A DNA stretch of 64,000 nucleotides from Epiperipatus broadwayi. Lineage: Eukaryota; Animalia; Onychophora. The stretch covers positions 5,332,001 to 5,396,000 of the forward strand of contig JAQFVV010000005.1 in the NCBI GenBank assembly GCA_028023455.1. Reading direction: 5' to 3'. Of this stretch, positions 1 to 64,000 are shown piece after piece; the stretch's first letter is position 1, and each line of letters opens with the position of its first letter. The notes below the pieces were generated by a model. That model made no database searches. It was not told where the DNA came from and saw nothing but the letters and a program-made list of their open reading frames with translations. Both the position numbers and the translations under genes were made by a program.

Positions 1-36
1 TCAAAATATCACATATACCAATCTTTCCCACATAAT

Positions 37-300
37 GTTGTTGACTATGGTTATTAAAAAACAAAGACACCAAAATGTATAGATACTGAACTGGGTTCAG
101 AATAGTATGACTATACAATCAAATTGGCTTGAATTGAAAATATTATCATGTTTTCAATCTTACCCATAGAATGATGGTGACTATGGTTATTAAAGAACCA
201 AAGACACCAAAATGTAGAGATAATGAACTGGGTTTAAAATTGTATGACTATACAAGCAAATTGGCTTGAATTGAAAATATTATTGTGTTTTCATTTTGGA
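37..300. repeat. ~137-bp direct duplication, with a third partial copy at 981-1045
   Basis: aagacaccaaaatgta(t/g)agata..gaactgggtt..gtatgactatacaa..aaattggcttgaattgaaaatattat recurs at ~63, ~200 and ~982. Confidence 0.8.
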
Positions 301-366
301 CTTACAGCTTTATAGTTAAGTAAATAGGTAAAAGGTAGCTGCTGGAGGTTTGCATTAGATCTGAAA

Positions 367-545
367 ATCTAGATGCAGTGCTCTCAGATCCAAAGCCCCT
401 CATCAAAAAAAAAAATAACAAGCTAGAAACTAGTTTGGGGATATTGGATAAGTGGGTACTAAATAAAAATTGTGTATATAAATCTTCTGCTATCCATTGA
501 TTACTATGGCTTGCACTGGTGAAACTTCTGTATAGAGAGTTTGCT
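367..545 (+). mobile_element. Family-1 HHR-bearing short element, catalytic 5' core overwritten by an A-run
   Basis: cccctca..(A-run)..caagcta GAAAC TA GTT tggggatattggata. Downstream sequence aligns by eye with the arms at 53297-53590. Confidence 0.7.
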
Positions 546-1140
546 AAGATTTCAAAATATTTAAATATTTAGAAGGGGCATATACATTTCATAGTGCAGA
601 TATTTTCATATAAGATTCTCATATTCAAATACAATATTATTTGAATTCATATAGTCAACATGATTATACAATACTTCGAAAAATCTGAGGATGCCATTAT
701 ACATCTTGCTTGAGCTTCCAAAATATCTGAATTAAATATTATTGATCTCTGTGGACTATTCTTGAAAAATACATCAGCAATCAATATCTTTCACTGATAC
801 TTTTCAGAGAATATAGTGGCCATATACCTTATTGAAATTATCAGATATCATTACTATGTGTAGTTTGTGAATATGCATAAAGTAATAGTTTTAAATACTC
901 CACTACAAACTCATTATACTATAGACTTCTATAAATTGTGAAAGAATATTAAGGGAGAATCATTTACTCAATAAGCTAATAAAGACACCAAAATGTATAG
1001 ATACTGATCTGGGTTCAGAATAGTATGAGTATACAATCAAATTAAGAAGAAAATAATATGAAAGAATAATAATAAAAGATATGTTAGAAATAATTAGAAA
1101 AAGAAAGAAAAAAATATATTGAAAAAGGAAGTACAGAAAT

Positions 1141-1500
1141 TGTAATAAAAAAATAATTAATGACTTTTGAAAAAAAAAAAAGATTGGTTAAAACAGATTA
1201 GAATGTGAATTATTAAAAGTAGAAGATAAAAATAGAAGAAATAATAAAATTTATATTAAGAAAATTATAAAATAATAGTGAAAATAAGGAAAGGAAATTT
1301 AACATAGATTTAAGAAAAATAAACTGATAAGTACTGAAAAGCATGGATTTCTATTAGTTTACCAAGTTTGATAATAATAATAAACAGAAACTTGTAAATG
1401 GATATCGTCATTCCAATTCCGAAAAAAGAAAGGGGAGACAAAGAAAAAAAACTATTCTAGAAATGAGTTTTGCAATGACAGTACAAACCAATCTGTGAAA
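1141..1500 (+). pseudogene. Highly decayed non-LTR retrotransposon RT fragment (Jockey/CR1-like)
   Basis: Purine-rich stretch with an 'EKHGF'-like remnant (gaaaagcatggattt). Very degenerate. Confidence 0.3.
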
Positions 1501-3260
1501 CACAAATATTCTCACACAAATAGACTATGCTAATCTATGTTTCTGTTCACTTGATATTTTACAGATATTGCCTATTAATTCCTTCAGCAGAAAATCTTTC
1601 TTTCTGAAATGATTCTATAGCATGTCTAAATTGTAATATTGTATTCTATTCTCTGCCATATCTAACCAAAGTAAATAATTGGCATTGCACTTCCTTACAA
1701 TGTCTTTGGGATAATCCATATAACATAGGCAGGGTCAACCTTTACCATGAAAATCATTCCTATGTTCATCATAAATCAAACTTTCAAGAATTCTTCTATT
1801 GTCATTCATTTTATATATTCAAACCAAAGAAGATATGATTTTACAATACTGGACTCAATATTATCACATTCAGCAAACGGAAGAACAAATTGAATGGTTT
1901 TATGATCTTGCCATTGTATTTTTAAATCTTTATATAGCATCCTTAAATGAAACTTTTCTAATGCATTTATATTGGTTAGATAAAATAACAGCTGCATATT
2001 TATTCAACTTATAGTTTCAGTAGTTATTTCTCTATGATGGAATACTCTATCTTTTAACTTGTCAAAAGCATCAGCAGCTCATTGGAGTGTGTATTATAAC
2101 TCTAACATCTACTTCCATTTTTCTACTTATAGCAAGATATTTAAATTGGTTTTCATTATCAAAGTAATAATCAACCAAGCTAAAAGCCATTGAATATTTT
2201 CCTTCTGTCCCAGAGTGATAGAAAACTTGAGGTAATTAATAAACCACATATCTTTGTATGTTGCATTCGAAACATTAAGACCATTCTGCAAATTCTCTTT
2301 TGAATTAATGAAAATATCACAATCAACAGCATATTGTTAATGCAGAATCCAAGAAAAAATTCTCTTTTTCCCTTTTTATTGATTAAAATTAAAAAGTTCA
2401 TTATTAAATCTGTATCATATCTTGTTCCCTGTTTGATTAATATGTCTATAAACAAGTCCACTGTCATAAAAAAAATTGAAAATGTTTCGGCAAGTATGCA
2501 TCCTTGTTTAGCACCAGTTTTTATTTCAAATGCTCCAGACTTGCTAGCTGTATTAATAACACTTTCTCTCATTCCATTATATGAAAGCTGCATAATACCA
2601 ATAAATTTTGATTGAAAACCAACTAATTTCAAACAGTGTCATAGATTTGTCCTATTAACTAAATCAAATGCTTGACCAAATCAGAAAAGACAATATATAA
2701 ATCATTATTTTATTCTCAACACATTTAATCCTTTTTCCTGGAACAAAAATCAAGTTTATAGTGCCTCTTGATTTTCTAAAACCACATTGAGTCTCTGATA
2801 ATTATTCATTTATATCTGGAAACAATCTATTCAACAAAATTCTTAAAGATACCATTGCTATAGTGGATAATGATGATATTCCATGACAATTACTGCAATC
2901 TTCTTTATTTCTGTTGATTTAGAAATCGGAGCATTAAAAACTCTGTTTTAACTTTGTTAAGCTGGATATCTTTGTTCAATTCTAAATGAAGTAAATAAAA
3001 TAGATATATCATTAAAACTATCATCTCAATTTTTGTATCATTATTCAAATAAAATTGATCAAAATATTTCTTCCACTTGGTCAAAATATCACTGTTATCA
3101 TATAAGAGTGTGCCACTGCTGAATTTAATAGGATTGTGATACTGTTTCTCAGATTCATCATGTTGCTTTCAGTATATCAGATTTAGAATGTTACTGTTAG
3201 TAACAGTCTGCATCTTTTTTGAAGTTCTAATCCACCAATCATTTTAAAGCTTTTTTTGTC
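1500..3260 (-). mobile_element. Degraded RTE-clade LINE (RT region), copy 1
   Basis: ORF 2180..2632 contains KFIGIMQLSYNGM...FEIKTGAKQGCILA. Upstream, ETQCGFRK/RGT and KAFD-like remnants. Nucleotide similarity to 6010-7130 and 33380-35090. Confidence 0.85.
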
Positions 3261-4328
3261 AGTCATTGAACTTCTGTCCTCACATCATTAAAATATCAAC
3301 CAAGTTTAATAGCAAATTTAATATTCCATTTAACTTCTGATGCAAAAGATGTAAAAATAACAATATTTTCAAAAATATCACATCTTAAAATATTTATGGA
3401 CTGCATAAACATATATGCTATCAAAGATATTATATTTAACTTTTAAGGCGATAAAGTTTTTGAATTATTAATGTTATACTGGGAAACATAAAACATATTC
3501 TATTGAAAGTTACAGATTTGTCATAGATTAGTGTGTGTATTTAAATTAAAAAAAAGAAGTAAATATGTTAATATTTGTAATCAATATGTTTGCCAATAAT
3601 AATAATAATAATAAAGACAGAAAAATTTGGAGAAATTGTTCTAAAACGAATTGTGGATTATGGTTTTGGACAGGTAACTAGAAAATGTGGATCATGGCCT
3701 TGGGCAGGTAACTAACTGATGGTGATGATAAAATTGACAATCATTTGTATGTGTACGAATATGTATAATGACACACACGAAATAAAAAGTTAATATATGT
3801 TTGCAGATACTTCTGCGATATAAATAAATTAATTACAAAAAAAAAAAAAAAACTATAAAAGAGTTACTTAATCATAATCTTTTCATCTAAAGATGTTTAA
3901 CCGACAATCAATATGTCAGATAAAATATTCCCTTAGCAACACAAACAATTTTACTTCAGAAAATAATAATAATAAAAAAAATATCATTATTAAGGCTATA
4001 AATATTTTTGTGTTCGAAATTAATTTACTGAAATGCATATAAAACATTAAAAACAAGATAAATATGAAAAAAAAAAAAATGTGCAAAAGTTTAAAAATAT
4101 ATGACAATATTACAAAATATATTCAACCTCAGTAATAAAGCAATGAATAGAATAAGTTTTCAAAATCTATTAGTTAATTCATTAAAATTGATTAACGGTA
4201 GACAGAATAATAAGATCATAATTTATGCTGATTGATCTGAAAAATAAAATATTTATATACAGGTATATATATATTTTTATAAAAAAGGATTATCAAAAAA
4301 TGAATTCTCAAATAAAAAAGATATATGT

Positions 4329-4396
4329 GACCTTATATTTAACAGGTGTAAAGTTTAAGTAAGACCTTATATTTAACAGGTGTAAAGTTTAAGTAA
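4329..4396. repeat. Perfect 34-bp tandem duplication
   Basis: gaccttatatttaacaggtgtaaagtttaagtaa x2. Confidence 0.95.
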
Positions 4397-4813
4397 ATAA
4401 TGAAAGATACAACATCTAGTTTTACCTACTACATTTTACAATTTAATAAAATGATCAAGAAATTAAAAAAAATAGTTAATGAGTTGTGCTTTAGTAAATC
4501 ATATGCATTTCTGAAAAAGTATAAAAAATATGCCAAGTGCAAATTTTTCCCTTACAAAATGTTATCGACTTAAAATAATTATACCCAGGTCATTATTACA
4601 CAGATTTTAAAATATTTTTATATGTTAATTTCAATTGTACCATGTTTTTGTTGTTATTATTGATATTTTGAATTACTATTTAAGTGGATACATCTGAGAA
4701 TTGGTTTCATGGAAACTTAAATTAATTGTTTACTTTTGGAATGTTTTTATCAAATATATTTTATTGTGCAGTAGTTGTCGTTTTTATCCTTTTATTTCTC
4801 AATGCATTGTCAA

Positions 4814-4894
4814 GCATTGGTGGTCGAGAGGTCAGCGACAGCTGCTTTACAAGCAGTTGTTCCGGGTTAACGGGTTCGCTTCCCGGCTGATACT
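4814..4894 (+). tRNA. tRNA-Val(TAC)-like cloverleaf (pseudogene or SINE head) with an 8-nt insertion in the T arm
   Basis: Acceptor GCATTGG/CTGATAC (1 mismatch). D stem GTCG/CGAC. Anticodon arm GCTGC-TTTACAA-GCAGT (TAC at 4848-4850). T arm CCGGG-[TTAACGGG]-TTCGCTT-CCCGG. Confidence 0.65.
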
Positions 4895-4903
4895 ATGACA
4901 CAT

Positions 4904-4922
4904 GAGAGAGAGAGAGAGAGAG
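4904..4922. repeat. (GA)n microsatellite
   Basis: gagagagagagagagagag. Confidence 0.95.
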
Positions 4923-5160
4923 AAAAAATGTTATTTCATTGATAAAAATTTATAATTATGTAAAAACAGATACAATAGTTAATTTTTTTATTTAATAGAT
5001 TCAAACTTCAAGTATTTCTTGAAAACCTATAATAACTATTTTCGAGATTGTTTATTAATATAATTGTAATCTAAATATTATATATATAAAAAAGGGAATA
5101 ATCTTGTGTGCAGAGGATTTCAATTTCAATAGAGAAATAAAAAAACTATTCAGTTTTTCG

Positions 5161-5249
5161 TATCTTGATAGAACCGATCAACGTCTATTTTATTAACGTT
5201 ATTTCTATCTTGATAGAACCGATCAACGTCTATTTTATTAACGTTATTT
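5161..5249. repeat. 45-bp tandem duplication
   Basis: tatcttgatagaaccgatcaacgtctattttattaacgttattt x2. Confidence 0.95.
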
Positions 5250-6009
5250 TTACCACATTAAAGAGTTTTTTTTTTTTACTAATCAATATTATAAAAAGAT
5301 GAAATATGTCCTTCAGTATTTCTTAATAATAAAACAAATGTAAAAAGAAAAAGTTTTTTATGGACTTCATGTTTCATGCAATTTAGAGCAGTTACAAAAT
5401 CCAAAGTTTTTGAATCAAAGCCCAATATGTCATTTCTGATACTTGAACATCCCATGACCTTTTAAATAATTAACAAAGAAGTTAAAGTTTATAAATTTGG
5501 ATACATCACATTTGTAGAAAAATAGTGTTTTTGCAACAAATATCAACATATCATTTTTTTTTAAATATATAAAAACAAGAAATAACTGAGGTTGGCCCTA
5601 CGATAGTATGAATGGTGTGACCATACTATACTCTGCATTTATCAAGGCACTATGCCTGAATAATCTATGCTTTCTGTGCAAATCAAAAAATAAAATGTTT
5701 TATTACTTGCCTGTTTCCATTTTTTTTTTTTCTGCAAAAATTGTGTAATTTGGAAGTCCTATCACATTGTCATACAATTGTAGTTATGTGGTATATACAT
5801 TTTTCAGCTAAGTTGCATATGCTTAAATATTACACAATGTTCTGGACATGTTAATGTGAAATCAGCATAAGTCAAGAATAATTCTCTTATTTGTAATAAA
5901 GCATTCAATGAAAAAATATTTTTTTGCATTATACGTATTCTATTCTGTGTTCTCAAATATTCATTCAATAAAATTGCAGTAATTATCATGGAATTAATCA
6001 TTATACTTT

Positions 6010-7130
6010 CAAAAAAATTGTTGAATGTTGTTTCCAGCTATAGATGAATGATTATCAAAGACTCAATATAATTTTAGAGAATCAAGAAGCACTATAGACA
6101 TGATTTTTTGTTGACAAGCAATGCAAAAAAAATGTTGGAAACTTGTGATTTATATATTGCTTTTATTGATTTAGTTAAGGCATTTGATTCTGTTAAAATG
6201 GCAAGGTCTATGGCATTGTTTGAAATTAGTTGATTGTCCAGCAAAATTTATTTGTATTATACAGCTTTTGTATAATGGGATGACAGAAAGTGTTATTATT
6301 ACAGTTAGATACTCTGGAACATTTGTAATAAAAACTGGTGTTAAACAAAGATATATACATACTTCCAATATTGCTTTCAATTATTATGATAGTGGTCATT
6401 AAACAGGGATCAAGATAGGTATAGGTTTGATAATGGAATTTTTTAATTTGATTCAATTAAAAGTAAAAATAAAAACTTCTTTGTGGATTCTGGATTTGCA
6501 GTGTGCTGATGATTGCGCTATTTTTGCAAGTTCAAAAGATGATTAACAGAATGTTTTTAATGTTTTAAATGCAATATATAAAAACTGATTTACTAATTAA
6601 TGTTTAAAAACTCGGGTTCTTTATCTATCAGTGACTGAAGAAAAATTCTTAACAACTTTTTAGCATAGAAGATTATCCACTTGAAAGTGTAACTCAGTTT
6701 TAATCCCTTGGTAGTTTTATAATTAGAAAAATGGACTTAGATATTGAGGTACAAACTGCCTCCAATCTGTTGCTGTTGCTTATAGGAAGTTAAACAACTG
6801 AGCATTTTATCACAAAGAAATAATTACTGCAATTGTTATCTGTGTAAAAAGCTGTTATTTTGTCTAATTTATTATATGAATGTTAAACTTGGGCATTCTA
6901 TTGGTGTAATGTAAAGGCATTAGAAAAGTTTCATTTAAGGAAGTTCTGTAAAATTTTAAAATAAAACAGCAAAGTCATAAAATCAATCAATTTTCTTCGG
7001 TTTGCTGAATATAATACTATTGACACTTTTGTTGAATCAAGCATAAAAAATAAATGAACAGAAGACTTCCTGAAAGGGTATTTTATAGAGAACTTGAGCA
7101 TGATATTAGGATTATCTGGAAATATCTTTT
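6010..7130 (+). mobile_element. Degraded RTE-clade LINE (RT region), copy 2
   Basis: ORF 6184..6402 contains CPAKFICIIQLLYNGM...FVIKTGVKQ. A CADD motif (tgtgctgatgat) lies at ~6504. Confidence 0.85.
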
Positions 7131-7813
7131 AAAAAAATTTTGAGATATAGAAGATCAAAAAAGAGATGAAATGTATTTGAATCAGGTTTAGTCTGAATTG
7201 AAAAAAAAAATATTATTATATACAGAGGAACCTCAATGCATCTTTTTTTCCCCTGCATACTTTTTGGTGATAAAACTAACCCCATATAAATGACTTTATC
7301 TGTTCCTAATTCCATCTATCTTATTGCATTGATCATTGACAAATCATGGTTCTGATGCAGCATTTTCTTACATTGGCAGTTTTTTTTTAAATTTTAAATG
7401 ATGTACAATATTCTTGCTCTTTTCTTTTGTATCAAGTGAATATTTGATAGCATTATTGTTATGTTTCATCATGGATGGATAAAGATTCATCACTTTTGAG
7501 CTTTAATTCATTTGAAGTGGTTTTGGACATTCTCAAAGTATTTTCATGTTTTATTTATTACTCTGTTTTATTATATTTTATTCCTGTTATTGTTTTATTT
7601 TCTTTGTTACTGTTGCTGTATTTATTTTATTATTGGTGGACCATGTCTCAATATACACAACAATTTAAAATTCTATGAGTTGTTTGAATAACTGTGAAAA
7701 TATTTTAAACTTCAAAACATCATTCTTTGAAAAGAGGCACAAAGTTTTTATTAATTTAAATTATAAGTTTTACTTACAAAATATCAGATTTCCCTGCAAA
7801 CAATGGTTTAAAT

Positions 7814-8555
7814 CAAGAGTGGGCAACTTTCCCAATGAAGGATCAACTTACACATATCTAATATAGAAAAGGGTTATAATTTTTAGGGCTTCAAAATGAA
7901 ATAATGTAAAAATAAAATAAAATTATTGATTTTAATAATTATTATTTCTGCATTAATTAATCAGGTATATTACTTTATAATTTTGTTTTACAATCAAAAT
8001 ATGCACTGGTCCATTTTTTTTTATATACATGCTTTTCCATATAATAAAAAAAAGTAAAATAATAATAATAAAAACAAATAAAATGTTTGTGTTTTACTTT
8101 TACTTGCTGCCTGAAATATATCCAGAGTTTACATGACTTCACTGTGTAAGCACATTTACAGCAACCACACAACTATATTAGTTGACATATTATAGATGTC
8201 ATTGAGGAAACACAATTATCTGTACTTTTGAGCACTCTAATCTGAAAACCATTTAAAAAGCACAGAATGGTTCTGCTCTAACTATATAGACTTGTTGGAT
8301 TGTCATTAAAGATAAATAAACAGTTGAAATATTTTTATCTAAGAATTGTGTGCTTCATCATAACTGGAATAATTTCATTGTGAATAAAAATTTTAGCTAT
8401 AGGAATTTATAAGCAATATGTATTTTTTAATGGTATATTTTTAAAAAAAAAAAAAAAAAAACATTTTATCAAAAATCATTTTACTATATATATATATTGA
8501 AAATGTACACAGTATAGATCAAATTGGCCTGTAGGCCAAAAGTTGTCAATTCCTG
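7814..8555. mobile_element. hAT (Charlie-like) non-autonomous element/MITE
   Basis: TIRs CAAGAGTGGGCAACTTT / AAAGTTGTCAATTCCTG. 8-bp TSD gtttaaat/ttttaaat (7/8). Subterminal ggcctgtaggcc resembles the Charlie GGCCCGCGGGCC motif. Confidence 0.75.
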
Positions 8556-8729
8556 TTTTAAATATACTTAATGTATTGTACATGTGTATTTCAACAAATA
8601 ATAATTAGTAAATTGTTCTCATCAATACTTTTTAATATTTTTCTGAAATAATGAGTGTTTGAATATATCATGTTTGTTCTCCACCCTCTTCAAAAACCAT
8701 CATTTAAGGTTTTAAAATATTATCCTTCA

Positions 8730-9235
8730 TCATATTTCATTGTAGATCTGGTATTTTTAGATCTTATGTCTGAATATCCTACAGCTAGAATCCAGTCTGG
8801 GGATAAGGATATTTGAAAAAGCTTGTTAAGAGCTATTCACACTAATTATATAACATTTGTAGTACAAGCTTATTTAATTAAGTCACATGACATATGAATG
8901 ATTTCTGTGCAATTATAGTTTTGCTCTTGAGGCTTTGGTGATGTTATATTGCTAAAGCTGTTAATATATGGTGTATCTGAACTTAGTATGGCTATTTAAG
9001 TTAGGTAGCTGTATTTGAAGACATATAGATGTCTGAAAATTTCAGCTTTTCTACTTAATAGTTAATTATTAGAAAAATGCTGGGCTTGACCTGGTATTTT
9101 TAGATCTAATATCTGAATATCCTAGCACCACACTGATGATAACCAACAGCTAGAAAATGGTCTGGGGATAAGAATATATGGAAAAGCATGTAAGAGTTAT
9201 TCATACTCATTATATAACATTCATTGTAGACTTGA
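8730..9235 (+). mobile_element. Direct tandem pair of family-1 HHR element units
   Basis: ctggtattttt..agatct..ctgaatatcct..cagctagaa..gtctggggataag..tatataacatt at 8748 and 9091. The first copy lacks 22 nt including CTGATGA. Confidence 0.8.
9125..9168 (+). ncRNA. Type I hammerhead ribozyme motif, family 1 (partly decayed)
   Basis: ccaca CTGATGA TAAC CAACA GCTA GAAA ATG GTC tgggg. Stem I pairing to tgggg is partial and helix III is mutated. Confidence 0.6.
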
Positions 9236-9555
9236 TCATAGTAGTTTAGCCCAGAAATAAAAAAACTCAGTTCAAATGTAGTTTAAATCCAAAGTGTACT
9301 CATATCATTTGATTTTTTTAGCAACTGACAATGCAATAAATATGCTAGGTTTAATGTTTTTCTTTTAATAGCTTATGTATATTTTGTGAACGTTTACAAT
9401 ACAAAAGCTAATTGCATTTCATGAACATTTCTATAGTGTAGATTTCATTATACCACTCTCACACAAGGTAGGGAATGTTTTCTTATCTGCTTTTAATATC
9501 TTGTGAAGGAGTGTAATCATAAACATATATCCGATGTCATGTGAAAAAGATGGAT

Positions 9556-9610
9556 AATCCCCCAAGATATACATTTTGTGCTGAATCAGCACTCATCAGT
9601 TGGCCCAGAT
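9556..9610 (-). ncRNA. Type I hammerhead ribozyme motif, family 3 (G12 mutated to A)
   Basis: Minus strand: atctgggCCAA CTGATGA GTGCTG ATT CAGCAC AAAA T GTAT A TC TTGGgggat. 6-bp helix II with G10.1-C11.1; AUC site. Confidence 0.75.
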
Positions 9611-10414
9611 CGCATTTTCTTACACATATCTTTAACATTGTTCAGTATATATATAAGGAATTACTACAGTTTAAATGCTAAATGTCAAACTTACTGCCCT
9701 CATAACTTTGACACAAATCACTTGATGGAAATAAAGTAATAATTTCCCTCTAATAAAAGACTAATAAAAATTATTAATTGCATTTCAATTTGTGAATATT
9801 AATAGCATATAGATTTTTTTTTCCACACCGGAAATTTATAACTGCTAGGGAGAGTTAGTATCAAGTATATAAGTAGATTATCCAAATCTTATTTTAATAC
9901 CAATATCTTTTTTTTTTTTTTTAAATCAAATTTAAAGAGATTTTTGTTTCACTGATTTTTTTATATTTAAAATATCCTTTAAATAAAAAATATCCAAAAG
10001 ATAATTGGAGTGCACTGAACCTAATGTATATCAGATGTCTTACATTGACTACATAAAATGTCTGGATATTTTAAACACCAATTGAATTAGATCAAATAAT
10101 GGATAATAAATGGTTCAGTGTTACAGTACCAAAAATAATAAATTTTGCTTTATTCCAAGATCCTTTAATAGCTCTGGAATATTCAACCACTGCTCAAAAC
10201 GGTAAAGGGTATATGATTGATTATATTATTTTAAATTCTACAACGTTTCAATTTTACAATTAACAATAGAAAATAAAATAATTTCTACTTGTTAATATTA
10301 GAGTAATTATTTTTCTACATAAAAGGATTCTAGAATTCTAGTTTAAAGCAAAATACATTTTTTAAAAAATGTATTTCCACAACAGAAAAATTACTATAGA
10401 TTTATTTTGTGCAG

Positions 10415-10508
10415 ATGCGGTAGGTAAGAGATAAAAAGTATTGATTTTCTCCCGAGTTTCTGTAACAGATTGAAATCTACTGAATACAAGCCGACAAGCA
10501 TCACTCAG
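10415..10508 (+). other. Candidate micro-exon(s), 10415-10419/10423 and 10469-10508
   Basis: ttttgtgcag|ATGCG(GTAG)|gtaag and tttctgtaacag|...actcag|gtaaaa. One open frame (LKSTEYKPTSITQ). The implied intron is only 45-49 nt. Confidence 0.25.
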
Positions 10509-11269
10509 GTAAAAACGACAAACCATGATAAAACCTCACCGATTGATTTCAGATTTTATAAGCTTAAAATACAAACAGAGATTGGGAATTAAATTTCAAA
10601 ATACACACATGATGTTCCTTTAACAAATTACTGGTATTTATTGTGTGTCTATATATATATATTGTTACTTATATAGATTTTAACACTTTTACAGACAGTT
10701 GACATTATTTTATAAATTATTCATGTCATTAGGTACAAATGGTTGCAAGATTTTAAATAATGGCTGTTGATCAAGATTATACATAGATTTAAAATTATTT
10801 TATATATTATTCATTTTGTAGTTTGACTTATGAATTACTAAACTTAATTTTCGATTCCTCTTTCCATTTAATTGTATATATACTGAATATAGTTTTATTA
10901 GTTTTTCTTTGCTTTTCTATAATGCAAATAATTCTTACCGTATTAAACTGTCTGGTATAATCCATAATACAACTGACTTAAATTTTCTGCGATAATATTT
11001 TTGTAATTCGTGGGGCAATATTAAATGGAATTTGGATAATTTGAATGCAAATCTTAATTTGTAATAGGCAGACTCTAACAGAAAAAAAAAAAACCTATTT
11101 ATTAACTATCTTTTTTTTTTTTTTAAGATTAGTGCAAAAATGACTTATCTTTCAAGCATAGATTCCAAAACACTACAATAGATAAATCTGTTGCCACAAC
11201 TGACAAACTATAAAATTCTTGCAGCTTAATAGAAATTGATCTTTCAAAGCAACCTTTATTACTAAAGAT

Positions 11270-11890
11270 TACATATAACCTTTTCGGGTCCACTTACCCG
11301 ATGTGATTACAAAGCATCTAATGTACAAAAAAAAAACCCAAGACAATTATAATCTTGTTTACAAAAGAACACATTCCAGACAACAATCATGTCCACAAAA
11401 GGGTTACTATAATCTTGCATAATGTGTATCTGTACATGGCCCAGCCACTGAGAAGTTATCCATATCCCAATGATCCCACCCCAGGGCCCCGGGCTGAAAA
11501 ATTAAGCTTCAACTGAATAGGAGGACAAGTCCAGCATTGTTCCAACCACACAATAGATGAGGTCCAAGAACCAAGTCCACAAGACCCCGACCCACAGCCA
11601 AGCCATGCAAAGACCATTCTGGATACCTCTGTCTCCCAATTTAACAGTACAAATGTGCCAGGACCAAAACCAACAAGGGAAAGCTAACAAATGAAGCACA
11701 GATCTGCACTGCTCAAAACCAACCCATCAAGGAGGCACAGCAGCCCATCAGAGAGGAAAAGGTCACAGCAACTTTGACCAGGTACCATCCCAGCAGGTTT
11801 TCAGGTAGCAGCAACAATTGCCAACAGCCCGCACCATAATCCAGACCCCTAATGACCACCACCAGCCACCCCTAAGGAAGAAAGGATGAG
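11270..11890. other. GC-rich island, probable interspersed-repeat remnant of unknown class
   Basis: Sharp GC increase. Interrupted Pro/Gln-rich frame on plus. Hairpin tcgggt-ccactt-acccga near 11284. Confidence 0.4.
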
Positions 11891-12206
11891 TGCAGATTTA
11901 TGCCCATAATTTCAATGGAAAATGTGTTTCCTGGATCAATTAAAAAAAAAAAAAAATTGAATTCAGCCAAATTATGAATAAAAACAATGACTACATCTTG
12001 TTTTTCTGAAGGTTTGTGATGATAGTGTTTTAGCTGTATTTTTATATTGGACTATTTCCATCATCTAATATGTGTGTTGAATATCTTTAGAAAAGTTTAA
12101 TTTTATTTAAATATTCCAAATGCATTCAACTGTTAGTAATATAACAGCAAATAGGTTAGTATATGCACCAACTGTTAGTAATATCACATCAAACAGCTTA
12201 GTATAT

Positions 12207-12254
12207 GCACAATGTTTTGAGAGGTATTTTTCTCCCCTCTTCTTCAGGTGTTGC
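12207..12254 (-). ncRNA. Type I hammerhead motif, family 2, left arm
   Basis: caacac CTGAAGA A GAGG GGAGAAAAATA CCTC TC AAAAC ATT gtg. 5' core intact; 3' core shows CpG-type decay. Confidence 0.6.
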
Positions 12255-12414
12255 TGGCCTGACCAGTGACAGCACTAGCATGGGATTTGAACCTGGCTCT
12301 TTAGATTCTTGATTATTGAAATTTTAAGGTTAGAGTGTTACCTTAAAATTCAATAATCGCAAATCTAAGGACCCAGGTTCGAATCCCATGCTAGTACTGT
12401 CACTGGTCAGGCCA

Positions 12415-12461
12415 GCAACACCCAAAGAAGAGGGGAGAAAAATACCCTTGAAACGTTGTGC
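12415..12461 (+). ncRNA. Type I hammerhead motif, family 2, right arm
   Basis: caacac CCAAAGA A GAGGG GAGAAAAATA CCCTT GAAAC GTT gtg. 3' core intact; 5' core has 2 changes. Confidence 0.6.
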
Positions 12462-12608
12462 ATATACTAACCTGTTTGCTGTGATATTACTAACAGTTAG
12501 TGCATATACTAACCTGTTTGCTGTGATATTACTAACAGTTGTTTGCTGTGATATTACTAACAGTTGGTGCATATACTAACCTGTTTGTTGTGTTATTACT
12601 AACAGTTG
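12459..12608 (+). repeat. ~42-bp tandem units forming the 3' tail of the family-2 element
   Basis: tgcatatactaacctgtttgctgtgatattactaacagtt(a/g)g x3 plus a half unit. Two inverted units lie in the left arm. Confidence 0.9.
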
Positions 12609-12773
12609 GAATGCATTTGAATATTTAAATAAAATTAAACTTTTCTAAAGACATTCAACACAATATAAAAATACAGCAATGACTACATCTTCTCTTAAAT
12701 TGAAAATATACCAAATAATTTATCCATTTGAAAATACCGCCAATTTATAATAACAATTTAGATTAATTAAGCA

Positions 12774-12968
12774 GCTGAAGTGAAGTTTTTTTCTTTTCAG
12801 TTAAAGTAATAAAATAAGGCTAAGCATTTTCGAGAGTTACCAATACTCTCATATTCATAGCTGGGGTAAAGTAATAAAATAAACTTGATTGCTTTACTAT
12901 TGTAACTCTCAAAGTGCTCAGCCTTATTTTATTACTTTAACTGAAAAGAAAAAAAACTTATCTTCAAC
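12774..12968. mobile_element. Short fold-back with a family-5 hammerhead-like motif at its inner end
   Basis: Arms ~12774-12843 and ~12897-12968. Minus 12818-12861 reads GCT ATGAATA T GAGAGT ATTGGTA ACTCTC GAAA ATG CTT AGCC. The right arm restarts in the helix II loop (..actctc aaagtgctc agcc). Confidence 0.65.
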
Positions 12969-13048
12969 TTCTTATTAGTGCATAATTTAATCTATTACTT
13001 TCATTGAAGCAAAGTATACACCTCATATCTTTAATCATTACTTTAGTG

Positions 13049-13230
13049 CAAGAATGGGCAAACTTTTGTCTGCTAAGAGTCATTTGGATATTTATAATAT
13101 CATTTGCAGCCATACAAAATTATCAATTTAAAAATTGGCCTGCTATATTTGATCAAACATTTAATTAATTGACCCCTAATCATTAGGAGTGGGCAATCTT
13201 TCCAACTGGAAGCACCAATTTCAAATTGCC
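13049..13230. mobile_element. hAT-like terminal fragments
   Basis: caagaatgggcaaactttt (13049), ttgacccct (~13170) and aggagtgggcaatcttt (~13186) resemble the TIR at 7814. No TSD found. Confidence 0.35.
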
Positions 13231-16200
13231 CTTTTTAAATGAGAACCATAATTTTTTTGTGAATTAAAAATAAAGTAACATCATTATTATTAATAATTGT
13301 TGCATGTTTAATGACAAATTTTTCCAATTCGCCTTGTAACTAACTATTCTTCATGACACATATATATTCTTTAATTCCTTTTATGGTTCGGGACATATTA
13401 ATTCTGCAGCAGCTAGGACCCAGTCATTTATAAACTGCCCTTTAGAAAATGATTTTGAAGTTTCTGGGTTATTTTTTAAATGTAATTTGTCTTCATGGAA
13501 TTTTCTGACTTGTTTGGGACTTTTTATGAGACATGCCACCTACTTGGTGAAGCCCCATTTCAAGTTTCTATTTTAATATTTTTTATTAACTGAAATACTT
13601 TCCAGATATATCAGGCATGTCAATTTACTAATTTTCTATATGTAAAAAAAGCACTGATCCATTTCTGTTGAAATACACAATTTTCCCTGTCATTTTTTTT
13701 CCATTTTACTCAGTATAACCATCATAATAAAAAAAGGCAAAATAATAATAATAGAACAAAGTAAAATTCTAATTTTATTTTTGTGAATGTACAGTTAATA
13801 TGTGAAAATCATTATAAAAACAAACAAAATGTCCTCGGTGTTATAGATTATATATGTGGTCAGATAGTTGGAATATTGCACCTCTGATAGAATGAACTAG
13901 AACTTATAAAGATTGAATAGTTGAAAAAATAAATATTTTATTGTACTTAACTATTAATTCAACATTTAAACTATGTGTGTTTAAATAGAAATTTTAAACA
14001 GGACCATTTTGTATTGACATTTCAGTGTCATTCATGTGATTTGCCACATGGGTGAGAGATTTAAACAAAATTTACAGTCAGGCAATTAAAGTGTTATGTG
14101 AATTAATCATTCAAGAAAAGAAAAAACACTAGAATAGGCCATTAAAAAAGAAATAAAACTATAAAAAATCAATTTTTCTTATTACATTCACTCTTGATTC
14201 TCATTTTATTAGAATGATATCAGACCTTAGTAGTATGCTTAGTGAGTAAAAAGATAAAAAAAACCACCATCTGTTAATCTAGCCTGGACATCTGAAAAAC
14301 TTGACAAGATACTTCTAATAAATCTGGTTAAAAATGAAGAAATAATGCTTATTTCAAATTGTAGAGTTGGAAATTGTTAAAGTATATTATGGTCACTTAA
14401 TGAGCTGTCAAATATTTGCCATCAGGAAAAAATAAACAATGGTTATCACACTTTCTAAGTCATGTTTAAAAGGAACTATTTATATTTTATTCTGTTTTAA
14501 GTTGTATTTTATTCTGATACACTATATCCTAATTTATAAATTGTTTAAAGTAGAGAAGCAAAAGTTAAAAAAAAAAAAAAAACAGAAAGAAAAAAAGTTT
14601 AATTAAAGTTAATTGCATTTTAATGCAGTTGAAGTTAAAAAAAAAAAAAAGATTTATTATGTATGTTATATTAACTTTGTAAAGAACTCTTTCTTTTAAT
14701 TCATGTTAATCAAATGTTATTTTGTAAAAATTATCACTTTAAAAATAAATAAATTATGATAATAATGGAAGATAGAATATTAGTTTTACATGTAATTTAT
14801 CTGTGCATAAATCATCTACATGCTAAACAATTAAAGTAAATAATTATTAATAGCTTTAAGTTAATGATTTAATTGAATCTATTGGTTCATTTGTCTGTAG
14901 CCAACCCTGCATTTGATCACTGAGAATTTGATTTTGTATAGGTGAACTTATTGTATATATATGCAGTTGTTTGTTCACTGTCAAATAATTTAAATATATC
15001 CATATTCATATAGGAGGATACATGTCTATTTTGTTTTAATAAATTAGAGATTGGACTTGAAATGAGCCAACTTTGTAAGAGTTATAGCTTTATTAAATTG
15101 GGATTAGGCCAAAAAATGGCCAGTCCTTATAGTTATTGTTGTAGAAAGGTGTAGCAGTTGCATATCCCATATTCAATATATGCATACAACTACACTAGAA
15201 AACATATGAGTCGGATAAATGTCTTATATATTCACCCATACACAGAATTATATTTTAAGTTTATTGAAGTCCAGGTTCACTGTATGGCAAATGTACTCAA
15301 TTATTTATAACTATATTAATATTATAATGTAATTAAAGATTAAGATTAAGCTTAGCAAAAAAAATCTTGGACATTTTATAAGTAATTTTTTTTGTTTTCC
15401 TGCATGCATATAAAATAAAGCAATAGAATATGTAAGAGATTAGAGAAAAAGGATTTGTTAAAAGTAAGTTATATGTAAATTGATAATTATGTTTTGTAAT
15501 TAAACTATTGTTAAATGTTGTGATAGCCTCTTTAAATGTAATATTGTATGGTCTACATTCATTCAACAAGAGTGATTGTTCTTTATGATCTAGTATTGCA
15601 AATAGGGGCTACATGTAGTGGTCATCATTATTTTATCAAATAAAATATCATTAAAAACATATGTGCCAGTCTATCTCCTGAAATTTAAAGTCAGATTGCA
15701 TCTGTATAAATTATATATATATTTTAAAAATGTAAATCATTGAAACATGCTTAGTCTGACCATTATAATATACATTTTTGAAAATGTTTCAGGGGCTGTA
15801 GAACTGGAGGATTCCCACTCATAAGAAGGATATAGATATTAGATTTTACTACTTAATAGTTAAGTAAATAGAAATAATTATATACTATAAATACAGACAC
15901 ATAAAGTTATACTAAGAAGTGAGAGATTTATAATACAGAATAAAATGCATAATTTCAATAGCATATTCTACTGTCAACGAATGTTTATATTACTTTTTAT
16001 TTAATCTTTCATTTATCTTTTTTGCAAAAAAAAAATAAAATTTCAATATTAAATATTTCATTCACTTGTGATAAAATTAACAACCTTACAAAATATTGAT
16101 CTTCAAATTTTTTATCCACTTTATAAAAAAAACAAAACATAAAATATTTGAAAAATGTATATGCTATATCAATGAGATAAATGTTAACCTTTTATATGCC

Positions 16201-16287
16201 TAACTTCAATATATATATAAACATAACAATAAATGCTTCAGAACGATTTAATGTAATAATATTATGATTCCAGATATATGTTCTTTT

Positions 16288-16731
16288 AATCTACAGAAGT
16301 ACTTTCAGTCATTCCTTAATCCTCCTCAACTGCCACTAAATTCAAAAAACAATGGAAGCAAACATCATTAACTCAAATCCCATGAATCCCGAATTTTAAT
16401 GTTAGAAACTTGTTTATTAATTATATTCATTTTATTTCTACTTATTAAAATTGTCTCCTTGATTTTTCTTGGATCATGAAAGAACATGTAAATATAAATT
16501 TAAGTTTGACATTGAAAGTGTTAAGATTCTTCATGAAAAGAGAAAGAAAAATTAAGGAGGCAATTTTAATAAATAGAAATAAAATGAATATAATTAATAG
16601 ACAAGCAGCTAACATTAAAATTCATGATTCATGGGATTTGAGTTGATGATGTTTGCTTCTGTTAATGTTTTTTTTTAATTTAGCGGTAGTTAAGGAGGGT
16701 TAAGGAATTAACCAAAGTACTTTTGAGGATT
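16288..16731. repeat. ~444-bp diverged palindrome (fold-back element)
   Basis: The left half 16288-~16490 is the reverse complement of ~16525-16731 along its whole length, e.g. ttattaaaattgtctccttg / aaggaggcaattttaataa. Confidence 0.85.
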
Positions 16732-17580
16732 GAAAAACTGTCTATAATAGTTAATTACCATTAGATTTATTATTTTTATTGTTATTATAATTAATATCTA
16801 TACCTTTACAGTCAGATTGTCCAACAACAATATGTATCCAAACTTTCACAGTTTTATTTTACAGGAACATCTCATATATTTCATATAAGAAATGCTTCAA
16901 TACATCATGTTAAGAAAGTGACAAGTAATGGCAAATTATCACCAACAATGATCAAGTTTTATCATTGTCATAATAGTTTCAGGAGAGAACATACCTTAAA
17001 TATATTTTAAGTGAAAAATATTTAAATTGTTCACTGGTGGTTACAATACATTTTCTTCAATATTTCATAATAGGTCAACATATACTTACTAAAGTTATAT
17101 GTATATGCAATGATGACCTATTAATACTTTAGTTTCATGTGCCATAGATTAGTTAAGCTACCTATCATGTTTATGGCTTGGAAATTTAGATCAGATGAAA
17201 GTTAGACTTTTTTTTTCAGGTCAGATTTATTCAATTAGCAAACCTGTGGCTAGTCATTGGTCATTAATCATTAAATTGCCAACTGTTTTTAGTTGGAAAA
17301 AAAAATCTAAATTAATACAGATTGATCTAATAGAATGTAAATGCACTGATAGCAAAACTGTGTAAGCTGTGGTTAATTAATTTTTTAATTTTAAAAACAA
17401 AATAAGTAAACTAAAATTATCATTGCTGATGAAAGAAATGTCATTCCTATGTCACTAAGACCAGGATTTATTTCTAACTTTTAATCTATTAACATCCATG
17501 ATTTAAAGATATACACAGTATTCTCTACATTATGTCAAAGATAAAAAACTTGATGATGTAAATAAATAAATAATTATAAG

Positions 17581-17628
17581 GCTAGTTGTATAGAAGGTCA
17601 TATTGTATTCAAGTATGTAAATGGCAAG
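17581..17628 (+). other. Candidate 48-nt phase-0 exon (ASCIEGHIVFKYVNGK)
   Basis: Perfect donor AAG|GTGAGT and an open frame. The acceptor ataag| is A-rich and weak. Confidence 0.3.
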
Positions 17629-18480
17629 GTGAGTACAACAGATTCATTTAAATGACCAAGCTGAGATTATTATTTTTATTTTACTCAACTGGAAATCAAT
17701 TAAGAAACCTTTAGCTCTTGAATTCATGACTCGACTAAACTGCAAAGAACAAGATCTAATGGTGTTAAAGCAGATTATCATGGATTACACCCCTTTTTAT
17801 TTTATTTTTTCTTTTAAAGCTGTTTTAATCAATTTTATCATGGGTATTCATTTACATAAAGACCATATAAAAATGTTAAATTGTATTCTATGTAAAAGTA
17901 ACATTGTTGTCATCATTGTTATTATTATTATTATACTGATCAACTGTCATAATCAGTAAATAATTAAAAGACTAAAATTTCACATTATCAAAATTATTCT
18001 TTCAATTATAATGAAGTTCAGCCACATAGAGAAGTTGCAAAAGTAGGGGTTAACTCAAATTTTAATTTTAGGATTTCTGTTCCAATCACACTCTGAATAT
18101 TACACAAGTTTAAAAGCAACCAATTACATTTTCTGATGAAATCAATAATCTGGTGGATTGACATAAAAAGCATAAGTAGATGCCAAGATATTTCTTTTGA
18201 AATATTATTAATGAAAATAAATTGTCCTTACTTTTCCTCTTTCCCTTAAAAATGTGTATGTCAATATGAATGCAAATTTAATAAGTGGAAATATTTAATA
18301 ATAATTTGAAGATTAAATATAAGACAAACATTTATTTATGCTCAGTTTTAAGTTTCATCACTGATTTCAGGTTTAAAAAATACATCTTAATGAGTTTATG
18401 AAAGAAAGCATTTAACCACCTCTATTAGTTCATTATTTTTAAGTCAGATTCTGAATTATGTGCTAAGATAATATAAAACT

Positions 18481-18525
18481 CACAGGACCAGTTTCAGGGA
18501 AACCACCTTCATCAGCTAACTGTGC
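18481..18525 (-). ncRNA. Type I hammerhead ribozyme motif, family 4, core intact
   Basis: Minus strand: cacag ttag CTGATGA AGG TGGTTTC CCT GAAA C TG GTC CTGTG. Predicted cleavage after position 18486. Confidence 0.8.
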
Positions 18526-18884
18526 AAGTTTCAACATCACTTATTACAATCAGAAATGAATTGAATCTTATTCATATTAAGTAGATTTTTACTTTTTTAT
18601 GTCAAGTGCGAAACATATACAAACATTAAATGTGATACTTTTTATAACTAACAAACACATGTGTAATTATATTCTGAATAAACAAAAATTGATTGAAACT
18701 TATAAATTAGCCATCTCATTAAAATAAAAGAATAGATTGTGTCAAGAGAGTGACAAAAAATAACAAACTCCCATTGATAATGATCAAATAGATTTATTGT
18801 TTGATTAAACCATATCCAACTTCTCTAATTATTGAATCTACTTTGGGAAGAAAACTTTATACAAACAAATTCATAAAGCTTGTT

Positions 18885-18930
18885 AAAAAAACAGGTTTCT
18901 GCCCAATATCTAAACTTCATCAGCTTGGGT
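18885..18930 (-). ncRNA. Decayed type I hammerhead motif
   Basis: Minus strand: ccaag CTGATGA A GTTT AGATATT GGGC A GAAA C CT GTT tttt. Helix II holds only through G-U pairs (consistent with GCCC/GGGC after C>T decay). Confidence 0.5.
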
Positions 18931-21900
18931 TTCATTTATACCATCTAAAAATCCAATGTTATTTAAAATACAAACCAATTTATATGTAGCCACTAACTTC
19001 AAATGTTATAATAGTATATATTAAATTATCTTTCCAAAGGCAGATGGTAATAACTGGCTAATAGGATCCTATGCTTAAGTATCAACAGTTAATCAATAAC
19101 AGTAGTAGTTTGCCATTGGTTCACACCTTTTAATACAATTTATTTTAGCAACTCAATATTAGAATTATATCATAAATTTTAATAAACTTTTTATATCATT
19201 AAGATAGTGTAAAACAATTGATAATATTTTTATATAATTTTCCAATATGAAAAAATCACTGTTACATTATATTTTTGAATTACTATTGCAGAATATCATT
19301 CAACTCATCTTAATTACTAAAACAATCTTTAAATTATTGTATATATGTTTAAAAAGCTTAATTATTATCAAATTATTAAATACATTTTTGAATAACTCTC
19401 TTACATAATTATTTGAAAATAAAAAAACTAATAGTTAAAAAAAATATCCAAAAAGTATATAAGTTTAGTAACAAAAGTAAATATATATAAAAAATATAAT
19501 TTTAAAAGTTATTAACAACAATTAAAGGGGGGAAAAACAAACATTGAAAAGCGCCAAGTGATTACTACTAATAAAGGATGTAAATTTCCTATAGAAATTC
19601 CCTTAGGAAATCCAGAAAATTTTACCGACTAGATTTTCCACAAGAAATTTCTGTAGGATGCTGAAATATATATATAAAAATAGAGAAAAATTACGAGACA
19701 GGTAACATTAATAAAAATAACAGACACAATATATATATATACTCATACAAGCACAAAGTCAGATGAAATGGGTGATAATAAGGCGTTGAGTTTCGCTGAA
19801 CTATGTATAAATACAAATAATAATCTATCATATGAGCAAATGGCAGATTTTATACCTATCCATATGTTTAAAGATAGATAGACACTTTACCTTAGAATTG
19901 CTTAGAAGTTCAAATGAAATTCAAACATGAGACTGGCCACCATCACCCTATCCTATTCACGTGAGCAAACATATTATTTATTTTACTATCTTAAGCACGA
20001 ATTAATTTGGAAACATTTAACTCTTTAATCACCATTCTCATGAATGAGCTGCCCATGTGATGGATTGAATACAGTACTGGTGTTTCTGCTCTCAAACTTT
20101 TTATGAACTACTGAGCAATAAAATCATTTGATAATGTTTATCAATGTGTTAAAACTCAAGAGCAACTCATATCTCTGTCATGATAAATATGAAATATTGT
20201 CAACTTTCGAATTAACCCTTTTATGGGTGGGTAGATATATTTTTGGGATCAAGAATTTGTGTATTATTATATAAAGTTCCACAAATATATTTAATAAAAT
20301 AAGTTAGAAATATTTATTAGCAACTTTTTTAAACTAAAAGACTAAACAAAACTGAATGTTTTAAGTAATGTTATTAATGATAATGTAACTTCCGGTAAAA
20401 TGTTTTGACTAGTTTCATCAAAGAATGACAACTAACAACATATGCAGCCAATGCAAGCCAGAGTAAATAATTGTATAGTTGTAGCTTTAGAATAGAAAGT
20501 CTCTTGACTATATTATTTTACAGAATATGTTGTAAAACACAAAATGCACCTAATAAGCAGAACATTTTAAAACTTATTTAAAGACATAATTGTTTACAAA
20601 AATCTGTTCCTATTAAAATCTGTTCTTCCTCATAAAAATATATATTATTAAGAAACTGCAAGTAGAATTTTGGGGGAAGATTCTACAAAAAGAGATTTTT
20701 TCCCCCCATCACTGTATACATAGAAAAATTACATAGGCGATAACATGCACACACACTGCAGAATTTTTATAATAGTGACCACTATTATAAAAATATATAA
20801 TGTATAAGTCAACAAAAAGGAATCATTACAGTGTAAAGTAAACAATTAGGCAAAAAAAAATACATTTGTAAAAATTATAATATAGAAAGGTCTCCAGATA
20901 CATGTCATATCCGAAACTTTATGATACTTAAAATATTTAAATAGGAACAAATAATATGTTTTAAACATATATGCAATGTTTTAACATATTATTTTAATGC
21001 TTATACACATTAATACATTAAGTAAAAAAATTAACTACAAACAGAATAATATACAGTATGCATTTTAAAGACAAGTGTATATAGCAGATACTTTTAATAA
21101 TATATACATACCTTTGATACAAAGTATTTTAGATATTATGTGTAAATATTAAAATATCATCAAAAATAAAACATCCTGTTTCTTCATTTTACTTGTGGCA
21201 AAAACTGATGGTGATGAAATACAAAACAATAATTTCTAGGTGATTTTAAAATGCTTGTCTGTAATTATGAAGATATCCGCGCGCCATTTTCATGTGATGT
21301 GATATAGCAACTGCAGCAGTAAGCATTTGCAATGTGAATTAAAAAATTAAATTTTAAAAAATTAAACTATCATTTTTTGGTAATTTATATATTTTTAATT
21401 TAATAACATTTTTAAATTGTAAATAAATGAATCAACAGACTTTGAAACTGTGGATATGAGAGACAGGGATGTATGATCAATGATATTATTGATATTCTTA
21501 TTTGTATAAAATATTTAAGCCATTTAATTCTTTAAAAGATCACTGTTGGGACAGAGAAATTTGAGAAAGGGGTTAACAAGAAGGTTTTTTTTCTTCTAAA
21601 ATTAAACAGTATTTCATACACATATATAATAAAATTTTTATTGGCTGTTCAAAAATAAAAAATCACTTTACTAAATAAAAAAAATATCTAAGAAAAAAAA
21701 ATGATAAGCATTTATAAATATATAACTACGCGTTAATATTAAGTGCAACTAAAAACTGTATATTGTAAATAAATAGCTGGAAAAAAACAACAACGAAGAA
21801 ATAAAATTAAACTTTCCATATACATATTATACAAACATATTAACACTGATAGCATTTTCTAAAATTGAGATTTTGCTATAACCAGTCTGACTGGTACTTT

Positions 21901-22386
21901 TTTTCTATGGATAACAAGACAATATGATACTTTGACCAAAAAATAATTTAATTGTAGATAGTTTAGTTACTGTTTACTATGGAGTATTTATCTACATTCA
22001 AAGCGTTAATGATCTTTTTGCATCACTAAGATATATAACATGAAAGTATTCAGTTATTTAAATTATAGATATTGTATATTAAACAACCTCCATACTTCTG
22101 ATATATTAATCTTTAACTGAGGTTTAAAGTTTATATCTGTGCTAGAGATAATCTTTAGTTTAGAAAATGATTAATAATCATCATTATAGTATTTATCTGA
22201 GGTGGATGGTATCAAAGTTGTGAGTGGAGTGAGTTTGACAATGGTAAATAAAAATGTAACAAATTATTTAAATTAATAACGAAAAAAAAATTGTTTAATG
22301 TATGAACAGTAAATGCATAAGTAGTAAAAAAAAAAATCAGCTATAACAGTGGGGTTTTTTTTAAAAAAAAAATATCGTCATGCAAA

Positions 22387-23141
22387 TCTATGTAAATAAA
22401 AATGTAAATGTTCGTTTGTTCAGAATCTTAAATCTCCAAAAGTTCTTCACCGATTGCTTTGAAATTTTGACTCAACGTTGTGTTCGAATACGTGCATGTT
22501 TTTACCTACTACCTATTATTATATAGATGTCACACCTGTGACCGGTAAAAACATGATTTTTTTGAAAAACAGCGCTATCTGTTGGATGTAAAAGCAACAC
22601 ATGCTATACTAAATATTTTATGATTCCATTTCAAGGTTCCCGATTGCATTGTTAAATTGAATTTTCATAGATTTCAATTTATTTTCATGTTGATTTAATT
22701 ATTTCATGTGAGAGATTGCAATTCCCAATTCGATTGGCGTTTGCAATCACCATCAACAAAGCTCAGGGACAATCTTTAGAATTGTGCGGTTTAGATCTAG
22801 ACACGAATTGCTTCTCACGTGGACAATTAGATGTTGCATGTTCTAGAGTCTGCAAACCAGACAATCTCTATATCTGCACAGACAGTCAGTGCCATTCTTT
22901 AGAATTGTGCACTTTAGATCTAGATATAGATTGCTTCTCGCATGGACTATTATATGTTGCATGTTCTAGAGTCAGCAAACCAGACAATCTCTTATATTTG
23001 CACAGACAATGGAACAACAAAAAATACTGTATACCCACAAACACTGTGAAATTAAACATATTAGAAACATGCACTTTCTCTTTTCTTTCTTTTCCATTTA
23101 ACCAGACTGTGCCACAGCAATGCATGGTGGAGTACGGCTAG
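22387..23141 (+). mobile_element. Non-autonomous Helitron with both ends
   Basis: 5' A|TCTATGTAAATAAAAATGTAAATGTTCGTTTG. 3' gcca-cagcaatgca-tggt hairpin followed by CTAG|T. Inserted in an AT dinucleotide; internal helicase remnant. Confidence 0.9.
22716..23010 (+). pseudogene. PIF1-family (Helitron RepHel) helicase C-terminal fragment, internally duplicated
   Basis: [24 protein letters not shown]...CFS.GQL.VACSRV. The ~122-bp segment is repeated at 22770 and 22893. Confidence 0.9.
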
Positions 23142-23375
23142 TATTATATAAATTTAAGTTATGCATTTATCTTCTAAAACGTTTTTGAGAAGTAATATCA
23201 TATAGATATTTAACTTTAGTAAGAGATGTAAATAGAATCTTTTATAAAGGTTGATATATATATATGTGCTTTGTGCACAGATAATGAAACTATTTAAAAT
23301 TAAATGTTGCTGCCAAGCACACTTTCAGGATATTTTATAGTCCCATATTCATGGCTACTGGAATTTATTTGAAAA

Positions 23376-23929
23376 CTATAATGGTGTTAATGCAAATTTG
23401 TGTGAAGATGCTACATAGACCATTTTCGAAAGAGAGAAAAGCAGGCCTCTCTTCTATTGATTGCAGTAGGGTCACCCACTATGTAGTAAGCCTCCCTGAC
23501 TTTGCATTTAATGTCATTTCTTTCAGAGCAGATAACACTGGCTGTGGTGGGTAGGAAGGCATGGCCAGTGGCTCTCTCATGCTCAACAAAAATTGAATTG
23601 CCTTCAAGCTTAGTTTTGGTCCTGTTGTAGAGTTATCTATGTTGAGCTACTCTGGTTGCAATGTTGGTTTCAGTTTCTCCATAATATGTTGCCACACAGT
23701 TTCTTTAGGACAGGTGATTTTGTAAACAACTTGAGGTGTGAGTTCAGGTTTAATCCTGTCTTTGGTGTTATTGACGAGTCTATTGGTGTTAGGAGGTGAG
23801 TGGAAAGTGACTGCAAAGTCACATGATAATTTGTTAATAAGACTTTTGGTTGTTGACTGGATGTATGGAATTAGGATTCTTGGTTCGTTTTCTATCTTAT
23901 CATTATGGTTTATTTTGTAAAAGAATTTA
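23376..23929 (-). pseudogene. Penelope-like GIY-YIG endonuclease domain
   Basis: Manual translation across one frameshift (~23700) and one stop gives the VY..Y.GET..R..H..E..I/N pattern. Confidence 0.85.
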
Positions 23930-24622
23930 TTAAATTTTCTGTTGATGGATGATTGTGTGTCCTATTTTTATTAAATCTGTGGTGCAATTAATGAGATTAA
24001 TTCTTTTATCTGTCTCATATTTGCACAGATTATGGTTTCTAAACATGAAGGAAGAGAGGTCTGCAAGTTTGTGAGATTCAGGCACATAAGAATTGGGATA
24101 TGTCAGACCTCGTAATTCTAAAGGTTTAACTATCATGCAATAGTCTAGTTTGTCTATGTTTCTGCTGACGCCTATGTCTAGGTATTTAAACTGACATGCT
24201 TGGTTTTCCCAAGTTATAGTAAAGATGAGCTTGGTGTTATTCTGAAGGCTGTTGTGGAGATTATTAATGATATCTTCTGGAGCTGCAATGAATATATCAT
24301 CAATGTAATGTGTGTAAATCATGTGTGGAGTTGACTGGAAGAAAACATGGAGTATTAGCTTTTCATGATGATTGAGCACAACACTTTTTAGTATACCACT
24401 TAGTGGGAGACCCATGGGCCAACCGTTGCGCATGTTGAACCATTTATCCCTGAAAATAGCAACAATGTTTAAATCGAGCCATTTTAAAAATTCAATGATA
24501 AATTTTGCCCATGTAGGTTGGCAGTTGCTTGCAATTAATGCATCATTGACTGTTTCAATTGATTGTTTGTAGTCAATGGAGTCGTATAGCTCAGTAACAT
24601 CAAATGATGCGATTTTGAACAT
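23930..24622 (-). pseudogene. Penelope-like reverse transcriptase core (230-aa open segment)
   Basis: ORF track 23930..24622. Frameshifts at both ends (~24625, and a CA-repeat slip near 23955). Confidence 0.9.
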
Positions 24623-27600
24623 CGGTTGTATGACCGCATTTGATTTTTTCTACAAAATCAAATCATGATTTGATGGTATTATCACCAAAGCCTCATGCGT
24701 TGATAAGCCAGCGATTAACCAAAACTGCCGTGTTGATAAAATAGATGTTTATAAGGGATTAATATATATCAGCAGGGGATATCAGTATCTAGAATCATGA
24801 GTTGCAGCAGACATGTGCATAGTGTAATCATTTCAAAACTCAACTTGTAGTTGTGGTATATTGGTGATTGATGTATTGCAGTTGAAAATATCAATTTTAT
24901 TTTTTGTATCTTCAATTGTACTGTGCATTTTGTTGAATTTGAGAACTGAATATTCCTAGATTGAAGTCCAATCTATAATTTTTGGTGATTAAATATCATA
25001 TACAATTCCTGAATAATTATCACATGATTACTATTAATTGATTTCAGACAATTAATTTTTCTTATTAAGAGTATTCAGAATAAAGAATTTGAATATCTAT
25101 AATTTGACGTATGATCTTTTTATTTATGTATATATATCTCCTAAAATTATTCTATTATTTTATTGTTTAAAAACAAAAAGTCTTCTTGATTTCTTCTCTT
25201 TGCTCTTTCTCTTATTTTCTCTTTTTTTTTCTATTTTACCTTATTATCATTAGTCTCTTAGGTTGTTCCACTGGCCCTTTCTGCACTAACTAAGACAATA
25301 GGATTGTATGTTTATGCAATCACATTCCATTCCTTAATTACAAACACAGCAATTCTGATTCTAATCTTTTATGTATTTTTTATATTTCTATTTTCTTTTT
25401 TATCCTGAAGTTAAAATGGCCCTACTTGTTCATAAGTCACTGTTAATAAGTGAACATAATTACAGATGTATAGTTAAAAGAATCCCTTTCCCTCCCAACT
25501 CCATTATCATATTCTCTCTTCATCAGTTTGATTTTTTGGAAATTATAGAGCTACTTATTTAATTTTTTTAATAATTTTTAATTATTTCTATAAATAAATA
25601 ACAACAAACATTATCCATCAAAAATCACAGGTTATCAATTGAAAAACCTCAAAGCAACTTCACAGCAGTAGAAAGAGGAAAATAATAATATGAAATCAGA
25701 AATGAATAAACTTCTATATACTAATTTAATATTTTGCAGATAATCTGAAAGTATATATATATTTTAAAAAATCATATTTTCTAATAATCTAAATGTGACA
25801 TTTTTTCAATTTATAACTAAACAAATATATATTTGTCAAAGCTAATCTTGATTGATTGGACAAATATAGGTATGCTGACCAGAAAATAAAAATACAATTA
25901 TAATATGATGGAAAAACTACCATGGATAAGACAGATGCCATATATTTATGTAAAATGAACTCGTAGTTATTCTTATTTTCTTTTGGCAATCAAAATCACT
26001 ATTGAATTACATTCAAGATATATAAAACTTTCTAAATTTACTAGTACAGTTTCATCAATTTTGATTTTCCTTTTCAATTTCTTTTTTTTTTTTTTTTCAA
26101 GCATTGGTATCCTTGTTTCAACCATGTTTATGTAAGTATAAAACATATATCTTTGCTTCCTCATGTAATATCTTTAATTTAAATAAAAACTATACCAAAT
26201 ACTGTAGCTTTTGCTAATTTCTATCATGAATATTTTCTTTCTATACATTCTTTCTAAAATTTCTATATTTACATAACTCAAATTTTTCATTTTTCAACAA
26301 TGCAATAAAAACTTATTTTATATACTTTTCCGAAATTATTGAACTTTTTTCAAAAAATAAAAAATGGTGACCAAGACCAGTTTCCCCCAAAGTTTAAATT
26401 AAGCAGTATATAAAAGAATCTTTTTCCTCCATTAAAAGCCAGCTAGCTATTAATATTATCATTTGGGATTCTTTTTTACTTATTATCCATTAATTATCAA
26501 TTTTTATTTTTTACAGTTGACATTATAATTTTATATTTTTGATACATTTATTTTCAATTAAATCTCTTTACAAGTATCAAGTTCATTAACTACCTACAAA
26601 CATTATCAGACCAGCAAAGCTGTTACAATCTGTCTCCTCTCTCCAATACTAATTCCATGTTAATCATACATTTATTTAATATTTCATATAATAAATATAA
26701 TAGTGATTCAGTAGTTGATAGTAATGATAAAAAAATTATTTGTCTTTTAAATTGTTAACTGATGGATTGCTTAATAAAAATAATCATTTGTGGGGAGAGT
26801 GGAGGATAAGTTTTATTCTCTTAAATAATTCTAAAGATTTGACAGAGAGTAAAAGTATATTCTATGTAATTGTTTTAAAATATATACAAGGAAGTGCAAA
26901 TTGTGAATTAATGAATAAATAAAATTAATAAAAGTTGTGTTACTAATCCTAAAATATTGTTCAGTGGTGCAGAAACTGCTTTTTATAAATTTAATCAAAA
27001 GAAGGATCAAAGAGATATTTTTGAATAATCACTTTGGATTTGAGAAATTTATTTTACTAGGAGTAATTGCCAATTGCCTTAGAATTCTGAATTAGATATA
27101 TGTGTGTATTGCAATGGTCAGGTTCAAACCCTTCTCGTTGCACGTTTTATTTTATCCACCAAACCTATCTGTGTTGGGTTCAAACCCTATTAAAATGAAT
27201 ATTTTAATAAATAAATGTATAAACCTTTCTATCATGGCTGGGTGTGCAGCATTATATATGCACATATGAATAAACGCTGTACATACATAGGCTAGTTGTT
27301 GTTACAGTGAATATAATGTTAAATCTTTTATTTATAAAATATAAAATTTAATGTTATAATTTTAAATAGTAGAAATGTCAATTTATTAAATTTAGTAAAT
27401 ATAAATTCGTATGTGGATGTATGATTCATCTTATATAATAATATATATAGAGTGGCATGATTTAGTTTTGTAAAAGAGCAAAAAGTTTTTAGTTAAATTA
27501 GTTAAAAATAGAAAGTTAGCCATAAACAGATTTGCATTTAAATCCACTGCACCTGGGATTAAATCAAAGTTAGAAAGTTGATAATTGCTTACTCAAATTT

Positions 27601-27630
27601 ATTTATAGCAAAAATAGTCATTAAAATCGC

Positions 27631-28238
27631 TGTAGCAAAACCATTTTGACACCTGGAAGAGGATTTGCGGCCTCATGGAAGCCTAAATAAAAGTATTTTT
27701 GATCAAATTGAGAAATCTTACAATTTAGTGTGATATTTTAGATAGAGTTCATGGGTTTCCAAGTGAAACAGGTTCTTTTCTAGTAAAAGTATAAATAGGG
27801 TCCATTTTAAGCTTGAAGAGAGGAGTCATTAATTTTAGAAGGGTGTTGCAATGCTGAATCCATGTCAGATCGATCTTTGAAAGATCTGATGGGAGAAAGG
27901 TGACAGCTGCTTCTAAACCCACTGAAAGAATGGTGTGATCACTACTAGCCGATGCTTCAACCACCGGAGATACCTCAAGAAACCGTCCAGCTTTGCCCGC
28001 TCAAGAAGACCACAATACCTGAAAGCCAACACCTTATCCAGTCCAGCAACTAATTGGTAACACCAATCTATAACCACAGAGCTCTGTGTTAATGAACTAT
28101 TTCTAAATTCAAATTTTCTACTTCAAAGTTTAAAGCTAGCAACCTATAAAATAATGTAGAATTTTTTAACTCCTATAAATGTTTTATTATAAATCCTAGT
28201 TTAAGTAAATATTATTTCATTTGTATAACTTGTCTACA
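27631..28238 (+). mobile_element. Probable solo LTR
   Basis: TGTAG...CTACA termini. 4-bp flanks tcgc/tcgt. Internal TATAAATAGG; GC-elevated middle. Confidence 0.5.
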
Positions 28239-28817
28239 TCGTAATTAAACTAAATGTAACCTACACTCATTTCTTTGTCTATCACTGTGGTTGTGCCTAT
28301 AATATTTCTTTACTGTTATTTTGTTATTTATATGCCAATATGTCGAAGCAGCGAGCATTTAAAGTAATAAATATTCGGAAATATAATTGCCAATAACTTC
28401 CCATAACTGTTTCTTAATGACAATTCTCCATGCGCGCTGGTTCGAATTCCTATAACTTTATTTAATTTAAAAATGATGTATTGTGGCTTACTATTAAATT
28501 TCTGTCTTATTGAGATTAAAGTAATGTGCTGGTCTTAGTAATATGAAAGTATATCCAGTAATTATTTGGCCAGTTGATCAAATATACTTTCCCCTCCCTC
28601 ATAATAATTTCTATGTATAGATTGAAACATATAAACCAGAGTTTTATAATATTTTATTTATTTTCCTAATGTAGCTTGATTTTATATAGCGTTGTTAGAA
28701 TTGGAAACATATAAACCAGAGTTTTGCCCCATATTTTTGTAATAATTAATGTCATCCTTTCACTTGGCGGATTAGATACATTAAATTCACATTCAATGTT
28801 TAACATTATGCTGCATC

Positions 28818-29076
28818 TTCTCCTTAAGATGGGACTTTGGGAAAAGGCCATCCCATCTTACCTTTTTGGGGTGCATACTAATAAGACCCAACATATAATT
28901 CCAGGCAGTCGTGTTAGCCAACCCTGACCTTTTAGCAGCATGACGCTCGGTTCCAGGGTACCAGTGTTTGTCATGAAAACCCTTGACTCTAATCTATCCG
29001 CAGGGCACTCTGTTATTGGAATTTGCCGGTGCTGTAGCATGTCGGTGATCTTGTTATAGCCAATTCTGAGTCCCAT
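28818..29076. other. GC-rich island with a terminal hairpin and a short inverted repeat
   Basis: taagatggga-N16-tcccatctta hairpin at ~28826-28860. atgggact/agtcccat at the two ends. Confidence 0.4.
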
Positions 29077-30099
29077 AATTTAATTAATTTTTCAGTATTA
29101 AACTGAAATTTATATCTTTGCTTTCTGGGTTCAATCTCTACTCTGAGTTGAATTATATGCTCATACTTTATTAAAGTAATAATGTCACAATAAATATTTT
29201 GCTTAAAATATTTATTTAAATGTTTAAATAAAAATATTTAAAAGGAGAAGATAGTAAATATTTTGCCTAAGACTGTTACAGCAAATTTATAATAGTAGCT
29301 ACCACTTTCAATAGGAATTGGCAGAATCTTATTTAGGCACAGCTTAGTGATTCTTTAAATGTATCTTCATATTAATAATTAAAGATTTGATGAGGAGAAA
29401 TGTCAAATCCTCACATTATAAAGCCTGCGTGCTTTTCCCACATTAAATTATGTTCTGTTTGATTAATAAATATATGTTAAATTTATTCTGGTTTCATGTT
29501 ATTTCTTGTTCCTATTTCAATCCAATTCAGTCTTAGTTAATTATATATGTGATATAACTATATATGCATTAATTACCATTTATGAAAGTTATCTTTAATT
29601 TCGTGCTGGTAGCAATTAAATTAATTAATATATATATTTACAGACCTGAGTATCATGTTTCTCCCTGCTCTATGCCGTCCACGAAAGATGGGTATACTAC
29701 GTGTAACTTCAAGTGTGGTCGGACTTGAGTCGTGGAGTATGGACAAACAAGTTGAAGTGTAGTCAGATTCGGGATGTCACAATCCTGAACTGGTCACCTT
29801 TGGTCTCTTTGTCTGGATTCTAGATTCTGTTACGCGAATGTATGAAACTTGACTGTTATAGTATGTATTCATCATTTTTGTTTGCAGTTTTCATTTGAGA
29901 AGGTCTACTTTCCCAATAGGTACAACCATACTTATTGGTACAAGTATTTCATTATAATAAATATAAAACTAAAGATAAAGATTCTCTTTTGCCTTATATG
30001 TTCTATAAATGGTTTTTCAGTTTTTTTCTTTCTCTACTAACAAATTTGTTACCATAAGTATTTTTTATTTTTAATCTATACATTGTTTTAAAATAAAAA

Positions 30100-30750
30100 A
30101 AAGTCCAAAAAATGTAACCCATTTTACTCCATCAAATGCCATTTCTATATCAACAAAATTATTAATATTAACTTCTATATCTTTCAAACTATCTTCCTAA
30201 TAGGATTTTCAATTCTAGTTTGTATTCAGTTTACATTCAGATGCATAGAAGATCAAATGACATAGCAAAAAAAAAATAAATGGTTAAACTAGATATTCTT
30301 TAATTACTTTTCTTAGCTTGTGAATGAATCCACAAATCTTCCACTCAATGGCCAATTACTTTATGCACTAAGTAAAACTTTTCAATTTTAATTAAATAAT
30401 ATTCAAACTCTATCTTTTCATCTACTCAAAATTGATCAATATTTTAGCAGCATGTAAAATTAAAATTGGAGTTTTACAATTTAATATTTTTCTATATTAA
30501 TCTACTATAAATAGCAACTGATTCTTTAGCATCCATTTTAGTCATAACATTGAATTATAATTCAATTAAGCTCCTGTGTAGCTCATATATAATCTTTATA
30601 ATTTATTTTTTTTATTATTGTATAAGCTCTCCTATCCTTATTTAAAATGCTTTCATTAAATGATTGGAATCAGAACATAGATGGAGACTCTTTTTGGCAT
30701 TAAGTTTGAAATAAAAATGCACAAAACCTTATGAAGTGACATCTTTATTA
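30100..30750 (-). pseudogene. Decayed RTE-like RT fragment
   Basis: Minus-strand FVDIEMAFDGVKW (F.D.EKAFD.V.W type motif) near 30120-30160. Confidence 0.6.
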
Positions 30751-30999
30751 AGATACATAATGAATTTAAGATTTTATATAATGCAATGAATGAATTTACC
30801 ATGATATTATATAATGAAATTATATTAATTAAAATATTAGCTATTACAAATAGCAGGTTTAACAAAAAATATAAATACATTAGCTCAAATCTAATATTAA
30901 AGTGAGTTAGACTTAGTCATTAGCATCTTTAAATTTGTTAGTAAGTTAAAATCTCTCCTCAAAATGTATAATTAATAAAGGAGTTATTTTCTCTAATAA

Positions 31000-32450
31000 T
31001 ATATTAAGAATTTTATTCTTTCATTAATTAGTAAAAAGTCAAAAATGGTGATGATTTTGTTGACTTTCTTTTGAAAATGTAATGACATTTATGTAAGGAA
31101 ATTATTGAAAAGCTGTACAGCTGGCATAGTCTGTTGTTTCATTGTGAACTCTAATATCATAATCTCAAGTAGCATTGAGTCCCTTGCCTAGAGCAGAAAC
31201 TGAATTATATTTTTCCTGATAATTATTATAGATATTATAAGTATCATTGTTTTTCCTATGAGAAGTGTTATGTGCACTTTAGAAAGATGATAAGATAATG
31301 AATTCAAAAAGTCAGTTCTCAGTTAAGTTTAAAAACTCAGTATGATTAATTGAGTGAAACTATTGTGCTCAACTTACTATTTGAGTGTTTGAACATCATA
31401 TAGTTTCTCAAAAAATAACATATAATCAGCAACATTGCAATATTTTTGAGGATCCTTATAGTAAATAATTTAATTATACAAAAGATCATAACAAAATAGT
31501 TGCAAAAAATATTCCTACAAAAATAATAAATTAGTATAGAACTGTTTAACAAAATCAGATTAATACAATAATATATACAAAAACTTAACATTAAAAGTTC
31601 ATTCTTCTCACTTTCCTATTTGCAAAACCAATTACAATATGTTCCTATTCAATTTTTGGGCTTATTGGTGATCAATTATTAAAAAAAGCAAGAAATATTA
31701 TTATTTTCTTTCAGCATGCAATTTTCCATATACTACGTATAAATTTGTTAAATGATTGTTCAATTGATGCAATTGTTGTTGATAATAATGATATTGTTAT
31801 GACTTCAAACAAATTACATTCCATAAATGAGTATTTTATTAAAATTAAATGTTCCAGATCTTTTATTGTTGTCTCTGAATTCAAATCATTTGTTAGAAAT
31901 ACTATTTCACTTAATAATTATTTTGGAAAATTGTTTGGTTAATAGTTTGCATTCATTTCCTACTGTAGAATTTATTGTTCCCAAATTTACACAACTGCAT
32001 ATAATTATTTTATATTTTACTAAATGGTAAATCATCATTGATGAGTGCTGATTAAGTTTTTCAATTGCCAATAACAATATCTGATGCCAGAATTCTTCTG
32101 AGTCAATAAACTTGTTTTCCAATAGATCGCTTAACATCTTCAAAAACAATGGTGTTCATAAAATGATTTGTTATTTCAAACCGTTAATTTTCAGAACACT
32201 CTTTAGCCAATATACATGATATCCATTAATACGTTACTGATAAATGGGGAGAGAAATAATGGTGATAAAATTTATAATGATCAACTTTTCCTATGTTGAT
32301 CACAATGTCTATTATCAGAAATCTCCTAAAATCACTTATTAATAAATTAAAATTAGGTGGGAAGGTCTTTGGCTGTTTGTTAACGATGATGATCAAAAGT
32401 TTTTTTTTATTGATTGATAAAAATTTGACACAATGAGACTTCCTGCAAGT
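31000..32450 (-). pseudogene. Decayed Jockey/CR1-like LINE RT region
   Basis: Remnant GF....ST..NL..F motif near 31520-31555 and several short AT-rich ORFs on minus. Confidence 0.45.
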
Positions 32451-33379
32451 TTATGAATTACTTAACATTATTGTTATCCATCACTAAATAATAACAATTA
32501 CTATTCAAATTGCAACTAGAATTAAATTTTTCTAGCATATATTTTAATTCATACTACTGGTTGCACTACAAAGCTAACATCAGGGCAAAAGGCTAGTACA
32601 TTATTTAATAATCACGTTCTTCGATTTTAAAGAATCAACAATTCAGAAATCATTAAATAATTTCGCTTTCATTTTCAAACGTCTTAACTACTAGAAATGC
32701 CAAGAATAAAAAGCTGTCAATTTGATCAGCATCCAATTTGAATTTGAAAAGCTTGCAGTCAAAATTGTTTAACATTTGCCAACAATGGTGAATTCCAATT
32801 AATATTAACAATGCAAAAAATAAATTATACATATGCGGGAATATATATGTGTGTGTGAAAGAAAGAGAATAATTCTGAATTTCTAAATCAATACACATTT
32901 TAAGAATGAAAAATGTTGAAGCAAGGGGTCTTTTATTAAATGAGAAATGTCTTGTTTACAAAAAAACTATATAATTACTTCGTATAAATCTAGTTAAATG
33001 TAATTAGAAATAAGACTGAAGTCCTAAATTAATGTAGCACTATAAAGAACGAAAGATCTTGTTTATATAATAATAAAACATTCATAAAAATCAAGTTAAA
33101 TGTAACTGAAAGTAAATATTATTGACAGTATTATATAAATATAGGCACACACATATCTTCGATTTAAATAAAATTAAGCAAATCTACAAATAGTAATATT
33201 TTTTAAAATAAATTTAATGAAACATTTATATTATGAAGAGTCCACTTTTTAAAATATATATATATTTGTGTGCAGTGAATGAAAAAATATATATCGAAGA
33301 TCAGATGATATAATGGATAATGCGTTCGTTCGTCTGCTTTATTCTAGATAAGTAGAAATTCAACTGACAAAAAGACTTA

Positions 33380-35090
33380 AAAATGATTGGTGGGTTAAAA
33401 CTATAAAGAATAGATAGATATTCGCTGGTTTTTTACCTGGGGGGGGGGTTATGTACTGAAAGCAATATGGATCTGAGAAACGATATCACATCTCTATTAA
33501 ATCCAGCAATATCATTCTTACATGATGATAATGATATTTGAAACAGATGGAAGAAATATTTTGATCATCTTTTGAATAATGACACAAAAATTCAGATAGA
33601 TGATTTTTAATAATATATCCAATTTATCTACTAATTTAGATTTGAACAAACATATCCAGCTTAATAAAGTCAAAATAATTCTTTATAATCTTAAAAAAGG
33701 AAAGGTTGCAAGAAAATACCTAGAGAAGTTTGTAAAATTTGGTGGTGATATGTTAGCTTCAAAAATACTGAAATTTTTTAAGAAGATATGAATCCATGAA
33801 GTTGTGCTGCCTGACTTTAAGGATGCTTCTATTGTTCATCTTTAAAAGTAAAGAGAATAGAAAAATTTGCAGTAATTATCATGAAATACCATTGTTATTC
33901 ACTGCTGCAAAGGTATTTTCAATGATTTTGTTGAATAGATAGATTACCTTCAGTCATAGATGAATTATTGTCAGAAACTCAATGTGGTTTTAGAAAATTA
34001 GAAAACACTATAGACATGATTTTTGTTGTCTGATAAATGCAAGAAAAGTGTTGGGAACAAAAGAGTTATTTATATATTGCTTTTATTAATTTGGGCAAGG
34101 TATTTGATTTAGTTAATGAACAAATTTATGGCAATGTTCAAAATTATCTGATTATCCACAAAAATTTATTCATATTATACAGTTTCTACATGATAGAATG
34201 AGAGATAGAAAAATAAAAATTGGTGTTAAGCAAGAATATGTAATTTCTCCAACATTATTTTCAATTTTTATGACAGTTGTTTTTAAGCAACTTAATGAAA
34301 TTTCAATTGATTAAAAACAATAACTTCATCTTCTTAGATTTACTCTGTGCTAATGATTGTGCTATTTATGCCAATTCAAAAGATTATTTACTGAATATAC
34401 TATTTTGAATGCAACATTTGAAGACTTAAAGTTAAAAAAAATTCAAGTTCTTTATCAGTGAGTACTGACAAAAGAATCATCAGCAACTTTTATCTTGGGA
34501 TGGTTATCGACTTGAGAATCTAAATCAATATAAATACCTTGGAAATAGGTAAATAAAAGTGGACATAGATATTGATATACAACACGGACTCCAATATGAT
34601 GTTGCTGCTTTTAAGAAGTTGAAAGATAGAGTATTTCATCCCAGGAAAATAACTACTGCAATTAAGTTAGCTATTATTTTTACTTAATTTATAGTATGGA
34701 AGTAAGATTGGGTCACTCTTTTAATGCAGTATAAAAGCATTAGAAAAGTTTCATTTAAGAATGTTCCATAAACTTTCTGGATATGATATTATAGAATCAA
34801 CTATTGTAAAATCACACCTTCATCAATGATCAATACACTACTTCCCAAAATGATGTTTTATGGTAAACCTGAGCATAGTTTTTGTGAGAGAGGTAGATCT
34901 CGTCTACATTAAAAAATGATCTCAGTGATATTTTAAAGAAGATCAGTAATGATTGTTTCCATTGATATGACATGACAGAGAATAGAATATATTGGAGAGC
35001 AACAATTGGACTTGGTGTCAAAGTATTTCAGAAAGAAAGTTTCCTATGGAGGAAATTAAAAGACAGCATGCAGAATAAAAAATAGACCAT
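33380..35090 (+). mobile_element. Degraded RTE-clade LINE, copy 3
   Basis: ETQCGFRK (actcaatgtggttttagaaaa), KIGVKQ and CANDC remnants. Matches copies 1 and 2. Confidence 0.85.
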
Positions 35091-35701
35091 CATATTTTAT
35101 GTGGATATATTTATGGTTCAAAGAATGGTTTATTTAGTCTTTGCAAAACATTATTGTGAGAGCAATTTTTAGTTGGAATGGCCACACTCATTTATGATTG
35201 ATTATGCTTTACTCTTCATCTGGGTTTTAAATCCAAACAAGTATCAAAAATTTTTCAGATAAAAAATCTCCAAATACACAGAAAACAGTTCCAGGTACAC
35301 AATATATAACAAATTTAATTATTTTCAACTATTAATAGTTCACTAATATTTTCCAATACTTTATCACAAATATCCAAACTATTCTAAGCTAATTCAACAC
35401 ATTTTGTCATATCATCAGCTCACAGTTATCTAGAATTTTTATCTTGCTACACAGTGATTATTTGGCCTATTTCATCATTTATTTTCTCTTTTAGATATAT
35501 GTCGAACTGTTGAGTTGGAGTAAGTTTAAGGATAAATATCAATACCAGTCATATAAATTAAATACAAAATTTAAATTTACCAACAGTTTTTTAGCATGTT
35601 TATGCAATAACAGTTAATTTTCAAATTACATTAATGATTATATTCTAATATATGATTTTTTTCCTACAATACAGACTTTTTCATACTTGCACTCCAATAT
35701 G

Positions 35702-35807
35702 TAATATATAGGGGTTTGAACTCAGACTTTCATACAACCTGTAAGTGAATCAGTAGGATGAAATGGCATGGATAGGTGAAGTCTGAGTTCAAGCCCCCTA
35801 TATATTA
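35702..35807. repeat. 31-bp inverted repeat containing a B-box-like motif
   Basis: taatatataggggtttgaactcagactttca / tgaagtctgagttcaagccccctatatatta. Confidence 0.8.
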
Positions 35808-38800
35808 ATGATTACAGTAAAATACTGATTAATGTAATCACAAGGAAATTCTTTACTTATGATATTGCATGCATTACTTACTGTAAATTAATAACTATAA
35901 TAAAATAGCAAGCTTAATTTTGATAGTTATCACTTAATGTGGTTGCTCAATTATTCTGCTAATTTCTAGTATTGGGAAAGATGGAACATTTTACAATTAA
36001 TTATCTAACTGATTTCATCTCCCTTAAATGAGTTGGTAATGAGATCTATTCTGTACATAGCCAGTTATTTTTCAGAACTGGATCTAAATTTTTTTCTCTT
36101 ACAAGCTACAGCTGATTATAAGACATTAACCTCCATATAAAGTGATAACAAACTAGGAAACCTTATATAGCTCCCTATGCACCACTGATTAATGAAGTAA
36201 AACACAAATTGGTAGATCATATAATGCAGAAATCTGAGCAGTTTTAAAGCATTTAATAAAACTTTGCTTTTTTAAATTCATTATTAGTAAAATAGACTTC
36301 AGCAGATATATCAAATGACAACTAACATAGTCATGTAACTTTTTGATTAGATTTGCAATGACTTTATCTGCATCCAGCTGGCTATAAGATTATTAAACTC
36401 AAGTGTCATTTTGTGGCACTATTTTTGATGGCCCACAGTAGCATGTCTTTCTTTAGAGGCTTTTAGTTTTTTATAATAATATTAATGTCAGTTTGAGCTG
36501 AATCCATTTATTCTTTTTTTTTTTTTTGTTATCCTTAATGTATTTTTTTTCATGATTTTTTTTCCTTCATAATTTTTCATTTTTTAAACCAAACTTCATA
36601 TATTTCAAATTTTTAGTTTAAAATGCATTGATTTTAAGCTCTTTTTCAAATGTAAAAACACAGTTCCTTTAAATAATCTTAATAAATGTCCACCAAATCG
36701 TTTTCATTTTTCTATTAATTTCCCCATTCCATTTGTTGAATATATATCAATTCACTTAAATAAACTTAATTATCTAGGTTAATAATAAATAAATCAATTT
36801 ATTGCATTATAAATTCATTGCAAAAAAAAAATTAACAAAAAAAAAAAAAACACCACATAAAAAATTATATTTGAATATATCCTTCTTTACTGCTTTTTAT
36901 AATCCATAAATATAACTATCATTTTTTGGTTTGCTTAGCAGAAAAAAGTACAGGTTAGAGGCTCTGCTTATTAATGATTAATGTGACCCAGGAACTCACA
37001 ATGTAAGACTATTTGCCCAGAAGCTTACTAAAAAAAAATAAGATAATGGGGAGAATGTATTTTAAATAAGAGATTATAACTGTTTAAAATTATCAATTTT
37101 GAGAAATACAGTTATTAAAAATTTCTGTTTACTTTAGTGATTTCTATACTGAAGAAATGAAAATCCCTCCCTCCTTACTTAAAAACACTGAGCCCTTAAT
37201 TGCTTCAAAATTCTGATTCCAAGAAATTATGAAATAAGATTAAAAATAAGTATAGAACATGTGAAAATCTTAATGATCATCAATAATCCAGTCATGTGTT
37301 TATGTTACTGAGTAATTCATCTATTACTATAGTACAAAATTATTAAAAAGTCTGTAACTTTAAAATATTAAAAGACTTTCATAAATACATTCAAATCCTA
37401 AGAAAATAAGAACAGTAATAAATCCTCAATGATTAACAAATATATTTAAGATGTAATGATTGAAATATTGATTGTGTAATCTTTTTTCACAATGTATTCA
37501 ATCTTTACTAATGTGTAAACTACTTTTTGATATTGTAAGATTTAACCAATCTATTTTCCAGAGAAATTTAATAACATTTCTATCTGAATATGAAGATTCA
37601 AAAATTCCATACTTATATATGGATGTTTTTAAGATTTATTTATATCTTACAACTGATTAGATGGTGATGACATCTCTCTTTCCATTTTAAAATCAAATTA
37701 TTTAAACCTAATTAAATCAATGGAATTATAATTACAGTCCAGTTAGATTTCAAGATTAGTTTCTGGTTAATTGTCATCTTGTATCCATGAATTTAATCAA
37801 TGCTTACATAGTATGTAGACCAAAAATAGCATGATCTAATTATAGACAATCATTACGAAATTAAACACCAATAGCTCTATCAAAAACTAAGTTGTGTTCA
37901 TTTTAAAAAATCAATAATATTATAAAATATCAATTTATCTTAATAGAAATAAACTCAAATCTAAAGCAAATGTGAATCACATAAAATTGTTGATGAACAA
38001 CGAAAGTCATTTAAGATATAGATCAATACTAAACTTCTCTGAATTTCCCAGCTTATATTTAATTAGATAATGATGATTTTTCCACTTTAAAAATGAACAT
38101 TCTTCATTGTAAATGAACAAATATAACAACAAATTAATTAAATGACTCAGACTTCAAGACTGATTTCTCATGTCTTACTCAATACTTACATAATAAATAG
38201 TACTAAAAAGGTAAATTATTATACAGACTTTGTATTATATGATTACTTAATGCAATGATTCATTTTCTATTGTAATCTAAAATTAAATTATTAAAAAAAC
38301 TATCAATATTAAAAAAAACCCACTGTTTTAATTAAATATAAGAAGTATGAGTTAAATAGTCTTTAAATAGCTATCTTCAGATCAAAGATCTCTCCAATAG
38401 TTTTTCAAGGAATGCAAAAAAGAAAAGGCTTTACTCAATGGAGGGTGTTAAAATGCAGAGTCGTGAAAAATTTTCCATTTTCTTCTATCTCTAGCTAGTA
38501 ATAGTTAAATATCCTTTTCCTGATCAATTAAAATTGATAGCTAAATTAGCTATGGACAACTACTTGGAAAAATCCTAAATTTGATTACAAATTTTCATGC
38601 CTTACTTGTCCTGAATTCAACTGTAGACCATGGGCATGTGAGGTAGGTGCAATATCTCTGTGTGCCACAAGTAAATTTATATATGGAGTGAAAGAAAAAA
38701 TTCCTAAGACATTTAAAAAATGATTTTAAAAATGCTACACATAAAAAAAATACGAGGGGAGGAGGGATCTACACCATTATCTTATTTCAATACACAAATC

Positions 38801-41800
38801 TTTTGTTGTGGGATATCTTAACATGACTATCATTACTTATAAAATAGCTCTGTAGGCATAAAAGTTTCTTTTTTACAATTTAATGATTTTTTTTTTTTAG
38901 TTTTCATAAAATAACTTTAAAAAAAATTTATTCAACATTGTCTTCAAAAGATGATTTACCTCAAAGATGATTACTGTTTCCAAAATCTTTGTAGATACAT
39001 TAACAAAAATGATCAAAACGTTTATATTAACTGGTAAAATATTAACAAATCAATTTTCATGTTTAATTACAGTCCTACTTTGATAATAATTGACTATAAG
39101 TAGAGATAGAGAGCATAAGGATCTAAACCAATTTACATTTTATCTTTTATGAGTTGAATATAACTTTTTATTATTAAACTGATCTGTTTAATACAATAAT
39201 TTTTTTAAAAAAAAATTGAAAAATTATTAGCAAAGATGATAATAGATTTTAAATAGAAAACTGGTTCTTAAATACAAAGCTATAATTATGAATAATTACA
39301 TGATCTGTTATTTTCTGTGCTAAAACAAATATGTATTAAATTGAAAATACCAAATAAACAGATTTTGGGAACATGCAATATGTGGATGTATTTGTGTTTC
39401 ATGAACTGGTTTGCATGGTCATTACAAATCTCACTTCTAACTCCTTTTAATTTGTGCTTTTTTATCTGGAATCAAAATAATCATATTTATTTAACAATGG
39501 CTGCTAATAATGATGAGATTAATAGCAAAACTATTATTTTTCCCTATTCTACCAAATTTATATCATCTGAATTACTGAACACACTTTGGTATGCATATAT
39601 CAAGGGCGTTCAATTGGTTACTTTTATATTATTTTTTTGTTTTTACCCATGTATTGTTATATACATTTTTCTTATCATAATTGTACTTTAAATACATGTA
39701 TTAATTGCTAGCTTTTATTTTTAAAAGACTGGATTCTTTGTTTCATTTATGTCTTTATGTTTCTCACAAAAAACTTGTAGTTAAGTTAAAATAATCAGTT
39801 GTTTTGCAATCTTAACTTGAAATATAATTCTGTTTACCAACTACATTTCCCCCCCTATTATAATTAGTTTTAACTATGTTGTTAGACACCTACAACTTGG
39901 AATTACATTTGTAACAAATAAATATAATAACCTTGTTTTATTATGTAATCTTCTTATACACTATTATTAATTACTTGTTATGAAATTGAATCAATAAATG
40001 TTTAGTTTAAAAGCAGGTATTACTTTCTGATATCAAGAAACACTTTATTTTCCACATAAATTTAGTAGTATTTATATCCAAATATGAAGATTCTGCAAAG
40101 TATATCAAGACATATTTGTATAATCTTAAGACGGTTTTTTTTTTTAGTTATTTACAACTTTCAATAAATCAGCTTCAAATAATATTCCAATTGATTACAT
40201 TTTGATCTTAGTAACCTTGTCTGAAATAATTAAATTACCAAATTACTTAGTTATATAACTCACAACAGTTTATCTCAGTATCTTGGAATTTGCAAAATCA
40301 AACAGGATCAAAGCCACAAATAATTTACATATAAGGTATATATACACACACACATATTAAACAATAATAACATAATCAGAAACACTAACTACAGCAAATA
40401 TTATAGCTAAAATGGAAGAATATTAATTATAAAAGTATGACTATATTTAACACTCAAATAAATATACTGGAAAAAAGTCATTAATCTTTCTAATTGAGAA
40501 AAATAAGATTTCTTAAAAGATGGTTAGAAATAAGTGCAAGAAAAAAAAATATTAAAAGATTTGAAGAATAATTTATTATGTCACAAAACACAAAAGAAGT
40601 AAAGTTGTAATTTATGAAATAAAAGCTAAGCTATGGATCAATGTTAAATCTTTTATTTAAGTTAAGCTATTGTGCTGTAATTATAAGTATAAAAAAAAGT
40701 AATCATAAGATAAATTACATAGGATGGTATTTGATATTCGAGTACTCTATTGGTATATAGAGTATTTAACAATTCCATTTAGTTAATCTGAGCAAAGTTT
40801 TTTTTAATTACGTTAGACAGCTGAGAATCGATTCTTGGATTCTCTATAAATCCAACACTCTAACATTATGCTAAACTGATTAGCGGTCATTTTAAAAAAG
40901 TGTAAGCATACTGTTTTTAGATTTTTTTTTAAAAAAAATTAAAATACTTCTTAATAATTTAAAATATATATTTATTATATTATCTGTGATCTTTTTCTTC
41001 AATATTTTTTATATTTTTTCCATTTAAAGTGATTAAAAAACTACATGGAAATTTTGATTACACAAATAATCGCTTTTTTATTTTTATAAACAAAAAAAAA
41101 AAATGTTAGTTTCAAAGGAATATATTCTAGTATTATAAACAATTATATACTCAAAATAATCAAAGAATTAAATGATTAAGAAGTTTCATATGATGCTTGG
41201 GCACTTGAAGTAACAAATTAACTTTCAATCAGAAAAACTTTAACTTTCAGATATATTCTTTTATCACTGTGTCAAACTGCACAGGAAAATTACATATTAA
41301 AGCATTGCAATACATAGTATATAAATGAGAGAATTAAAATTACCTTCTATATTGAGCCCATTGTAAAATAAGATAATAAATGATAAACACAATAATCAAT
41401 TTCTTTATTATAAAAAACTGCTCTTGTAAATCTAATATTCTTCATAATTTAGAACTGACTGTTGTAAATATCAATATCTTATTTGAATATTAAATTTTAC
41501 AGCTCTGATGTATATAAGTAACAATATTACAATATAAATTAAATGATTTGTTATGCTACATAAACATATTTATTTCAATTGATGAGAATGGAATTAAGTT
41601 TCTACCTGAAATAGAATTCACTTATACATATGCTTAGTAATTATATTAAAGAAACCCATCAGCGGTTGTAAATGTCAAATAACATTATACACACATATAT
41701 ATAACAAAACAAATGCTCTTTCTGACTAAAACAAAAAAAAAAAAGCATCGCATTAATAATAGGCTGTAATTGTTTTTCCACATTTAAAAAAAAACTAAAT

Positions 41801-42163
41801 AATATTTGCTTTATACAAAATAATATTCTGTCCCATTCTTATTTGTAATTAATAATGGATAATGGTTTGGCATGGTTGTTAAAAAGAATAACTTTAAAAC
41901 CGAATTTGTGAGCCTAGTATTGTTATAGTTTACAGTTCAAAAATTTAATATTATATAAATAAATATATAATTTAATATCTTATTTCATATTAAGCTTAGT
42001 AGAACACTTTTAAAGGCTATGATTTAAAACTTTAAATATTATAAGATTATTATATAACAATTCAAAAAATCATCTCTTTTGGCTATTTGTCCATTTTCTA
42101 CTTATAAATTATTAAGTATACTATTTGTGATCTATTAAATGTAATAATAATTCTAATTTTCAG

Positions 42164-42240
42164 GTTTTGATGATTTCAAATTGACTTCTAAGAATGGATA
42201 TTGTGATAGAGTCTGAAGAAACACTTCATCATTGTCAGTG
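42164..42240 (+). other. Candidate start-codon exon (5'UTR + MDIVIESEETLHHCQ-TG)
   Basis: ttctaattttcag| acceptor and |gtaaat donor. All frames are blocked except from ATG 42194 (aagaATGG). Confidence 0.4.
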
Positions 42241-43508
42241 GTAAATCATTTACTTTCCACTTAACTCATATGAAATCAAGATATCTATTAGAAAACTGGC
42301 TAGTTCACTAAGAAATGTTTCAGCAGTGAGAAAAACAAATGAAAAAAGAACATGATTATTTTCTATCAAATTATATAGATTTCAATCAAAGAAATTTTAA
42401 ACCAAATCCAATAAAAAATATTTTGTAATGTTAAAATAACATGAGCTGAATAATGAAGGATTTTAGGACATTTTATCATTTAAATCTTATCATGAATACT
42501 ATTTTAACAGATGTGCTTGCTATTTTTTTTTTTGCATATCAATTTGTGCAATTATATATATATATATAATTCAATAAATGACTACTTATCATAAGATTTC
42601 TGAGGTTTTAGCAGCTTAATTGACATCTAGGTCTATAATCATAATGATACTTGGATTATTTTTTCAAGCATCGGCAGAAAATCTACCTAGTTATTTCTAG
42701 CAAGAGAGTAAATTAAATCCCAAGAAAATCTGGATAAATATCAATGCATTCCACTCAGGTCGTATAAATTAAAAAAAAAAAAATTCATATCATAAAGAGC
42801 TTTGTGATTTTTATTTCAGACAGCTATCTCATAACTAATTTAGCTAACAAAATACAATATAATACAATAAATGAGTACCTATCTATTATTAAGAAATATG
42901 TCAGGTCAATCTGAATTGTGTTAAATAAATGTTTAAAACAAACAGTAAAATTATAATTATGATACAGTCTTCACTGTAGAACAACGATTATCTTTTTACA
43001 ATGACTTTAAAAACATTATTGAAATATAATTCTATTTTCACAAGCATGAATGATAAAGTTGATTTCATATATCTATATTTCGCTTTATTTTCTTTAAAGT
43101 AGCTAGATAGTGTCAGCATTCTCTTGCTTAAGATAAAGATTTTCATTATGATTTAAAAATAACAACTATATGATTTGATACTATAACATATCACTTAATT
43201 TATTATCCTATACAATATATGATAAAACAAGAGCAACTCTTACTCTAATGTCATCTACAATAAGTTTGAGTAATCAGTCATTATCAGATTATAGTGTCTT
43301 GAAATCTCCATTCACAGACCATTTCTAGTTCCTACATTTATCAATGAGGCCTGGCATTCAAAAAGCAGGAAGTAATGTAATTATAGGCATAGCAATCCAT
43401 CCTTAACTCTATTATATTTTTAGGATAAAAATTCAAAATACCCTAAGGTTTTGAAACCAAGGCAATCTGCTTAAATAGTATATAAATCTGATCTTAGATC
43501 AATGACTA

Positions 43509-44180
43509 TTATATTTCTCCAAAAATAAGACCTAACCAGAAAATAAGCCTTCATAATTTTTTTAGGATGTTTGCAATATAAACCCTACTCTGAAAATAAG
43601 CCCTAGTTAGAAAGAGAAAGAAAATACTGTTCAAATGTTATTTCTCTGTCTCACAATTGCATTTCGATAGAATCAAAGCAGCACTGCTGTTTAAGATCAT
43701 CCGATCATAAGCCTGACAAATAACCAATTAGAATGCAGACACAACACACATGTGAACCTCTGATGATAGGAAAATATTTACTATATTGACAAACGCATTA
43801 GATTTTTTTTTTTGTTTGAAAAAAAAAATTAACTGGAAGGATTTACATTTTGGAATTACTAACTTTATACATCATATGTTATAACAGACTTGTTTATACT
43901 TATATCCTTGTGTGAAATAAAGAAATAATTTCAGAATTTTATTTCCTGCAATTTTTTGTCATGTATTTTGGAACTACTAACTTTATTATCATGTACCTGC
44001 AATTTTTGGCCTCATATCCCATAATTTTTCAATTACCATTTTGAATAAATGTAGATTCTTATAGATAAATAAATATAGGCTTGTACATAAATAAAATAAG
44101 ACATTCCCTGAAAATAAGCCTTAGAGTGTGTTTTGAAGCAAAAATTAATATAAGACAGTCTTATTTTTGGGGAAAGACAG
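43509..44180. mobile_element. Tc1/mariner-superfamily (Tc2/pogo-like) MITE
   Basis: TIRs ttatatttctccaaaaataagac / gtcttatttttggggaaagacag, TA on both sides, repeated subterminal gaaaataagcc. Confidence 0.75.
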
Positions 44181-44979
44181 TATATATTTTAGTACTATCT
44201 GCTGTTTATTAACTGTTTGCATATTTTCCCATGGCTAGGAATGTTAATAATAACAAATCACATATTTCTTTAACTTATATAATATATGATCTAATAATCC
44301 CTGATTTCTCAAGTTTATTATAAATGACATTGGAGTAAAACTCTGCTCTTTTTTCATTATGTGATAATATTAAGAGATTCAAAAATAATTATAATTATTT
44401 CTATTAACTCACTCTTATAAGCCATACTCTTAATAACTTTATACTACTATTTAACATTCTACAGATGATGTTAATATTTGCAAAAAAAAAAAAAGATAAA
44501 ATAAATGATCAGCAAAAAAAAAAACTGTTTTAATGATTTATAGATGGAGTCAAATCTCAACAATGGCTTAAGATATTAATCATTAGAATATAAACATCTT
44601 ATTTAGGTATATCATGAGAAAATCTAATTCACTAAGAAGAAAAAAAAGAGTTCAGCCTTATAAAAGTATGCTACCTTCTGTAACAGTGGCAAAGACCACA
44701 TTATATTACATGCATATTGTTTGTTTACATTCAGTGCACTGACATATATATGACCAACCCAGATAAATCCAGGGCCTTCATTCACTAATTACAGCTAACA
44801 TTAACTTAATTGACTGATACTAGGCAGCTAATTAATATGTCTATAGAAGGAGGGTGTCTTAAACATGTCTGTGGCTTAAAAAAAAATATGGTTCATTTAG
44901 ACTAATTCTAAACCACAAAAAACTTGAATAGAAGTTTCAGGTGCTAACTAGTGCTTTGAGACTTTTTAATTCATTAAGA

Positions 44980-45145
44980 AAATCTTTGATCTTAAAAAAA
45001 TATTGAGGACAACTAGAACTCAATTATTATAACAATAAATCAACAGTTGAGAAATCCTTTGATCTTAGAAAAATATTGAGGACAACTAGTGACAAAATAC
45101 ATCCAACTCAATTATTATAACAATAAATCAACAGTTGGGAAATCT
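44980..45145. repeat. Imperfect tandem duplication
   Basis: ctttgatctta.aaaaatattgaggacaactag..aactcaattattataacaataaatcaacagttg x2. Confidence 0.85.
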
Positions 45146-47351
45146 AATAACTCAAAGAAAAAGCAAAATATTATATATAATAGATATTCAAATTATTCCT
45201 TAGTTTCCTTTCATAATGACTTAATACTGATGATGACTTAGTAAATCCATTAATCATTTAAAAATTTCTTTAATTAATTATTTTTAAGATTTTTCTGATT
45301 AGATTGCCTTTTTTTTTTGCCCCTTAAAAATTTCCTGCTAATCTTGCATTGTATGTCTTAAAGCTATTTGTTTTTATTTTTTTCTTATTTGTTTTTACCT
45401 GAACCTAAGCATGTTGTTCAGGTTCTTTGCGTATGTGTAGTGAACTATGACCAAAGGCATTGTTTTATATATATATATATAAGTAAAAAACATATTCCTT
45501 TTATATAAAAAAATCTATGCAGTCTATAATGTGTTTGAAAATCCATACTTTCAATTTCTTTACTATATTTTAAAGTGAAGATGATTATTATATTAAATTA
45601 CTCAGGAGGTCATGTGACATTCGCAGATCCAAATGATGAATTGGATATAAGTTTTACACAAATGATTAACTCTATAATTTTCTTTCTTTTCTTTAAATAT
45701 ATAATTCTATGAATAACGTTAATACAAGAAAAGATACTGTTTGAAAGCAATGCTCAGAAAATTAATTGTCTAACAGCATGTAATCTTTTCTTGTATTAGC
45801 ATATTAACATTATTCATAGAATTACAAATGATTAAAGTCTTGACAATTAATCTACATTAGATAAATAGTTATTATTAATCTAATCAAGCGAAAAGTTGAG
45901 ATATAAAGATTTATTGAATGTGCAACAAAATAATTTAACATTTATTTCATTAATTATATAAAAAAAATAGTAATCTAAGAGCTAGATTCTGTTAATTATA
46001 AGGAAGAAGAATCTTGTGCTTCTTTTCACCACTACTAATTGACATTTTCAAATTCAGGTGTTTAATTGTTAGCATAATATTATTGAAATACATAATATAG
46101 CTAATGCCTTCATCTTATGAGGTGGACTTTAACTTATTGAATCAAAACTTCAAATAATAACAAATATATAAATAAATTTAAAAATGTAAAAATATAAATT
46201 ATAGAAAATTGCTTAATAACAAAAATAATTTATGCATAACTATATAAAAGTATTATGACGGCATTCCATCTGTCATGGCCACATCTAGAGATTCAAATCT
46301 GGACCAGATAAAGCTTCGAATTATTTCAAACAGGGCTCAATCAATTCAACATTCAAAATTAATTATTAATAAATATGCACTGTAGTAGGATATTTAAAGA
46401 ATGTTTTGCGAAAATTTTACACTCACATATAGCTTAAATTTAAGATATTTTTATTTCTGTTAGTAACATCACTATTACATTAGTTTTTTATTTACTCTTA
46501 TAAGTTACTCAATATGATGCACACACATATGCGTGTGTGTGAATAGATGTCCCCCCAAAGATCAGCACTGAAGTAAAAATAAATAAAAAAACAAAATAAA
46601 TGTATTTATTTATAAAAGATATTCACTATATCTTCATTCTCTTAACATAAAAATTTAGAAGTTTTATCCAATACACAACTCATGATTAATTAATAATATA
46701 AAGAGTAATAAATTACATCACCTCATAAAGCAATAATTTAACAATACAATATTTCTAATTTTTTCTACACATACTTGCACTTTTAAATGCTCCAGAAAGT
46801 AAAATTTAATATAAAAAATGATTAGGATTATGGTTTGTATAAAAATAGTTACAGTTTTTATATAGGACTCTCTTAAGATAGAGACACAAAGTCATGATTT
46901 TTTTAATGTTACAAATCTTATTTATTCTGCAATGGAGAATTATTATGGTATTGAAAAAAAAAGTTTTACATTTAATTTTTCTCAATACAAAATTAAACAA
47001 AATGTTCAAATAATTATCACTAAGAAAGTCATGTGACATTTGAGTTCCAGAAGTTAAGCTCAGCTTTGTTTTATGCTGCTTTAACTTGAGTTCATTATTT
47101 CACTGTTTAGCTATTCAAAAAAGTAGAAATAATTTTTAAAAGCATCTTTGATTTACTTAACAGTATAGATCTATATGTACATACATCAACTAAAATTATG
47201 CTTAAAATTACCTAAAAGATACTACTTACAGCCAGATGTTTACTTTTTAAGTTTGGCATAACTTCAGTTTTCAAATTGGAAACCATCTCACTTGTCTGCA
47301 ATTTATTTTTTATTCATTAAAAAAATAAATTAGAGATTTATTTCAATTTTG

Positions 47352-47404
47352 CTGATGATGATGATGACGATAATAATAATAATAATAACAATAATAATAA
47401 TAAT
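47352..47404. repeat. (GAT)n/(AAT)n compound microsatellite
   Basis: gatgatgatgatgacgataataataat... Confidence 0.9.
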
Positions 47405-48719
47405 AAAAAAATCAATTATTTAATTAATGCATTACAGAGCTCCATCTTATTAAGGAGAATGCATTTAAGTAGCCTTTATTAGTTTTGTTTACAATTTAGT
47501 TATTATATAACATTTTACATGTTAGTTCAGTAATTCTCAGATTAATATAATCATGGAACTTTAATAAAAATTGTTAAAACACTAAGAATTTTTACTTATT
47601 ATCAATAAAATAAAATAAAAAAATAATTTATTGAAAATATCTTTTTTAAAAAGCAGATTAGTAATGGAAAAGTAGGTGCTATTAATTCAAACTAGCAACT
47701 AATGTGAAGAATTAAACTTTTTCTCTTACAATATTATTTTAAAATTTAATATAATTGTGGATAATTAAATTCCAATAGTAGCAATCAATTTGCTTCTGTG
47801 TTTTGATCTTGTTCCAGTGTAAAATGAAACTTTTTCATTACAAATTTTGAACTATTAATTAGAGATCAAAAACAAATTTTGTTGCAGAACCCTGAATTTT
47901 GTCTAGCTGAATTGTAAGATTCTGCAAGACACAAGTTAAAAACCCTAGTCTTAATTAAATAATGAGTTAATAGCTTAAATGCATTTGTTCATAAGAATAT
48001 ATCAATATACATATATAGATGTAATAAATTAGCTGAAATATTTCAAACATTGGCTAAAGAAAAAAATTATTATATGTATTTATTTTTATTAAAGTAGCTG
48101 AACATCAATATTGTTTGCACAATGTAAGAAAACAGAAAAATAAAAGTGAAAAAATGTGTGGTTATCACTAAGAACAACCACATCATTAACAAAAAAGAAA
48201 ACAATAGCCAGCTGTCAAGCAAGTGGAATATTTAAATAGCTATTTTAAATAATTAGTACTTCATTAGTAATACTGCAGCATATCCAACCAATATATGAGT
48301 TTTTCAAGCCAAAAGTGTGCTCAGCAACATTTAATAAAAATAAATACATATAATAAAACTTTTTAAAGCCAATATTTGAAATATTTTTGCCACCTTATTA
48401 TGAATATAAATGAAAAAGATAATAACAAATCAATAGATGTATAAAGAAACACATATATTACCTTTAAACTTATTGGGTGCTGATTTTTTTCTGCTTGATA
48501 AATTAAAACAACTGGATCACTACAACGATTTCCTTTAGTTGCTACATGCTTTTTCAAAAAAAAAAAAAAAGTAATAATGTAAAAACTACTTACTAAAATA
48601 TATTTTAGAATTACTTTATAAATAAGCAACATTATTTATGTACATTAAGTAAAACTAGCTACAAAGCAAATATATTGCTTCTAAAGTTTCTTAACTAAGG
48701 ATCCTGCAACCAAGAAATA

Positions 48720-48960
48720 GACATTACATGAGACTACATTTTACATAATGCTTATACATGCTTTTCAGCAGCAAATTCTTTTTTTGTTTCACAATTACAC
48801 CAATTGCAAGCTTTAGTAAACAATAGATACTAGATGATAATACTTAATAAATTCCTATCCAGAGCTGTCTTATCCAATATCTCCAGACTAGTTTTTTACT
48901 TATGACTTTCATTAGTGAGGAGTTTTGAATCTAGGAGCACTGCACCTAGATCTCTTATAC
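48720..48960 (-). mobile_element. Family-1 HHR element, decayed ribozyme at 48881-48924
   Basis: Minus strand: actcctca CTAATGA A AGT CATAA GTA A AAAAC TA GTC tggagatattggata. Body matches 54230-54400. Confidence 0.75.
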
Positions 48961-49179
48961 CTTTATTCTAGCAGCCATCTTTTGCTTATTTGTTTTATTA
49001 TCAAGCTATCAGCCCAAATTGATAAACATATCAATATTACAAAAGTCAACTTGCTTGTACAGTCATTCAGATATGAAACCAGTTCAATATCTATATATTA
49101 TAGTGTGCTTAATTTATTTATTTTTAAATATCTATAGGCACCTTTATCATTTGGCTAGAATTGGTATAAAATCAGTAAG

Positions 49180-49325
49180 ATGTCACATGATCTCATAATT
49201 ACACAATGCTATTGAGAAACAAATTCTTTTTTTCCCTTACCATGATTATGCCATCTAGTACTAGCTTTAATAATCAATAGATGTCAGATGGCAGAACTCA
49301 ATAAATACCTACCTCCTATCCAATA
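49180..49325 (-). mobile_element. Partial second copy of the family-1 element body
   Basis: caaattctttttt..atgccatctag..atcaatagatg..cctatccaata. Same orientation as 48720-48960. Confidence 0.65.
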
Positions 49326-52300
49326 GGAAAGTAATGATCATTATAGTGATAATTAAACACTGCATGTTTTGTACATTGTTAGAATTGCAGATTCTGAAAC
49401 TCAAGATTCATAGATCATGATTTAGCTCAACTCTTATGAATCCCCAAGCAATAAATCATTTTGATTATTTTGCTCTATATGGTCTGGTTTATTCTGAAAC
49501 TCAGGATATTTGGATCCGAATTTTTTCAATTCCAATGCTTTATTAATTTTTTACAAACTGTTATACAATAAAACATTCAATTATTTATTTATTGCTAATA
49601 ACAAAATTGTTTCTATTTTACAATTATTGTTATTTTATTACTAATACCAGATAAGATTTGGTACTGTTTTATTAGATTGTCAGCCACTTAATGGTGCTAT
49701 TTATATGCAAAAGCAAATAAATATGCCAATTACATGGCTGCCGCTTTCTAGGCCTATATATCTATGCAAAAGCACAGAAAGAGGCCATTTAAATGTGGCA
49801 GTCAGCACCATATGGTATTATTTCTATGCTATAAAGCACAGAAAAGATGCCATTTAATTGGTGGCCAGCTTGCGTTAATGTTACACACTTTATCCCAATG
49901 CTCATAATTCAAAGTTCACTACAGTATCATGTGAAGGTGTCTGGACTTCAGCCTGCCACAACTTTTCAAATATGCATGTCAAAGGAATTAGCTTACAAAT
50001 CATCTGACCTATTATTATTTCCTAATAATTGTCAACCATTTGCCACACTTCCCTACTCAATGTGGAATCTTCAAAAAATTCAGAAAGAGTACAGTCAAGC
50101 AAGATTTTGACCAGCTCAGTCATGTTTGTGTGAGAACACATCCACAACAAATAAAATCGCTGACTTGAAAATGCACAGTTTGAAATCGGGGCAACTGCCA
50201 TCCACAGAAGCCGGCATACATGGGGAATTAATTAATTCTATAATAGAATCTTTGCAATAAGGTATGTCAATTGATAAAGTTTTAATTCTTGTGGATGTGA
50301 AAGGCATACCATCTGCTCTACATTGCAGGACTAAAATAAAATTTTTGGCCTCTTGTAGTTAAAGTTTTTTAAATTTTTATAGCATAAAATTGTTCTTGAG
50401 TAAATAACAGGAATTGATTAAGGAAATCAATGAATTATGTTAAGCCTTTGGAATAAAAGGTATTACTGTGACATTTTTCATACTTCTATCCAGAGACCAA
50501 AAGAAATTGTCCAAAGAATAATTTATTAATCTTAAAAAAAAAAAACCAATCGAATTGGAAATTATTAATCATTTTTAATAGGTGTGCCATTAATATCCAT
50601 ACACATATTCTTTCAAAGATAGCTATTGTAATAAATCAAAAAATAAATAAATAATTATTTTTCCTTTTCAAAAATGACCCCAAAAAGTAAATTTCCACCA
50701 TGATGTAGTTAGTTATCTCTCAAGCAATGCTAGTAGATTTTGTAAATTTTGCAGGGAGTGGGGATGATTGTTTTGCCAGCCAGTGCTAGTGTACATGGGG
50801 AATTCTACTATAAGAGAATATTTGCAATAATGTATGTCTATGTAAAATTGTTCCAGTAAATCGTTAACCCATAAGATTATTATTCTTTCACAAATAATGG
50901 AGTGGGCCCAGTAACATTATATTTATGTATTTTTGCATAGCAACAATGCTATCAAGTGAATGACATGATCTATTAGAACAGTATCTAAGATTTGTTATAA
51001 TGATACAAATAGTAAATTCAAAAGCTGAAGTTTCTTGAAGCAATTTCTACCTGAGATAAATAAGAACAATTAATCTCAGTAAAACTATTATCCTCTAACT
51101 ATCACACTGATGATCACAATCTTCTATTCCCAAGGAAATTACCAAATGATTATACTTTTTATTACTAATATAGAATTACCTCACAATAATGACTGGTTAA
51201 GGACCACAATTCCATCATTAAGTGAATTGTTTTTTCCCACCCATGAAGATATATGGTAATAAAATGGCATATTATTATTAAATATAGTGGGTAAAAGTAA
51301 CTTGATCATAATAATTAACATAATTGTATTTTATAAATTATTAATTTTGCATTCTTTATATTAAATAGAAATTGCCTGGAAGTTCATAAGAAGTTCAAGT
51401 GACAGAAATGGAATCGATATGAGGATATCTTATTTCAGAGACTGACATTTTATCATTATGCTAAACCCCATAAAACATTCTGTATATTTAATATATTTAG
51501 ATATTAAAAAATAATTGTATCACAGAACACTCTTTCCAAATACATTAATGAGAAATATTTTGTAGGAGAACTCATAACAAATTATTTTAATAAACTTGCA
51601 AATATAATTTTACTTTTCATTTATCAATGCCCACTCATTCAGTCTGACTGAAGACAAGTTTATTAAAATGATTCATTATGAATCTGCCTGCAAAATAATT
51701 CTGAGTAACATATTTGGAATGAGAGTGTTCTGTGATATGATTATAATCCTAAATGTTACATATTCAAGCAATAGTAAAACTTATTTATGTGCTGAAGAAA
51801 ATTAGTAATATTAAAAAATAAATAGAGAAGGGCATTTACGATTTTCTTTTTATTGAAAGTAGAAATAGATGCTATTTAATTACCAAAAAAATATTATAGT
51901 TATAATCATCATTTTATAAAGTCCAGGAAATCATTAGAAATATGCATAAATAGAGATATGCACCTAAAAGAAAAAAATCATGGTATAATTTTCAGACTCA
52001 GAAGTTCTCTGTACATAAGTAAAAAAAGGAAATAAAGTAATAAAAAAAGATGGATTAGATTATTATAAAAAACTATATAAGAATATAATAAATTTATGAA
52101 AAAAAGATAAGTATATAATATAAAACATTATAAAGTGAATAGATGTTATATAATATAAAAAGTAATATGTTAACAATATTAAGTGAAATAATGGTTGGTA
52201 TCTAATTAGTTAACAATATTGTATAAAACGGAACAGAAGTTATTTTATCATAATATTATTTTACTAATACTGTTATATTTTATTACATATTAAGATTTCA

Positions 52301-53296
52301 TTAATTATTTTTAATAATTAAACATTTATAATCAACATTTTTTTTAAAAATTAAAAATTACTAAAATTAATATGAAATGATTACATTAAAAATAATAAAA
52401 ATAAGGCATTTGGGATTTGCTTTTTATCAAAGGCATTCTATGTAGATCCCATTTTGTTAATACAAAAATATTATGTGTACAAAACACTATATATAATAAC
52501 TTTATAAAATTGGAAAACTGACAGAAATACGTGCAAAAACTGTAAATAGTGTGATGCTCTAAAAAAAAAAAAAAAAGTCGCTGGTATAATTCTCAAACTC
52601 AGATGATAAGATATACATCCTTAAAAAAAACAGTCAAAATATTACATGTGCATAATTTAAAATCAATGCTGCTATAACAAATCACCCTTACTGTGAGATG
52701 TATTATATTGGATATGATGAACTTCATGCTAAAAAAAAAAAAGAACCCATATCAACAATATTAATAATAATCAAGAGATGTTTGCCTGGATTTGAGAAAG
52801 AAGAATGGCAGGGTGCTATGACATAAAAAGTTTATTTTTAGACTCTTTATTTCTGATGAAATTGATAGCAGTGAGAAATCAACATAGTATGCATTTTCAA
52901 TAGAATTATTTAAAACATGGATATGCCTTAGCAAGATAAGAGACAGACTTGTGATAAAGTTTATTGGAAAATCTGTCTGCTACTTTTGAAATTAGATTTG
53001 TCTTTTTGATCACATTTTAATCATTATGCAGTGTAATCAAACAATTTGTCATCCAAAAAGGGATAAGATGTTTAAACAGAGTCAAATTGTGATATATGGT
53101 GTTTAACTATTAAATCCACTATTCTACCATGGCATTAGCAGTCATTTAAAAATGAGTATGGCTTTTCTAATTACAAAAGAAAAATAAAAGACAGACTAAG
53201 AATAAAATGCTAAAAGATAAGTTCTGTGGTGATTGTGCAAACCAATTTAGGAATCATAAATATATCCACATATAAATCAATTTTAATGACTGTGCA

Positions 53297-53590
53297 TAAA
53301 ACAGAGGCAAAACTTTCCATATAGTAGTTCCAACCAGTGCAAGCCAGAGCAATCAATAGATGCAAAAAGATTTGTGCATAAAATCCCTATCTAGTGCCTA
53401 CTCATCCAATATTCCCAGACTAGTTTCTAGCTTCTGGCTTTCATCAGTGAGGAGTCTTGCTACAAGCTAGAAATTAGTCTGAAGATATTGAATGAGTAGG
53501 CACTAGATAGGGATTTTATGCACAAATCTTCTTGCATCTATTGATTGCTTTGGGATGGCACTACTGTGTGGAGATTTTGCCTCTGTTTTA
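53297..53590. mobile_element. Family-1 fold-back insertion
   Basis: Arms taaaacagaggcaaaa...tctagctt and aagctagaa...ttttgcctctgtttta, head-to-head. Confidence 0.9.
53412..53454 (-). ncRNA. Type I hammerhead ribozyme motif, family 1, core intact
   Basis: Minus strand: ctcctca CTGATGA A AGC CAGAA GCT A GAAA C TA GTC tgggaa. Palindromic ACTAGT helix III; predicted cut after 53418. Confidence 0.8.
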
Positions 53591-54229
53591 ATAGCTCATG
53601 TAAGTGTAGGAAATAGTGATCATGTGGCATGTGCATACATATGGGATTTTACAAATTAAATTGCATAACTTTCAAAAACATTAAGTGAGAGAATAATTTT
53701 ACATACATTTTGGATTCAGTAAAAAAATACAAATAAAACACTTTCATTCTTGGAACACACACACAAAAAAATTATCCCACATAACTTTAATTAAATTAAT
53801 CATTATTATGCCAGTAGGCATGTATTAATTCTGTATTACATTTATTGGATTATATTTAACTGCTAAATTCAAAATTTGATCTAAAAATAATTATTTCTTC
53901 CAGAAAGTTCTGATGTGCCTCTGCATTATTATGTTTTAAGTATAGTCTTTTTATTGATTTTAAATCATTTATATATGAGTTCTGTCACACAGACACACAT
54001 GAAATTATTATGTTTGATAAAGTCATTTTAAGCTGCATAAATAGTGTAGGAAAGGAGGAGAGTGTTCTCCTTTTCTCCTCATTTCCTCCATTCTTTTATA
54101 TTATAATAGATCCATATAGTGCTGATATTCAAAATATTTATCAACTGATGTTCTAAATTTATTTTTCCTTTTTTCATTATATAATAAAAAACAGAAATCA
54201 TAAAAGACATTATATGATCCTTTCTTACA

Positions 54230-54597
54230 TCATGCTACTCAGCAGCAAATTCTTTTTTCTTCATCATTTATGCCATCTAGTGTAAATTTAGTCATCAATA
54301 AACAGCTGCCAGATGGTATTGCATATTAGCTCCTTATCCAGTGCTGTCCTATCCAATATTCCCAGAATAGATTCTAGCTTGTGGCATTCATCTAGTAAAA
54401 CAAACAAGTAAAAGATGGCTGGTCTTAATCCTAAAGCATTTCATTAATGAAAGCCATAAGCTAGAAACTAGTCTGGAGATATTTGATAATAAAGCATTGG
54501 ATAGCACTATCATCTGACATCTATTGATTACTAAAGCTTACACTAAGTGTCACAAATGTAGTAAAAAAAAAAAAAGAATTTGCTGCTAAAATCATAC
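54230..54597. mobile_element. Family-1 fold-back insertion with two decayed HHRs (54361-54395 minus; 54440-54478 plus)
   Basis: cagcagcaaattc / gaatttgctgct outer arms. Plus copy: tca TTAATGA A AGC CATAA GCT A GAAAC TA GTC tggag. Confidence 0.8.
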
Positions 54598-55922
54598 AAG
54601 TTTAAATTTTTTATTAATTTTCAATATAAACACATAATATAAAAACAAAACAAAAAATTTTGTTATTTCATATCAAATTTATAATAGAACTATGGTGACA
54701 GTCATAAATCTTAAATAAAAAGCTTGAGCTATTAAAAGAAACATTTCATGTTCGTGTACAAAAATATTAAATTAACAGTACATGTATAGAAATTACTTAA
54801 TCCCCTAACTCAGCTGACATTTGGAAGATTATTTGCAAAATGCATGTTAATGAGAGAGGATGTATGTTTCTTTAAATATCTATTATTGATTTTAACTATC
54901 TAGTGTGTTACAATAAATTTTAAATATTGATGAATACAAGTAGGAAACTTGAGAAAATTAAATGCTTAAATTTAGAGATGTGAACTAAATATATATTATT
55001 TATATGTGATTATACAGCAATTATTTATCATTGTAAATATTAAAACAACTTATAGATAATGAATGGATGACTGGAGCTCAAAACAAAGCTCAGTTACCCT
55101 AATATAATAAAGTATTAAATCAGATATAATGTAAAATTGTCTTATGCAATTCCAAATAATGTAGCAGGGAGCTTTGCATTACTGACAGTGTTTGGTGTCA
55201 AAAAGTAAGAACTACTATATAGTAAAGACCACTATATTGGCTATTATGTGTTACATAAAAACAAATTACTATAATTTAATTTACAAGTCTTTATTTGAAG
55301 TACCTATGGTGGAATAGAAATGTTAAATATATAAGTATTTATATTTGTAAAAATATTTAGCAACTAATATAGAAGCTTTTAAAAATTTTGAGAAGAGATT
55401 TGATTGTACTAATATATACCAGCTGAATATTACACACACACACACACAGAAATCCTATAACAACTTTTATCTATTCATCAACAAAAATGCAGCAAATCAA
55501 ATTAGAAGTATTATTTTCCAGCTTTTGATGACATAATTTAAGTTGTTATAAACTTTCTAATAGATCCAAACATATATTGCTTATTAATAAAAATTTTAAA
55601 CAAATCTAAAATTAATTATTACAAATAATACTAAATTTGATAAATATTTCCCTTTTTTTTTTGTTTTTTACAAAATTCATAACATTAAAAATTATGACTT
55701 AAAAAACAAAAAACAATTTCATAACTGAAATGCTATAAAAATTATTCATTTTTATTAATATTTGATCAAGTTTCTAGTTATTTCGTGTAGTTTTGGACCG
55801 AGAACTTAAGACAAATGCATTCTTTATTTTTCTAATTTTGAAATTAGTTATTTAATATACTGTATATATAACATTAGTATTATACTAAAAATAATAATGA
55901 ACAAAATATTATTAAATAATAC

Positions 55923-56216
55923 CAAAGCTTGATGTTTATCTGCTTCAGGAAGTGAGTGATCAGCAATTTTTGGTAATAAAGTAGTTGATAATCCCATATT
56001 ATTCTTAATAATTATTTGGGCTGCTCGTTCTAATAAATCCTTTCTCTGTTGCCTTGCCATTTCAAAAGCAGTTAACATCGCTGATTTTAGATTTTGGTTG
56101 AAATTTGCTGCTGTAAGTTTTTCATCATTGGCTAATTCTATGCGAGCTGACAAACTACGTACCATAAAATCGGCCACTGCTCGCATATAATATTCTTCAG
56201 ATTTTGAGGAATTAAC
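55923..56216 (-). CDS. Internal phase-0/0 coding exon (98 aa) of an unidentified host gene
   Basis: ttgtttttag| acceptor, |gtatta donor, 294 nt fully open: VNSSKSEEYYMRAVADFMVRSLSARIELANDEKLTAANFNQNLKSAMLTAFEMARQQRKDLLERAAQIIIKNNMGLSTTLLPKIADHSLPEADKHQAL. GC higher than the flanks. Confidence 0.8.
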
Positions 56217-57089
56217 CTAAAAACAAATATATGTATAAGTAAATATGTAACATTTGTACGAATGTATATATATATATTCATAATTAGTAAATATGACACG
56301 AATATTTGTAAATAAACTACTGTATAAGTGAATTTTAGTGTTTTCTATTATACCTGTAGGCTTTTAAGATCGTTAACCATTATTCAACATAAAATAAAAC
56401 CAATATTTCACATATATTCTATATCTACTTTATATTCATATATATATCAAAGTGAAAAATTCTAAAAAAAAGTTGTTTTATGAATATATATATAACTGAT
56501 CAAATCTTTCAGATTTATGATACACTAAGAAACTTGTAATAAATCTCTATAATGTATAGTACACATGCAAATATATAATTTTAATTTACAATTTTTTTTT
56601 GTTATTAATATTAAAAATTGAAAAATAATGATTGCTACTGTTTACACGTTAAAAATCAGTTTCAAGAATCCTACAAATAGAAAGTTAAAAAACAGCTATT
56701 TGTTTTTAAAATGACATTTCTTTAATTATTTTTAATATTATATTAATAATAAAGGTCTATAATTATAGACTATAAAAAAGTCATGTTTTACATAAACCGT
56801 TCCAATACTAAAATATTTTTTAAAAATTATAAAATAAAATTCAAATAAGTTTATTAAGTTCAAAGTTAAAAAGAATAACACATCTAATTTATTTTTTAAA
56901 AAAGGTTTTTTTTTTTTAATCTTCAGAATTCTGTAGTACTAGATGTAATGAAGGATTTTCTATTGATATATGTGTATAAATATACTTTTTTGTGTGTTCA
57001 TCCCTAAATATAATTGCTAGTTATTAGTATAATTTGGTTGGATCTCACCTGCAATCATTTTAATAAAGGAAGCTCAATCTGTTAGAAAT

Positions 57090-57270
<181 letters not shown>

Positions 57271-57599
57271 AAGGCTATACTAATCACAATTTAACTGTTA
57301 TTTATTTTGTCCAATATATATATATTAGATTTCCTATTAAAAAAAGTAATGGTAGTAGTCAGTGAATTTAATGGCTTTTATTTATAATGATTAGAGATTT
57401 TTTTAAAAATCTGACAAAATTTATCATTGTAAACTTTAATCATTCATGTCTTCAAAATCATGAAATATCCTAATAATCTTTAATATAAGTGTTGTTCACT
57501 GCCTTTAACATTATCATGTCATAGTTCATCCACCCTTTAAAAAGATTTCTCTTGCCAAATATAAAAAAGGTGCTTTAATTCTTTATTAATTCAACTGTC

Positions 57600-58150
57600 T
57601 TTCTAAGAACGTGTAGGCAAAGTAAAAAATAGGCTTTAGAATATTTTCAAATGCTGGATAAAAATGTTGCTGTAAAATACAATAACAAAACAAGTTTTGC
57701 TTGGATGTTAGAAAAAATACATATAATCCTGGTGCAAATTAAAGAATCTTGTTGAGATTAAAAGAAAATAATGCTAACAATACAAGATTTTCAAAATAAA
57801 AATTGTTAGAACAATTGTTTGGAATTGGGAAACAGGAAAGAATAAGATGGAAATGTGGCTATGAAAAATTGACTGGGATAAATCTAATGGGGAAAAAATA
57901 TTAGATATTGAGTGAAATGGACATGAAAAGAGAAGTATTGACTATGAAAACATAGAGAAAAATAACTCATTTTGAGACATGATATGTTTCTACAAATGTT
58001 TTGAAGGTTAATGTTTTGGAGGAAAAGTTAAGAGAATGCCAAGAACATTTAACTTTAAAAAGGTAATCAGTGAAAATTAATGTAGTTCATATGCAAATAT
58101 GAAAAGAATAATTAAGGACAGAATAATATAGCTGAAGTAACAAGGCATTT
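57600..58150 (+). pseudogene. Decayed RTE-type LINE 3' region
   Basis: EMW.Y (gaaatgtggctat), ..THFE and LEGK/GR.R-like remnants typical of RTE C-termini. Confidence 0.6.
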
Positions 58151-58499
58151 CCATTAATGACTGATAATGAAATTTTAATAATCAGTCATACTAATAATTG
58201 ATTTACAAAACTTTTGAAATTTCAACTATCAGCACTTGCAAATCTGCTTTAATTTTCACCATTACCTTTAAATTAAGAGTTCATGCAATTCAAAAGATAA
58301 AATATAGCTAGTAAGTTGATTTTATATATATATGCATGCACACACATTTATAGAAAAAGCAATATTCATTTTAAATATATGGTGTACTACTTTCTTTTTT
58401 AAAATATGAAATGCAGTGAAATTTAAAGTTAACTGAACACTTTCAAAATTTTAAGAAATAAATTACATATGTTGTATATGTATGTAGCAGTTCTCTTCT

Positions 58500-59800
58500 T
58501 AAAGGCAAATTAAGTAACTAAGCAAGAGAGTACTTTAAAATAACAGTTGATCATTCAGTAGTTATGTTATTTTGAATTGTCTCCTAAACTCTTAACCCAA
58601 ATTATTCCAATATCTAAATTTTAGATATCTGGGATAGACTTTAAAGAACTCTTTTCCTTCATTATGTTTGCATCTGTATTAATAATCTGCCCATGTATAG
58701 TTTTTAATTTCCTTTAATTTTATCACTATCATCCTTTTTTTTTTTTTGAAAAGATACTATACATTACTTTCGTCTCTTTAACATTCATCTTTAGTCCTAT
58801 TACTTTGCTTATGACTGCTATAAATTTCTTGAAGTTCTGAACATTTCTATTCTCTCATTTCCTGTCATTTGAACCTCTACTATCACATGTTTGAAATCAA
58901 AATCAATATAATTCATAAATATGGAGCTTAGTTACATCTTAACTCAGAATCTGATTATATGCTTCTTTTTTAAAAAATTTCTTTTAAGAATTGACTCATA
59001 AAGCTATTATACAGAGAATACATTGGATTATCTCAAAACATAGCTATAATGAATAAAATATTGATACCTATTAAAAAAGCCTATTACTATGTTTTGATAT
59101 TCTATTAAAATAGTGATAGAATAGAATGAGAGTAAATATATACCATTTAAAAAACTGCACAGGAATGTCATGGTTTAACTATACTTTTATATGAAAAAAA
59201 AAAAAAAGGCGCATATACATATACTAAAACCATATTTCATTACTGTTCTGAGAGTATGAAGAATAACAAAAGCATTGTATAAATTCAAATTTTCAATGAA
59301 ATTAAATAATAGTAATTTAAAACTGAGTGACTATTTATGGAATTATCTACACATATTTTGAATAACTGGAGGATACTAAGATATATGTAAAATCAAGGAG
59401 CAGTGTTGTTAGGAACAATAATAGTACCCTGAAGAAAATTAAGCAAAAATAATTTTGGAATCTAGATAGTTTTAAGCAATAGAAAGTAATACCCAGAGAT
59501 TGCAAGAAGAATATATAGCTTTCTAGTGCTATAAATTGCTTTAGAATATGATCTATTAAGAAACTTCATCAAAATCTAGTGATAGAACTAAAAAAATAAA
59601 ATATTCAAAATGTGACAATTAAACCTAACAAACTGATCTTTAATCAATTAGAAAACCAATAAAATAAACAACCAATCTCAATGAAAAGTTTTAAAATACA
59701 TTTTTTATCATGGTGCTATGTTATTTTATATTTGTTGGAATACAACTCTTGAATATCATTAGAGATATCCTACATAACAAATGTATATAGTTAGACTGTG
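58500..59800. pseudogene. Additional decayed LINE fragments (minus ~58500-58960; plus ~59150-59800)
   Basis: NEE.L..PDI and EIARRI-like remnants, heavily degraded. Confidence 0.35.
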
Positions 59801-62800
59801 AAATAACATGGCAAATGAAATAGATTGTGAGATTGCATATTGACAACCAAATACTAGCAAATCATTGACTTCTGTTACTGACTTTCACCTCTATTTGAAC
59901 TAAATGACGATTAAACTTTATTACATAAAGGTAACTAATTTGAATATTAGATTTTCTAGTCTTAGCAAACTAATTAACCTAAACTATTGTGTGTATAAGT
60001 TTTATTACTATCATTAATTAAATACAATTGAATTTACTTACTGTTTCTGTATCTTTCATCGGATTTAACAAAGAATATAAGCTTAAAATAGACATCAAAG
60101 TTCATTTTATTTACCTAATTATTCTTAAATATATAGGTATTCTATATGTACTAGAAAATAATTTCTAGTTTTCTGGAAAAAAGTTGAAAAATGAATTAAT
60201 AAATAATGGTGACTGCTTTCAGTACATTATGCAAATAATAAAATTTAAGCATTAAAAAGATATTTGCAATAATAATTCTCCCATATCTATTGGCATTTGG
60301 TTTTAAACCTTCACATGGATACCTGAGACCATGGATAATAGTGAATCCTACATATTATATATGTTTGATATATATAAACACATCTACAAATGTTTAAGAT
60401 ATATATACTTAGATATTACTAAAAATAATTGATAACAAAAAAAAGTAGAATAATGCATTTATGAAAGAGACTTTATAATAACAAATTTAGAGAAAAGGAT
60501 AGAGCGACTATATGATCGGTTAGTGTACAAGATAAAAAAAATTGCTGATTGAAAGGTAGAATGATGATGCTTACAGATGGCTGCACATGTAAAATTTATA
60601 AAATCAGATTTACAAATTTTTAATTTTAACTTTTTCAAACTGTGGATAATCAAAACTATAGCTGGAGAGTCTCTTGAAATAAGAGAACTACTAAATACAT
60701 CATCACAAATACAACTTAGTAATACAATTAATACTCAAATAAATAAAAAAAATTTAAGTGAAAAGAATCGGAATTAAAATTAATTTCAGTTTTAAAATAA
60801 TTATTGCAATTTTTATACCTTTTTCATTTTGGTTTAAAGTTAATCTTACAATAATAATATTTCATTAACAATTGGATGTGTAATCAGGAAAAAAAAGTTA
60901 TTCAATGAATTAGTAATTATATACTATAAGAAAGAGAATGTGCTTCCATTCATAAGAGGTATAAGTATTTGGACAATAAACTTGCAAATAGTAATAGTAA
61001 CATTTTTCATACATCTAATTATTTATTGCAATTGTAAATAAATAAAGCCAGTTTAAAAATGGATTCCAAATTAGATTAATGACAAATTTATTGGAAAAAC
61101 AGCAGATTAGAATGTAATTAACTTTATCAACACATCATTAAATTGAAGTAAAAATATTGGCTTATGGATCAGAAAAGGTTAGGGGGGGGGTATTTTGTAA
61201 TAGTCTGATGTTGTATATTTTAATGAAGTGGTACAAAAGTAGATTCATAAGCTAAAAGTTCTTGAAATGATTCTAAGCTGAAGAAACTCTATTTGGTCAA
61301 TTGAGTGAGATAGTTCTCAACTTACCGTGGAAGCAACAAAAGATCTCTTGGGTAACTAGTCATTTGAATATAAATATAACTAATTTATTTATCGTATTCC
61401 TTTCCTTTCTTTGCAGCAAATCGTATGGTAATTTTATTATTCTTATAAATATATTTTACTGTACACTAAAATTTATTTGTTTGCTGCAAATTATGTAGTT
61501 ATCTGTATATTAAAGTAATTACATATTATTCTTGTAAAAATAATTTTTCTGTTTCTGTTATTAAAAGATTGTATTTTGTGCACTAAAATATACCACTTTT
61601 GTACTTGTTATCTATATCTTGGTTTCTATCTCTTTACGCATTAGTATATTTCCACATACATTGTACAGAACATAGTAAAATTTTGTGTTCAATAATATCA
61701 CCTGAAAAATTATTAATATGAATAATTTTGTAGTAGCTATTAGATATAAAAAAAAAAAAAACAATCTGAAAATGACCCTATATACAAAGGGATCGAAACA
61801 AAGCAAACAAATACATACAAAAATTGTAAATTTCAATGTATATTTTAACAACTAAAGCAGAAAAAAAAATTCGTATACAAAAATAATAACTAATTATATA
61901 AAATTTAAAACAAAAATATGCTTATTCAATTTTTGTAAATAAAACGTGTAATATATTTATAACTTTGTTTTATTTTTAAGGGCAATTTTATATCGGTATT
62001 TTTTTTTAAAAAAAAAAAATACATATATTTTTAGAAGGTTAACAGAAAACAACATTTAGAAATTTTTTTTTAAAGAAAAAAAAGCACTTTCATTTGATTT
62101 AATGGGAGATTTTTATTTTACTTTGGAATGTTGTACGCGTCAACTGTCTTGTAATGAGCTTGTAAACAAGCCCCCCTCGTGACTTGGATAGCGAGTGACT
62201 ATCACACAGCAGGAAACAAAAAATGCATTTAAATTCTCATTTATATATTAGACTTTGTTCAGGGAATTCCAAGAAAGAGACTAGACTAACAATGAAGTTT
62301 TAAAATAAAACAGCATCTGAAAAGGAATACTAGTTACGATTACTCCCACCCACCGTAGGAAAAGAAAATTATTACTTTTACGAAATATGGATAAGAATTT
62401 TAACCACTTCTGAAAGCTAATCTGCATTAATATTACTATTTTCTTTATTTAACTGATTTCTTAGAATATGGATGTCTTAGGAAAAAAGCTAATAGGTGGA
62501 AAAGGGAGGATAGTTCACCTTAAGGCATTTTTTTTCTAATTTCTAGTCACAGGGTCATTTCTAGTTGTCAAGAATTCTTTACCCATATTACCAAAAAACA
62601 TTATTAAGAAAAGTAAACCTGCCAGAAAAAATGCCTTCACTAAATTTACAGTGACAGAAGCACTCTTAGCTACCGCTTTTCCCCACCCTCTCCGACCATG
62701 TTCTATCACAATTACTAACTATCCAGTTGGAGCTTGAAGACATGACAGTAGAAAGATAATGAGACAAACAAATGTTTCATGAAGCATTATTAAAAACTAG

Positions 62801-64000
62801 TTATCTTAAAGAAAAAAGATTTATTTCAGAGTTTGAGAGAAGGTGGACGGGGGAGAGGGAAGAAGTCATGCTGAAGAAGTACATGATCTGGTTAAGTAAA
62901 TAATTTTTCAAAAAAAGTATTGCATACATGTAAAAAAAATCTTTCTTAAACAAATAGCCCTAAAATAAGTGACTACAAGATTAACTTTTATAATTCTAAA
63001 AAAGCTATTTTTATATGTTCTTTTATAGATATAAAAAAAAGTCTGTGTGTGCACATATATTTATACAAATATACAGTAATAGAAATGGTTAAGAAGGAGC
63101 AATTCAACTAATGTGTTTAATTAAGAATAATTGGATGCTTTAAAATAATCTGAAAAGCTCTATAGACTTTCTAATGTTCCACACTTTATGCAATTTGAAT
63201 ATAGAAACTAAAATCCTCACTGCTAAGATTATAAATAGGAACTGTAAATCTCAAATTTCTATCAACTACATAATTTCTTTTCTAAAATTAAATAACTTTA
63301 AATCGTGAGTGAAAGCTGATTGATTATTTACAAAATGAGTTCTCCAAATCATTCGTCATTCTTATCAAGACCTATTTTTATGAAACATGTCGCAATGAAC
63401 ATTAAAACATTAAGCACATTAAAAATATCCAATACTTCATCATAGTGAACATCATCAAAATGCCAAACAATTATCCTAACAATCTTTGATATTTAAGAGC
63501 AATTAACTGAACAAAAGAAATGCTTATGTGTGCGCATATATTTATACGTATATATACGCTGGAAAAAATGATATATAAACAGTAATAAGCAAACTAAAGA
63601 ATATTGTAGTGGAACAAATCTATTAATGTACTAATAAATCACATACTAACCCAGAATGGACTTAAATTTTTGCACAACATCAAAAAGTATCCGGACATGA
63701 ATTCGAACCCGCCTCTGCAAAATTAGTTTGTACTGAGAAGAACGTTGTCAAACGTAGGATAAAGGAGGCTTACTTCATAGCAAAAGACTCCTTCGCCATT
63801 ACTCGTAAAGAAGCATGTTTTGCTATATCAAAAAGATGGCTAATTGATTCATTTGCATAGAGTTTGCATATTATGATTCCAATAAATGAGTCATTGATTA
63901 TGAGAAATACACTTTCTAGAAAGCGTTAAGCCATTTTAATTGATTAATTGCTATTAATTTTACGTTATAAGTGTGATAGCACTATTTAATATTATTAGTG

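Follow-up and report, generated by a model that had tools for sequence, protein, structure and literature searches.

In the window (the whole 64-kb stretch of Epiperipatus broadwayi DNA analysed here, with a G+C content of 26%), we found a near-palindrome of ~690 bp at 11985-12691, which consists of two inverted arms with their tails outward (Table 1). The right arm corresponds to 12328-12676 (+) and the left arm to 12330-12035 (-). Both arms were found by alignment as well as by BLAST, and thus the fold-back of two arms with a B-box and a hammerhead-like core, which the original prediction had described, is real. In each arm, the order from the centre outward is the B-box, a 35-nt conserved linker, the hammerhead-like core (which begins 35 nt past the B-box), the 42-nt units, and an AT-rich 3' body. 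This outward order, with its ~35-nt spacing and its 42-nt tandem tail, agrees with what had been proposed.

The identity between the two arms is 90-93% (93% over 270 aligned nt, from alignment and BLAST). They differ by 19 substitutions (13 transitions, 8 CpG-type) and three indels. The structure is not symmetric: the right arm includes 67 nt more of the 42-nt tandem units, and the left arm includes a 25-nt insert and one additional T. Furthermore, the 35 nt at 12000-12034, which separate the left repeat from the arm homology, are unmatched on the right side, and this tail is AC-rich (17 A and 10 C, that is, 27 of its 35 letters). The 9-nt loop that had been placed between the arms is not a loop, because 12328-12341 (GGTTAGAGTGTTAC) belongs to the right arm as its further 5' stretch and corresponds to the 3' half of a tRNA D-arm. 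One arm directly adjoins the other, and they share the 3 nt GGT at 12328-12330. Both are 5'-truncated inside the tRNA-derived head, and their ends lie within ~12 nt of each other. No second copy of the repeat was found in the 64-kb window by self-BLAST; weak matches such as 21799-21882 were AT-rich noise and not further copies. In addition, MITE-like palindromes adjoin at 12768-12974.

Table 1. Features of the near-palindrome, in window coordinates.
Feature	Position	Strand	Basis or remark
Left copy of the target-site duplication, CAATGACTACATCTT	11985..11999	.	Exact repeat of 12677-12691
One-sided 35-nt tail, the stretch from the long to the short terminus	12000..12034	-	Unpaired on right arm
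Left arm, 3' body, with 25-nt insert and sense-strand T4 at 12094-12091	12035..12126	-	Alignment, BLAST, T-run scan
Left arm, two 42-nt tandem units	12127..12210	-	TRF, period 42, 2.0 copies, 90%
Left arm, putative minimal hammerhead relic	12208..12250	-	Sequence; helix II predicted by RNAfold
Left arm, linker, B-box GGTTCAAATCC (12293-12283) and degenerate anticodon-side tRNA-derived part	12251..12330	-	5'-truncated at ~12330
Right arm, tRNA-derived head from D-arm 3' half GGTTAGAGTG, B-box and conserved linker	12328..12418	+	
Right arm, putative minimal hammerhead relic	12419..12460	+	Sequence; two transitions from the descriptor
Right arm, ~3.6 tandem units of period 42 nt, one of them a 25-nt partial	12458..12608	+	TRF, repeat search
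Right arm, 3' body to the short terminus, with T4 at 12641-12644	12609..12676	+	
Right copy of the target-site duplication	12677..12691	.	Exact repeat of 11985-11999

The whole compound unit is flanked by the 15-mer caatgactacatctt, whose two copies are identical (15/15 nt). To compare, we took 19,464 random boundary pairs at equal spacing in the window; none of them reached 15 nt, and the maximum was 13. In addition, the 15-mer adjoins a family-defined terminus on either side. These results support the earlier view that the direct repeat is a genuine target-site duplication (TSD) of one insertion event. An empty site was not seen for this insertion, and we counted this against the best explanation.

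To describe the family, the contigs of four public runs were placed on 11800-12900 at a likeness of 80%. In X1, the DNA run from this organism, 67,524 contigs fell on the element. The summed word depth in this run was 3.5e5-6.7e6 within 12000-12687, as against 22-63 in the immediate flanks, and it dropped from 4.9e5 to 63 past 12687. The repeat, which is non-coding, thus belongs to a very high-copy family, and its DNA depth is greatest at the 3' end. Meanwhile, on the left side, loose ends into unrelated AT-rich flanks piled up at 11999 (416 contigs) and 12035 (497 contigs) in X1. Therefore, two alternative 3' termini exist in the family, with 35 nt between them. The left arm extends to the long (distal) terminus, whereas the right arm stops at the counterpart of the short (proximal) one, 12035. 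The sense 3' ends of the repeat read ..ATACAGC and ..CAGAAAAAC and carry no A-tail, and a LINE-derived 3' tail with poly(A) or simple repeat is absent from them.

Furthermore, 31-mers of the repeat occurred in the runs of at least ten differently coded organisms, and RNA libraries were among these runs, although this is no proof of transcription. Exact-pattern scans for family copies gave 0 matches in metagenome contigs and 0 in viral contigs. In the genome-contig scan, there were two chance 19-mers in bacterial MAGs, roughly as many as 596 Gb of sequence should give. The element's 80-aa antisense ORF had 0 matches in a protein-index search.

The B-box is GGTTCGAATCC at 12376-12386 in the right arm and GGTTCAAATCC on the reverse strand in the left arm. 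Family contigs extend upstream of the centre as ..GATGGCTCAGCTGGTTAGAGCGTTACC.., and the loose ends at 12345 and 12362 in the RNA run X9 had agreements of 0.95 and 0.73. In other copies the head continues as GATGGCTCAGCTGGTTAGAGCG (agreement 0.95). The original prediction had suggested looking for an A-box in full-length family members, and an A-box/D-arm sequence, TGGCTCAGCTGGTTAGAGC, was indeed recovered from the family contigs. Because the read contigs supply this part, which is missing at the locus, the family is, as read from these letters, tRNA-headed (A-box/D-arm and B-box). The head should be called only tRNA-derived. ARAGORN reported no tRNA at the locus in a scan of the window and also rejected the composite head; the Rfam tRNA model gave no match at the locus even at E ≤ 10, and there was no cloverleaf. 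In addition, we found two single-locus contigs in which a sense copy starts with ..GGCAGGATGGCTCA.., the would-be tRNA position 1, right after a short inverted 3' fragment. The linker behind the head is conserved, and among the variants listed none reached 10% over 12247-12272. The T-run scan found a single T4 upstream of the short terminus, 32 nt away from it in the right arm and 56 nt in the left arm. Therefore, a Pol III transcript that stopped at this T4 would lack both start sites of reverse transcription.

The hammerhead-like core is damaged in both arms, but in complementary ways, as had been predicted. The left-arm motif reads CAC-CUGAAGA-A-GAGGGG..CCUCUC-AAA-ACAU-U/GUG (the slash marks the putative cut, 12211/12210). 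Its core 1 is intact, so CTGAAGA is kept, and it has CAAAAC-ATT on the other side, with A at G12 (12218) and A at 16.2 (12213). The right-arm motif reads CAC-CCAAAGA-A-GAGGG..CCCUU-GAA-ACGU-U/GUG (putative cut 12457/12458). It keeps GAAAC-GTT and has CCAAAGA, with C at U4 (12423), A at G5 (12424), and U at 11.1. An unpaired A stands between 9 and 10.1 in both arms, at 12429 in the right and 12240 in the left. Helix II, as predicted by RNAfold, has 6 bp in the left arm (GAGGGG/CCUCUC) and 5 bp in the right arm (GAGGG/CCCUU, with a basal G-U), and helix I has just 3 bp. The stretch at 15.2-16.2 is ACGU in the right arm and ACAU in the left arm. The two motifs lie on opposite strands, and therefore an active dimer is impossible within one transcript.

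The published descriptor of the minimal hammerhead (min-HHR) of PLEs (Penelope-like elements) includes CUGANGA, an unpaired nucleotide between 9 and 10.1, the pair G10.1-C11.1, a helix II that is long (4 bp or more) beside a helix I that is short, and a palindromic 15.2-16.2, whereas helix III is lacking (PMC4209133). We scanned the 64-kb window with our own implementation of it. There was no match in the window as it stands, and 0.025 chance sites are expected per 64 kb. The left arm is one transition away from the descriptor (0.17 such sites are expected per 64 kb). The one other near-match, at 56926 (-), was a low-complexity artefact of A/T runs. Neither arm has the full core CUGANGA...GAA with A15.1, U16.1, and H17. 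The descriptor is passed only by a minority family variant with G12 and ACGU, and the min-HHR features (unpaired nucleotide, G10.1-C11.1, helix II of 5-6 bp, CG at 15.2-16.2) are all present in the composite of the two arms and in this variant. Rfam gave no hammerhead at the gathering threshold or at E ≤ 10, either at the locus or in the whole window, and its miRNA-hairpin matches at the locus were artefacts caused by the palindrome. The hammerhead that had been claimed thus fits the min-HHR descriptor as a composite, but each arm by itself is broken.

We found that the five core differences between the arms are all CpG-type, and that the family varies at these sites. For instance, G12 accounted for 28-46% of the family depth at 12218 (28% in the DNA run), the majority being A, and G16.2 accounted for 21-60% at 12213. 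Family variation was also found at 12423, 12424, and 12449, and some copies have an inserted T behind 12446. In X9, C made up 73% and G 94% at the right-arm site, and at least 67% of the depth must read C-G. Therefore, a CCGAAGA population exists. Meanwhile, the core of the TG-bearing left arm is covered by ~10 times more contig depth, and the variants listed at 12245/12246 include none of at least 10%. This ~10:1 depth and the listed variants suggest that CUGAAGA would be the majority state of the family. The complete consensus that had been proposed depends on a choice of letters at three CpG-type sites; CTGAAGA is the probable majority, and G12 is a minority state. Judged from the core letters, the putative ribozyme is inactivated in either arm and, by depth, in most copies of the family. 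In addition, both arms span the putative cut site, and therefore their templates were uncleaved. We think that the motif is probably the relic of a PLE-type hammerhead that had no part in this insertion.

A decayed reverse transcriptase (RT) lies at 23414-24649 (-), 11 kb from the palindrome, and matches RVT_1. Its nearest Atlas clusters carry HTH_animal and GIY-YIG. Therefore, this genome contains PLEs. Pfam found no GIY-YIG in the decayed downstream ORFs of the remnant or in two top matches. We rejected the remnant as the partner of the repeat, since its 3' UTR lacks the repeat module and its best library relatives are 34% identical. The search with the RT remnant gave relatives at ≤34% identity only, and no coding partner from the same genome with the same 3' sequence was retrieved.

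The layout of the locus resembles what is known of PLE insertions. PLE insertions are 5'-truncated, often with an inverted 5'-truncated copy at the 5' end, and they carry a tail of 30-40 bp, often at one end only (Craig et al. 2021, PMC8557442). Furthermore, a purified PLE protein nicks and extends both DNA strands. It begins reverse transcription within an AC-rich region, at either of two neighbouring internal sites, and the stretch between these sites forms the genomic tail; hammerhead cleavage is unnecessary for this reaction (Frangieh et al. 2024, PMC11167929). The inverted, tail-out, truncated copies, the one-sided tail of 35 nt, and the two family termini at our locus match these descriptions and thus point to Penelope-type integration, as the original prediction had proposed. 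The locus also shares with PLE insertions the AC-rich tail at one end, the TSD, the AT-rich target, and a hammerhead upstream of the terminus in an uncleaved template. It differs in that the inserted unit lacks an RT/EN ORF, that no partial direct tandem (pLTR) is present at the locus, and that the unit has a tRNA-derived A-box/B-box head.

We consider with reasonable confidence that the locus arose by one Penelope-type retro-insertion of head-to-head copies of a tRNA-headed repeat. The repeat unit would consist of a tRNA-derived head, a 35-nt linker, a PLE-type minimal hammerhead, 42-nt units, a 3' body, and two alternative termini. We infer that a PLE enzyme was the agent and that two separate RNAs served as templates for the arms. 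The endonuclease/reverse transcriptase would have made staggered nicks 15 nt apart in AT-rich DNA, and each exposed 3'-OH would have primed cDNA synthesis on an RNA of the same repeat family. On the top strand, synthesis from the 3'-OH at 11999 may have begun at the distal start site, and the left arm would owe its AC-rich tail of 35 nt to this. On the bottom strand, synthesis from the 3'-OH at 12677 may have begun at the proximal start site, which lies 35 nt further inward, so that the right arm is tailless. The two cDNAs would have halted inside the tRNA-derived head and would have been joined head-to-head via the GGT overlap, and the 15-mer would have been left in two copies as the TSD. The insertion is old, and at the level of the locus it is an ordinary decayed copy.

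As regards the family that supplied the copies, we slightly favour a SINE-like unit that stands alone over one that is merely the 3' end of a coding PLE. The fuller proposal, that it is a high-copy Pol III-type tRNA-headed SINE which parasitises the machinery of PLEs and not that of LINEs, took over the hammerhead-plus-terminus module of a PLE, inserts through priming on the two DNA strands, and is common to at least ten related species, is tentative, and we give it somewhat less than an even chance. It is also possible, although less likely than not, that there is no independent SINE and that the arms are truncated 3' ends of coding PLEs whose pLTR has a tRNA-derived block just upstream of the hammerhead. 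At the locus itself both arms stop inside the head, which fits either option. Heavy 5' truncation is typical of PLE insertions, most dispersed min-HHRs represent truncated PLEs (PMC4209133, PMC8557442), and the DNA depth peaks at the 3' end, as 5' truncation predicts. However, the two single-locus contigs in which an inverted 3' fragment is followed directly by tRNA position 1 of the sense copy fit a unit whose first part is the tRNA head, very high copy number is commoner among short non-autonomous units, and the PLE remnant of the window does not have the module.

Other explanations concern the hammerhead and the way in which the arms came together. The hammerhead likeness could be accidental: an ancestral CCGAAGA...CGAAACG with three CpGs may have decayed by methylation to TG or CA, which gave CTGAAGA in some copies, and may never have been a ribozyme. 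The CpG type of all five core differences, the C-G in at least 67% of the X9 depth at the right-arm site, the lack of an Rfam match, and the 3-bp helix I agree with such an origin, and the chance of one near-miss within one transition in the whole window is ~0.15. Nevertheless, we consider it unlikely. The TG-bearing left arm has ~10 times the depth, so that CUGAAGA is the probable majority, and the unpaired A after A9, G10.1-C11.1, and the palindromic ACGU are all present (PMC4209133). In addition, a G+C-rich helix II of 5-6 bp is kept with or without the T insertion, the motif lies upstream of PLE-type termini as it does in PLEs, and a strict match is expected just 0.025 times per 64 kb. Snap-back of a single target-primed cDNA, which folded within the tRNA head and was copied, would have made two arms that were identical at birth and diverged later. 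The arm ends ~12 nt apart in the head, with their 3-nt microhomology, suit this process, and 7% divergence beside an intact 15-nt TSD is statistically compatible with decay after the insertion. However, the arms end at different family termini with a tail on one only, they differ by indels of 67 nt, 25 nt, and 1 nt, and the states of the T indel, G12, and 16.2 recur family-wide, which suggests two source RNAs. In addition, priming on both strands is demonstrated PLE behaviour (PMC11167929). We regard the snap-back as improbable. A DNA transposon of the fold-back or MITE type, which has long terminal inverted repeats and depends on a transposase, could also give a near-palindrome with a flanking direct repeat, and there are MITE-like palindromes next to it. 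But other copies run through the centre into the tRNA A-box and do not turn back, a TSD of 15 nt exceeds those of transposases, and the tail is one-sided, the termini are two, and the arms are unequal. The probability of a DNA transposon is therefore very small.

Several known systems share parts of this arrangement with the Penelope-type insertion that we propose. The PLE min-HHR (Cervera and de la Peña 2014, PMC4209133) has the same CUGANGA, unpaired nucleotide before helix II, G10.1-C11.1, long helix II, short helix I, and palindromic 15.2-16.2 (ACGU, in the right arm of our locus), likewise lacks helix III, and also occurs in motif pairs 100-700 bp apart on opposite strands. However, both copies at our locus are mutated in the core, helix I has 3 bp, G12 is a minority state in the family, and the ribozyme is putative. 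The Sm-alpha/Sj-alpha repeats (Ferbeyre 1998; Laha 2000), as far as they are summarised in PMC6765202, are also short and non-coding, and their Pol III-type A and B boxes precede a hammerhead whose cleavage would part the promoter from the 3' portion. By the same summary, the hammerhead of Sm-alpha is active and of the canonical type I, with helix III and loop-loop contacts, and the repeat forms direct tandems (PMC6765202), whereas our locus has a minimal PLE-type motif, dispersed fold-backs, and PLE termini. The comparison with Sm-alpha, which had been drawn before, is one of layout: the Pol III-type boxes upstream of a hammerhead agree, but the type of ribozyme does not.

The non-LTR retrozymes of metazoans (PMC7229834; Li et al. 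2026, bioRxiv 10.64898/2026.07.22.740005) are likewise non-coding, hammerhead-bearing, and AT-rich, with long TSDs and a proposed dependence on PLEs. They form direct tandems of 170-400 nt with canonical type I hammerheads and circles (Cervera and de la Peña 2020, PMC7229834). In contrast, our locus has inverted copies, a minimal hammerhead, and a tRNA head, and its only direct tandem is the 42-nt sub-repeat. The retrozyme part of the earlier interpretation is thus unsupported, as we found neither a direct tandem of the unit, nor a canonical type I hammerhead, nor evidence of circles, and the templates were uncut. Non-coding hammerhead repeats that depend on PLEs have already been proposed (PMC8969392; bioRxiv 10.64898/2026.07.22.740005). 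SINE2 and the non-autonomous LTR elements that bear small RNA genes (Kojima 2024, PMC10886601) also join a tRNA-derived head to a borrowed retroelement 3' module. At our locus, however, the 3' module and the insertion signature are PLE-type and not LINE or LTR, a poly(A) or simple-repeat tail is lacking, and there is an internal T4. The nearest analogues of the combination are Sm-alpha and these tRNA-bearing non-autonomous LTR elements (PMC10886601). In our literature searches for this combination, we came across no account of a PLE-type hammerhead/terminus module with a tRNA-derived head. The geometry of the insertion is known, and its sole unusual trait is that a tRNA head is combined with a Penelope-type tail.

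The two start sites and the priming of both strands in PLE integration so far rest on one in vitro study. The locus is one clean, fully dissected case, with the long and the short terminus in one event and hammerhead cleavage unused. Furthermore, a family in tens of thousands of contigs would offer abundant natural data on how PLEs integrate.

By definition, SINEs parasitise LINEs, and we know of no accepted tRNA-headed dependants of PLEs. If a PLE hammerhead/terminus module can bear a tRNA head, the SINE concept would come to include the third retroelement class. If the family is indeed a SINE with a PLE as its partner, it would be the first SINE class shown to be PLE-dependent, and it would be a natural link between Sm-alpha-type SINEs, retrozymes, and PLEs.

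Penelope-like sequence occurs in the window as a decayed remnant, which shared 34% identity with its best library relatives. HTH_animal and GIY-YIG were carried by the nearest Atlas clusters. The tRNA-Val(TAC)-like sequence is directly followed by a (GA)n run, and it may be the head of another tRNA-derived repeat.

Coordinates of the features in the window
Feature	Position	Strand	Remark
Decayed Penelope-like RT/EN remnant	23414-24649	-	RVT_1 E=1.2e-7
Helitron/PIF1-like helicase C-terminal fragment	22671-23138	+	opposite strand, adjoins 3' side of Penelope-like remnant
tRNA-Val(TAC)-like sequence, 83 nt	4813-4895	+	ARAGORN; Rfam tRNA 34.3 bits
T4 run, left arm	12091-12094	sense	56 nt upstream of short terminus
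T4 run, right arm	12641-12644	sense	32 nt upstream of short terminus

An intact hammerhead had been proposed at 18481-18525 (-). CTGATGA, GAAAC, and GTC were indeed found there, but the site failed the strict descriptor (our implementation of the minimal hammerhead pattern of Penelope-like elements, PMC4209133) and had no match in Rfam; uninterrupted pairing amounts to only 3 bp in helix II and only 3 bp in helix I. In addition, the near-match CTGAAGA...GAAA at 56885-56935 (-) was rejected as a low-complexity false positive, its "helix II" being formed by A and T runs.

The insertion, a head-to-head palindrome of two repeat copies, is directly adjoined downstream by a MITE-like palindrome of ~207 bp (12768-12974), whose arms (12786-12830 and 12911-12955) are 96% complementary. 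Its copy level is moderate, with a depth of 900-1500 versus 40-60 in unique DNA in a public DNA run of the same organism. The hairpin artefact in Rfam (MIR5649) recurs at 53384-53513. Upstream, a different repeat, seen over 11800-11910 (depth 960-4930 in this run), terminates near 11910. Unique DNA comes next, with an A15 run (11942-11956) just upstream of the insertion site.

Each arm of the insertion has one T4 run on its sense strand, and among the listed family variants none of at least 10% falls at the T4 sites. T4 is a potential Pol III terminator, and a stop there would remove from the transcript the two putative reverse-transcription start sites at the 3' termini of the family.
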